A DNA stretch of 64,000 nucleotides from contig JASTWF010000034.1 of NCBI GenBank assembly GCA_030390025.1, positions 4,712,001 through 4,776,000 on the forward strand, read 5' to 3'. The notes under the pieces are model-generated. The model did not search any database, had not been told where the DNA came from, and saw nothing but the letters and a program-made list of their open reading frames with translations. How positions within the stretch are numbered: the first letter of the stretch is position 1; every line of letters starts with the position of its first letter. A program made the position numbers and the translations under genes. This document shows positions 1-64,000 of this stretch, one piece after another. The DNA comes from Squalus acanthias (lineage: Eukaryota).

Positions 1-139
1 TGGTGAGCCAAGTTGTGAGACAATTTGTTTAGCGGAACATGACGACCCGCTCTGATCTCAGGCCTCGCCTGGATTCAAATCATTGATTTTATTATGTCTA
101 TCATTTATTCTCAAGATATCGGTCTTGCTTTCATGGCCT

Positions 140-298
140 GTATTCTTGCCCATCCCTAGTTACCCATGAGAAAATGGTGGGCCTTCAAATTGAGCCACTG
201 CAGTCCCTGTGGTGAAGGTGCTCCCACAATACTATTATGGAAGAAATTTCAGGCTTTTGACCGAGTGACGATGAAGGAACGGCGATATATTTGAAGGG
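140..298 (-). mobile_element. 3' tail fragment of a CR1/L2-clade LINE
   Basis: Reverse complement matches the LINE tail at 10310-10635 (CCTTCACCACA-GGACTGCAG...GGGATGGGCAA). Confidence 0.6.
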
Positions 299-689
299 TA
301 CGGAAGCATAGTGGTAATGTTGCTGGACTAGTAAACCAGATGACTGGAAAAATGATCCAGAGTTCAAGTCCCACCAGCTGGGGAATTTAAATTCAATTAA
401 TTAAACAAATCTGGAATGAAAAGCTAATATCAAGAATGGTGACCATGAAACTACGGGATTTTTATAAAAACCTATCTGGGAAGGAAATCTGCCGTCCTTA
501 CCCAGTCTGGCCGAAATGTGACTCCAGACCCAGAGCAATGTGATTAACTTTTAACTGCCCTCTGAAATGGCCTAGCAAGCCATTCAGTTTTATAAGGCGG
601 CTCACCACCACCTTCTCAAGGGCAATTAGGAATGGGCAATAAATGTGGCCTTGCCAGCGACGCCCACATCCCATGAATGAATAAAAAAT
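299..689 (+). mobile_element. tRNA-derived SINE with a LINE-like 3' tail
   Basis: A-box-like TAGTGGTAA and B-box-like GAGTTCAAGTCC. Its 3' end (CTCACCACCACCTTCTCAAGGGCAA...CCCACATCCCATGAATGAATAAAAAA) is shared with the tail at 10545-10635. Confidence 0.7.
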
Positions 690-919
690 TGTTCCAGCCT
701 GGATGGTGTGTGACATGAAGTTGGAACTTGGTTGTGATGTTGTTTTGTGCGACAGTCCGAGCCGAACTCTAACCCCTCCCTGTGCCCCTTGATGCCAATA
801 GTAGAAATTCACCTTTGACCCTGGGGATGAGACATACTTACGGTAAAATACTAAATACAAACAAAGTAACGTTTGGCATTTTCGGGATGCAAATCCTTTA
901 CTGGACACTTGGCAATGTG

Positions 920-1065
920 TTGGGGCTCAACACGGGGATGAGAATTATAAAATCAAAGCATTGCCGGACCGGGAGCCAATGTAGGTCAGCGAGCACAGGG
1001 GTGATGGATGAACGGGACTTGATGCGAGTTAGGACACGGACAGCAGAGTTTCGGATGAGACAGAA
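920..1065 (-). mobile_element. L2-clade LINE ORF2 C-terminal fragment
   Basis: Translates NSAVRVLTRIKSRSSITPVLADLHWLPV, the typical L2 C-terminal motif. Related copies lie at 30908-31282 and 56690-56925. Confidence 0.75.
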
Positions 1066-1579
1066 ATGCTTGTAATTAATTTTAGATACAACTCTTATAT
1101 CTCCCCACCCCTCGAGCAATCTGTCTCGGATGATAACAAATGTCTCTGAATGGGTTCAAGCCGAGCCCTTGAGCAAGTCTTAGTCCAATTCACCAGCACG
1201 CTGTGACATTTGATATTTGCCGATGTCTACTGACAGGAGCCGAGAAATTTGTCTCGGGCGTGGGTTAAACGGGTGGTATCGGATCGGGCGCCCGTTACAC
1301 GCACCGCCTGATATTCAGTTCCACTGCACTCAATGACGGGTTTCTTGTCCTTGGGCTTCGATTCTTCACACTACTTTTCCAGCAAAGCTTTCTCCGTAAC
1401 TCAGTGAAGTGACTTCAGTGTCAAAGAACTAATCTCAGTGATCCTGCACCATCAACACCCCTGTGGTAACAAAATCCATGGGCCCCTGTTTAAAAAAAAA
1501 ACACATCCATTCCAACACCTCTTAATTGTATAACATGCGATGAACACCTAAACAAGAGCCACAGTCAGTGACAAAAAAC

Positions 1580-4500
1580 ATTCACAAAGGCTTTTTAGAG
1601 AGACAGGACCAGTCAGACAGGCTTTCTAAAGAGACAGGAGCAGTCACACAGGCTTTTTAAAGAGACAGGACCAGTCGCACAGGCTTTTTAGAGAGACAGG
1701 ACCAGTCACACAGGCTTTTTAAAGAGACAGGACCAATCACACAGGCTTTTTAGAGAGACAGGTCCAATCACACAGGCTTTTTAAAGAGACAGGACCAGTC
1801 ACGCAGGCTTTTTAAAGAGACAGGACCAGTGACGCAGGCTTTCTAAAGAGACAGGACCAATCACACAGGCTTTCTAAAGAGACAGGGCCAGTCACACAGG
1901 CTTTTTAAAGAGACAGGACCATTCACAGAGATTTTTAAAGAGACAGGGCCAGTCACACAGGCTTTTTAAAGAAACAGGACCAGTCACACAGGCTTTTTAA
2001 AGAGACAGGACCAGTCACACAGGCTTTCTAAAGAGACAGGACAAGTCTCACAGGCTTTTTAAAGAGACAGGACCAGTCACACAGGCTTTTTAGAGAGACA
2101 GGTCCAGTCACAACGGCTTTTTAAAGAGACAGGGCCAGTCACGCAGGCTTTTTAAAGAGACGGGACCAGTCACACAGGCTTTTTAAAGAGACAGGACCAG
2201 TCACGCAGGCTTTCTAAAGAGACAGGACCAGTCACACAGGCTTTTTAAAGAGACAGGACCAATCACACAGGCTTTTTAAAGAGACAGGACCAGTCACACA
2301 GGCTTTCTAAAGAGACAGAACCAGTCACACAGGCTTTTTAAAGAGACAGGACCAGTCACGCAGGCTTTCTAAAGAGACAGGAACAGTCACACAGGCTTTT
2401 TAAGGAGACAGGACCAGTCACACAGGCTTTTTAAAGAGACAGGACCAGTCACACAGGCTTTATAAAGAGACAGAACCAGTCACACAGGCTTTTTAAAGAG
2501 CAAGGACCAGTCACACAGGCTTTCTAAAGAGACAGAATCAGTCACACAGGCTTTTTAAAGAGACATTACCATTCACACAGGCTTTTTAAAGAGACAGGAC
2601 GAATCACACAGGCTTTTTAAAGAGACAGGACCAGTCACACTGGCTTTTTACAGAGACAGGACCAGTCACACAGGCTTTTTAGAGAAACAGGATCAGTCAC
2701 ACAGGCTTTTTAAAGAGACAGGACCAGTCACACAGCGTTTTTAAAGAGACAGGACCAGTCACACAAGCTTTTTAAAGAGACAGGATCATTTACACAGGAT
2801 TTTTAAAGAGACAGGACCAGTCACACAGGCTTATAAAGAGACAGGACCAGTCACACAGGCTTTTTTAAGAGACAGGACCAGTCACACAGGCTTTTTTAAG
2901 AGACAGGACCAGACACACAGGCTTTTTAAAGAGACAGAACCAGTCACACAGGCTTTTTAAAGGGACAGGTCCATTCACACAGGCTTTTTAGAGAGACAGG
3001 TCCAGTCACAGCGGCTTTTCAAAGAGACAGGACCAGTCACGCAGGCTTTTTTAGGGACAGGACCAGTCACACCGGCTTTTTAGAGAGACAGGACCAGTCA
3101 CAGCGGCTTTTTAGAGAGACAGGTCCAGTCACAGCGGCTTTTTAAAGAGACAGGACCAGTCACACAGGCTTTTTTAAGAGACAGGATCAGTCACACAGGC
3201 TTTTTAGAGAGACAGGACCAGTCACACAGGCTTTTTAGAGAGACAGGTCCAGTCACAACGGCTTTTTAAAGAGACAGGAGCAGTCACACAGGCTTTTTAA
3301 AGAGACAGGACGAGTCACACAGGCTTTTTAACGAGAAAGGACCAGACACACAGGCTTTTTAAAGCGACAGGGCCAGTTACGCAGGCTGTTTAAAGAGACA
3401 GGACCATTCACACAGATTTTTAAAGAGACAGGATCAGTCACACAGGCTTTTTAAAGAGACAGGACCAGTCACACAGGCTTTTTAAAGAGACAGGACCAGT
3501 CACCCAGGCTTTCTAAAGAGACAGGACCAGTCACACAGGCTTTTTAGAGAGACAGGTCCAGTCACAACGGCTTTTTAAAGAGACAGGGCCAGTCACGCAG
3601 GCTTTTTAAAGAGACAGGACCAGTCACACAGGCTTTTTAAAGAGCAAGGAGCAGTCACACATGCTTTTTAAAGAGACAGAACCAGTCACACAGGCTTTTT
3701 AAAGAGACAGGGCCAGTCACGCAGGCTTTTTAAAGAGACAGGACCAATCACACAGATTTTTAAAGAGACAGGACCAGTCACACAGGCTTTCTAAAGAGAC
3801 AGAACCAGTCACACAGGCTTTTTAAAGAGACAGGGCCAGTCACGCAGGCTTTCTAAAGAGACAGGACCAGTCACACAGGCTTTTTAAAGAGACAGGACCA
3901 GTCACACAGGCTTTTTAAAGAGACAGGACCAGTCACACAGGCTTTCTAAAGAGACAGAACCAGTCACACAGGCTTTTTAAAGAGACAGGACCAGTCACAC
4001 AGGCTTTCTGAAGAGACAGAACCAGTCACACAGGCTTTTTAAAGAGACAGGACCATTCACACAGGGTTTTTAAAGAGACAGGACCAGTCACACGGGCTTT
4101 TTGAAGAGACAGGACCAGTCACACAGGCTTTTTAAAGAGACAGGACCAGTCACACTGGCTTTTTAAAGAGACAGGACCATTCACACAGGCTTTTTAAAGA
4201 GACAGAACCAGTCACACAGGCTTTTTAAAGAGACATTACCATTCACACAGGCTTTTAAAAGAGACAGGACGAATCACACAGGCTTTTTAAAGAGACAGGA
4301 CCAGTCACACAGGCTTTTTTAAGAGACAGGACCAGTCACACAGGCTTTTTTAAGAGACAGGACCAGTCACACAGGCTTTTTAAAGAGACAGAACCAGTCA
4401 CACAGGCTTTTTAAAGGGACAGGTCCATTCACACAGGCTTTTTAGAGAGACAGGTCCAGTCACAGCGGCTTTTCACAGAGACAGGACCAGTCACACAGGC

Positions 4501-7146
4501 TTTTTTAGGGACAGGACCAGTCACACAGGCTTTTTAGAGAGACAGGACCAGTCACAGCGGCTTTTTAGAGAGACAGGTCCAGTCACACCGGCTTTTTAAA
4601 GAGACAGGACCAGTCACACAGGCTTTTTTAAGAGACAGGATCAGTCACACAGGCTTTTTAGAGAGACAGGACCAGTCACACAGGCTTTTTAGAGAGACAG
4701 GACCATTCACACAGGCTTTTTAAAGAGACAGGACCAATCACACAGGCTTTTTGAAGAGACAGGACCAGGCACACAGGCTTTTTAATGAGACCGGACCAGT
4801 CACACAGGCTTTTTGAAGAGACAGGACCAGTCACACTGGCTTTTTGAAGAGACAGGACCAGTCACACTGGCTTTTTGAAGAGACAGGACCAGTCACACGG
4901 GCTTTTTAAAGAGCCAGGACCAGTCACACAGGCTTTTTAAAGAGACAGAACCAGGCACACAGGCTTTTTAAAGAGACAGGACCACTAACACAGGCTTTTT
5001 AAAGAGACAGAACCAGGCACACAGGCTTTTTAAAGAGACAGGACCAATCACACAGGCTTTCTAAAGAGACAGAAACAGTCACACAGGCTTTTTAAAGAGA
5101 CAGGACCAGTCACGCAGGCTTTCTAAAGAGACAGGACCAGTCACACAGACTTTTTAAAGAGACAGGACCAGTCACACAATCTTTTTAAAGAGACAGGACC
5201 AGTCTCACAGGCTTTCTAAAGAGACAGAAACAGTCACACAGGCTTTTTAAAGAGACAGGACCAGTCACGCAGGCTTTCTAAAGAGACAGGAACAGTCACA
5301 CAGGCTTTTTAAAGAGACAGGACCAGTCACACAATCTTTTTTAAGAGACAGGACCAGTCACACAGGCTTTATAAAGAGACAGAACCAGTCACACAGGCTT
5401 TTTAAAGAGACAGGACCATTCACACAGGGTTTTTAAAGAGACAGGACCAGTCACACGGGCTTTTTGAAGAGACAGGACCAGTCACACAGGCTTTTTAAAG
5501 AGACAGGACCAGTCACACTGGCTTTTTAAAGAGACAGGACGAATCACACAGGCTTTTTAAAGAGACAGGACCAGTCACACAGGCTTTTTAAAGAGACAGG
5601 ACCATTCACACAGGGTTTTTAAAGAGACAGGACCAGTCACACGGGCTTTTTGAAGAGACAGGACCAGTCACACAGGCTTTTTAAAGAGACAGGACCAGTC
5701 ACACTGGCTTTTTAAAGAGACAGGACCATTCACAGGCTTTTTAAAGAGACAGGACCAATCACACAGGCTTTTTAAAGAGACAGAACCAGTCACACAGGCT
5801 TTTTAAAGAGACATTACCATTCACACAGGCTTTTTAAAGAGACAGGACGAATCACACAGGCTTTTTAAAGAGACAGGACCAGTCACACAGGCTTTTTACA
5901 GAGACAGGTCCAGTTACACAGGCTTTTTAGAGAAACAGGACCAGTCACACAGGCTTTTTAAAGAGACAGGACCAGTCACACAGAGTTTTTAAAGAGACAG
6001 GACCAGTCACACAAGCTTTTTAAAGAGACAGGATCATTCACACAGGCTTTTTAAAGAGACAGGACCAGTCACACAGGCTTTTTTAAGAGACAGGACCAGT
6101 CACACAGGCTTTTTTAAGAGACAGGACCAGTCACACAGGCTTTTTAAAGAGACAGAACCAGTCACACAGGCTTTTTAAAGGGACAGGTCCATTCACACAG
6201 GCTTTTTAGAGAGACAGGTCCAGTCACAGCGGCTTTTCAAAGAGACAGGACCAGTCACACAGGCTTTTTTAGGGACAGGACCAGTCACACAGGCTTTTTA
6301 GAGACAGGACCAGTCACAGCGGCTTTTTAGAGAGACAGGTCCAGTCACACCGGCTTTTTAAAGAGACAGGACCAGTCACACAGACTTTTTTAAGAGACAG
6401 GATCAGTCACACAGGCTTTTTAGAGAGACAGGACCAGTCACACAGGCTTTTTAGAGAGACAGGACCATTCACACAGGCTTTTTAAAGAGACAGGACCAAT
6501 CACACAGGCTTTTTGAAGAGACAGGACCAGGCACACAGGCTTTTTAAAGAGACCGGACCACTAACACAGGCTTTTTGAAGAGACAGGACCAGTCACACTG
6601 GCTTTTTGAAGAGACAGGACCAGTCACACGGGCTTTTTAAAGAGCCAGGACCAGTCACACAGGCTTTTTAAAGAGACAGGACCAATCAAATAGGCTTTTT
6701 GAAGAGACAGGACCAGGCACACAGGCTTTTTGAAGAGACAGGACCAGTCACACAGGCTTTTTAGAGAAACAGGACCACTAACACAGGCTTTTTGAAGAGA
6801 CAGGACCAGGCACACAGGCTTTTTAAAGAGACAGGACCACTAACACAGGCTTTTTGAAGAGACAGGACCAGTCACACTGGCTTTTTGAAGAGACAGGACC
6901 AGTTACACTGGCTTTTTAGAGAGACAGGACCAGTCACACAGGCTTTTTAAAGAGACAGGACCAGTCACACAGCCTTTTTGAAGAGACAGGACCAGTCACA
7001 CTGGCTTTTTAGAGAGACAGGACCATTCACACAGGCTTTTTAGAGAGACTGGACCAGTCACAGAGGCTTTTTAAAGAGACTGGACCAGTCACACAGGCTT
7101 TTTAGAGAGACAGGTCCAGTCACACAGGCTTTTTAAAGAGACAGAC
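1580..7146. repeat. 31-bp minisatellite, ~180 copies
   Basis: Unit AGGACCAGTCACACAGGCTTTTTAAAGAGAC in continuous tandem. Confidence 0.97.
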
Positions 7147-7435
7147 TCCAGGGATGAGGGATTTCAGTTATGTGGGCAGACGAGAGAAGCTGGGATTGTT
7201 CTCCTTATAGCAGAGAAGGTTAGGGGGAGATTGAATAGAAGTGTTCAAAATGATGAGGGGTTTTGATACAATAAGAAAGGAGAAACTCTTTCCACTCCTT
7301 GCCATGTCATTACCAAAAGGGCACAGATGTGAGATAATTGGTAAATGAAACGGGGCAGATGAGAAGAACTTTGGTCACACAGTGAGTTTTTATGTCTGGA
7401 ATGAACTCGGAAGGTCTGGTGGAAGCAGATTCAAT
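7147..7435 (+). mobile_element. CR1-type LINE 3' ORF2 fragment
   Basis: Degenerate PGMRGFSYV.R.EKLGLFSL.QRRL.GD.IEVFKMMRGFD-type sequence. Confidence 0.75.
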
Positions 7436-7439
7436 CAGC

Positions 7440-7540
7440 TCAGCTCATAGCACTCTCGGCTCTGTGTTAGAAGGTTGTGGGTTCAAGTCCCACTCCAGCG
7501 ACTTGAGTACAGAAATCTTGGCTCACACGCCACTGCAGTA
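7440..7540 (+). mobile_element. tRNA-derived SINE head (DeuSINE/SacSINE1-like)
   Basis: TAGCACTCTCGGCTCTG...GGTTGTGGGTTCAAGTCCCACTCCAG (B box GGTTCAAGTCC), running directly into the 33-bp array. Family name is from recall. Confidence 0.6.
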
Positions 7541-8088
7541 CTGAGGGAGCACTGCAGTGTTGGAGGGGCAGTACTGAGGGAGTACTGCACAGTCAGAGGG
7601 GCATTCCTGAAGAAGCGCTGCAGTGTTGGAGGGGCAGTACTGGGGGAGTACTGCACAGTCAGAGGGGCATTATTGAGGGAGCACTGCGCAGTCAGAGGGG
7701 CAGTACTGAGGGAGTACTGCACAATCAGAGGGGCAGTACTGAGGGAGCACTGCACTGTCAGAGGGACAGTACTGAGGGAGCGCTGCACTGTCAGAGGGGC
7801 AGTACTGAGGGAGCACTGCACTGTTGGAGGGGCAGTACTGGGGGAGTACTGCACAGTCAGAGGGGCAGTACTGAGGGAGCACTGCACTGTTGGAGGGGCA
7901 GTACTGAGGGAGCACTGCACAGTCAGAGGGGCAGTACTGAGGGAGCACTGCACTGTCGGAGGGGCATTACTGAGGGAGTACTGCACAGTCAGAGGAGCAT
8001 TACTGTGGGAGCACTGCACTGTCGGAGGGGCAGTACTGAGGGAGCGCTGCACTGTCAGAGGGGCAGTACTGAGGGAGCGCTGCAGTGT
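7538..8088. repeat. 33-bp tandem repeat, ~17 copies
   Basis: Unit GTACTGAGGGAGCACTGCACTGTCAGAGGGGCA, which gives the 11-aa periodic ORFs. Confidence 0.95.
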
Positions 8089-8599
8089 TCAAGATGTGCC
8101 GATTCATCAGCTGAGGGAGGGCGGTAGGTGGTAATCGGCATGAAGTTACCTTGCCCATGTCTGACTGGAAGCCATCACACTTCATTATATCCTCAGGCAA
8201 TGCTGAGGACTCACAGGGTTTCTCCCTCCCGACTGTGCCCCCACCTCTGGTTGGTCTGTGCAGACCCTGGGATGGTGATGGAGGATTCGGGAAGGTTGAC
8301 CGATAGTTATGATTCGGTGAGTATGAATATCAGAGAATACAATGTTTCCAGCGTGTTTATGGAGTATTAAGGTGGTTACAGGGTATTTATCTCAGCGGTT
8401 AATATTTTAAGCGTTTTCCTTTGATTCCTTGGTATCGACCCTTTGCTCCTTTTTAATTATTATTCCCCTCGGTCAAACACCATGACATGTTTGTCTGGGT
8501 AAACTCAATCTTTAGAAACATGTTGTTCTTGTTCTTGTTCGAGTTTCAGGCAATTGAGAAATGAACTGGGAATCAAATTCCTGAATTGAATGTTACAAA

Positions 8600-9568
8600 T
8601 GGGAATGGCAGAATCATTGGCTGTAAAACGCTTCTATAGGCCACCAACTAGTGAGAAGGAAATAGAGGAACAAATTTGCAGGGAAATTGCAGAGGTGGAA
8701 GAAATATAGAGTGGTAATAATGGGGGACTTCAGTTATCCTAATATAGACTGAGATAGTAATCGTATAAAGGGAAGAGAGGGGACAGAATTTCCTTAGTGA
8801 GTTCAAGAGAACTTTCTTGATTGGTGCATTTCTGGCCCAAAGACGAAGGAGGCATTGCTGGATCTGGTTCTGGGGAATGAGGTAGGTGAAGTGGAGAAGA
8901 TTTCAGTAAGGGAGCATTCAGGGAACGGTGATCGTAGTATCATGAGGTTTATATTAGCTATGGAAAAGGACGATGAGCAATCTAGAGTAAAAATACTTAA
9001 TTAGGGGAGGGCCAATTTCAGTGGGTTGAGAAAGGAGCTGGCTTGGGTAAAAGGAATCAAAGATTGGCAGGCAAAACTGTCATTGAACAATGGGCTGCCT
9101 TTAAAGAAGAGATGATTCAGGTACAATCGAGGTACATTCCCATGAGGGGGAAAGGTGGGACAACCAAAGCCAGAGCTCCCTGGATGACGAAAGAGATAGT
9201 GGAAGATAGAGAGTAAGAGGAAGCAGAGAAATGGGGCGTATGACAGATGTCAAGTCCAGAATACAAGTGAGAACCAGGCTGAATATAGAAAGTTCAAAGA
9301 GGAAGTGAAAAAGGAAATAAGAGGGGCAAAGAGAGAGTATTAGAATAGATTGGCAGCTAACATAAAATGGAATCCAAAAGTCTTCTTTTGGCATATAAAT
9401 ACTAAACGGGCAGTAAGAGGAGGGGTGGGGCCGATTAAGGGCCAAAAAGGAGACATACGAATGGAGGCAGAGGGCATGGCTGAGATAGTAAATAAATACT
9501 TTGCATCTGTCTTTAGCAAGGAAGAAGCTGCTGCCAAAGTCATAGTGAAAGAGGAGGTAGTTGAGTAA
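8600..9568 (+). mobile_element. CR1-type LINE ORF2 fragment (AP endonuclease to tether), disrupted
   Basis: FYRPP, IMGDFSYPNID, LLDLVLGNE and NPKVF..HIN.KR motifs, interrupted by stops and frameshifts. Confidence 0.85.
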
Positions 9569-9644
9569 AGTGTTGTGGTGACAATGGTTCAATGAGTCTG
9601 TTTGTTCAATGACTGTAATTAATGTCAGTTACAGTGAGGCCTAA

Positions 9645-9681
9645 TGATGTCACTCGGGAATTTCCCTCTGCTCTAAATAAG
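9645..9681 (+). promoter_or_regulatory. candidate proximal promoter of the GPCR: CRE-like site, NF-kB consensus, TATA-like box
   Basis: TGATGTCA 9645-9652, GGGAATTTCC 9656-9665 and TCTAAATAA 9672-9680, about 90-140 bp upstream of the exon 1 coding part. Confidence 0.45.
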
Positions 9682-9764
9682 GAGATCCCTTCACTGTGTC
9701 ACCTCACACAGTCAGCGCGCTGCCCCCAGCACAAAGACCACCAGACACTCACAGAAGGGAAGGC

Positions 9765-9855
9765 ATAGATTGGGGAGAAGTGTTTAGATTATTAGGAATA
9801 TGTTATGATATACAAAATATGTACTATCCCCTCCTCACTGCTGTCGGCGTTTCTA
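9765..9855 (+). CDS. exon 1 of a GPR139/GPR142-like class A GPCR (N-terminus and start of TM1)
   Basis: Frame reads IDWGEVFRLLGICYDIQNMYYPLLTAVGVS, then a phase-1 donor A|GTAAGG at 9856. In-frame ATG at 9819; 9765 is ATA. Joins exon 2 in frame (A+TG) to complete TM1. Confidence 0.75.
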
Positions 9856-9889
9856 GTAAGGATCTATGTCCAGTTATTAATTCAAAATA

Positions 9890-10126
9890 ATGGAGAGGCC
9901 CAGAGAAAGAGCTAGGGGCTTGAGCGACGAGGCTTTGGTGGCTCTGGTTGGCGCTGTGGAACGGCGATGGGCAGTGTTGTTCCCTGTGAGGCACAGGAGG
10001 CCATTGCCCCGGGAATTTAGAAGAGTGTGGAGGGAGGTGGCTCAGCACATCTCCCCGAGGGGCCTGGTGCCGAGGAAACACACCCAATGTCAGAAGAAGT
10101 TCAACGAGCTCACTTGGGTGGTCAGG
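9890..10126 (+). pseudogene. Harbinger Myb/SANT-like DNA-binding protein, first exon
   Basis: LSDEALVALVGAVERRWAVLF...VWREVA...R..TQCQKKFNEL (trihelix/MADF-type pattern) followed by donor GTGAGT at 10127. No downstream exons recognised. Confidence 0.7.
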
Positions 10127-10304
10127 GTGAGTACCTGCTTTTCCAAACCTCGACATCCCTCCATCTCAACTTCACTTTGTGCCCAGAGGGTTTACAAACC
10201 CAAATGCCCAACACTCATTCAAACCTATGGCCATTTCATAAAACACACATCCACATCCCACACCTTGCACACATTAACCGCTATTCAACAAGATACACTA
10301 CAGC

Positions 10305-10635
10305 AACTCACCAAGGCTTCTTCGGCAGCACCTCCCAAACCCGCGACGTCTTCCACCTGGAAGGACAAGGGCAGGCGCATGGGAACACCTCCACCTTCAA
10401 GTTCCCCTCCAAGTCACACACCATCCTGACTTAGAAGTATATCGCCGATCCTTCATCATCGCTGGGTGAAAATCCTGTAACTCCCTGCTTAACAGCACTG
10501 TGGGCGTACCTTCACCACACGGACTGCAGCGGTTCAAGAACGCAGCTCACCACCACCTTCTCAAGGGCAACTAGGGATGGGCAATAAATGCTGGCCATGC
10601 CAGCGAAGCCCACATCCCATAAACGAATAAAAATA
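10305..10635 (+). mobile_element. LINE 3' tail inserted in the Harbinger remnant
   Basis: Ends GGGCAATAAATGCTGGCC...CCCACATCCCATAAACGAATAAAAA, the same tail as the SINE at 299-689. Confidence 0.7.
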
Positions 10636-10636
10636 T

Positions 10637-13600
10637 ACTATGGGAGGCACATCTGCCAAACACATGGCTGCACATAATAATGGCTATTCAGCTGTGGTAG
10701 GAACATCTGCCAAACACATGGCTGTACACAGTAATGGCTATTCAACTATGGGAGGCAAATCTGCCAAACACATGGCTGCACACATTAATGGCTATTCAAG
10801 TATGATAGGCACATCTGCCAAATACATGGCTGCACACATTATTGGCTATTCAACTATGATTGGCATATCTGCTAAACGCACGTCTGCACACAGTAATGGC
10901 TATTCAACTCTGATAGGCATATCTGCCAAACACATGTCTGCACACAGTAATGTCTATTCAACTATGATCGGCACATCTGCCAAATACATGGCTGCACACA
11001 GTAAGGGCTATTCAACTATAATAGGCACATCTGCCAAATACATGGCTGCACACATTAATGGCTGTTCAACTATGATAGGCACATCTGCCAAACACATGGC
11101 TGCACACAGTAATGGCTATTCAACTATGATAGGCACATCTGCCAAATACATGGCTGCACACATTAATGGCCATTCAACTATGATAGGCATATCTGCCAAA
11201 CGCATGGCTGCACACATTAATGGCTATTCAACTATGAAAGGCACCTCTGCCAAACACATGTCTGCACACAGTAATGTCTATTCAACTATGAGAGGCACAC
11301 CTGCCAAATACATGACTGCACACAGTAATGGCTATTCAACTATGATAGGCATATCTGCCAAATACATGTCTGCACACAGTAATGGCTATTCAACTATAAT
11401 AGGCACCTCTGCCAAACACATGTTTGCACACAGTAATGGCTATTCAACTATGGTAGGCACCTCTGCCAAACACATGTCTGCACACAGTAATGGCTATTCA
11501 ACTATGATAGGCACCTCTGCCAAATACATGGCTGCACACAGTAATGGCTATTCAACTATGAAAGGCACCTCTGCCAAATACATGGTTGCACACAGTAATG
11601 GCTATTCAACTATGATAGGCACCTCTGCCAAACACATGTCTGCACACAGTAATGGCTATTCAACTATAATAGGCAACTCTGCCAAATCCATGTCTGCACA
11701 CAGTAATGGCTATTCAACTATAATAGGCACCTCTGCCAAAGACATGGCTGCACACAGTTATGGCTATTCAACTATGATCGGCACATCTGCCAAATACATG
11801 GCTGCACACAGTAATGGCAATTCAACTATAATAGGCACATCTGCCAAATACATGGCTGCACACAGTAATGTCTATTCAACTATGATAGGCACATCTGCCA
11901 AATACATGGCTGCACACATTAATGGCTATTCAACTATGATAGGCACCTCTGCCAAACACATGGCTGCACACAGTAATGGCTATTCAACTATGATAGGCAC
12001 CTCTGCCAAACACATGGCTGCACACATTATTGGCTATTCAACTATGATAGGCATATCTGCCAAACACATGGCTGCACACAGTAATGGCTATTCAACTATG
12101 ATAGGCACATCTGCCAAATACATGGCTGCACACATTAATGGCTATTCAACTCTGATAGGCATATCTGCCAAACGCATGGCTGCACACAGTAATGGCTATT
12201 CAACTATAATAGGCACCTCTGCCAAACACATGGCTGCACACATTAATGGCTATTCAACTATGAAAGGCACCTCTGCCAAACACATGTCTGCACACAGTAA
12301 TGTCTATTCAACTAAGATAGGCACATCTGCCAAATACATGGCTGCACACATTAATGGCTGTTCAACTATGATAGGCACATCTGCCAAACACATGGCTGCA
12401 CACAGTAATGGCTATTCAACTATGATAGGCACATCTGCCAAATACATGGCTGCACACATTAATGGCCATTCAACTATGATAGGCATATCTGCCAAACGCA
12501 TGGCTGCACACATTAATGGCTATTCAACTATGAAAGGCACCTCTGCCAAACACATGTCTGCACACAGTAATGTCTATTCAACTATGATAGGCACACCTGC
12601 CAAATACATGACTGCACACAGTAATGGCTATTCAACTATGATAGGCATATCTGCCAAATACATGTCTGCACACAGTAATGGCTATTCAACTATAATAGGC
12701 ACCTCTGCCAAACACATGTTTGCACACAGTAATGGCTATTCAACTATGGTAGGCACCTCTGCCAAACACATGTCTGCACACAGTAATGGCTATTCAACTA
12801 TGATAGGCACCTCTGCCAAATACATGGCTGCACACAGTAATGGCTATTCAACTATGAAAGGCACCTCTGCCAAATACATGGTTGCACACAGTAATGGCTA
12901 TTCAACTATGATAGGCACCTCTGCCAAACACATGTCTGCACACAGTAATGGCTATTCAACTATAATAGGCAACTCTGCCAAATCCATGTCTGCACACAGT
13001 AATGGCTATTCAACTATAATAGGCACCTCTGCCAAGCACATGGCTGCACACAGTTATGGCTATTCAACTATGATCGGCACATCTGCCAAATACATGGCTG
13101 CACACAGTAATGGCAATTCAACTATAATAGGCACATCTGCCAAATACATGGCTGCACACAGTAATGTCTATTCAACTATGATAGGCACATCTGCCAAATA
13201 CATGGCTGCACACATTAATGGCTATTCAACTATTATAGGCACCTCTGCCAAACACATGGCTGCACACAGTAATGGCTATTCAACTATGATAGGCACCTCT
13301 GCCAAACACATGGCTGCACACATTATTGGCTATTCAACTATGATAGGCATATCTGCCAAACACATGGCTGCACACAGTAATGGCTATTCAACTATGATAG
13401 GCACATCTGCCAAATACATGGCTGCACACATTAATGGCTATTCAACTCTGATAGGCATATCTGCCAAACGCATGGCTGCACACAGTAATGGCTATTCAAC
13501 TATAATAGGCACCTCTGCCAAACACATGGCTGCACACATTAATGGCTATTCAACTATGAAAGGCACCTCTGCCAAACACATGTCTGCACACAGTAATGTC

Positions 13601-15393
13601 TATTCAACTAAGATAGGCACACCTGCCAAATACATGGCTGCATACAGTAACGGCTATTCAACTATGGTAGGCACTTCTGCCAAATACATGGCTGCACACA
13701 GTAATGGCTATTCAACTATGATAGGCACATCTGACAAATACATGGCTGCACACACTAATGGCTATTCAACTATGATAGGCACATCTGCCAAACACATGTC
13801 TGCACACAGTAATGTCTATTCAACTATGATAGGCATATCTGCCAAATACATGTCTGCACGCAGTAATTGCTATTCAACTATAATAGGCACCTCTGCCAAA
13901 CACATGGCTGTACACAGTAATGGCTATTCAACTATGATAGGCATATCTGCCAAACACATGGCTGCACACAGTAATGGCTATTCAACTATGATAGGCACCT
14001 CTGCCAAACACATGGCTGTACACAGTAATGGCTATTCAACTATGATAGGCATATCTGCCAAACACATGTCTGCACACAGTAATGGCTATTCAACTATGAT
14101 AGGCATATCTGCCAAACACATGGCTGCACACAGTAATGGCTATTCAACTATGGTAGGCACCTCGGCCAAACACATGGCTGCACACATTAATGGCTATTCA
14201 ACATTGAAACGCACATCTGCCAAACACATGGCTGCACACATTAATGGCTATTCAACTATGATAGGCATATCTGCCAAACGCATGGCTGCACACAGTAATG
14301 GCTATTCAACTATGAAAGGCACCTCTGCCAAACACATGTCTGCACACAGTAATGGCTATTCAACTATGGTAGGCACCTCTGCCAAACACATATCTGCACA
14401 CAGTAATGGCTATTCAACTATGGTAGGCAGCGCTGCCAAACACATGGCTGCACACAGTAATGGCTATTCAATTATGAAAGGCACCTCTGCCAAACACATG
14501 GCTGCACACAGTAATGGCTATTCAAGTATGATAGGCATATCTGCCAAACACATGGCTGCACACAGTAATGTCTATTCAACTATGAAAGGCAGCTCTGCCA
14601 AACACATGGCTGCACACAGTAATGGCTATTCAACTATGAAAGGCACCTCTGCCAAACACATGGCTGCACACATTAATGGCTATTCAACTATGAAAGGCAC
14701 CTCTGCCAAACGCATGTCTTTACACAGTAATTGCTATTCAACTATGGTAGGCACCTCTGCCAAACACATGGCTGCACACAGTAATGGCTATTCAACTATG
14801 ATAGGCACCTCTGCCAAACACATGGCTGCACTCAGTAATGGCTATTCAACTATGAAAGGCACCTCTGCCAAACACATGGCTGCACACAGTAATGGCTATT
14901 CAACTATGGTAGGCACCTCTGCCAAACACATGGCTGCACACAGTAATGGCTATTTATCTATGGTAGGCACCTCTGCCAAACACATGGCTGCACACAGTAA
15001 TGGCTATTCAACTATGGTAGGCACCTCTGCCAAACACATGTCTGCACACAGTAATGGCTATTCAACTATGGTAGGCACCTCTGCCAAACACATATCTGCA
15101 CACAGTAATGGCTATTCAACTATGGTAGGCACCTCTGCCAAACACATGGCTGCACACAGTAATGGCTATTCAACTATGGTAGGCACCTCTGCCAAACACA
15201 TGGCTGCACACAGTAATGGCTATTCAACTATGGTAGGCACCTCTGCCAAACACATGGTTGCACACAGTAATGGCTATTCAACTATGGTAGGCACCTCTGC
15301 CAAACACATGGCTGCACACAGTAATGGCTATTCAACTATGGTAGGCACCTCTGCCAAAACACATGGCTGCACACAGTGATGGCTATTCAACTA
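10637..15393. repeat. 54-bp minisatellite, ~88 copies (source of the 1579-aa ORF)
   Basis: Unit ACTATGATAGGCACCTCTGCCAAACACATGGCTGCACACAGTAATGGCTATTCA, giving 18 aa (MIGTSAKHMAAHSNGYST). Confidence 0.97.
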
Positions 15394-15659
15394 TTTGTTG
15401 ACAGTTTTCCCGCTCATCTCCATGTTGTGAGAACGAGTTTTGTTAGTTCATGAATTGTTGTGTTTGTTTCAATTTGTTTGTCCTGAATAAATGACAATGA
15501 GTTGGTAACACAACTAATTTTTTTAATTGTTAATTTACATCTTTTCTGATTTGACTCATTGCAGCTTTGTCCAGCAATAGGGGGTGCGGGATGCTTTCAA
15601 TGATGTGCTTCTTCATCACAGAAGCCATCTTCTCAGTAAGGGGTTAGAATCGGTGTCTT

Positions 15660-16215
15660 ATGAGCCGTTCATGGACGGCCCTTTCAGTGGCAACATTGTG
15701 CGCCTCCCTCCCACGTTGGTGCTGCTGATCCTCCTCTTCATCCTCCTGCTACTCATCCTCCTCCGCCTCTCCCTCTTGCTCCTCCTCCTCAGGTGGTGCA
15801 CCAATCCCTGGTGGCAATGGCTGAGTCCACATGATTGCAATGTTATAAAGCATGCAGCACACAACAATCAAGAGGGAGACTCGCTCGGGAGAGTATTGCA
15901 GGGCTCCTCCTGAGTGATCTAGAAAGCGGAACCGTTGTTTCAAGACGCCGAACGCCTGCTCTATCATGTTCCTGGTGGCGCTATGGCTCTCATTGTATTG
16001 CAGTTCGACAGGGGTGTTGGTGTTATGGATCGGTGTCATCAGCCAGGTGCAGAGTGGATAACCCTTGTCCCCGAGGAGCCATCCACTAGGTTGACACGGT
16101 GGTTGGAAGATGTGTGCAACACCGGTCTGGCGCAGAATAAAAGCATTGTGGCTGCTGCCAGGATAGCGGGCATTAACGGCGAGTATGAGCTGTCTGTGGT
16201 CACACACCCTCTGGT
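15660..16215 (-). pseudogene. Harbinger (HARBI1-like, DDE_Tnp_4) transposase, C-terminal half
   Basis: VCDH..LIL.VNARYPGSSHNAFIL, WLLGDKGYP, YN..HSATRNMIEQAFGVLKQRFR, CCMLYN and an acidic tail. The N-terminal half with the first catalytic Asp is absent. Confidence 0.88.
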
Positions 16216-17002
16216 CACGTTTTGCCACTCTCTCTCTGCGCCTCTACTGCCTCCGAAGGTGAAGCTGGACGTCGACGCCCCAAGTTAGTGCAGCCCCCAT
16301 CGAAGCTTCTTAATATCGTTAGAAGGAAGGTGAAATAAAAATAAACCTCCAAATTGGTGCTCAGGAGCCAAAACTCCTTCGGTGAGCATCGTATCTCTCC
16401 AGACGTCTCTCAACCTGCGTGTAACAAAAATTTCACCGACAAGAAATGGCAGGAGGCAACCGCCTTTAAATAGCGCTCCCCCAGCCCCTTCCCGACTTGA
16501 AAACATTCCCCATCTACGTGTCGTTCCTAGCGGCAGGGGCTGAGGCAGGGCACGAGACTCAATTTTCAGTCCGGGGCGCAACCAGGGCATTGCACGCTCG
16601 ACTGATGTCACGATCTGCAGGCGCAGGAGATCGTGGCGGCAGTGTTTAGTGCCAGCGCAAAATGACTGGTCAATTTCGTGAGCCGCGCTAAAATAGCAGC
16701 GCTCGGGCGCTAAGCCCCTATCGCCCCGTTACCCCTCCTCCCCCGAAGGAGCTCAGGGGAGGCGCAAACCAACCCACTTTTCCCCCCTGTGTTTCTCTCT
16801 CTGTCGTTCCCCATCCCATCCGCGCTGCTGTCAGCTATTGATTCTGAAGGTGATTTCGTGTTACCAAGATTCAAATGTTCAACTCAAGTAAATTTATTGA
16901 AGGTGACACTTTATTGAACGAATTTCAATCTGCTACCGACACTGAACATTTGTATCAGGTCAGAAGAATGCTGTCTTGGTTTAGGAGACTTTTCACCTAA
17001 TG

Positions 17003-17134
17003 GCGAAAGGCCATCGACCTGAAACGTTAACTCTGTTTCTCTCTCTCTCCACAGATGCTGCCTGACCCACTGAGTATTTCCATCATTTTCTGTTTTCATT
17101 TCAGATTTCCAGTATCCGCAGTATTTTGTGTTTG
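17003..17134 (+). mobile_element. Penelope-type terminal (pLTR) fragment with a 13-bp TSD
   Basis: GAAAGGCCATCGACCTGAAACGTTAACTCTG...CAGATGCTGCCTGACC...GTATTTTG, flanked by TTTTCACCTAATG at 16990-17002 and 17135-17147. Confidence 0.7.
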
Positions 17135-18450
17135 TTTTCACCTAATGCTCGGTATGGTTACTTACAGAGTCACAGGAACAAATCCTGGCAGATCACATCC
17201 ACATCTTTAAATGTCTGAAATATCCGCCAATCATTCAGTTCCAGTCAGTGTCTCCTTTCCCACCCTCTCCAGTTCTGCATTATTGGCACTGCTTCTGATG
17301 GTTAAAGTAGGATTACAAGGATAATTTACATGCTCACAAAACGTGCATTCAGCCAGATTTCAATACATTTCTTTCTGATCATTGTTTTGAATTTACAATT
17401 GGATGCCATGCCCGTCTGTCACAGTACAGTGGATCGCTCAGTGAGACCCAGAGTGATTCTCTATTGCCTCCTGCTGCACTTCAGGATAAACAATCCCAGC
17501 TGATTGTAACTGAAGTACTGAGGATAAGAAAATCCTTAGATATCTTCTCGTCTAATATTATTTTCTGCACAAGTTGGAAACATCGGTTGAAAAGTTCAAG
17601 GATAAATCTCTTCCATTTGTGTTCAGATACTTCACAATAGCATTCGGTGGCACTTTGCCTGTGGGATAATTTGTCTGATTTCGATGCTGATAAATGCATT
17701 TAGTGGGACATTACCTGGTCAAACATCACTATTTACTTTAATTCAGAATCCATTATTTGCAATGTTACTGGGCAAATCTTCCTTTCAATGAGCTAGAATT
17801 TGTGTATTTCAACAAAAATGCAGTAAACTCAATCTCCAAAATATATCTGATAGCCCAGTTATCTTTATAACTGCAGTGCACTTGTATTTATTATCTTAGC
17901 ATTGTCGTATTACATCCGTACATTTTACATACAATTGCCTGTAATTATTGCATGCCAAGGTTGCAGTTTCTGTATTTTGCTGTTGCATTCATTTTCAGTT
18001 CTAAATAGAATGGATATTCTAACCAGGAGCTGGAATCCAAGCGGGATTTCTCCCTCCCTAACACGGGCACAGAAGCGAACTGCACCGCTCCAAATGCTGA
18101 CTGATCCCGGGACACGAAGGCTTCCTGAGAGGGTCTGGTCCTTTGTGTCCCTGGTACCTCGGGCGGTGCTTTTTTCTGCTGGGCTAAATGTAGATCGATC
18201 ATTTAATCTCTCCTTGATCAAACATCTGTTACTTTGATATTGTATTTATTCCCATTTCAGTTATTGATTCCACAATGTATTCCCGATTATTCTTACAATA
18301 AGCCCTGTATTCAGCTCCACAGGTAATAGGATTAGATTATATCATTCAATGTCGGTAATGAGTTGCAGATTTCACCCCGAATTCCCTCAAACTGCTGCTT
18401 TTGCTCCCAGCCTGATGAATATGTTCCCTGTTTATTTCCCTTCCTCACAG

Positions 18451-19352
18451 TGAACTTAGTGACGATTGTGATCCTGTCTCGGGGAAAGTGCGGTCTCTCC
18501 AAATGTGTCACTCGCTACCTGGTGGCCATGGCAGCGGCGGATCTACTGGTCGTTATCCTCGACCTGATATTGAGGCACATTCCGATTGTTTATTTGGAAC
18601 AGTTTTATTTCGTGCGGTCCATCCCCGTGTGTAATATCCACGCCGTCCTGCTGTTCGCAGCCACAGACTGTTCTGTCTGGTTCACCGTCACTTTCACGTT
18701 TGATCGATTTGTGGCCATTTGTTGCCAGAAGCTGAAAACTAAACATTGCACCGAGAAAACGGCGGCTGTGGTTCTGGGAACAGTGACTGTGCTGAGCGGT
18801 TTAAAGAACATCACCTGGTATTTTATGTTCACAGGTTGTTATTGGCTTGGGAACAACCCCTGGTTTTGTGATGTCACAGAGGATGTTCGGAATTCACGGG
18901 TCTGGGGAACAATCGAGCTCCTTCATTATATTCTCACCCCGTGTGTCCCATTTGTGGTGATTCTGCTGCTCAATGCTGTCACCGTCAGACACATTTTAGT
19001 GGCCAGCAGAGCCCGCAGGAGACTCCGGGGTCCCAGCAGTGGGGAGATTTCCAGAGACCCAGAGATGGAGAGCCGCAGGAAATCCATCATTTTACTTCTT
19101 GTTATCTCCGCCAATTTCATCCTGTTATGGGTAGTGTTTATGGTGTATTCTATATGGGGCCGGATGTGGTATTTGGGGTATCAGTCTGTATATCTAACTA
19201 ATTATGTAATGGAACTGGGATTCATGCTGCAGCTGCTGAGTTGCTGCACAAACACTGGGATTTACGCCGTGACCCAGACTAAGTTCAGAGAGCAGTTGAA
19301 GAATTTGGGGAAATATCCCTTTACTCTGATTGTAAAATTCATTAAAGTATGA
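18451..19352 (+). CDS. exon 2 of a GPR139/GPR142-like orphan class A GPCR (TM1-TM7)
   Basis: Polypyrimidine acceptor TTCCCTTCCTCACAG| at 18450. Motifs NLVTIVIL, YLVAMAAADLL (TM2), TFDRFVAIC (DRY variant), a TM5 proline, SANFILLW (TM6) and NTGIYAVTQ (TM7). Uninterrupted to TGA. Confidence 0.92.
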
Positions 19353-19394
19353 GAAGAAGCGGAGACTTTGCAGTCCAAGAGTTGACGGTTCACT

Positions 19395-19625
19395 GGGCCT
19401 GATATTGTGGCGCCCCGCACAAAAATGGCGGCTCTGGGGCCCCGCACAAGGATTGCTTCAGTCACTCGGTGTCTTTCCCTGGCGATGGGAGTCGAGTGTC
19501 CGGATGGCGGGAGCAGTTGGAGTCCCGGTTACTGTGAGAGCGGGCGGCGAGGCGGAGCTGCCTGGCCCGGCCCGGCCCACAGGACCCCGAGCAGCCCAGC
19601 CCGCGGAGGAGATGGCCCGGCACCA
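19395..19625. mobile_element. GC-rich MITE-like remnant
   Basis: Abrupt GC/CpG-rich island starting GGGCCTGATATT just 3' of the GPCR stop. No matching second terminus confirmed. Confidence 0.3.
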
Positions 19626-19711
19626 GGACTTTATTAGTCATTATAACCCTTTAAAATCATTGCACCACTTTACAGATCTTTTATAACCCTTTATAAATCA
19701 TTATGACTATT

Positions 19712-19757
19712 AATAAAACAATATGACGCTTTTTCAATCATTATGACACTTAATAAA
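19712..19757 (+). terminator. candidate poly(A) signals of the GPCR
   Basis: AATAAA at 19712 and 19752, ~360-400 bp after the stop codon, in an AT-rich short repeat. Confidence 0.35.
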
Positions 19758-19771
19758 TCATTTTTATCTCT

Positions 19772-20345
19772 AATTCTTGGGATGTGGGCGTCGCTGACGA
19801 GGCCAGCATTTATTGCCCATCCCTAATTGCCGTTGAGCAGGAGGTGGTGAGCCACCTGAGACAAGTAAAATGTCTTGCTGGGCCATTTCAGAGGCCAGGT
19901 AAGAGTCAACCACATTGCAGTGGGTCTGGAGTCATATTTCTACCAGACCAGGTAAGGACAGCAGATTTCCTTCCCGAAAGGCCATTAGTGAACCAGTTGG
20001 ATTTTTACGACAATCCGGTACTTTCATGGTCACCATTATTGACACAAGCATTTCATTCCAGATTTGTTTAATTAATTGAATTTAAATTCCACCAGCTTTT
20101 GGGATTTGAACACATGTCTTTGGATCATTGTCCAGTCATCTGGTTTACTAGTGCAGCAACATAACCACAATGCTACCGTACCCTTCAAATATATCACCGT
20201 TCTTTCATCGTCACTGGGTCAAAAGCTTGAAAATCCTTCAGAAACAGTATTGTGGGAGCACCTTCACCACACGGACTGCAGCGGCTCAAGATGAAGCCCA
20301 CCATTTTCTCATGGGTAACTAGGGATGGGCAAGTGATACCAACCT
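19772..20345 (-). mobile_element. tRNA-derived SINE plus LINE tail composite (inverted paralog of 140-689)
   Basis: Reverse complement is collinear with 140-689, including the SINE/LINE junction. Confidence 0.75.
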
Positions 20346-20631
20346 TGAAAGCGTCACACCTAGCCTGAGAACTAATACATCGAAATAATTAAATAGGATT
20401 AAAATCAGTGATTTTATAATTCATTGATTGAAACCAGATGAGGCCTGTGATCAGAGCGGGGCTTCAAGTACGCTAAACAAATTGTCAACACCACTTGGAT
20501 CTCCAATTCTATCATTGTATGATTGATACTACTCACAATTTCCCAATTTCCCAATCATTACAAAAGGTGCTTGATAAAGGATCACATATTACCAAAATTG
20601 AAGCCCATGGGATTAAAGTGGCCGTGACAAC

Positions 20632-21867
20632 AGTGAGCGGTGTGGGCTGTATCAGTATGTAAGAGAGAATTACATTGTGGGGTATATCAGAGTGTTACAA
20701 TGAGGGGTGTGGGGTTTATCAGCGTGTTGCAGTGAGGTGTGTGGGGTACATCAGAGTGTTACAATGAGGGGTGTGGGGTTTATCAGCGTGTTGCAGTGAG
20801 GTGTGTGGGGTACATCAGAGAGTTACAATGAGGGGTGTGGGGTAATCAGTGTGTTACAGTGAGGGGTGTGCAGTATATTAGAGTTTAACAGTGTGGGGGT
20901 TGGGGTATATCAGAGTACTACAGTGAGGGGTGTGGGGTTTATCAGCGTGTTGCAGCGAGGAATGTGAGGTAAATCAGAGAGTTACAGTGAGGCGTGTGGT
21001 GTATATCACAGTGTTACAATGAGGGGTGTGGGGTTTATCAGCATGTTGCAGTGAGGTGTGTGGGGTATATCATAGTGTTACCGTAAGCGGTGTGGAATAT
21101 ATCAGTGTGTTACATTGGTGTTTTTTGTGTATATCAAAGTGTTACAGCGAGATGTGTGCGGTATATGAGAGCATTACATTGAGGGGTGTGGGGTATATCA
21201 GAGCATTACAGTGAGGGGTGTGGGGTATATCAGAGTGCTAAAGTGAGGTGAGTGGGGTATATTGGTCTGTTACAGTGAGAGGTTTGGAATATGTAAGAGA
21301 GGATTAAAGTAAGGGGTATATCATAGTGGTACAGAGAGGTGTGTGAGGTATATCAGTGTGTTACTGTAAGGGATGTGTGGGGTATAGCAGAGTGTTATAG
21401 TCAGGGGCGTGGGTTTATATCAGTGTGTTACAGTAAGGGGTGTTGGGTATATAGATATTTACAGTGAGGGGTATGTGGGGTATATCAGAATGTTGTAATC
21501 AGGGGAGTGGGTTTACATCACAGATCTACAGTGAGGGGTGTGGGGTACATCAGAGTAATACAATGAGCGGTGTTGGGTATATCAGAGTGTTACAGTGAGA
21601 GGTGTAGTGTATAACAGAGTGTTACAGTGAGCGGTGTGGGGTACATCACAGTAATACAATGAGCAGTGTTGGGTTAATTATCACAGTGTTACAGTGAGAG
21701 GTGTGGTGGATGACAGAGTGTTACAATCAGGGGTGTGGGTTTATATGAGTGTTTTACATTGAGGGGTGTTGGGTATATCAGAGTGTTACAGTGAGGTGTA
21801 TGGAGTATATCAGAGAGTGTTACAGTGAGGGGTGTGGGGTAAAACGGTGTGTTACATTGAGAGGTTT
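20632..21867. repeat. diverged ~32-bp G-rich minisatellite, segment 1
   Basis: Unit GTGTTACAGTGAGGGGTGTGGGGTATATCAGA. Resumes at 25415-25491 and 26620-27668. Confidence 0.92.
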
Positions 21868-22556
21868 AAGAACATAAGAACGTAAGAAATAGGAGCAGGA
21901 GTAGGCCATTCGGACCCTTGAGCCTGCTCCGCCATTCAATGAGATCAAAGCTGATGTTCTGCCTCAATTCCATTCACCGGCCTTATCTCGATATCCCTTG
22001 ATGCCCTTACTAGTCAGAAATCTATCGACCTCTGTTCTGAATATATTCAATGACTGAGCCTCCACAGCCCTCTGGGGTAGAAAATTCCAAGGATTCACCA
22101 CCCTCTGTGTGAAGAAATGTCTTTATTAGAGTTAGATATATTTCTTAAGGCTAAGGGGATCAAGGGATAAGAGGGGAAGGCAGGGACAGGGTACTGAATT
22201 TGAATGATCAACCATGATCGCATTGAATGGCGGAACAGGCTCGAGGGGCCGAATGGCCGACTCCTGCTCCTATCTTCTGTGTTTCTACGTTTATATGCTT
22301 CTCATCTCAGTCCTGAATGGTCTACCCTTTATCATAAGGCTGTGGCCCCTGGTTCTAGACTCCCCAGCCAAGGGAAACATTCTCCCAGCAGCCAACCTAT
22401 CAAGCACTTTAATAATTGTTTATGCATCAATGAGATCCCCTCTCATTCTTCTGAATTCAAGAGAATACAGGCCTAGTTTACTTAATCTCTTCTCATACGA
22501 CAGTCCCGCCTTCCCAGGAATCAATCTCGTGAACCTTCGTTGCTCTCCCTCTGTGG

Positions 22557-25255
<2,699 letters not shown>

Positions 25256-25491
25256 CTCTATGGCAAGTATATCCTTCCTTAGGTGAGGAAACCAAAATTG
25301 TACACAGTACTCCAGGTGTGGTCTCACCAAGGCCCTATATAAAGGGAGGAAGACTTCTTTACTCCTGTACTCAAATCTTCTTGTAATGAAGGCCAGCATA
25401 CCATTTGCCTTCTTTGGGGTATGTAAGAGAGTGTTACAATTAGGAGTGTGGGGTATATCAGAGTGTGGCAGTGAGAGGTGTGTGGTTTATC

Positions 25492-26619
25492 TGTGAAAGT
25501 ATAAGCCACATAACCTATTCAGTAAAATACACCATTCTATGAAAGAATTCTGGTCTAATTAAAACATGACAAACTGGGTCTGGAAATCTAGAAACCTAAA
25601 TATGAAAAAGCTGTGTAAGCATTCTGGCTGTAGAGATAAGATAGTTGTTGACACTGAGTCAATAACCTTATTGAAACAGAAGGTTAAAGGCTCCGGTAGG
25701 CTGACATTTCAGAACAAGACAATGGCTCTCCCTGATTAAGGTGTTCTAATTTACACTTCGTAAAGAAGCATAAACATCTGCCTTCGTAAAAATGACATCA
25801 AGTAAAACGCACCTGCCGTTACACCGTTTTTTATGGAAAATTTAGAAAACCTAGAGAAGAGACATAATTCTCCATTGCTACCAGCTGTGGTGACTGTAAG
25901 AATTGCAGGGGTCAGCAGAAAAATGACCAGAGATAATTAGCTTACATCAGCAGAAAACCTTAAAGGAATTACCACTGGAAAAGGGTATAAATATTGAACT
26001 CTCAAATGGGATAGTAGACTCGCTTTAAAGGGGCAAGGCGATTCTTGGCTTCAGAGGCGACTCTGTATGTCTCCAACTCTTTGTACCTCGGGTATCAAAG
26101 GTATTTGATTTTGGTGGATATCCTGTAGAAAACTAAGAACTGTAAAACTGTAGCGAAGTTAAGATTTGACAGTAAGGTTCTCTGATAATCGAATTGTAAG
26201 CTTTCTCTTTATGGAACTGTTAATGTTGCGATTGACTCACCAAATGTAAATTACATGTCGGTTCTTTAATAAATCTATATATTTTTAGAATTCTCTCACA
26301 TAAGACTTCTGCATCAAACTCGCAAACTCAATCTCTGTACACTCTTTGGTGAGGAGTTGCAGAATTCTGGGGAGTTCTCCGGACCCTCATAATATCCGAA
26401 ACGTTACAGCCTAGCTAATCTTATTAAAAGTGCTATCTGGAGGACGGTAACATTTTCAGGTTGTTCCTTTCCTTTAGGGAGAGATAGTCTGGACCTTTAG
26501 ACTCAATTAAGCATCTTTAGGATTCGGCTACCTCAAAGTTTAGTTGAAAGTGAATGTCTGAGGAATATGCCTGATCCGGGGTAGCCCTAAAGGGGCTAGG
26601 ACTAGTAATTATCCCTTCA
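25492..26619 (+). mobile_element. putative solo LTR (1128 bp; ERV or Gypsy type)
   Basis: TG...CA termini with a 4-bp TSD TATC on both sides, inside the 32-bp satellite. TATAAATA at 25986 and AATAAA at 26268. No ORF. Confidence 0.75.
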
Positions 26620-27668
26620 TATCAGCGTGTTGCAGTGAGGTGTATGGGTTAAATCAGAGAGTTACAGTCAGACATGTTGGGTATATGTCAGTGTTACAGT
26701 GAGGGTGTGGGGTTATTCAGATAGTTAAAGTGAGTCGTGTGGGGTATATCAATGTGTTACAGTGAAGAGTGTGGTGTATTACAGTATTACAGTGAGAGGT
26801 GTCGTGTAAATCACAGTTTTACAGCGAGGGGTGTGGGGTATAACAGAGTATTACAGTGAGGGGTGTGGGGTACATCAAATTGTTACAGCGAGGGGTGTGC
26901 GGTGTATCAGAGTGTTACATTGATGGTTGTTGGGTATATCAAAGTGTTACAGTGCGGGGTGTGGGGTATATCAGAGTGTTAAAGTGAGGTGAGTGGGGTA
27001 TATCGGTCTGTTACAGTGAGATGTTTGGGATATGTAAGAGAATTTAAGTGAATGGTGTGGGGTATATCAGAGGGTTAAAAGGAGGTGAGTGAGGTATATC
27101 GGTCTGTTACAGTGAGAGGTTTGAAATATGTAAGAGAGGATTAAATTATGGGGTATATCAGTGTGTTAATGATGTGTGTGAGTTATATCAGTGTTAAATT
27201 GAGGGGAGCGGCGTATATCAGAGTGTTACCATAAGGGGTGTGGGGTATATCGGTGTGTTACACGAAGGCATGTGTGGGGTTTATCAGAGTGCTGTAATCA
27301 GGAGAGTGGGTTTGCATCAGAGTGCTACAGTTACGGGTGTGGGGTACATCAGAGTAATACAATGATCGGTGTTGGGCATATCAGTGTGTTACAGTGAGGG
27401 GTGTGGTTTATAACAGAGTGTTACAGTCTGGGGAGTGGAGTTATATCAGTGTGTTACATTGAGGGGTGTCGGGTATATCAGAGTGTTACAGCGAGGGGTA
27501 TGGAGTATATCACAAAGTGTTACATTGAGGTGCGTGGGGTATAACGGTGTGTTACAGTGAGATGTTTGTGGTATGTAAGAGAGTGTTACAGTCAGGAGTG
27601 TGGGCTATATCAGAGTGTTAAAGTGAATGGTGTGGGGTATATCAGAGTGTTAAAGTGAGGTGAGTGGT
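26620..27668. repeat. diverged ~32-bp G-rich minisatellite, segment 2
   Basis: Same unit as 20632-21867. Confidence 0.92.
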
Positions 27669-27707
27669 CCATTACTCTTTATCTAATCGATGTGTATCTG
27701 CCTGTTC

Positions 27708-27838
27708 CAATGAAAGGTCTACGACCTGAAACGTTAAATCTCTTTCTCTCTCCACAGATGCTGCCTGACCTGCTGAGTATTTCCAGCATTTTCTGTTTTT
27801 ACTTCAGATTTCCAGCATCCACAGTATTTTGCTTTTGT
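27708..27838 (+). mobile_element. Penelope-type terminal fragment
   Basis: Same family as 17003-17134 (TGAAAGGTCTACGACCTGAAACGTTAA...CAGATGCTGCCTGACCTGCTGAG). Confidence 0.7.
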
Positions 27839-27882
27839 GCACCTGCCTGGAATGATTTGATCGGAGAGCATTGAGGGAGCTT

Positions 27883-28710
27883 TAAGAACATAAGCAATAG
27901 GAGCAGGAATAGGCCATTTGGCCCTTCGAGCCTCCTCCGCCATTCAATATGATCATGGCTGTTCTTCTACCTTATCTCCACTTTCCTGCACTATCCCCAT
28001 ACGCCTTGATTCCCTCAATATTCAAAAATCTATCGATTTGTGTCTTGAATATATTCAATGGCTGAGTCTCCCCAGCTCTCTGGGCTATAGAATTCCAAGG
28101 ATTCACCACCCTCTGAATGAAGACATTTCTCCTCATCTCAGTCATAAATGGCCGACCCCTTAGTCTGAGACTGTGACCCCTGGTTCTGGACTCCCAGACC
28201 AGGGGAAACATCCTCCCTGCATCTAAACAGCCAATCATAGTAAGCATTTTGTATGTTTCAATTAGATCACACCTCATTCTGCTAAACTCTAGAGAATATA
28301 GGCTTCGTCTACTCAATCTCTCCTCATCGGACAATCCCCCATCCCAGGAACCAGTCTCGTAAACCTTCCTTGCACTCCCTTTTTGACAAGTATATCCTTC
28401 TTAGGTAAGGTGACCAAAACTGTGCACAGTACTCCAGGTGTGTATCTCACCAGAGCCCTATATAATTGCAATAAGACGTCTTTACTTTTATACTCAAATC
28501 CTCTAGTAATGACGGCCAACATACCATTTGCTTTCCTAATTGCTTGCTGTACCTGCAGGTTAAAGTTCAGTGATTCGTGTACAAGGACACCCAGGTCCCT
28601 CTGAATACCAACATTTCCCAATCTCTCACCATTTAAAAAATACTCTAGTAGGAAAAATAGAAAAGCAAAGTGGATAACTTCACATTTCTCAGCATTGTAT
28701 TCCATCCACA
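27883..28710 (-). mobile_element. CR1-type LINE 3' fragment
   Basis: Minus-strand KCEVIHF, QRDLGVLVH, RTRGHSLR and VVNPWNS motifs; 3' UTR hairpin tail. Confidence 0.92.
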
Positions 28711-30049
28711 TATTACGTCCACGTAAGTTATTGGAATATTAATCACAATGCAACCAGACAATCAACAAATATAAAGTGTTGTAGTTATTTAATCCGCAGT
28801 ATTAAAAAGCACGGAACAAAATGGGTATCCGTATTTTCAACTTCAATAACTTCCATGAATAAACGTGGTCTTCTTGAACCAGCACACCACCCATGTAATA
28901 GGTCAGAAATGCAGCACTTATTCACAATTGCAGAAAAACACATACACAATTTGTGTCACTGAATGATAAACAAAAAGCAGGAAAAACTGTGATGTAACAG
29001 AAATAAACATCTGTCTTTCTTTCTGGACAGGAGAACCAGTCAGACTGACTAGGAAATGTTTACTCATATATTGATGTGAAGATTTATAATTTACCAATTT
29101 CGCTCCTAGTGTTTTTCTCTCAAACATTCTCCACAATATTATTCCCTGCTCTTATCAAGAAAAATGTTGAATTATTTTAGGTACTTCACAATTAAAAGCG
29201 GGGAACAAACTTCATTGAATTCACAATTTTTCATCTCCTATATCAAACATTCAATTGAATTGTACGTTATCAGTTTAATCAAAGTATTTTCTGTGTCTTT
29301 CTCAATAAACAAATAAAATAGTTTCCTGCAATTTTTTTTACATCATTATATATCTCTTGTTTCTGTTAACACTTCCCTAAATGTTTAAGAGGAAATCTAC
29401 ATTTACATTATTCCTGTGACTTGTTAGGACTACAGAACGACAGGCAAAATAAAAGGTTTTGTGTTTTTCCATTTTTTCGTTCTCTTCCTATATGTCTTAA
29501 TGGTATATTTTTTAAAAATTCATTTAAAATTAGTATTTAACTCCTACAAATCCTCCCCTGCCCTCCCCCTCCTCAACACCATGGTTGCATGTTTGTGTAA
29601 AGCTACTCACTTCACTTGATCGCTCACAATCAAAAATTGAGTAATTTCAATTTTAAAACATTTTAAGCATTTCAGAACCTCTTTAAAAACGTTTGGACTT
29701 CAAGACCTGGTTGAAACTTGTTTAGATGAGGAGGAAATTGATTTTTGCTTCTGTTTCTTCCAAAAATGATATTCAAAACTTAGGGGGGAAAAATGTTTTT
29801 AACACTCATTTATTGTGAAAAGTTCATTAAAAATCTTTAAATTCTTTCAAGTCTCATTGCAGCTTTGACAGAAGAAGTTGCTCCAAGTTTCTATTTCCCC
29901 CTTCAATGCTGTCGTTAAACATACAACAAAAAAAATAAAATAAAGTTTAATTCCAAACGGAGTTCAAATCAGAAAGTGAGTAACATGGTTAAACTTGCTA
30001 AGAAGGCGGCGAGGTTATCTCTCCCCAGCCCTGGCGATGAGTTGGGATC

Positions 30050-30905
30050 AGTGCTGTACTTGCCCTGGGAGCATTTGATTGGGACAGTGCAGATAACTTT
30101 AATCTTTATATAACCCGTACTATTATTGCCCGGGGAATATTTGATGTGGCAGTGCAGACGGAGCTTTACTTTGCATCCCGGGTGTTTGGGTATTGGGCCC
30201 CTCCACCAGCTCCAGCTCACTGTGCGAACTATGAATTTAATTGCGAAGGATCTTACAGATCGCTGCGCGGCCAAGAACCTTCCAGGGAACATTGCTCAGC
30301 AGGTCAGGCAGCATCTGTGGAGAGAGAAACTGAGTCAATGTTTCAGGTCGATGACCTTTCATCAGAAATGGAAAATGTTACTGATGTAACAGATTTTAAA
30401 CAAGTACAGAGGCAGGGAAAAGAGGGTATGGGAGGAAAGAACAAAAGGGAAGGTCTTGCTGTACCTGCCCTGGCTGTGTTTGGTGGGATTGGGTAGTGGG
30501 AGCTTTGCTCGTGCTGTACTTGCCTTGGGAGAAATTAATGGCACAGTGCAGAGGGAGATTTACCCGTTACCTAACAGGTGCTGCACCTGCCGTGTAAATG
30601 TTTGGTGAGGCAGTGTCGAAGTAGCTTTTAACTGTAATTAACCCATACTGTACCTGCACTTGGAGTATTTAATGGGGACAATGAAGAGCGAAATTTACTC
30701 TGTATCTATCGTGTGCTGTACCTGCCCTTGGAGTGTTTAATATGACTGTGTAGAAGGAGCTTTACACTTTATCTAACTGATGCTATACCTGCCCTGGGAG
30801 TGATTGATGGGGCAGTGAAGAGGGACTTTTACTCTTTATCTAACCCGTGGTGTACCTGCCTGTGAGTGTTTGATGTGACAGTGCAGAGTGAGATTTACTT
30901 TGTAT
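30050..30905 (+). repeat. 67-bp satellite, degenerate array (+ orientation)
   Basis: Diverged copies of GTGTTTGATGGGACAGTGTAGAGGGAGCTTTACTCTGTATCTAACCCGTGCTGTACCTGCCCTGGGA. Confidence 0.75.
30180..30455 (-). mobile_element. Penelope-like element 3' fragment with hammerhead-type core
   Basis: Minus strand TTCTGATGAAAGGTCATCGACCTGAAACATTGACTCAGTTTCTCTCTCCACAGATGCTGCCTGACCTGCTGAG. Confidence 0.65.
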
Positions 30906-30907
30906 CT

Positions 30908-31282
30908 CCATGTCCGTCCCTACCTCAGCTCATCTGCTGCTGATACCCTCAAATATGCCTTTGTTATCTCTGGACTTGACTATTCCAATGCACACCTAAC
31001 TGGCCCCAGATCTTTCACCCTCCATAAACTTAAGCTTAACCAAAACTCTGCTGCCATATCCTAACTCGCACCAAGTCCCGGTCACCCAACACTCCTGTGC
31101 TTGCTGACCTACACTGGCTCCCGGTCCAGCAACGCTTCAATTTGAAAATTCTCATCTTTGTTTTCAAATCCCTCCACGCTCTCTCCCTCCCGATCTCTCT
31201 AACCTCCTCCAACCCTACAACCCTCCGAGATATCTGCACCCCTCCAATTCTGGCCTCTTGAGCATCCCTGATTTTAATCTCT
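30908..31282 (+). mobile_element. L2-clade LINE 3' fragment
   Basis: AFVISGLDYSNA...QNSAAI.LTRTKSRSPNTPVLADLHWLPV.QRFNLKILIFVFKSLH. Confidence 0.85.
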
Positions 31283-31789
31283 CTTGCGGCTATATTTTTA
31301 TCTTTATTCCCCCATCTCTCTCTTTCTTTTAATCTCTTTCTGCAGCTGTAACTCTCTGTATATCTTTCTACTTCTTTTCTTGATCGCTGTCTATGTATTT
31401 CTCACTATCTGCGTTCTGGTCCCCAGTTTCTCTCACTGGTTCTCTGGGAATTTGGGAGTGATGAAATGTAAGAATGAAAGATGCTTTATTTAAATTTGGG
31501 GAGACAGGCGGTGAGGGTCCCTGGTTACATTTGGGGCCAGTGGGATACAAACGCAGGCTGTACAGTCAAAGAGGCGTGTCCTGTATCTCTACAGCTTTCT
31601 TTATTTCTCTGTATCTCTCCCTCTCTGTATATCTCTGAACCTCACTCTTTATGTGGCTCTCTGTATATGAATCTCTATTTATCTGTTTCTTGCTTTATAT
31701 GTCTGTATCTCTCTATACCTTTCCTTCATCTCTTTATAATTCTTTATTTGTTGAAATCTCTACATCTCTCACTTTGAATTTCCCTCGAC

Positions 31790-32750
31790 GCTATCCCATA
31801 AAACACTCCCAGGGCAGGTACAGCACGGGTAATATACAGAGCAAAGCTCCCTCTAAACTGTCCAACCAAACACTCACAGGGCAGGTACAGCACGGGATAG
31901 ATACAGAGTAAAGCTCTCTCTGCACTGTCCCATCAAGCAATCCCAGGGCAGGTACAGCACAGGTTAGATACAGAGTAAAGCTCTCGCTACACTGCCCCAT
32001 CAAACAAGCCCAGGGCAGGTACAGCACAGGTTAGATACAGAGGAAAACAAATTCTGCACTGTCCCATCAAACACTCCCAGGTCAGGTACAGTAAGTGTTA
32101 GATACAGATTAAAAATCCCTCTACACTGTCCCATCAAAAACATTCAGAGGGCAGGTACACCACGGGATTAGTTACAGAGCAAAACTCTCTCTGCATTGTC
32201 CCATTAAACACTCAGAGGGCAGGTACAACATGGGATTAGATACAGAGTAAAACTATTTCTACACTGTCATTTCAAACACTCCCAGGGCAGGTACAGCACG
32301 GGATTAGATACAGAGTAAAGCTCTCTCTACACTGTCCCATCAAACACTCCCAGGGCAGGTACAGCACGGGATAGATACAGAGTAAAGCTCTCTCCGCACT
32401 GTCCCATCAAACAAGCCCAGGGCAGGTACAGCACAGGTTAGATACAGAGTAAAGCAAATTCTGCACCGTCCCATCAAACACTCCCAGGTCAGGTACAGTA
32501 CGTGTTAGATACAGATTAAAACTCCCTCTACACTGTCCCATCAACAACATTCAGAGGGCAGGTACACCACGGGATTAGTTACAGAGCAAAACTCTCTCTG
32601 CATTGTCCCATTAAACACTCAGAGGGCAGTTACAACACGGGATTAGATACAGAGTAAAACTCATTCTACACTGTCATTTCAAACACTCCCAGGGCAGGTA
32701 CAGCACGGGATTAGATACAGAGCAACGCTCCCTCCACACTGTCTCATCAA
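31790..32750 (-). repeat. 67-bp satellite array (- orientation)
   Basis: CCCATCAAACACTCCCAGGGCAGGTACAGCACGGGTTAGATACAGAGTAAAGCTC units. Confidence 0.95.
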
Positions 32751-32751
32751 A

Positions 32752-35700
32752 GACTCGCAGGTAAATCCGTGCTATACCTGCCCTGAGAGTATGGTGCAAG
32801 GGGGAGGGATTCAAATTCCTGGGACATTGGAACCGGTTCTGGGGGAGGTGGGACCAGTACAAACCGGACGGTCTGCACCTGGGCAGGGCCGGGACCGCTG
32901 TCCCAAGGGGAGTGTTTGCTAGTGCTGTTGGGGAGGATTTAAACTAATGTGGCAGGGGGTTGGGAACCTGACCAGCGAGACAGAGGAAAGCATGTCAGGA
33001 AGGGACAGAAGGTATGGAGTAAAAGGTAAAGTGTTAAATAAGGAAAAAGCAGGAAGTAAGTGTCGCAAAACACCTTTGAAAGTTCTTTATCTGAATGCAC
33101 GTAGCATTCGTAACAAAATTGACGAGTTAACGGCACAAATAACTATGTATGGGTATGATCTTGTGGCCATTACAGAAACATGGCTGTAGGGTGACAACGT
33201 CTGGGAATTAAATATGCCAGGGTATTTAACAATCAGGAAGGACAGGCTATGTTAATAAAGGAAGGAATCACTGTAATACAGAGAAATGATATTGGGTCAA
33301 AAGATCAGGATAATGAAACAGTTTGGGTAGAGATAAGGAATAATAAGGGGAAAAAAACACTGGTGGGCGTAGTATATAGGCCTCCTAATAGTTGCAACTC
33401 TGTTGGAAGAAGTATTAATAAGGAAATAGTTGGGGCATGTAATAAGGGAACAGCTATAATTATGGGTGATTTTAACTATCATATTAACTGGACAAATCAA
33501 ATTGGGCAGGGCAGCCTTGAGGAAGAGTTTATTGAGTGTCTTAGGGATGGATTTCTTGAGCAGTATGTAACTGATCCCACAAGGGGGCAAGCAACCTTGG
33601 ACATGGTACTGTGTAATGAGTCAGGATTAATTAATAATGTCCTAGCTAAGGATCCCCTTGGAATGAGTGACCATAACATGGTTGAATTAGAGGGTGAGAA
33701 GGTTGGTTCTCAAACAAGCATGCTGAGCTTGAATAAAGGAGACTATGATAGTATGAGAGCAGAATTGATTAAAGTGGACTGGGAAAATAGATTAAAGGGT
33801 AAGACGGTACTTGAGCAGTGGTGTTCATTCAAGGAGTTATTTTACAACTTTCAAAATAAATATATTCCACTGAGGAAAAAAGGGTGTCAAAGAAATGACA
33901 GCCATCCATGGCTAAGTAAAGAAATTAAAGAAAGTATCCAACTAAAAAGAAGGACATATAAGGTAGCCAAAGTTAGTGGGAGGATAGAAGATTGGAAAGT
34001 CTTCAAAAGACAATAAAAAGTAACTAAAGGATTGATTAAGAAAGGGAAAATAGACTATGAAAATAAATTAGCAAAAAATATAAAAACAGATAGCAAGAGT
34101 TTCTATAGTTATATAAAAAGAAAAAGGGTGGTTAAGGCAAACGTAGGTCCCTTAGAGGATGAGACCGGGAAATTAATGGTGGGAAACATGGAGATGGCAA
34201 AAATGCTGAACAAATATTTTGTTTCAGTCTTTACGGTAGAGGACACTAAGAATATCCCAACACTGGACAAACAGGGGGCTCTAGTGGGGGAGCAGCTAAA
34301 TACGATTAAAATCACTAAGGAATTGGTACTCAGTAAAATAATGGGACTCAAGGCAGATAAATCCCCTGGACCTGATGGCTTACATCCTAGGGTCTTGAGG
34401 GAAGTGGCAGTAGGAATTGTGGATGCTTTGGTAATAATTTTCCAAAACTCCCTGAACTCAGCAAAGGTCCTGGCAGATTGGAAAACTGCTAATGTAACAC
34501 CCTTATTTAAAAAGGGTTGTAGGCAGAAGGCTGGAAATTATAGACCAGTTAGCGTATCATCTGTGGTGGGTAAAATTTTGGAGTCTATTATTAAGGAGAC
34601 AGTAACGGAACATTTAGATAAACATAATTTAATAGGACAAAGTCAGCATGGCTTTATGAAGGGGAAGTCATGTCTGACAAATTTGCTCGAGTTCTTTGAG
34701 GACAAAACGTACAGGGTGGATAAAGGGGAACCAGTGGATGTAGTGTATTTAGACTTCCAGAAGGCATTCGACAAGGTGCCACATAAAGATTATTACTCAA
34801 GATAAAAAATCACTGGATTGCAGGTAATATTCTGACATGGGTGGAGGATTGGTTATCTAACAGGAAGCAGAGAGTTGGGATAAATGGTTCATTCTCGGAC
34901 TGGCAACCAGTAGCCAGTGGTGTTCCGCAGGGGTCGGTGCTGGGTCCCCAACTCTTTACAATCTATATTAACGATTTGGAGGAGGGGACCGAGTGTAACA
35001 TATCAACTTTTGCAGATGATACAAAGATGGGAGGGAAAGTATAGAGTGAGGAGGACATAAAAAACCTACAAGGGGATATAGACAGGCTGGATGAGTGGGC
35101 AGAGATTTGGCAGATGCAATACAATTTTGGATAATGTGAGGTTATGCACTTTGGCAGGAAAAATCTGAGAGCAAGTTATTATCTTAATGGCGAGAAATTG
35201 GAAAGTACTGCAGTACAAAGGGATCTGGGGGTCTTGGTGCAAGAAAATCAAAAAGTTAGTAGGCAGGTGCAGCAGGTGATCAAGAAAGCCAATGGAATGT
35301 TGGCTTTTATTGCTAGTGGGATAGAATATAAAAACAGGGAGGTATTGCTGCAGTTGTATAGGGTATTGGTGAGACCGCACCTGGAGTACTGTATACAGTT
35401 TTGGTGTCCATACTTAAGAAAAGACATACTTGCTCTCGAGGCAGTACACAGAAGGTTCACTCGGTTAATTCCGGGGTTGAGGGGGTGGACATATGAGGAG
35501 AGGTTGAGTAGATTGGTTCTCTACTCATTGGAGTTATGAAGAATGAGAGGCGATCTTATTGAAACATATAAGATTGTGAAGGGGCTTGATCGGGTGGACG
35601 CGGTGAGGATGTTCCCAATGATGGGTGAAACTAGAACTAGGGGACATAATCTTAGAATAAGGGGCTGCTCTTTCAAAACTGAGATGAGGAGAAACTTTTT

Positions 35701-36048
35701 CACTCAGAGGGTAGTGGGTCTGTGGAATTTGCTACCCCAGGAAGCTGTGGAAGCTACTTCATTAAATAAATTTAAAACAGAAATAGACCGTTTCCTAGAA
35801 GTAAAGGGAATCAGGGGTTACGGGGAGCGGGCTGGAAATTGGACATGAGTTTGAGTTCGGATCGGTCAAGGCCCTGTGGGTGGCGGAGCGGGCCCAGGGG
35901 CCGAGTGACCTGGTCCTGCTCCTACTTCTTGTGTTCTTTAGAGTTGAGGTTGGATCAGATCAGCCATGATCTCATTGAATGGCAGAGCAGGCTCGAGGGG
36001 CCGATTGGTCTACTCCTGCTCCTATTTCTTACGTTCTTATGTTCTTAT
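32752..36048 (+). mobile_element. CR1-type LINE: end of ORF1 (SGNH esterase-like), near-complete disrupted ORF2 (APE+RT) and 3' UTR
   Basis: WCKGEGFKFLGHW...[76 protein letters not shown]. Several stops and frameshifts; (TTCTTATG)n end. Confidence 0.96.
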
Positions 36049-37525
36049 ATGATGGGAGGACTGTGTGCAGGAAGCTTTACTCTGCATCTAACCCGTGCAG
36101 TACCTACCTTGGGAGTGAATTTTTAAAAGGGAACTATTCACCCCTTTCTGATACCGTACCTGTTTGTCCCGTGTGTGTCGTCTCAGTGTCAGCTCCTGTA
36201 CGTGTATCATTAAACATTGATTAAAAGGAACTATTCACTCTCATCTGGTACTGTACTGCCCGTATGTCTCCACGCTGCTTCTCTCTCCCTGGCAACTGTC
36301 TGAGGCTGCACCTGTCCTGTGAGTGTTTGATTGAAGAATGGGAAGGGAGCTTTACTCTGTATCTAAAACGTGCTGTACCTGCCTGGGAGTGTTTCATGGA
36401 ATAGTTTACAGGGAGCTTTGCTCTGTTACTAGCCTGTGCTGTACCTGCCCTCGGAGTTGTTGATGGGACGGTGTAGCGAGTGCTTTACTTTCTATCTAAC
36501 CGGTGCTGTAACTGCTGTGGGAATGTTTGATGGGACAGTGTACATGGAACGTTACCCACTAGCTAACCCATGCCGTAACTACCTGGGAGCGTTTGATGGG
36601 ACAGTTTTGTAGGAGCTTTAACCTGTATCTAACCCGTGCTGTACCTGCCCTGGGAGTGTTTGATGGGACAGTGGAGAGGGAGCTTTACTCTGTATCTAAC
36701 CCGTGCTGTACCTGCCCTGGGAGTGTTTGATGGGACAGTGTAGAGGGAGCTTTAGTCTGTGTCTAACCCGTGATGTACCTGCCATGGGAGTGATTAATGG
36801 GACAGGGTAGAGCGAGCTTTACTTCTGTATCTAACCCGTTCTGTACCTGCCCTGGGAGTGTTTGATGGGAAAGTGTAGAGGGAGCTTTACTCTGTATCTA
36901 ACCCGTGCTGTACCTGCCCTGGGAGTGTTTGATGGGGCAGTGTAGAGCGTGCTTTACACTTTATCTAACCCGTGCTGTACCTGTCCTGGGAGTGTTTGAT
37001 GGGACAGTGTGGAGACGGCTTTACACTGTATCTAACCCGTGCTGTACCTGCCCTGGGAGTGTTTGATGGGACAGTGTAGCGGGAGCTTTACTCTGTATCT
37101 AACCCGTGCTGTACCTTGCCTGGGAGTGTTTGATGGGACAGTGTAGAGGGAGGTTACTCTGTATCTAACCCGTGCTGTACCTGCCCTGGGAGTGTTTGAT
37201 GGGGCAGTGTAGAGCGTGCTTTACCCTTTATCTAACCTGTGCTGTACCTGCCCTGGCAGTGTTTGATGGGGAGTATAGGTGAAATTTTACTCAGTATGTA
37301 ACCTTTGCTGTACCTGGCCTGGGAGTGTTTTATGAGACAGTGTAGAGGGAGGTTACTCTGTATCTAACCCGTGCTGTACCTGCCCTGGGAGTGTTTGATG
37401 GGCCAGTGTAGAGGGAGCTTTACTCTGTATCTAACCCGTGCTGTTCCTGCCCTGGGAGTGTTTGATGGGGCAGTGTAGAGCGTGCTTTACCCTTTATCTA
37501 TCCCGTGCTGTACCTGCCCCGGGAG
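36049..37525 (+). repeat. 67-bp satellite array (+ orientation)
   Basis: Period 67 (TGATGGGACA at 36661 and 36728). Confidence 0.95.
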
Positions 37526-37669
37526 CGTTTTTCTAAAATGGAACGATTCAGACCCGTCTGATACCATACTGACCGTGTTTGTCACAATGTCAGCTCCTGG
37601 ACATCTACAGTTGACATTTGGTAAAATGGTACTTGTCACTCTCAATGTTCCCTCTACGCTGCATACTCT

Positions 37670-38015
37670 CTGTAGTTTTGAAGAATGAGAGGTGATCTCA
37701 TTAAGATTCTGACGGGGATTGACAGGGTGGATGCTGAGAGGTTGTTTCCCCTGTCTGGAGAGTCCTGAACTAGGGGTCACAGTCTCAGCATAAGGGGTCG
37801 GCCATTATTCAGACTAAGATGAGGAGGAATGTCTTCACTCAGAGGTTTGTAAATCTTTGGAAATCTCTGTCCCAGAGTGCTGTGTATGCTGAATCGTTGA
37901 GTACTGTATATTCAAGGCAGATAGATAGATAGATTTTTGGACTCGAAGTAGATTCAAGTGATATGGAGAACGGGCGGGAATTTGTAGTTGAGGTCGAAGA
38001 TCAGCCTTGATCTTT
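37670..38015 (+). mobile_element. CR1-type LINE 3' fragment
   Basis: RMRGDLI..LTG.DRVDAERLFP...RGHSL motif sequence. Confidence 0.8.
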
Positions 38016-38838
38016 CCTTTGTATCTAAACTGTGCCATACCTGTCCTGGGAGAATTTGTTGGAGCGATGTATAACTGGTGCTAAATAGCCCTGGACTGTT
38101 TGATGGGGACCGTGTCGATCGAACACCACGTTGTTTCCATCCAGTGCTGTACCTGTCCTGGGAGTGCTTGATGTGAAAGCGTCGAGGGAGCTTTACTTTG
38201 TATCTAACCGGTGCTGCAGCTGATGGGTGCAATGTAGAAGGAGCTTTATTCTTTGTCTAACTGGTGCTATACCTGCCTTGGGTGTGTTTGATACACTGTA
38301 GAGCGAACTTCACTCTTTATCTGTAATGAAGTAACCAGGGATAATCATATATTGGATCTAATATTTAGAAGTGAGCCTGACCTCGTATCGGGTCTCCATG
38401 TGGGGGAACATCTGGTCAACAGTGACCACAGCATTCTACGGTTCCAACTGGAAATAAAACTGAAGGTACTGAGAACCTGCAACTCGTACCAGATTTCAGA
38501 AGAGCAAACCTCACCAAAATGGCAGATGATTTGGAACGGGTAAATTGGCTAATGAGACCGATGTAGAATATAAATGGAAAGTTTTTAAGAATAAGATAAA
38601 AAATGTGGAAAACAAATGTGTGCCCAAATTCAAAAGAAGGAAATATGGTAAGAAAAGGCCAAGGTGGCTGACTGGTTCATGGAAAAAAAGACTTTAGACA
38701 ACTGTGGGAGCAATGGGGAAAGCTTTTTCAGTTGTGAAGAGTCGGAGAATTACTAAAGTCTTCAACCTTGAAGATGATGTTCAACTATTAGAATTTAAAA
38801 ATGTTTCTAACCAAACCTGTATTAACATAGATGCACAG

Positions 38839-39032
38839 TGTCGTAAGAATGAGCCTTATGCGTGGTGAACTTAAAGTAAGCTTTAATCAACTAAAAAGGT
38901 GCTACATACAAAAGAGGTCTTAATCTATGCCTCTCCAGGATCCAACTGATCAGTCCAGTATTTATCCTGGACTAATCACAGGAAGTGATGCAATAAAGTT
39001 CGAGTGACAGGAAGCTGTATTGTGATACCACA
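38839..39032 (-). repeat. 3' LTR
   Basis: TGTGG...CGACA on the minus strand, preceded by the PPT. Confidence 0.95.
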
Positions 39033-39050
39033 TTCTCCCCCCCCAAAAGA

Positions 39051-42000
39051 TTAGGAGGCCGGGATGCTCCCTCCATTTCGTAGCCGCCGGACGAGGGAGA
39101 GCCGCACCCGTTTGGGTTCTCGTAGCGGTAGAGGGCCCCTAGCCCGTTTACCCGCCGCGGGCCGTGGACCAGAGTCCGAGTGATCCAGCCCGCTCTGTGA
39201 GGGGTCAGGACGATCCTGACTGTGTACTGGTGCCCGAACGGGTGTCGGGCAGGGCTGTGGCAGATCCGTTTCCGAGCGTACGGTACGGGGTGGATCGTGG
39301 CTGCGCGTGCGAGCCCCGACGGGCTCATAGTCAGTCTGCCCCAGGTCGGCACGCTGGAGTGAGGTACCAGCCGGCGTCAGATCCAGATTGTGATGAGAGG
39401 CACCTGGCGAGCCCAGAGATGTGCCTGGTACAATATCATCCCCTGGTGTCCCTCTATGTTTCGGCGGGCAGGGAGCCAGATCCCGCAATGACACGGTAGA
39501 TTCCCGACCGTCAGGATACCGAATATAGGCGTAGGTAGGGTTGACGTCAGTGAGCTCAACCTCATCTACCAGGGGGTCATTCTTAGACGCCCGGACATAT
39601 CTTCGGAGTAGCACTGGTCCCGGTGCAGTCAGCCACGACGGGAGAGATATCCCATAGGATGAGCGACGCTGAAATCGGAAGAACCGTTCATGAGGCGTCG
39701 TATTTGTGGCGGTCGAAAGGAGGGACCGTGTGGAGTGTAATGCGTCTGGAAGTACTGCTTCCCATTGCTGGTTGGGTAGGCCCCGAGATCTCAAAGCCAG
39801 ACGTACCGCATTCCAGATGATAGCGTTAAAACGCTCGACTTGCCCATTCCCGACCGGATGATAAGGCGTCGTTCTGCTGGCAGCAATACCCCGTTCCGAG
39901 AGATAGGCCTTGAGTTCTCCTGACATAAAAGAAGGGCCCCGATCCGAATGAACAAAGGATGCCATGCCACAGAAAGCAAACACCTGCTCAAGGCAGCTGA
40001 TAACCGTGGTCGTCAGCATATTGGGGCAGGGAAAGGCAAACGGAAAACGGGAATACTCATCGACCATGGTCAATAGATAAGTGTTGCGAGTTGAAGAGGG
40101 CAATGGCCCCTTAAAATCGATGCTAAGCCGTTGCATTGGCTGGGTCGCATGTATGAGTATACCACCCGAGGGGCGGAAAAACTGAGGTTTCAATTCCGCA
40201 CAGACTCTGCAGTCCGAGCACATCTTCTTTACATCCCCGGTAGAGAATGGGAGATTTCGGGACCGCACGAAGTGTAGCATGCGAGTAACGCCCGGATGAC
40301 ACAACCCATCATGGATGTCTACGAGCGTAGAGGGTGCCATGGCGGAGCAGAATGCTCGTGTGAGGGTATCCGGAGCCACATTCTCCTTGCCAGGTCGATA
40401 GTGGATGGTGTAACCAAAAGAGGCCAATTCCAGCCGCCAAAGCTGGATTTTATTATTTTTAATTTTGGTCCGTTTACGATTATCGAGCATGAAGGCGAAC
40501 GATCGCTGGTCCGTGATTAAGGTAAAGTGCTGGCGAGCTAGGAGATGACTCCACTTCCGTACTGCCTCTATGATGGCTGTAGCTTCTTTCTCGACTGGAG
40601 GATAATGTAGCTCAGCCCCTTGAAAAGTCCTGGACAAAAATGCCACCGGACGACCTTCCTGATTCAGAGTGGCCGAGATCGCCACCTCCGAGGCATCACA
40701 CTCAACAACAAAAGGAAGACTCTCATCGATGGAGTGAAGAGCCGCTTTCTCCAACTGTTTTTTCAGGAGGTTAAAGGCTGCAACAGCCGCTGTGTCTAGT
40801 GGGAATGTGCTGGCCTTCAGTAGAGGTTGGATTCGGTCCGAGAAGTTAGGAATCCATTTAGCATAGTATGCAAACAGGCCGAGGGCCCGGCGCAAGGAGG
40901 CCGGATTCTTAGGTGGCGGGAGTTCTTGGAGTGGGCGAAGCCTTTCAGGGTCAGGTTTAATGATGCCATTGCCCACACAATAGCCAAGGATGTTGATGGT
41001 TGGTTGTGACTCAATGGATTTAGCCGCATTTAATGTCAAATTACGGTGCTGGAGTGCATCCCAAAATCGTTGGAGATTGGCGTCATGTTCCCGCTGATTC
41101 CGACCTGCGACAGTAATATTGTCCAGATAAGGAAACGTATCCTTCAAGTCTTCCTGTTTGACCAGGTCATCCATTGCTCGCTGGAAGACAGCCACTCCAT
41201 TAGTGACCCCAAAGGGGAGGCGACGAAATTGATACAGCCGTCCATTGGCTTCAAAGGCCGTATACTGCTTGTCAGAGACCTTCAAGGGTACCTGATGATA
41301 GGCACTTTTCAGATCATATGTTGAGAACACCATGTACTCAGCCAGTTTATTAACCATATCATCGATGCGCGGCAATGGGTATGCGTCCAAGTCCGTATAT
41401 TGATTGATGGTCTGTGAATAGTCAATGCACAGCCGTTTCTTGTGAGGTTGTAGAGGGTTCTTAACAATAACGACCTGGGCACGCCATGGCGACGAACAAG
41501 ACTCGATGATATCCTCTGCTAAAAGCCGAGAAATCTCAGCCGCAATAAAAGACCGGTCTTCCTGACTGAAACGTCGTGACTTTGTTATAATCGGTTTGCA
41601 TCGAGGAGGGATACTGGTAAACAGTGAAGGTTCATCCAGTGAAGCTGCTGACAATGCACAGAACGGTAATCGAGGTCGTATATTAGAAATAGTGAGTTCA
41701 GGTTTGGATCCGCCGAACTCAATGGTGAGCTTCTTATGCTGCTTTTGAAAATCCAGCCCTAAGATAAGATCACTACATAAGTCCTTGAGCACCGAAAGCC
41801 AGGTGGAGGGATACCTGTGACCATTAAGTGTTATTTCAACCATACAAAAGCCAGAAATTCTGGTATTAAGTGATGACTGAGCCATCGCAATTGCCTGGTC
41901 CGATGGGAAAACATGTAGCTTTAACTCTGCAACAATCTGTTCCCTAATGAAACTATCAGTGCTACCTGAGTCAATTAAGGCATCTAAAGTATGTCCATTA

Positions 42001-43007
42001 ATTGATGCTTTTGTAGCTGCATGGAATAGGTTCTGAGGACAAGCAGCTGTAATTGGTGTCGTTGCACAAAGAGTGGCTGAAACTCTAGGTGTGTTTCTTC
42101 GAGAGAAAACCCGAGAGGAAGCACGATAGATTTTAGCCGGAACATCTTGATAGGTCCTTACCGGGGCAGTTCGGTAGGACTTAGCTTGATAAGCCCTCGT
42201 AGAGGCTCTTGATAGGCAAACCTTTGCAAAATGACCCTTTTTGTTGCAATGACTGCAAAACGCATTGCGAGCAGGGCAGAATTTCCGAGGGTGAAACTCA
42301 TCACCACAAAAGAAGCATTTCTTAGATTGCCAAGAGGCTGCCACAGTGGGGTCATCATCCTCTTCATCAGTGAAGTCATCAGATTGATCGTCAGGGATAA
42401 AGTCCTCCCTAATAGAGTTCACCTGTGGCCTCTTAAATTGCCTGACTGTAGTTAAGGCAGCAGACCGAGGTCTGGGCACTGTATAAAGGTCTGCATTTCT
42501 TTTTGCCAGATCTAGAGAGCAAGCCATGTCATAAGCTCTCTGAAGCTCAAGTGTCTTACTTTCCAGTAGACGCTGGCGTATAAATGGGGAGGCAAGCCCG
42601 CAGATGAAAGCATCACGGATCATTTCTTCACGGTACAGCTCAGCTGAGGCCGCCTGAAAGTTACAGTCCATACTAAGTCTGCGAAGCTCTTGGAGGAATT
42701 TATCAATGGATTCCTCCGGCCCTTGTTGGGCTGTAGCTAGTAGATGTCTGGCATAGACCTCATTCGGTGTCTTAGTATATAGCCTTTTAAGCGTCCGAAT
42801 TGCCTTCTCGTAACTGCCCCATTCCTCCACATACTGAAATACATTCGGGGTGACACAGTTGATGAGTATCCGCAACTTTGAGTCATCATCAGCCTTGCAA
42901 TATTCGAGAAAATTGTCAAACGTGCGATACCAGTGTTTCCACACCTTACCGGCTGCTGGGGTGTTTGGGTCCAAGTCAAGACGCGATGGTTTAAGGATGT
43001 TTTCCAT
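39051..43007 (-). CDS. gag-pol: intact single-ORF Gag-Pol polyprotein (Gag zinc knuckles, protease, RT, RNase H, integrase), 1318 aa
   Basis: CFFCG..HPRKFC / CSHCNKKGHFAKVC; LIDSGS; RLCIDY, DLKSAYHQ, LPFG, YLDN; CDAS, EKEA, TDQ; H-H-C-C, IDFKG, SDRG, NGQVERFN. Domain order PR-RT-RH-IN. Confidence 0.96.
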   Translation of the reverse strand: MENILKPSRLDLDPNTPAAGKVWKHWYRTFDNFLEYCKADDDSKLRILINCVTPNVFQYVEEWGSYEKAIRTLKRLYTKTPNEVYARHLLATAQQGPEESIDKFLQELRRLSMDCNFQAASAELYREEMIRDAFICGLASPFIRQRLLESKTLELQRAYDMACSLDLAKRNADLYTVPRPRSAALTTVRQFKRPQVNSIREDFIPDDQSDDFTDEEDDDPTVAASWQSKKCFFCGDEFHPRKFCPARNAFCSHCNKKGHFAKVCLSRASTRAYQAKSYRTAPVRTYQDVPAKIYRASSRVFSRRNTPRVSATLCATTPITAACPQNLFHAATKASINGHTLDALIDSGSTDSFIREQIVAELKLHVFPSDQAIAMAQSSLNTRISGFCMVEITLNGHRYPSTWLSVLKDLCSDLILGLDFQKQHKKLTIEFGGSKPELTISNIRPRLPFCALSAASLDEPSLFTSIPPRCKPIITKSRRFSQEDRSFIAAEISRLLAEDIIESCSSPWRAQVVIVKNPLQPHKKRLCIDYSQTINQYTDLDAYPLPRIDDMVNKLAEYMVFSTYDLKSAYHQVPLKVSDKQYTAFEANGRLYQFRRLPFGVTNGVAVFQRAMDDLVKQEDLKDTFPYLDNITVAGRNQREHDANLQRFWDALQHRNLTLNAAKSIESQPTINILGYCVGNGIIKPDPERLRPLQELPPPKNPASLRRALGLFAYYAKWIPNFSDRIQPLLKASTFPLDTAAVAAFNLLKKQLEKAALHSIDESLPFVVECDASEVAISATLNQEGRPVAFLSRTFQGAELHYPPVEKEATAIIEAVRKWSHLLARQHFTLITDQRSFAFMLDNRKRTKIKNNKIQLWRLELASFGYTIHYRPGKENVAPDTLTRAFCSAMAPSTLVDIHDGLCHPGVTRMLHFVRSRNLPFSTGDVKKMCSDCRVCAELKPQFFRPSGGILIHATQPMQRLSIDFKGPLPSSTRNTYLLTMVDEYSRFPFAFPCPNMLTTTVISCLEQVFAFCGMASFVHSDRGPSFMSGELKAYLSERGIAASRTTPYHPVGNGQVERFNAIIWNAVRLALRSRGLPNQQWEAVLPDALHSTRSLLSTATNTTPHERFFRFQRRSSYGISLPSWLTAPGPVLLRRYVRASKNDPLVDEVELTDVNPTYAYIRYPDGRESTVSLRDLAPCPPKHRGTPGDDIVPGTSLGSPGASHHNLDLTPAGTSLQRADLGQTDYEPVGARTRSHDPPRTVRSETDLPQPCPTPVRAPVHSQDRPDPSQSGLDHSDSGPRPAAGKRARGPLPLREPKRVRLSLVRRLRNGGSIPAS

Positions 43008-43085
43008 GATGGGTGATTCCCTGGATCCTTAGTTCCGAGTTCGTCTAAAAAGTTTGAGTGCGAAGTTTTTCAAAGTTGATTAAAT

Positions 43086-43279
43086 TGTCGTAAGAATGAG
43101 CCTTACGCGTGGTGAACTTAAAGTAAGCTTTAATCAACTAAAAAGGTGCTACATACAAAAGAGGTCTTACTCTATGCCTCTCCAGGATCCAACTGATCAG
43201 TCCAGTATTTATCCTGGACTAATCACAGGAAGTGATGCAATAAAGTTCGAGTCACAGGAAGCTGTATTGTGTTACCAAA
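43086..43279 (-). repeat. 5' LTR
   Basis: Direct repeat of 38839-39032; the terminal TG is mutated to TT. Confidence 0.95.
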
Positions 43280-45024
43280 CACAGATTGTTTTAGAAATAA
43301 TTAAGAACTTGAAAATAGATGGAGCAGCCGGGCCGGATGGTATCCACTCGACAGTCCTCAGGGAGATGGGGCATGTGCTTTGCTGGACCCGAGCCTGTAT
43401 TTTTAAAACCTTACTGCACTCTGGAATGGTTCCTGTAGACTGCAAGGAGGCTAATGTAGTCCACATCGTTACAAAAGGTGACAAGACAGACCCGGGTAAG
43501 TATAGGCCCATTAGTTTAACATCAGTAATAGGTAATATGCTTGAAGGAATCATTAAGGATGCAATATATGAATACTTGGATAGAGAGGGTCATATTAGGG
43601 ACACCCAACATGACTTCATAACAAGGCGGTCATGTCTTACAAATCTAATTGTATTTTTGAAGAAGTTACAAAGTTGGTGGATAAGGTACCGCATAAGAGG
43701 CTTCTCTATAAGATCAAATACTCTGGTATTAGTGGTAATATATTGAGCTGGATTCAGAACTGGATGGCAGGACGTAGGCAAAAAAGTAGTTATAGATGGA
43801 TTGGGAACTGTTTGGAGACCGTTCATCAGTGGTGTCCCACAGGGATCAGTGTTGGGAGTGTTGCGCTTTACTATTTTTATTAATGATCTGGATGTAGGTG
43901 TTGGGGGCACAATCTGAAAATTTGCAGATGATACCAAGAATTGTGCGAGTGTTAGAACTGTAGATGATGATCGTCCGCTTCAGCCAGATCTTAATCTGTT
44001 GGGTGATTGGTCTCAAGACTGGAAAATGATGTATAACTTAAATACGTGCAGTGTTATGCATGTGGGAAGGGCAAATGCTAAACATTCATACACCCTTCAG
44101 GGAAAGGCATTACAGATAGTGCATACATCCTTAAAGGTACATGAGCAAAGCTGTGCAGCGATAGCTAGAGCAAATAGGGTGTTGGGGCGTATCCATAGGA
44201 CAATCGAGTACAGGGCGAGGCATACTGTTTTTCCTTGTAAAGGACATTAGTCAGGCCACACTTGAAATATTGTGCCCAGTTTTGATCTCCTCACATGGTG
44301 GGTGATATTGAGGCTTTGGAAAGGGTACAGAGGAGGAGCCACTAGACTAATTCCCAGTGTAAAGTGTCTTAGTTATCAAGAAAGGCTAAAAGGGTTGGGA
44401 TGTTCTACCTTAGAGAAGCGTAGACTTAGCGGAGATCTGATTGAGGTTTATAAGTTAATGAAGGGAATAGATTTTGTACCAGCTGGCAGTTTATTTCAAT
44501 TAGGCAGGACCAGGGCTCACTAACTGAAGTTGTATGAGTCTACATCTAGATTAGATGTCAGGAGGTGGTTCGTTTCCCAGACAGGCTGCCTACTCATGTG
44601 GTGAATGCGGAACGCTGAATTCCTTGAAGCGAGAGCTGGACCTGCTTCTGGCTGGGGCGGAGATCACCTCTTACAGAAGGCAGGTACGGAGGGGAATTCA
44701 GGGCCAGAGTGATCTCCTGGATTAGTTTCCATTGCCTAGATGGGTTAGAGAGGAATTTCCCTGGTTTATTTTCCCCAAATTGGCCTGCGTTTTTCGCCTC
44801 TCCCAGGATATCACATGGTTTCAGGTGGGGTGGAGCGTATATGTTGTGATACACAAGGGACCTCAATTGTGTGGGACAGGCTCGATGGACCAAATGGTCT
44901 TTAATTGTCCGTCAATGTTTATATGTGTGTCCTATCCCGTGCTTTACCTGCCCTGGGAGTGTTTGATGGGACTGTGTAGAGGGAGATTTACCCTTTATCT
45001 AACCCATGTTGTACCGCCCCTAAC

Positions 45025-45282
45025 AGAGGCAGGAAGACGGAGAGAGAGACAGAGAGAGGGAGAGAAGCAGAGAGAGAGACTGACGGACAGAGTGAGGGTG
45101 GCAGGGAGAGAGGAGGACAGAGAGAGAGAGGGAGAGACAGACAATGACACAGAGAAAGAGGAAGAGAAGGAGAGAGAGTTGGACAGAGTGAGTGTGACAG
45201 AAACGAGTATCTGGAGAGAGAGGGAGAGAGAGAGAGAAATAGAAAGACAGCGGGAGATTGAGGGGCAGAATGAGAGAGTGAC
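45025..45282. repeat. GA-rich low-complexity tract
   Basis: (GA)n/(GACA)n mosaic. Confidence 0.85.
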
Positions 45283-45344
45283 AAAGATTGTTTGATGGGA
45301 CAGAGTAGAGGGTGCATTACTCTGTATCTAACCCATGCTGTATA

Positions 45345-46045
45345 CCCTGTCAATCCCACTCAGAATCTTATATATTTCAATGACATCACCTCTCATTCTT
45401 CTAAACTCCAGAGAGTATAGGCCCAGTCTACTCAATCTCCTCATAGGACAACCCTTTCATCACAGGAATCAATCTAGTAAACCTTCGTTGCACAGCCTCT
45501 GAGGCAAGAACCTCATTCCTCAGATTAGGAGACCAAAACTGTGCACAGCAGGTGTGGTCTCACCAAATCCCTGTACAATTAAAGTAAGATTTCCTTACTC
45601 TTACACTCCAACCCACTTGCAATAAAGGCCAACATGCCATTGCCTTCCTAATTGCTTTCAGTACCTGCATGCTAAATTTCTGTGTTTCCTGTGAGAGGAC
45701 AACTAAATCTCTCTGAACACCAACATTTAATAGTTTCTCACCATTTAAAAATACTTTTTTTTCTATTCTTCCTACCAAAATGAATAACGTTACTTTTCTC
45801 CACATTATACTCCATCTGCCACCTTATTACCCACTCAATTAACCTGTCAATATCTCTTTGTGTGCTCCACACAGCTTACTGTCCCACCTAGCTTTGTATC
45901 GTCAGCAAACTTGGTTACATTGCACTCGGTCCCTTCATCTAAGTCGTCAATATAGATTGTAAATAGCTGAGGCCCAAACACGGATTCTTGCGGCACCCCA
46001 CTACTTATAGTCTGCCGACTGGAAAATGACCTGGTTATCCCTACT
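45345..46045 (-). mobile_element. CR1-type LINE RT/3' fragment
   Basis: Minus-strand [22 protein letters not shown]...FADDTKLGG, QRDLVVL. Confidence 0.9.
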
Positions 46046-46844
46046 CTCTCTGTCTCTCTGTCTCCCTGCCTCTGCCGGGGCAGGTACAGCACGGCTTAGA
46101 TACAGAGTAAATATCCCTCTGTTTTCTGTCCGTTAACCTATGCTCTATCCAAGCTAATATATTATCCCCAAACCCCATGAGTCCTTATCTGCAAGAAATG
46201 GTTTGCAAGAACCATGCAGGAGCACGACACGTCCAGCTCGTCCGTTAGCCCTGAGGCCAATGTAACCGAATCAGTGGTGTGGGTCAGTGGGCCCAGCGGC
46301 TTCCAGTTGCACTGCAGTTGGGTAATGGGCGAAATGTTGCCCCCATCAGTTAAAGGTTCTTCCCTAAACTGATCCTATTGTCAGCGAGGTAGACTTTATG
46401 TGTCGCAGTGCTTCGTGAAAGAGGAAATCTGGAACTCGCTTCCCCCAAAAAGGCTATGGATGCTTTCAAGGCGGAAATCGATGGATTTTTGTTGGGTAAG
46501 GGTGTCGAGGTGCTATCAGGAATTTGTTGCGGAGATCAGAATTCTGCCAGCTGTTCCTGTCTGCGTTAAGTTCTACATTTTGCGGATCTGTTCATATGTT
46601 TTTTGTTATATTTATTTACCTGCTTGTTGGCCGTTTTATTTTTAATCTGTTTTTATTCCCAGAATTCAGCTCCGACTCTGGCAGCCCATCTTTAAGCTGC
46701 GAGGTCACAACATGGCATTGCAGTTCTGAATGGGGAAAAAAATTGACAAAGGATGAAGGAGTCACCCCTTGAAACACACATAACGCCAAACAAACTGCAA
46801 TACAACACTCCAGCTTGATTATGGTGGTGTGGCATTCTGTGACA

Positions 46845-46965
46845 AATAGGGACTTTATAAAACACTGATTAGGCCCCAGCTGGAGTACTGTGTTCAGTTC
46901 TGGGCACCACACTTCAAGGAATGATGTCAAGGCCTTGGAGAGGGTGCAGAAGCGATTTACTAAAA
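46845..46965 (+). mobile_element. CR1 fragment
   Basis: LYKTLIRPQLEYCVQFWAPHF...LERVQKRFT. Confidence 0.8.
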
Positions 46966-46979
46966 TTACATATAATTAA

Positions 46980-47183
46980 ATAGAAATGCATAGCATACAC
47001 GGCACAGAAACAGGCCATTCGGCCCAACCAGTCCACGCTGGCATTTATGCTCCACTCAAGCCTCCTCCCATCGTTTCTCATCTAACTCTATCAGCATAAA
47101 CCTCGAATCCCTTCTCCCTCATCTGCTTATCTAGCTTCCCCTTGAATGCATCTCTTTTATTCGCCTCAACTACTCCCTGTGGT
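46980..47183 (-). mobile_element. CR1/HE1-type 3' tail
   Basis: ACAGAAACAGGCCATTCGGCCCAACCAGTCC...CTTATCTAGCTTCCCCTTGAATGCATC, the reverse complement of a typical CR1/V-SINE tail. Confidence 0.65.
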
Positions 47184-47554
47184 ATCTTCCTCCGCAGTGG
47201 ACAAACTGAGGCCTTCACACTGAGGCTGCACCCAATGGGCCCACGTGAGTTTGTATCTGTTTATTACCCCGGGGTTTCATTTCCTGTCGCGGAACCTGAG
47301 TTTCTGGTGCCTCGTGTTAACTTGTTCCTGTTGGCTGCGGCCCTTGAGTTTTAAAGAAGTTTAAAGCCTAGTGTTAATGTAACCCTGGCCTTGCAATGTG
47401 ACAGAATCACGTTAACCCGCGGAGCGAGACAGAGAGAGCCCCCACCCCGAGTGGAAATTAAAGTTAGCAACGTGAACCTGTGGAAAGCTTGTTATAATTC
47501 CATGTAATGCTTCTGTTTCCGGGCAATGTGATGAATTTGATGGTTAAGTTATAT

Positions 47555-47760
47555 GCACGGTGGCCATTTTAAGTGATATCTATCCGTGGCGAGCTTTTTA
47601 AATGATATCTATCTGTGGTGGCCATTTTAAATGATATCTATCCGTGGCGGGCATTTTAAGTGATATCTATCCGTGGCGTGCATTTTAAGTGACAGCTATT
47701 CGTGGCAGTGATTTCATTCGACATCCGTAGTGGCAATTTTAAGTAATATGCGCGGTGGCC
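47555..47760. repeat. ~29-bp GCCATTTT-containing tandem repeat, copy 1
   Basis: Unit GGCCATTTTAAGTGATATCTATCCGTGGC. Confidence 0.8.
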
Positions 47761-47764
47761 AGAA

Positions 47765-48620
47765 AACAGAGGGGCACTTGTTACAGAGTCCGACTCCACA
47801 CTGGGAGAGACACAGTGTACACAGGGACACTTCTTACAGGGTCTGACTCCACACTGGGAGAGACACAGTGTACACAGGGACACTTCTTACAGGGTCTGAC
47901 TCCACACTGGGAGCGACACACTGTACACAGGGACACTTCTTACAGAGTCTGACTCCACAATGGGAGAGACACACTGTACACAGGGCACTTCTTACAGAGT
48001 CTGACTCCACAATGGGAGACACACACACTGTACACAGGGCACTTCTTACAGAGTCTGACTCCACAATGGGAGAGACACACTGTACACAGGGACACTTCTT
48101 ACAGAGTCTGACTCCACAATGGGAGACACACACACTGTACACAGGGCACTTCTTACAGAGTCTGACTCCACAATGGGAGAGACACACTGTACACAGGAAC
48201 ACTTGTTACAGAGTCTGACTCCACAATGGGAGAGACACACTGTACACAGGGCACTTCTTACAGACTCTGACTCCACAATGGGAGACACACTTACTGTACA
48301 CAGGGACACTTCTTACAGAGTCTGACTCCACAATGGGAGACACACACACTGTACACAGGGACACTTCTTACAGAGTCTGACTCCACAATGGGAGACACAC
48401 ACACTGTACACAGGGACACTTCTTACAGAGTCTGACTCCACACTGGAAGCGACACACTGTACACAGGGACACTTGTTACAGAGTCCGACTCCACACTGGG
48501 AGAGATACACTGTACACAGGGACACTTCTTACAGAGCCCGACTCCACACCAGCAGAGACTCACACTTAATACAGGGACACTTGTTACAGCGTCCGACTCC
48601 ACACTGGGAGAGACACTGGG
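47765..48620. repeat. 53-55-bp minisatellite, array 1
   Basis: Unit GTACACAGGGACACTTCTTACAGAGTCTGACTCCACACTGGGAGAGACACACT. Confidence 0.95.
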
Positions 48621-48814
48621 AGAGCCTAGGTTTAAAGTAGCCCTGGCCTTCCAATGTGACACAAACACGTTAACCTGTGGTGCGGGAGAGAGATGCTCCC
48701 CACCGCGAGTGGAAATTAAAGTTATCAACGTGAACCTGTGTAAAGGCTTGTTTTAATTCTAGAATAATGCTTCTGTTTCCGTGAAGAGCGATGAATTTGA
48801 CGATTCAATGATAT

Positions 48815-49095
48815 GCACGGTGGTTTTTTAAGTGATATCTACTAGTGGCGGCCATTTAAAGAGGTATCTGTCTACGGCAGCCATTTTAAGCGTTATCCAT
48901 CTCCGTGGCCATTTTAAGTGATAGCTATCTGTGGCGGCCATTTTAAGTGACATCTACTCGTGGCAGCGATTTTATGTGATATCCGTGGCGGCTATTTTAT
49001 GTAAGAAGTACGCCGGCCATTTTAAGTGATATGAGCGGCGGCCATTTTAAGTGACACGGGCTCGGGCCATTTTAATGAATATGTGCGGCGGGCAT
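48815..49095. repeat. ~29-bp GCCATTTT-containing tandem repeat, copy 2
   Basis: Repeated GGCGGCCATTTTAAGTGA. Confidence 0.8.
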
Positions 49096-49119
49096 GTTCA
49101 TTATTATGCGCGACAGCCA

Positions 49120-50490
49120 GTTTACACAGGGACACTTGCTCCAGATTCCGACTCCACACTGTACACAGGGACACTTGTTACAGAGTCCGACTCCACACTG
49201 GCAGAGACACATACTGTACACAGTGACACTTGTCACAGAGTCCGACTACACACTGGGAGAGACACAAAGTGTACACAGTGACACTTGTTACAGAGTCCGA
49301 CTCCACACAGGCAGAGACACATACTGTACACAGTGACACTTGTCACAGACTCCGACTACACACTGGGAGAGACACAAAGTGTACACAGTGACACTTGTCA
49401 CAGAGTCCGACTACACACTGGGAGAGACACATACTGTACACAGTGACACTTGTCACAGACTCCGACTACACACTGGGAGAGACACAAAGTGGACACAGTG
49501 ACACTTGTCACAGAGTCCGACTACACACTGGGAGAGACACAAAGTGTACACAGTGACACTTGTCACAGAGTCCGACTACACACTGGGAGAGACACAAAGT
49601 GTACACAGTGACACTTGTTACAGAGTCCGACTCCACACAGGCAGAGACACATACTGTACACAGTGACACTTGTCACATACTCCGACTACACACTGGGAGA
49701 GACACAAAGTGTACACAGTGACACTTGTTACAGAGTCCGACTACACACTGGGAGAGACACATACTGTACACAGTGACACTTGTCACAGAGTCCGACTACA
49801 CACTGGGAGAGACACAAAGTGTACACAGTGACACTTGTCACAGAGTCCGACTACACACTGGGAGAGACACAAAGTGTACACAGTGACACTTGTTACAGAG
49901 TCCGACTCCACACAGGCAGAGACACATACTGTACACAGTGACACTTGTTACAGAGTCCGACTACACACTGGGAGAGACACACATTTTATACAGTGACACT
50001 TGTTACAGAGTCCGACTCCACACCATCAGAGACTCACACTGTACACAGGGACACTTGTTACAGAGCCCGACTCCACACTGGGAGAGACACACTGTACACA
50101 GGGACACTTGTTACAGAGTCAGACTCCACATTGGGAGAGGCACACACTGTACACAGGGACACTTCTTACAGAGTCCGACTCCACATTGGGAGAGGCACAC
50201 ACTGTACACAGGGACACTTCTTACAGAGTCCGACTCCCCACTTGGAGAGACACAGACTGTACACAGGGACACTTCTTACAGAGTCCGACTCCCCACTTGG
50301 AGAGACACAGACTGTACACAGGGACACTTCTTACAGAGTCCGACTCCACACTGGGAGAGACACAGACTGTACACAGGGACTCTTGTTACAGAGTCCGACT
50401 CCCCACTTGGAGAGACACAGACTGTACACAGGGACACTTCTTACAGAGTCCGACTCCCCACTTGGAGAGGCACAGACTGTACACAGAGAA
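49120..50490. repeat. 53-55-bp minisatellite, array 2
   Basis: Same family as 47765-48620. Confidence 0.95.
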
Positions 50491-50704
50491 AGTTATGACA
50501 GAGCATAAGTACGACTGTATTTTCTGGATACTTTGATATTTCTGGAAATAACATCCATTTATGTTTCAAATTGATCTATCGAATGTGTTCTTTCAACCCT
50601 ACCACCAATCCCGTCACTTTCTAAGCCTCCTCTCACTTGTTGACAGATGGGCAGGATTCCCTCTTCACTGCACTGAATGGGAGTGCTGAGATCCACAAGA
50701 GAGA

Positions 50705-51558
50705 CTATACCAGGGCTCGTGTAGCACGGGTTAGGGACAGAATAAAGCTCCAAATAAACTGTCCCACCAAACATACTCAGGGTAAGTACAGAGAGTGTTC
50801 GAAACAAAGGAAAGCTCCCACAACACTGCCCACAAAGTGTTTGATGAGACAGTGTAGACGGAGTATTAATCTATATCTAACATGGGGTGCACATGCTGTG
50901 GAATGTTTGATGGGGCAGTGTTTGGGAAAAAATCTGTATCTAACCCTTGCTGTACTTGCCTTGGGAGAGTTGGACGGGGCAGTGTATGGGAGCGTTAATC
51001 TGTATCTAACCGTACTGTACCTGCCCTGGGAGTGCTTTTCTAAAAGAGAACTATACACACTTATCTGGTACAGTATGGACCATGTGTGTTTCAGTGTCAG
51101 CTCCTGTACATGTACAGTACACACCAGGTAAAAGGGAATGATGCACTCCCGTCTGGTACTGTACACTGTGTGTGTCTCAGTGTCAGCTCCTGTACATGTG
51201 CAGTAAACATTGAGAAAAAGGGAACGATTCACTCTTATCTGGTACTATACATGCTATGTGTCCACCGACTCCATCTCTCTCCCTGGCAAAAGTCTGAGGT
51301 TCTACCTGTCCGGGGAGTGTTTGATTGGAGAATGTGAAGGTAGCTTTACTCTGTATCTAGCCCGTGCTGTACCTACCCTAGGATTTTTGATGGGACGGTA
51401 TCGAGACAGCTTTACTCTGTATCTACACCTAGCTGTACCTGTCCTTGGAGTGTTTGATGGGACGGTGTAGTGGGTGTTTACTTTCTATCTAACCCGTGCT
51501 GTAACTGCCGCAGGAGTGTTTGATGGGAGAGTGTACAGTGTGCTTTAATCTTTACCTG
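50705..51558. repeat. 67-bp satellite, degenerate, both orientations, with an embedded spacer module
   Basis: Recognisable units flip strand near 50830. Confidence 0.7.
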
Positions 51559-51559
51559 A

Positions 51560-52450
51560 CAAGGCCTGTGAGGAGGTTGCAGAGAAACTCCAGTATGATC
51601 GGGACAAGTTGGGTGATTGGGCAGATCCATGGCAGATGCAGTATACTGTGGATAAATGCGAGGTTATCCACTTTGGTGGCAAAAACAGGAAAGCAGATTA
51701 TTATCTGAACAGCAATAGATTGGGAAAAGGGGAAGTGCAACGAGACCTGGGAGTCCTTGTGCACCAGTCGTTGAAGGTAAGCATGCTGGTGCAGCAGGCG
51801 GTTAGGAAGGCAAATGGTATGTTGGCCTTCATAGCGAGAGGATTCGAGTACAGGAGCAAGGATGTCTTGCTGCAGTTGTACAGGGCTTTGGTGAGACCAC
51901 ACCTTCAGTGTTGTGTGCTGTTTTGGTCGCCTTATCTGAGGAAGGATGTTCTTGCCATGGAGCAAAGATTCACCAGACTAATACCTGGGATGGCAGGAAT
52001 GACGTATGAGGAGAGATTGGATCGATTGGGCTTGTATTCGCTAGAGATTAGAAGAATGAGAGGGGATCTCATTGAAACTTATAAAATTCTGACAGGACTG
52101 GACAGACTAGATGCAGGAAGGATGTTACCGATGGCAGGTGAGTCCAGAACCAGGGATCACAGTCTAAGGATAAGGGATAAGCCATTTAGGACTGAGATGA
52201 GGAGGAGCTTTTTCACCCAAAGAGTGGTGAACCTGTGGAATTCTCTACCACAGAAGGCAGTTGAGGCCAATTAATTAAATATATTCAAGAAGGAGTTAGA
52301 TATATTTCTTAAGGCTAAAGGGATCAAGGGATATGGGGAGAAAGCAGGGACAGGGATGATCAGCCATGATCTCATTAAATGGCAGAGCAGGCTCGAGGGG
52401 CCCACTGGTCTACTCCTGTTCCTATCTTCTATGTTTCTATGTTTCTATGC
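51560..52450 (+). mobile_element. CR1-type LINE 3' fragment
   Basis: ORF 51609-52274 with KCEVIHFG, QRDLGVLVH, RRMRGDLIETYK, RVVNLWNSLP; (TTTCTATG)n end. Confidence 0.93.
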
Positions 52451-52519
52451 GTGCTGGGAGTGTTTGATGGAACAGTGTACTATTGTGAATCATCTGATTT
52501 TATTATATATTCAATTATA

Positions 52520-52985
52520 TCGGAAGCAGGAACCCTGTCAAAATCAAAACCTCTCAAACCCAGGGGTCACTGGATAGTGATCAGGAGCAGGAACCTGGCA
52601 AAATCCCACCCTCTCAAATCGAGGGGCCACTAGACAGTGATCAGGAGCAGGAACACCTGCAAAAGCCAATCCTCTAAAATCCAGGGGCTACTGAACAGCT
52701 ATCAGGAGCAGGAACGCTGGCAAAATCCCACCCTCTCCAACCCAGGGGTCACTGAACAGTGATCAGGAGCAGGAACCCTGGATGATTGTTCCTCTCTATA
52801 AACCAGGGATCTCTGGACAGTGATCAGGAGCATGAACCCTGGCAAAATCCCATCCTCTCAAGCCCAGGGGTCACTGAACAGTGATCAGGAGCTCAATCCC
52901 ACCCTCTCAAACCCAGGAGCCACTGGACGATCATCAGGATTTGGAACCCTGGCTCAAACTCACCCTCCCAAACCCAGGGGCCATT
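52520..52985. repeat. ~60-bp tandem repeat, ~8 copies
   Basis: Unit GTGATCAGGAGCAGGAACCCTGGCAAAATCCCACCCTCTCAAACCCAGGGGTCACTGAACA. Confidence 0.85.
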
Positions 52986-53215
52986 GTGCCCTGTATACCC
53001 AAGTCCAGGTCATTAATATATATATCAAAACGAGCAGTGGTGCACATATCGACATCTGGGGAACACTACTGTATACTTCCCTCCAGTCTGAAAAACAACT
53101 CTTCACAACTACTCTCTGCTTTTCATCTCTTAATAAATGATGTATCCACTTGCACACTGCCCCTTTAATCCCATGGTCTTCAATTTTGCTAACACGTCTA
53201 TTATGAAGCACCATT
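52986..53215 (-). mobile_element. CR1 RT fragment
   Basis: Minus-strand KIEDHGIKG.V.KWI...KQRVVV..CFSDWREVYSSVPQ. Confidence 0.75.
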
Positions 53216-53249
53216 ATGTTCTGCGAATGAGGAAAATGGTTCCAGTTTA

Positions 53250-54420
53250 GCTCCCTGTTTACACGGTCCCAGCAAACACTCCCAGGGCTGGTACAGCACG
53301 GGTTAGATACTGAGTAAAGCTCCCTCCACACTATCACATCAAACACTCCCAGGGCAGGTACAGCACGGGATAGATACAGAGTAAATCTCCCTCTACACCG
53401 TCCCATCAAACACTCCCAGAGCAGGTACAACATGGGTTAGATACAGAGTAAAATTCTCTCTACACAGTCCCATCAAACACTCCCGGTGCAGGTACAGCAC
53501 GGGTTAGATAAAGAGTAAACCTCCCTCTACACCGTCCCATCAAACACTCCCAGGGCCGGTACAGCACGGGTTAGATACAGAGTAAATCTCCCTCTACACC
53601 GTCCCATCAAACACTCCCAGGGCAGGTACAGCACGGGATAGATACAGAGTAAATCTCCCTCTACACCGTCCCATCAAACACTCCCAGGGCAGGTACAGCA
53701 CGGGTTAGATACAGAGTAAAACTCTCTCTACACTGTCCCATCAAACACTCCCGGGGCAGGTACAGCACGGGATAGATACAGAGTAAATCTTGCTCTACAC
53801 TGTTCCATCAAACACTCCCAGGGCATGTACAGCACGGGATAGATACAGAGTAAATCTCGCTCTACACTGTTCCATCAAACACTGCCAGGATAGGTACAGC
53901 ACGGGTTAGATACAGAGTAAAGCTCCCTCTACACTGTCCCATCAAACACTCGTAGGGCAAGTACAGCACAGTTTAGATACAAATTAAAGCTATTTCCACA
54001 CAGACCTTTATGTTGATCTATTCTGGGGGAAATGTTTGAAGGGGCAGTGTAGAAGTATCTAATCCATGCTGTGCCATAACAGAGGCAGGGTGACACAGAA
54101 AGAGAGAGACAGAGAGAGCAACGGTGCTGTACCTGGCCTGGGTGTGTTTGGTGAGACCGGGTTGAGAGAGCTTTAATCTGTATCTAACCCATGCTGCACT
54201 TGCCCAGCTTGTGTTTTATGGGTAGCATTGTTAGATCATTAATCTGTCTCTCACAATGCTGCACCGACCCAGTGAATGTTTGATGGGACTTTGCCCAGCT
54301 TGTGTTTTATGGGTAGCATTGTTAGATCATTAATCTCTCTCTCACAATGCTGCACCGACCCAGTGAATGTTTGATGGGACAGTGTAGAGAAAGCTTTAAT
54401 CTGTATCCAACCCATGCTCT
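53250..54420. repeat. 67-bp satellite (- orientation to ~54000, then degenerate +)
   Basis: Homogeneous units at 53270-53990. Confidence 0.9.
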
Positions 54421-54424
54421 ACCT

Positions 54425-55816
54425 AGAACGGTCCCAGCGGATTGGAAGGTCGCAAATGTAGCAATGCTATTCAAGAAAGACGGGAGAGAGTAAACAGGGA
54501 ACTACAGGCCAGTTAGCCTGACATCTGTCATTATGAAAATGCTGGAATCCATTATTAAGGGAGTAGTAGCAGGACACTTAGAATATCATAATACAATCAA
54601 GCAGAGACGTCACGGTTTTATGAATGGGAAATCATGTTTAACAAATTTATTAGAGTTCTTTGAGGATGTAACGAGCAAGGGGAACCAGTAGATGTGGTGT
54701 ATTTGGATTTCCAAAAGGCATTCGATAACGTGCCACATAAAAGGTTACTGCACAAGTTAAGAGCTCACGGGGTTGGGGGTAATATATTAGCATTGGTAGA
54801 GGATTGGGTAACTAACAGAAAACAGAGAGTCGGGATAAATGGGTCCTTTTCAGGTTGGCAAACTTGAACTAGTGTGGTGCCACAGGGATTAGTGCTGGGG
54901 CCTCAACTATTTACAATATGTATTAATTACTTTGATGAAAGAAGCGAGTGTACTGTAGCCAAATTTGCTGACGATACAAAGATAGGTGGGAAAGCAAGTT
55001 GCTAGGCGGACACGAAAAGTCTGCAAAGGGATATAGATAGGTTAAGTGAGTGGGCAAAAAATTGGCAGATGTAGTATAATGTGGGAAAATGTGAGGTTAT
55101 CCACTTTGGCTGGAAGATTAGAAAAGCAAAATATTATTTAAATGGAGATAGACTGCAGAATGCTGCGGTACAGAAGGACCTGGGAATGTTGGGCTTTATT
55201 GCTCGTGGATGGAGTATGAAAGTAGGGAAGTCCTGTTACAACTGTACAGATGGTTGGAGAGACCACGCCTGGAGTACTGCGTACAGTTTTGCTCAACTTA
55301 TTTAAGGAACGATATATTTGCATTGGAGGGGGTTCAGAGAACGTTCGCTCGGCTGATTCCTGAGATTAAAGGGTTGTCTTATGAGGAAAGGTTGAGCAGG
55401 TTGGCGTTTAGAAGAATGAGAGGTGATGTTATTGAAATATATAAGATACTGAGGGGGCTTGACAGGGTAGCTGCTGAGAGGATGTTTCCCCTTGTGGGGA
55501 AATCTAGAACGAGGGGGCATAGTTTCAGGATAAGGGGTCGCCCATTTAAGACGGAGATGAGAAGAAACCTCTTCTCTCAGAGGATCGTGAATCTTTAGAA
55601 TTCACTGCCCCAGAGAGCTGAGGTGGTGGAGTCAGTGAATATATTCAAAGCTGAAATAGACAGATATTTGAGATACAGAGGAGTCAAGGATTATGGGGAA
55701 CAGGCAGGTAAGTGGAATTCAGGTCACGATCAGATCAGCCATGGTCTCATTGAATGGCAGAGCAGGCTCGAGTGGCCAAATGGCCTATTCCTGCTCCTAC
55801 TTCTTATTTCTTATGT
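54425..55816 (+). mobile_element. CR1-type LINE RT-3' fragment
   Basis: DWKVANV, NYRPVSLTS, YLDFQKAFD, FADD, RTRGHSFRI motifs with stops; 3' tail. Confidence 0.93.
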
Positions 55817-55884
55817 AATTACACACACACACACACAGATATATACACACGCACACACACTGAAATCTACACTCGCACACACTG

Positions 55885-56680
55885 TATAGATGTAGCTTTA
55901 CTCTGTATCTAACCCGTGGTGTACCTGCCTGGGAGTGTTTGACGCGACTGTGTAGGCAGAGCATTCCTCTCTATTGAACCTGTGCTGTACTTGCGCTGGG
56001 TGTGTTTACTGGGTCTGGGCAACAGGAACTTTACTCCATATCTAACCCGTGCTGTGTTTGCCTTCTGAGAATTTGATGGGACAGTGAAGAGGGTGCTTTA
56101 ATCTGTACCTAACCCGTGCTGTAACTTCCCAGGGAGTATTTGAACACGTGCTGCACCTGCTGTGGAAAAATTTGATGGGGCAGGTTAGAATTATCTAATC
56201 CATGCTGTACCTGTCATAACAGATGCAGGGAGACAGAAAAAAGAGGGAGAGAGAGAAATAGGGGGGGGGGGGGGGGAGAGAGAGAGAGATATAGAGAGCG
56301 AGCAAGAGAGCGCAACTGTGCTGTAATGCCCTGTGAGTGTTTGATGGGACAGTGTAAAGCGATCTTTACTTTGTAAATAACCCATGCAGTTCCTGCCGTG
56401 TGAGTGTTTGATGGGACAGTCTGAAAGACAGCGTTAATCTGTATCTAAGCCGTGTTGTACATGCCCTGGGAGTGTTTGATGGTACAGCGTAGAGGGAGCA
56501 TTAATCTGTATCGAACCTGTGCTGTACTTGCCCAGCTGGTGTTTTATGGGTAGCATTGTGAAAGCATTAACCTGTTTCTCACAATGCTGTACCGACCCAG
56601 TGAGTGATTGATGGGACAGTGTAGAGACAGCTTTAATCTGTATCTATCCTGTGCCATACATGCCAGCGAGTGTTTCATAT
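55885..56680 (+). repeat. 67-bp satellite, degenerate
   Basis: Recognisable units; partly duplicates 54030-54420. Confidence 0.75.
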
Positions 56681-56689
56681 GAAATTGAA

Positions 56690-56925
56690 GAATGAGCTGC
56701 TGAAATCCTCATCCAAGCCTTTGTTAGTCCGAACTCGCACCAAATCCCTTTCACCGATCACCCCTGTGCTCGCTGACCTACATTAACTCCCGGCCTGGCA
56801 ACGCTTCAATTTTAATGTTCGCTTTGCCCCTCCCTATCGCTGTGACCTCCTCCATCCCTACAGCCCCTTGAGATCTCTGCGCTCCACCAATTCTGGCCTC
56901 TTGCGCATCCCCGATTTTAATCGTC
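56690..56925 (+). mobile_element. L2 3' fragment (paralog of 30908-31282, internally deleted)
   Basis: ATCACCCCTGTGCTCGCTGACCTACATT...TTCTGGCCTCTTG. Confidence 0.75.
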
Positions 56926-58199
56926 CCGTATATTTATCTTTAGTTCTCCATCTTTGTCTGTACCTCTCTCTCTCCATCTCTCCTTTAATCTCTTTCTGCA
57001 CCTTAATCTCTCCATATATCTTTCTACTTTTTTATTGATCTCTGTCTTTATATTTCTCAGTATCTGCTTTCTCGTCCTCAGCTTCTCTCACTGGTTATAT
57101 GGGAATTTGGGAGTGATGAAATAGGAGAATGAAAGATGTTTTATTTAAATTTGGAGGGACAGGCGGTGAGGGTCCCTGGGTTACATTCTGGGACCAGTGG
57201 GGCACACACGCAGGCTGTACAGAAACTCGTGTCCTGTATCTGTAATGTTTTTCATTATATCTCTGTATCTCTACAGTTTTCTTTATATCTCTGAACATCT
57301 CTCTCTATGTGCTTCTCTGTATATCGATCTCGCTTTATATTTCTGTATCTCTCTGTACCTTTCCTTTGTTACTTGATAATTTTGTATTTCTTGAAATGTC
57401 TACACCTATCTCTTTGAAACTCTTAGAATGTCTGTTCTCAATTTCTCACAGGATCTCTCTCAGGCCGATTATTTGAGAGAGACAGTTTAAAGTTAAACAG
57501 AACCTGCTCCAAAGACACAAGAGATGCAGAACTAGAATTTGTCCCAAAAACATCAGCATCATCTGGTCTGGGAACCTTGGGTTTTGTACATTGCACCATC
57601 TCCTGTGCTTGAAGTCTCTGACGTTGGTCAGACATTGTTTAACCATTTCATTGTTTTGGGGTGATTATTATGAACACTTTTACCTGTTTCTGATCTACAC
57701 AGGATGCAACAGATCAGAAAAAGCATGTCCCTGGCCAGAGTGCTGCCCTGGGCAAAAACTACACCTCCATTCAACAATCCCATTTCCTGCCTCTGCAGAG
57801 ATATCATACGGTTCCTCAATATAGGAATGTCGGAAACAGCCCTTGATCCCATATCCTAGACCAACTTTAAACACTCAAATCTTTCAGGTAAAGAAACTGC
57901 ATTTACCAGCCAGATTGCGAGCCACAAATTGAATCGTTTAAGACACAACAAATGCCACAGAAATGTGATTTATTGTTGTTATTTTCAACAATCAGACTGA
58001 AATGTTTCAGGGTACTTTTCAATCAAGAAAAAAATCAGAGAGGGAACAGAGAGAGGGAGAGAGTATAACAAGAGCTGGGCAGAGATAGGGGCAGGGAGAA
58101 TGAGAGAGAGAGAGAAATATATATACACTGAAATATAAATATGTGCACACTGAAATTTACACACGTACACAGAAAATATACACACAAACTGAAATATAC

Positions 58200-58425
58200 A
58201 CTGAGGAGAAATGTCTTCACCCAAGTGGTTGTGAATCATTGGAATTCTTTACCCAAGAGGACTTTGGATATACACAGTCCTTGTGTATATTGAAGACACA
58301 CATTGAGAGATTTTACTGAATTAAGGGAATCAAGGGATATGGTGATAGGACGGGAAAGTGGAGTTGAGGTAGAAGATCAAGCATGCTCTTACTGAATGAT
58401 GGAGCATTCTCGAAGGGCCGAATGG
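58200..58425 (+). mobile_element. CR1 3' end fragment
   Basis: GAGGAGAAATGTCTTCACCCA...GGAATCAAGGGATATGG...CTCGAAGGGCCGAATGG. Confidence 0.75.
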
Positions 58426-58427
58426 TG

Positions 58428-58836
58428 GTCTCTCTCTGTCTCTGTCTCCCTCTCTCTGTCTGCCTCTCTCTCTGTCTCACTCTCTCTGGGTCTCGCTCTC
58501 TGTCTCGCTCTCTCTCTGTCTCACTCTGTCTCTCTCTCTCTCTCTCTCTCTGTCTCACTCTGTTTCTCTGTCTGTCTCTCTCTCTGTCTCACTCTCTCTG
58601 TCTGTCTCTCTCGTTCTTTGTCTCACTCTCTGTCTCTGTCTCTCTCTCACTCTCTGTCTCGCTGTCACTCTGTCTCTCTCTCTCTCTGTCTCCCTCTCTC
58701 TGTCTCACTCTTTGTCTCTCACTCTCTGTCTCGCTGTCACTCTGTCTCTCTTTCTGTCTCTGTCTCCCTCTCTCTGTCGCACTCTCTCTGTCTCACTCTC
58801 TCTGGGTCTCTCTCTCTCTGTCTCGCTCTGTCTCTT

Positions 58837-58883
<47 letters not shown>

Positions 58884-59141
58884 GTCTGTCTCTCTCTATA
58901 TGTCTCTCTCTCTATCTATCTATCTCTTTCACTCTATCTCTCTCTCTCTCTTTCTCTCTCTGTGTGTCTCCCTGTCTCTCTCTGTCTCTCTGTATCTCTC
59001 TGTCTCTTTCTCTGTCTGTCTCTCTCTCTCTGTCTCTCTCGCTCTCTCTCTATCTATTTCACTCTATCTCTGTCTCTCTCTCTCTCTCTCTCTGTCTCCC
59101 TGTCTCTCTCTGTCTCTCTGTCTTTCGCTGTCTCTCTGTCT
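58428..59141. repeat. (TC)n/(TCTG)n microsatellite, ~710 bp
   Basis: Low-complexity pyrimidine tract. Confidence 0.97.
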
Positions 59142-59213
59142 CCAGAATCCGCAGTATGTTGCTTTTGTGCGCCTGCCTGGGATTGTCTGATGGGCCAGTA
59201 TAGAGGGAGATTT

Positions 59214-60040
59214 ATGAACATAAGAAGATAAGAAAGAGGAGCAGGAGCAGGCTATGTGGCCCTTCGAGCCTGCTCCGCCATTAATATGATCATGGCTGAT
59301 CTTCGACCTCATCTCCACTTTCCTGCACTTTCCCCATATCTTATAATTCACTTAATATTCAAAATCTATTGATCTATGTCTTAAATATACTCAACGATGG
59401 AGCCTCCACAGCCCTCTGAGATAGAGAATTCCAAAGATTCACCACCCTCTGAGTGAAGATACTTCTCTTCATCTCAGTCCTAAATGGTCGACCCCTTATT
59501 CTGAGACTGTGACCCCTGGTTCTCGACACCCCAGCCAGGGGAAACATCTTCCCTGCATCTACCCTGTCAAGTCCTGTCAGAATTTTGTATGTATCAATGA
59601 GATTACCTCTCATTCTTCTAAAATCTAGAGAATATAAGCCTAGTCTACTCAATCTCTCCTCATGGGGCAATCTCCCCATCCCAGGAACCAGTCTGGTAAA
59701 CCTTTGTTGCACTCCCTCTACGGCAAGTATATGCTTCCTTCGGTAAAGAGACCAAAACTGTACACAATACTCCAGGTGTGGTCTCATCAGGGCCTTATAT
59801 AATTGCAGTAAGACTTATTTACCCTTATACGTAAATGCTCTTGTAATAAAGGCCAACATACAATTTGCTTTCCTAATTGCTTGCTGTACCTGCACGTAAA
59901 CTTTCAGTGTTTCTTGTACAAGGAAACCCAGATTCCTCTGAATACCAACATTTCCCAATCTCTCACCATTTTAAAAATACTCTGCTTTTCCTGCCAAAGT
60001 GGATAACTTCATATTTCTCAGCATTATATTCCATCCACAT
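59214..60040 (-). mobile_element. CR1-type LINE 3' fragment (duplicate of 27883-28710)
   Basis: Minus-strand RPHLEYCVQFWS...RTRGHSLRIRGRPFRTEM; same flanking junctions as the 27.9-kb copy. Confidence 0.92.
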
Positions 60041-61217
60041 ATTATGTCCACTTAAGTTATTAGATTAATCACAATGCAACCAGACAATCAACAAATATAA
60101 AGTGTTGTAGTTCTTTAATTGGCAGTATTAAAAAGCACTGAACAAAACGGGTATCCGTATTTTCCAACTTCAATCACTTCCATTAATAAACGTGGTCTTC
60201 TTGAACCAGCACAACCACCATATAACAGGTCAGAAATGCAGCACTTATTCACAATTGCAGAAAAATACATACACAATTTGCGTCACAGAATTATAAACAA
60301 AAAGCAGGAAAAGCTGTGATTTAACAGAAATAAACATTTGTATTTCTTCCTGGACAGGAGAACCAGTCAGACTGACTTGGAAATGTTTACTCTTATGTTG
60401 ATGTAAAGATTTATAATTTACCAATTTCGCTTCTAATGTTTTTCTCTCAATCATTCTCCACAATATTATTCCTGCTCTTATCATGAAAAGTGTTGAATTA
60501 TTTTAGGTACTTCCCAATTAAAAGCGGGAAACAAACTTCATTGTTCTCTCAATTCTTTATCTCCTATTTCAAACATTCAAACCAAATCGAATTGTACGTT
60601 ATCAGTTTAATCAAAGTATTTTCTGTGTCTTTCTCAATAAACAAAGAGTGGTTTCTTCTAAAGTAGCATCCTGTAATTTTTATACTTCATTACATAACTC
60701 TTGTTTCTGTTAACACTCCACTAAATGTTTAAGACGCAATCTATATTTCCATTATTCCTGCGACTTGTTAGGACAAAAGAGCGACAGACAAAATAAAATG
60801 TTTGTGTTTTTCCCCTTTTTTGGTTCTCTTCCTAAATGTCTTAATTGTATATTTTTAAAATGTCATTTAAAAATAATATGTAACTCCTACAAACCCTTCC
60901 CTGCCCTCCCCCTCCTCAACACCATGGTTGCATGTTTGTGTAAAGCTTCTCACTTCACTTGAACACTCAAAATCAAATATTGAGAAATTTCAATTATAAA
61001 ACATTTTAAGCAGTTCAGAGCCTCTTTAAAAACGTTTGGACTTCAAGACCTGGTTGAAATTTGTTTAGGTGAGGGGAAATTGATTTCTGCTTCAGTTTCT
61101 TCCAAAAACATTTTAGAAACTTAGGGGGGAAAATTATTTTTAGCACTCATTTATTGTGAAAATGTCACTAAAAATCTCAAGTCTCATTGCAGCTTTGACA
61201 GAAGAAGTTGCTCCAAG

Positions 61218-62105
61218 AGTAAAGCTCCCTGTACACAGTCCCGTCAAACACTCCCAGGAAAGGTACAGCACGGGTTAGATACAGAGTAAAGCTCCCATTA
61301 AACAGTCCCGTCAAACTCTCCCAGGGCAGGTACAGCACGGGTTAGATACAGAGTAAAGCTCCCTCGACACAGTGCCGTCAAACACTCCCAGGAAAGGTAC
61401 AGCACGGGTTAGATACAGAGTAAAGCTCCCATTAAACAGTCCCGTCAAACTCTCCCAGGGCAGGTACAGCACGGGTTAGATACAGAGTAAAGCTCCCTCT
61501 ACACAGTGCCGTCAAACACTCCCAGGAAAGGTACAGCACGGGTTAGATACAGAGTAAAGCTCCCATTAAACAGTCCCGTCAAACTCTCCCAGGACAGGTA
61601 CAGCACGGGTTAGATACAGATTAAAGCTCCCTTTAAACAGTCCTGTCAAACTCTCCCAGGACAGGTACAGCACGGGTTAGATACAGATTAAAGCTCCCTC
61701 TACACTGTCCCCATGAAACACTCCCAGGGCAGGTACAGCACGGGTTAGATACAGAGTAAAGCTCCCTGTACACAGTCCCGTCAAACACTCCTAGGACAGG
61801 TACAGCACGGGTTAGATACAGATTAAAGCTCCCTCTACACTGTCTCATCAAACACTCCCAGGACAGGTACAGCACGGGTTAGATACAGATTAAAGCTCCC
61901 TCTACACTGTCCCATCAAACACTCCCAGGTCAGGTACAGCACGGCATACATACAGAGTACAATTCCCTCTACACTGCCCGAGTAAAAGCTCCCACGGTAG
62001 CTACAGCACCGCTTAGATCAAAATAGAGATCACTCAACACCGCCTCATCAAACACTCACAGGGCAGACACATCACGGTTTAGATACAGAGTAAAGCTATT
62101 TCCAC
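61218..62105 (-). repeat. 67-bp satellite array (- orientation)
   Basis: Homogeneous units, with an alternating dimer at 61220-61620. Confidence 0.95.
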
Positions 62106-63159
62106 ACAGTCCTTTATGTTGATCTATTCCGTTTTGGATTTTTTATTAAAACTACCTCACACGCCGGGCCTCGGCGAGTGTGCGGGTGAGCCGACCCCTG
62201 GGGGCACTGCTCTTGATCTAGGGCTCCTGGGCCTCCATTTTCCCCCCACACCCCCGAGGCCCTGCCTTCTGGAAGACTTTATCTCTGCCTGTGTCTCTGG
62301 CCCAAAGCCCAGCGTTGGCGGTGAGATTTAAACCCCTATGTTTGCGTGGAGGGCTTTTTGGGTGTGGAGGGGAAGCATGGCCAGGGGAAGAAGGCCACGT
62401 CTTTTCACCCCAACCCCAAACCCGGCAACAGGCTAGTTATTGTGATCAGCATCAAAATAAACAGCTTTAATTTGATGCCTTTTTTTGCCTCTTTCTCTCC
62501 AACCACCAAAAATATAGCCAATATTTCAAAACTTGATATCTGTGACCAGGAAATATTTCAATGCTCACTCACCACGTGCTCTGCAATGCACACGGTTAAT
62601 TTAATATTTATTTTTAAGTCGGCTGATGCCTTATTTTTTTTAAGAATTAATGCAGATTTAAACCTATGACCCAATTACACCGAACGTGTGATAATACTGG
62701 ACCAATCCGCCACTTAAACGTGCGTGGATGATAACGGGTTCCTTTTTAGGGCTTTGCTAATGTCTCTTAACACAACTTCAGATTCCGAAAACCTTAAATA
62801 TATATTGCCCCCGTCTTCCAAAAACAAAAACCCTCAAATTTACATTTAAATTTAAAATATGCCTGTTTGCGATTTTCCAGCGAATGCCTGTTACAAAATG
62901 GCCTCTCATTCTGGTCTAGTGTATTTATGCTTGGTGCTGCAGGAATGAGTCATTGGTGTGGCCTCCAGAACTAATCGACGCTCTCAAGAGCCGACCTGTG
63001 AATGAGATTGGTACTTTCATAGAATCTAGATATAGCCAACAAATTCGGAGCCCTATACTTAAGATATAAAAAATATCACAAAAATGTGATTTATTGTTGT
63101 TATTTTAAACAGTCAGGCTGAAATACTTCAGGGTACTTTTCAATCAAGAAAAATATATA

Positions 63160-63405
63160 GTGGGAACAGAGAGAGAGGGAGAGAGTAAAAAAGAAAGGTG
63201 GACAGGGAGAAGGAGAGAAGTAGGGATAGAGATAGCGTGTTGGCAGAAGAGAAGACGAGGGAGAGAGAGATTGAGACATGGACGGCAGCAGAGAGAGGAA
63301 ACAGCGAAAGAGAGGGACAGATGGATAGACATTGAGAAAGAGAAAGACAGAGGGAGCGAGATGTAGAGAGAGAGGGAACGAGATGTAGAGAGAGAGGGAG
63401 TGAGA
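63160..63405. repeat. GA-rich low-complexity tract
   Basis: Purine-rich (GA)n mosaic. Confidence 0.75.
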
Positions 63406-63407
63406 CA

Positions 63408-63678
63408 CTCAAACACTCCCAGGGCAGGTACAGCACGGTTTGGATACAGAGTAAAGCTCCCTCTACACTGACGCATCAAACAGTCCCAGGGCAGGTACAG
63501 CACGGGTTAGATACAGAGTAAATCTCTCTCTACACTGTCCCATCAAACACTCCCAGGGCAGTTCCAGCACGGGTTAGATACAGAGTAAATCTCCCTCTAC
63601 ACTGTTCCACCAAACACTCTCAGGGCAGGTACAGCACGGGTTAGATTCAGAGTAAAGCTCCCTCTGCACTGTCCCATG
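63408..63678 (-). repeat. 67-bp satellite array (- orientation)
   Basis: Four units. Confidence 0.92.
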
Positions 63679-64000
63679 CAGGTTTTTATCAAAAGAAATC
63701 ATAAAACTCTACAAATGGTGTAATGATGGATTGTAAAAGAACAAAAACCTTAAAGAGGTGATGACAGACAGCTGAAATGTTTCGATCCCAATATCAGAAG
63801 TACTGGAAATTACAAGCACAGACTGCATTACGAAGAGCACAGGTTTTATGCAGTTGAGGGACGGTCAGATGTGGATAATGGTCGAGAGATGTATTGAAAG
63901 GGCTACAAGGGATACAGGAAGGGTCGAGGAGGTCGGAAAGGCCGTGGAGTTTAGGGCTCATGGGACTGGGGGTAATATAGTAGCATGGTTTGAGGACACA

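Follow-up and report, generated by a model that had tools for sequence, protein, structure and literature searches.

A Ty3/Gypsy-type LTR retrotransposon in the window (the whole 64,000-nucleotide stretch of Squalus acanthias DNA analysed here) has YLDN in place of YxDD at the active site of its reverse transcriptase (RT). Sequence comparisons show that the catalytic variant is real and lineage-wide, and that it has reverted repeatedly within a Gypsy lineage that is mobile. The element belongs to a recently amplified family with Asn in every counted copy, and its RT probably polymerises with D565, D629, and Asn630.

Architecture of the element and its YLDN motif

The sequence-only reading had reported YLDN at the RT active site of an otherwise intact element, and both observations hold. 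The codons are TAT CTG GAC AAT, and the catalytic Asp565, the protease DSG motif, the acidic residues of RNase H (D771/E808/D833), and those of the integrase core (spaced D(961)..D(1021)..E(1057), as read off the sequence) are all present in a 1318-aa gag-pol ORF with no internal stop (43007-39051). The interval given at that time, 41115-41135, covers the motif but spans FPYLDNI, while YLDN proper is shorter (Table 1). The 5' and 3' LTRs show 5 differences over 194 bp.

Table 1. Coordinates of the element and its parts in the window.
Feature	Position	Strand	Remark
LTR element, whole	38839-43279	minus	4,441 bp, Ty3/Gypsy
Target-site duplication (TSD), 5 bp	left 38834..38838, right 43280-43284		both copies flank the element
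5' LTR, 194 bp	43086..43279	minus	starts with TT in this copy but with TG in siblings
LTR segment complementary to the PBS (predicted self-primer)	43129..43139	minus	ends in ATTAAA, a poly(A)-signal-like hexamer
Primer-binding site (PBS)	43074..43084	minus	exact 11-nt complement of the LTR segment; not tRNA-like
gag-pol, single ORF, 1318 aa	39051..43007	minus	Gag, PR, RT, RNase H, and IN, then a C-terminal tail without constraint
Aspartic protease domain	41733..42011	minus	Pfam PF13650/PF13975
Protease DSG motif	41964-41972	minus	read off the sequence
RT domain	40908..41540	minus	Pfam RVT_1, E 4.6e-22
RT motif A, catalytic Asp565 (YDLKSAYHQ)	41313..41315	minus	D in 117/121 Asn-type rows; 2 gaps
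RT motif C, YLDN, aa 627-630	41118..41129	minus	codons as in the text
Asn630 codon	41118-41120	minus	last residue of YLDN
Thr632, +2 from Asn630	41112..41114	minus	candidate permissive residue, not required
RNase H domain	40416..40784	minus	Pfam PF17917/PF17919
Integrase zinc finger and core	39855..40328	minus	PF17921 (below the curated cut-off), PF00665
C-terminal tail, ~130 aa, aa 1190-1318	39054-39440	minus	after the integrase; omega about 1
Polypurine tract	39033..39044	minus	element annotation
3' LTR, 194 bp, TG...CA	38839..39032	minus	LTR comparison

The Pfam domains follow the Ty3/Gypsy order, PR-RT-RNase H-IN, and the structural features of Ty3/Gypsy (Metaviridae) elements, namely TG...CA LTRs, a TSD of 4-6 bp, a PBS, and a polypurine tract, are present; among the Ty3/Gypsy features tested, the typical YxDD is the only one that is missing. 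By sequence, the best solved structure for RT-RNase H is Ty3 RT (4ol8, E 1.7e-51), whose YLDD aligns with YLDN without gaps. A predicted AlphaFold (AF2) model of RT-RNase H, based on a 75-row alignment (pLDDT 89.4, pTM 0.75), matches CaMV RT best and Ty3 RT second in a Foldseek search (Ty3 E 3.7e-29).

Two other affiliations were considered and rejected. BEL elements are marked by a triple Cys-His box in Gag, a long DDE spacing, and a BEL-type RT (PMC554778). Here, Gag has only two knuckles, both of the CCHC type as read off the sequence, the integrase spacing is that given above, and the best matches are Ty3-type. As for chromoviruses, no chromodomain match to Pfam was found at the integrase C-terminus, where the tail is unconstrained, and the RT belongs to a long-stemmed lineage of its own in a tree that contains no named chromovirus. 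Going by element size and Gag type, the lineage may correspond to the Cigr-1 clade; Cigr-1 of Ciona is likewise a short single-ORF element (~4.2 kb) with a Mag/SURL-like Gag. The Cigr-1 clade of Ty3/Gypsy is a named one, present in molluscs and annelids; the available portions of its descriptions mention neither the RT motif nor the PBS (PMC6238403, PMC8556966).

The element sits inside a decayed LINE-like RT fragment (38300-38838 and 43280-44560), which is presumably CR1-like. Elsewhere in the window, a single-exon rhodopsin-family GPCR ORF of 329 aa is found at 18363-19352 (+) (PF00001), and a 54-bp tandem array of ~87 copies at 10530-15380 has a stop-free frame of 1579 codons on the + strand. 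The array has a Harbinger-type DDE nuclease fragment on one side (PF13359, 15749-16228 (-)) and, on the other, an ORF without a Pfam match (9890-10429 (+)) that we take to be Myb/SANT-like. A stretch at 23153-25034 (+), also without a Pfam match, is presumably a broken hAT/Buster-like transposase, and LINE ORF2 fragments with endonuclease and RT matches lie at 33249-34805 (+).

Genomic copies and selection on the reverse transcriptase

The 3.7 Gb genome was searched by nucleotide pattern because the 30 best protein matches, all of them YLDN, are biased toward identity. With an Asn codon (AAY), the 32-nt context has 2,203 exact matches in the genome, all with the same YLDN codons, and the context with any other first base of that codon has none. 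When an Asp-codon (GAY) pattern was used with one mismatch allowed, the total was still 2,203; therefore, no Asp copy exists within that distance. First-base variants at the Asn codon thus number 0/2,203, versus about 3 expected from the variation among sampled copies. Degenerate patterns for the lineage gave 3,265 Asn matches versus 1 Asp match in the whole genome. The 3,265 comprise at least three families differing in synonymous codons, and the lone Asp-type match is a stray copy of the third family, itself an Asn family. In addition, contigs spanning the site retained the Asn codon in 4/4 public runs with four different organism labels.

Two further YLDN families were located in the same genome (G000:C1:1160531, loci L102-L111, and G000:C1:41487676, loci L112-L120). 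They are ~81% identical in RT-RNase H, with LTRs of 209-219 bp and the same PBS core.

Age and selection were assessed on a sample of 40 copies from contig C1, namely those that come first among the 2,203 matches. Both LTRs are present in 34/40 copies; they are identical in 19 of these 34, and 32 of the 34 have a perfect 5-bp TSD. An ORF of at least 1,300 aa is kept in 19/40 copies, and the median divergence from the commonest codon per column is 0.63%. The family is very young and recently amplified.

Variants shared by 3 or more copies were compared with singletons, while those in exactly 2 copies were left uncounted. Shared variants are informative because they have passed through replicating templates. 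In the RT, 13 shared variants are synonymous and 2 non-synonymous (omega 0.05), as compared with 18 and 37 among singletons (omega 0.61; Fisher p = 2.6e-4), and the shared variants of RNase H are 10 and 1. The C-terminal tail is neutral (omega 1.06) and provides an internal control, and the protease (omega 0.58, few sites) has no purifying signal of the RT kind. The strong purifying signal in shared RT variants shows that the Asn-bearing RT was under selection during amplification. This selection is the main, indirect support for the conclusion that the Asn-bearing RT is likely to be catalytically active. No read matched the element in the 12% of a raw poly(A) RNA run that was read, a run in which the presence of the host is not shown.

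These results bear on three alternatives. The sequence-only reading had considered a single inactivating GAT>AAT change private to this copy, a view that would have sibling copies all carrying YLDD. The siblings proved to be Asn without exception, the LTRs are young, and the RT is under purifying selection. An assembly error or chance was likewise rejected, given the same codons at 2,203 places and in the contigs of 4/4 public runs. With 95/120 homologues carrying Asn as well (see below), a private mutation and an assembly error are both refuted.

Alternatively, the YLDN polymerase may be dead or weak, with some other Gypsy family supplying a YxDD RT that copies the element in trans. Such a scheme would fit Ty1 and Ty3, in which D-to-N is lethal for transposition, and the genome survey covered this lineage alone. 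However, judged by shared variants, few parts of the ORF are as constrained as the RT, the single Asp-type match of the lineage pattern belongs to an Asn family, and Asn families that retain D565 and D629 have lasted in several animal phyla. Copying in trans is thus very improbable.

It is also very improbable that Asp is restored after transcription, either by A-to-I editing of the first base of the codon or by deamidation of Asn in the protein. The Asn codon is indeed one A-to-G step from an Asp codon, but edited genomic RNA would yield insertions with an Asp codon, of which 0/2,203 were found. The contigs of the four runs, one of them guessed to be RNA, have no variant at this codon, although contigs drop rare variants. 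Asn before Ile/Val is a context of slow deamidation, which counts against the protein route.

Spread across animals and the primer site

Of 1,054 homologues, the best 120 divide into 95 with Asn and 25 with Asp. Named hosts of Asn-type elements include crustaceans (Macrobrachium, Palaemon, and Caligus), a soft coral (Xenia), and a shark (Scyliorhinus); Paramuricea, Acropora, and Montipora are members of Asn-type clusters, and the Trichuris homologue has Asp. With 14 members listed per cluster, the state is constant in the five Asp clusters (41/41 covering members), and 30/32 covering members of four Asn clusters have Asn, the others being YLEN and YLDK. A survey by identity class used the best 150 representatives at 50% clustering. 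In this set, all rows below 38% identity have YxDD (66/66), and Asn is found in 1/13 rows at 38-45%, in 20/52 at 45-55%, and in 12/16 covering rows above 55%.

In a FastTree phylogeny of 254 rows, built without short or non-covering rows, the relatives group in a single lineage on a long stem (188 rows, support 100). Its basal rows are Asp in 33/34 cases, and an Asn-rich subclade of 154 rows (support 97) has Asn in 120, Asp in 32, and another residue in 2. The support of this subclade drops to 39 once partial loci are added, so its exact base is unsure. The FastTree topology needs 13 D/N changes, 9 of which are forced by strong branches, and an IQ-TREE phylogeny of 121 rows needs 9, of which 7 are forced; the trait column was included in both. 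A single Asn clade was rejected (p-AU 1.2e-5) with 42 hand-picked rows, the trait residue being masked in 38 of them.

Overall, Asn is confined in these trees to one Gypsy lineage and has been swapped with Asp at least 9 times. The simplest reading is one early gain of Asn, repeated reversions, and a separate gain in P0200; however, several independent gains may have occurred. The second explanation of the sequence-only reading, a lineage-wide non-canonical catalytic centre, is supported by this comparison of the RTs of genomic copies and cross-species homologues, since Asn is common to the copies and most relatives, in one lineage, and the 66 outgroup RTs have Asp. As for other databases, a scan of IMG/VR with basal members returned 42 pattern matches and 0 relatives, and a scan of GTDB returned 9 loci of the lineage (L202-L210) in contigs of bacterial MAGs, which are likely to be animal (host) contamination.

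The PBS of the element is the exact complement of 11 nt of its own LTR, ~54 nt upstream of the LTR end and in the orientation of a self-primer. Self-priming has been proposed for Tf1 and Tj1, whose PBS is complementary to their own 5' LTR over about 11 nt or more (PMC4600332). The present element resembles Tf1, Tj1, and sushi in this complementarity and also in co-variation, as the PBS and the LTR arm change in concert between families. An ATTAAA/AATAAA-like hexamer usually terminates the LTR arm with which the PBS is predicted to pair (43129-43139 minus; L129, L140, L158, L174, and L189), and the predicted pairing could also mask the 5' poly(A) signal.

The PBS was surveyed in 80 metagenome loci, of which 37 could be scored, 40 lacked a gag start, and 3 were at a contig end. 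Several loci belong to the same family, and the motif of 3 loci was read separately. A stem was called at a score of at least 11 that also exceeded all in-ORF control windows, a threshold set after the scores were known; by this call, stems are present in 20/25 Asn loci, 10/11 Asp loci, and 1 YLDS locus. Two contig-end loci, both Asp and basally placed, have exact complements of 12 and 14 nt. Since Asn and Asp loci alike have the stem, predicted self-priming spans both states, and it probably predates Asn.

The sequence-only reading had also suggested that Asn possibly co-evolved with self-priming. One conceivable basis would be a balance between polymerisation and the cutting of the primer hairpin by RNase H. 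The self-complementary PBS in all three Asn families of the genome agrees with such a link, as does the partial suppression of Ty1 D211N by RNase H mutations. Against it stand the stem counts in Asp and Asn loci, the stems of Asp-type loci placed basally, outside the Asn-rich subclade, in a weakly supported tree (L123, L125, and L150), and at least 9 D/N switches without stem loss. Tight coupling is largely refuted and co-evolution is improbable, though self-priming may be merely permissive for Asn.

An Asn centre among known polymerases

The last Asp of YxDD had been described as nearly invariant, with D-to-N blocking transposition of Ty1. The loss of transposition stands, for Ty3 as well as for Ty1; on the other hand, polymerase activity is kept, and Asn occurs naturally in belpaoviruses. 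In Ty3, D151N and D213N abolish polymerase activity, whereas D214N keeps it with lower processivity, and all three are lethal for transposition (PMC5371799). Ty1 D211N is an active polymerase with a 223-fold lower kpol and a preference for Mn; its transposition is lost, and RNase H suppressors bring back 5-10% of it (PMC2148107). Polymerases of Mononegavirales and birnaviruses have a natural Asn at the equivalent position (PMC4634563). Therefore, a two-aspartate centre is chemically plausible, and it is the absence of a transposition defect that needs explaining.

In the proposed mechanism, D565 and D629 would bind two metals as in Ty3, and the amide at position 630 would still serve in positioning or hydrogen bonding. 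Changes specific to the lineage near the active site (candidates are Thr632 and the fingers residues R509, Q511, and T533) would make position 630 tolerant, and on this background it would then alternate repeatedly between Asp and Asn. For the minus strand, Tf1-like self-priming is predicted; it would be common to the whole lineage and independent of the D/N state.

In the alignment, D629 is conserved in 121/121 Asn-type rows. Thr632 is found in 113/121 Asn rows, 32/32 Asp rows of the subclade, 8/33 basal Asp rows, and 0/66 outgroups; it is also present in the separate gain P0200 and missing from 8/121 Asn rows. The three fingers residues are lineage-wide and differ from those of the outgroups. 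Significant co-variation with the D/N switch was seen for none of the residues in 8-9 independent pairs (the best, V616 and D517, in ~3.5 of 9 pairs), a result compatible with near-neutral toggling where the background is tolerant, and no extra conserved acid specific to Asn was found in the RT alignment.

It is conceivable, though rather unlikely, that the whole lineage remodelled its RT active site. In that case Asn would serve fully as the third residue and would sometimes be preferred, much as in viral GDN polymerases; metal use might be altered, or the polymerase might be slower and tuned to RNase H. Since 32/154 rows of the subclade have Asp, whether regained or kept, Asn is not clearly favoured. 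A tolerant position 630 with two metal-binding aspartates is the reading preferred here.

Three of the closest known systems have Asn at this position. Nematode belpaoviruses (BEL/Pao: Atlas and Cer13, with Tas cited) are intact LTR elements with a natural YVDN (PMC9094657), and thus share the Asp-to-Asn change at the last YxDD position. They belong, however, to a different superfamily, the present element being Ty3/Gypsy by structure and sequence and having no env. Since basal members of the lineage and the outgroups have YxDD, its Asn change is independent of that of belpaoviruses, and it toggles. The Ty3 D214N and Ty1 D211N mutants have Asn at the same position of the same fold and keep polymerase activity; unlike these mutants, which cannot transpose, the Asn form here has more than 2,200 recent insertions. 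Mononegavirales L (GDN) and the birnavirus polymerase are palm polymerases that work naturally with Asn as the second residue of motif C, but they are RNA-dependent RNA polymerases, and in Mononegavirales Asn is described as fixed and required (PMC4634563), whereas it alternates with Asp here. A literature search for YxDN in Ty3/Gypsy found no report, and YXDN, YVDN, YIDN, YLDN, or YMDN together with retrotransposon was found for BEL/Pao only; subscription journals, Repbase Reports, and GyDB lay outside its scope, and an earlier mention there is possible.

An RT is taken to be live when it has the last Asp of YxDD, and an element to be dead when that Asp is lost. This young family of more than 2,200 copies and a Gypsy lineage spanning phyla show that the rule can fail in Ty3/Gypsy. 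Natural Asn/Asp sister enzymes (P0094/P0102 and P0059/P0081) allow the role of the third Asp to be asked without engineering, and the old puzzle that Ty1 D211N and Ty3 D214N polymerise yet cannot transpose is now testable. If the site has been remodelled, such sister pairs would show what part the third Asp plays in transposition and which neighbouring residues make it dispensable. The same lineage extends predicted self-priming beyond chromoviruses.

Follow-up and report, generated by a model that had tools for sequence, protein, structure and literature searches.

Self-priming of reverse transcription tends to be regarded as peculiar to the Tf1/sushi chromoviruses and to a handful of fungal and plant lineages. 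For Tf1, the relevant passages of the literature report that the RNA's first 11 bases pair with the primer-binding site and that RNase H cuts between bases 11 and 12 (PMC7175516); in similar excerpts, Tj1 and Tf2 are described as self-priming likewise (PMC4600332, PMC5341516). Passages of three papers give predicted self-primers from vertebrates and fungi in the Tf1/sushi group (sushi-ichi, Maggy, Skippy, Cft-1, Boty and Grasshopper), together with the Tcn1 clade of fungi and mosses (PMC6317226, PMC6934838, PMC4600332). The plant Ty1/copia TAR lineage (Houba, Osr-1) is also predicted, in the part of the source drawn on here, to self-prime from a tRNA-independent site complementary to its own LTR (PMC6317226).

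Here we describe a Ty3/Gypsy LTR retrotransposon in the window, by which we mean the whole 64-kb stretch of DNA that was analysed (Table 1). The element most likely primes reverse transcription on its own RNA in the manner of Tf1. A preliminary description of this DNA had proposed self-priming in place of a tRNA primer, and the proposal gains support from relatives in which the pairing is kept while its letters change.

Table 1 Coordinates of the element and of its self-complementary site in the window
Feature	Position	Strand	Evidence
Complete Ty3/Gypsy LTR retrotransposon, 4,441 bp	43279-38839	-	LTR pair and 5-bp target duplication
Target-site duplication CTGTG, upstream copy	43280..43284	-	Same 5-mer at both element flanks
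5' LTR, 194 nt; begins TT (3' copy: TG), ends CA	43086..43279	-	189/194 identity to 3' LTR
TATA-like GATAAATA inside 5' LTR, 74 nt upstream of primer partner	43206..43213	-	
Candidate self-primer AGTTGATTAAA, 5' arm of duplex; contains ATTAAA	43129..43139	-	Covaries with post-LTR site in relatives
Small hairpin GCTTA-CTT-TAAGT, directly 3' of 5' arm	43116..43128	-	Minimum-energy fold
Second hairpin CGTAAGG-CTCAT-TCTTACG in U5-like tail (U5-IR-like position)	43089..43107	-	7-bp stem in minimum-energy and centroid structures
Single spacer A between LTR end (CA) and primer-binding site	43085	-	CAA before 3' arm in nearly all aligned relatives
Putative primer-binding site TTTAATCAACT, 3' arm of duplex	43074..43084	-	Exact complement of LTR stretch
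Single open gag-pol frame, 1,318 aa	39051..43007	-	
Domains of gag-pol (residues): two CCHC knuckles 231-264, protease 333-420, RT 523-676, RNase H 742-864, integrase 894-1051			
Polypurine tract GGGGGGGGAGAA, abuts 3' LTR	39033..39044	-	
3' LTR, 194 nt; second AGTTGATTAAA at 38892-38882, no complementary site downstream	38839..39032	-	
Target-site duplication CTGTG, downstream copy	38834..38838	-	

The LTR pair and the 5-bp target duplication set the LTR boundaries independently of the duplex. The two LTRs (194 nt each) differ at five positions, and the element is full-length and apparently functional. Its protein follows the Ty3/Gypsy domain order PR-RT-RNase H-IN, and the best solved relatives of that protein are Ty3 Gag-Pol (E 8e-58) and Ty3 RT (E 9e-51). 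The double zinc knuckle noted earlier in Gag corresponds to the two CCHC knuckles at residues 231-264. The earlier remark that no chromodomain was seen extends to the clade: with a limit of E <= 0.01, neither the window protein nor any of 30 proteins from the clade matched a chromodomain family (0/30).

The element is inserted in a LINE-like remnant on the plus strand (window 38352-38838 and 43285-44523), where the flanking plus-strand frames resemble a non-LTR reverse transcriptase, one of them giving a weak RVT_1 match (E 3.7e-5) below the Pfam cut-off. Three satellite-like tandem arrays in the window, at 30540-32780 (unit ~67-68 nt), 36265-37625 (67 nt) and 47365-49950 (29/53/55 nt), are unrelated to the Gypsy element.

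On the minus strand, the 5' LTR ends ...TCTTACGACA at 43086 and is followed by A at 43085 and by TTTAATCAACT at 43084-43074. The site after the LTR reads A-TTTAATCAACT, so there is no TGG-type tRNA start. TTTAATCAACT is the exact reverse complement of AGTTGATTAAA at 43139-43129, which occupies LTR positions 141-151 of 194. The self-complementary site is real: the perfect 11-nt match to the element's own LTR, as first described, lies where it had been placed, and its LTR partner contains the ATTAAA that had been noted. The spacing of ~65 nt given earlier from the TATA-like motif to the partner amounts to 74 nt from the first base of the motif and 67 from its last. Pairing in the window covers exactly 11 bp, with mismatches at the neighbouring bases on either side. 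The minimum-energy structure of an 80-nt RNA (43139-43060) includes the 11-bp stem; its energy is -15.4 kcal/mol (z = -2.85), a value reached by none of 200 shuffles. The stem closes a 44-nt loop that holds two hairpins (43128-43116 and 43107-43089).

A protein search of the host genome assembly (3.7 Gb) returned at least 35 places that are 99-100% identical, 33 of which are free of stops. These 35 near-identical places, which include the window copy, indicate a young and numerous family. For a check of pairing within the family, 30 loci were cut and 29 could be anchored; the perfect pair was identical in 28 of these 29, and in the remaining copy a C-to-T change in the primer site leaves a G-U pair. 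LTR-leader junctions were identical in all eight DNA-search matches, the window's own among them. The host genome also carries two sister families of the same clade, L123-L125 (G000:C10, C28, C25) with a duplex of 13 bp and L126 (G000:C6) with one of 12 bp, and one sister family occupies dozens of places with open frames of ~1,315 aa. All three host families, and one family of an unrelated assembly, have the core AGTTGATTAAA in common. Because family copies are alike and the sister families share this 11-mer, comparison of the family copies and the two sister families gave no covariation signal inside the host genome, and the evidence for covariation comes from more distant relatives.

When summed contig depth was compared in runs X1 and X5, depth over the LTR (43036-43330) in X1 was ~3-4x that over the coding region (39084-42883). 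This exceeds the expectation of two LTRs per element and suggests many solo LTRs.

The window protein has 1,397 relatives among 8,000 scored candidates, with 46-89% identity among the 120 matches listed. Named sources among the listed relatives were shrimp, tunicate, soft coral, sea anemone, copepod and whipworm; the protein names ('uncharacterized protein') were uninformative for lineage. We scanned metagenome contigs with an alignment of 30 relative proteins and obtained 603 candidate stretches; a relative is encoded by 526 of them, and 80 loci were retained. The gag N-terminus is contained in 45 of the 80 loci, and 39 have at least 150 nt upstream; with the window, these gave a set of 40 upstream regions, each of at least 150 nt before gag.

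We scored as a duplex any perfect inverted pair of at least 11 bp with a loop of 20-90 nt that ended no more than 100 nt from gag. A perfect duplex of 11-19 bp was found in the same place in 35 of the 40 upstream regions; of 1,600 mononucleotide shuffles of these regions, only 2 yielded a perfect stem of at least 11 bp. Clustering at 80% identity reduced the 40 regions to 24 sequence clusters, and the duplex was present in 22. The exceptions comprise the near misses L094 and L108 (one mismatch each) and L090 (a degraded copy whose site has suffered a deletion), and a single cluster of two loci, L073 and L074, with no recognisable 5' LTR. Upstream sequence was too short for the duplex search in L044, L092 and L095; in L054 and L071, which also have short upstream parts, the pair is visible across permuted contig ends. 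The L054 locus fills its whole contig (4,046 nt), which starts just past the 3' end of its own first arm and ends at the arm. This contig break coincides with the cut site proposed below, and may be an accident of assembly.

The position of the duplex relative to the LTR is as constant as its presence. On contigs bearing both LTRs, the LTR end (CA) is followed by one A and then at once by the second arm, and in relatives this arm begins directly after CAA. The junction end of the duplex is fixed, with the first arm nearly always ending ...AAA, then G/A-C-C, and the outer end varies, giving lengths of 11-19 bp. A TGG-type site occurs in none of the 35 duplex-bearing regions and in none of the 22 cluster representatives; relatives with a normal TGG site, which the preliminary description had named as evidence that would count against self-priming, are thus absent among the 35. 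In 24 of 26 families or variants, the minimum-energy fold contains all or nearly all of the duplex, and the rows of the other two (L087 and L123) were cut one base out of register. By a strict criterion, 15 of the 26 have a hairpin (4 bp or longer) that begins 0-1 nt past the first arm. LTRs are 194 nt long in the window and 150-300 nt in relatives.

The arms diverge widely among families (for example, TTTATTCGACTAGAAAT, TCTTCAAAACTTAAT, TTTTAACAGCTTAGAATC, TTTATTACGCGTAAAC and ATGTCAAAATATT), and each has its match in the element's own LTR; between clusters, the 11-mer partner of one was found in the upstream region of another in only 4 of 462 cross comparisons. We measured covariation on a MAFFT alignment (A3) of 28 distinct rows with a 19-pair helix imposed, in which L113 and L117, misaligned at the right end, were kept and count against the structure. 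Pairing held in 84.7% of A3 cells; shuffles gave 64.0%, and sliding the partner by 1-3 columns gave 28-46%. Cells changed on both sides numbered 109, versus 37.7 expected, and none of 500 shuffles of A3 reached any of five covariation measures. RNAalifold predicted 13 of the same pairs on A3 unaided, with compensatory change at 12 of the 13. Compensatory change in relatives was the test that the preliminary description had proposed, and both the double-change cells (109 versus 37.7) and the RNAalifold pairs (12/13) bear it out; loss of complementarity with divergence, named there as a refutation, is not what the relatives show, as pairing is kept while the letters change. Related sequences can beat shuffles without any structure, an objection answered only in part by the slid-partner control and by matched double changes between close variants (L048/L066, L059/L060 and L082/L089). 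The anatomy of the element, the exact geometry of the site, the conservation of pairing and its covariation are direct observations over about two dozen families.

An LTR ends, by definition, where minus-strand synthesis begins, so any primer has to anneal to the bases that open the second arm. Because the start of the second arm varies by family and always matches the family's own LTR, we read the first arm as a Tf1-style self-primer. In the proposed scheme, AGTTGATTAAA in the genomic RNA (43139-43129) would fold over the 44-nt loop and pair with TTTAATCAACT, and the RNase H of the element would cleave this RNA past 43129, where the first arm has its 3' end (...TTAAA). Synthesis from the freed 3'-OH would first copy the spacer A (43085) and next the LTR tail, back to 43128; such an extension would account for the LTR ending where it does. 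The resulting minus-strand DNA of ~45 nt would jump to the identical stretch of the 3' LTR (38881 onwards). Plus-strand synthesis would finally copy the RNA primer and so rewrite the primer site in every cycle, which would explain both the near-universal perfection of the arms and the origin of the double changes; this rewriting follows from the general scheme of LTR-element replication. We infer each biochemical step, from the RNA duplex in vivo through cleavage and priming to the position of the transcription start.

Where transcription starts would decide between a primer made of the leading 11 nt of the RNA, as in Tf1, and one formed by the tail of a longer 5' fragment. Arguments for a primer at the 5' end are the sharp outer edge of the pairing, the sequence TTAGTT around 43139, which resembles an initiator, and the unmatched tail that a long primer would leave, complicating plus-strand transfer. 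Arguments against are the TATA-like motif 74 nt upstream in the window, a clear GTATAAATAC TATA box ~90 nt upstream of the partner in both sister families (L123-125 and L126), and, in many relatives, pairing that extends 2-8 nt past the conserved AG that would be +1. The sister-family boxes were recognized by eye; the MAFFT alignment of the host families left the TATA motifs out of register. Inspection of the relatives' upstream regions revealed no consistent TATA motif at about -30 from the 5' arm. If the TATA-like motif and the TATA boxes drive transcription, the partner would lie 35-60 nt inside the RNA, unlike in Tf1; the sister-family boxes thus keep alive the earlier idea of an internal primer within the R region.

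Upstream of the first arm by ~25-30 nt, a block AGACCTC / AGATCTC is kept in all three host families, although the remaining U3 differs (given for the window 43108-43122 region and for L123/L126); it could be a core-promoter element.

We also sought RNA data. The sole raw-read RNA run yielded no reads, and the other three runs consist of contigs, which are uninformative on RNA ends; two of these are of a guessed kind with depth in the hundreds (probably DNA), and the third, a metatranscriptome contig run, gave three low-depth pieces within the coding region. No poly(A) runs after the hexamer were found in the 80 metagenome loci scanned.

Because the 5' arm usually holds a poly(A) hexamer, the duplex may keep this signal hidden at the RNA's 5' end. 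No complementary site lies downstream of the 3' LTR copy, which would leave its own poly(A) signal free. Masking of the 5' signal may thus be an added role of the duplex; it is not universal, as no more than 14 of 26 families or variants carry a canonical AATAAA or ATTAAA in the first arm. HIV-1 is a familiar case of hairpins hiding a 5' poly(A) signal. The hexamer in those 14 also speaks for a different reading, that the duplex is an RNA structure and nothing else (for poly(A) masking, packaging or dimerisation, or control of gag translation) and that another primer is used. So does the closeness of the 3' arm to the gag start (13-49 nt in relatives, 67 nt in the window). We consider this reading improbable. 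It leaves unexplained why the 3' arm starts one base past the LTR end in essentially every family, and no alternative primer site is visible between LTR and gag; in L045, L052 and L065, the arm nearly fills the space between the LTR and the ATG. Moreover, the arms of L046 and L117 pair although they lack a poly(A)-like hexamer.

Even less likely is a host-derived RNA primer (an internal tRNA fragment or some different small RNA), with the LTR match being secondary. The core AGTTGATTAAA shared by the three host families and the family of an unrelated assembly could mean a conserved host partner, and half-tRNA primers are described for some copia lineages in an excerpt of PMC6317226. However, the sites differ widely between families (TCTTCAAAAC..., TTTATTACGCG..., ATGTCAAAAT... 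and TTTTAACAGC...), always matching their own LTR, even within one assembly (contigs WLWD01...), which has at least three families with different sites; it is this variation that makes a host-RNA primer unlikely. No site starts TGG, and the longest complement to a tRNA was 6 nt, in a comparison with 20 loci (of 63 genome matches scored) that covers tRNA-Lys(UUU) and tRNA-Cys(GCA) only and is too small to exclude a tRNA fragment. We found no tRNA genes within the 64-kb window. Host tRNA genes occur in tandem arrays with a period of ~1.78 kb (G000:C2208:413928-426494, C29:13254729-13265435 and C1484:21788-27198), and the array members retrieved are tRNA-Lys(UUU).

Chance complementarity in an A+T-rich leader, suggested by arms that are A+T-rich and, in the window, merely 11 bp long, can be dismissed with near certainty given the shuffles (at least 11 bp in 2/1,600 versus 35/40 observed), the fixed position and the covariation.

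The self-priming architecture appears here as the rule in a large animal clade without chromodomains, with the duplex in 22 of 24 clusters and textbook covariation. As a joint proposal, which we put forward tentatively and hold to be rather doubtful in its full form, a widespread metazoan branch of chromodomain-less Gypsy elements (probably Mag C/SURL) gave up tRNA primers in favour of one excised from its own transcript precisely at the poly(A) hexamer, this primer being internal in the TATA-box families. If this is true, the branch spans cnidarians, crustaceans and tunicates through to the window's host, and one short duplex does three jobs: it defines the LTR end, supplies the primer and hides the 5' poly(A) signal. 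At least in families with an upstream TATA box, the primer would then sit at the end of a capped 5' fragment longer than the first 11 bases, and the mechanism would be a variant of that of Tf1. A testable link between the choice of primer and the control of the poly(A) site is raised. Annotation pipelines that seek tRNA-type sites have reason to miss or mis-bound such elements, for which the duplex offers a simple signature, and the many near-identical, uninterrupted copies provide an animal system for studying RNase H cutting of an RNA duplex.

SURL elements are those of sea urchins, and Jule of fish, with a single gag-pol frame and two zinc knuckles, belongs to the Mag family. The window element resembles the Mag C clade in its short LTRs (194 nt in the window), a metazoan host range that includes vertebrates, a single gag-pol frame and two knuckles. 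The Mag C (SURL) clade has been described (PMC3601003, PMC6238403, in part); the portion of PMC3601003 used here gives LTRs averaging 174 nt in the Mag C training set, with the ends TGTNATRT ... AYANAACA. Set against this consensus (from the same portion of PMC3601003), the window LTR ends match at 7/8 positions in TGTGGTAT and 6/8 in TTACGACA; LTR ends of relatives read ATACAACA, CTACAACA and TCATAACA. These likenesses, drawn from published descriptions, are at most suggestive of a Mag-C/SURL-like, chromodomain-less, metazoan lineage. In the full-text articles searched, no statement was found that Mag or SURL-type elements self-prime.

The closest mechanistic counterparts are Tf1 and Tf2 of Schizosaccharomyces pombe and Tj1 of S. 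japonicus. As far as the consulted excerpts on them go, they share with the window element the lack of a tRNA site and a post-LTR site that complements the element's own LTR-derived RNA; the window duplex has the same 11 bp as that of Tf1, and stem-loops lie between the arms in both. Tf1 has gag and pol in one open frame, as does the window element. Unlike Tf1, Tf2 and Tj1, the window element has an animal host and no chromodomain, and the duplex in its clade is 11-19 bp long; its 5' arm usually holds a poly(A) hexamer, with a TATA-like motif 74 nt upstream. Tf1, Tf2 and Tj1 have been studied experimentally, whereas self-priming of the window element is proposed here from sequence. For the Tf1/sushi group and Tcn1, self-priming was predicted from sequence, at least in the passages of the sources used, which is the same approach as that taken for the window clade. 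Both groups are chromoviruses, and by the chromodomain the window clade falls outside them (0/30 proteins). The TAR lineage differs in superfamily (copia gene order) and in its plant hosts. We therefore see in the window element a known mechanism in a lineage for which we found no prior report, although an earlier description may exist. Its particulars, a primer that overlaps the poly(A) hexamer and possibly lies inside the RNA, would make it a variant of that mechanism if confirmed.
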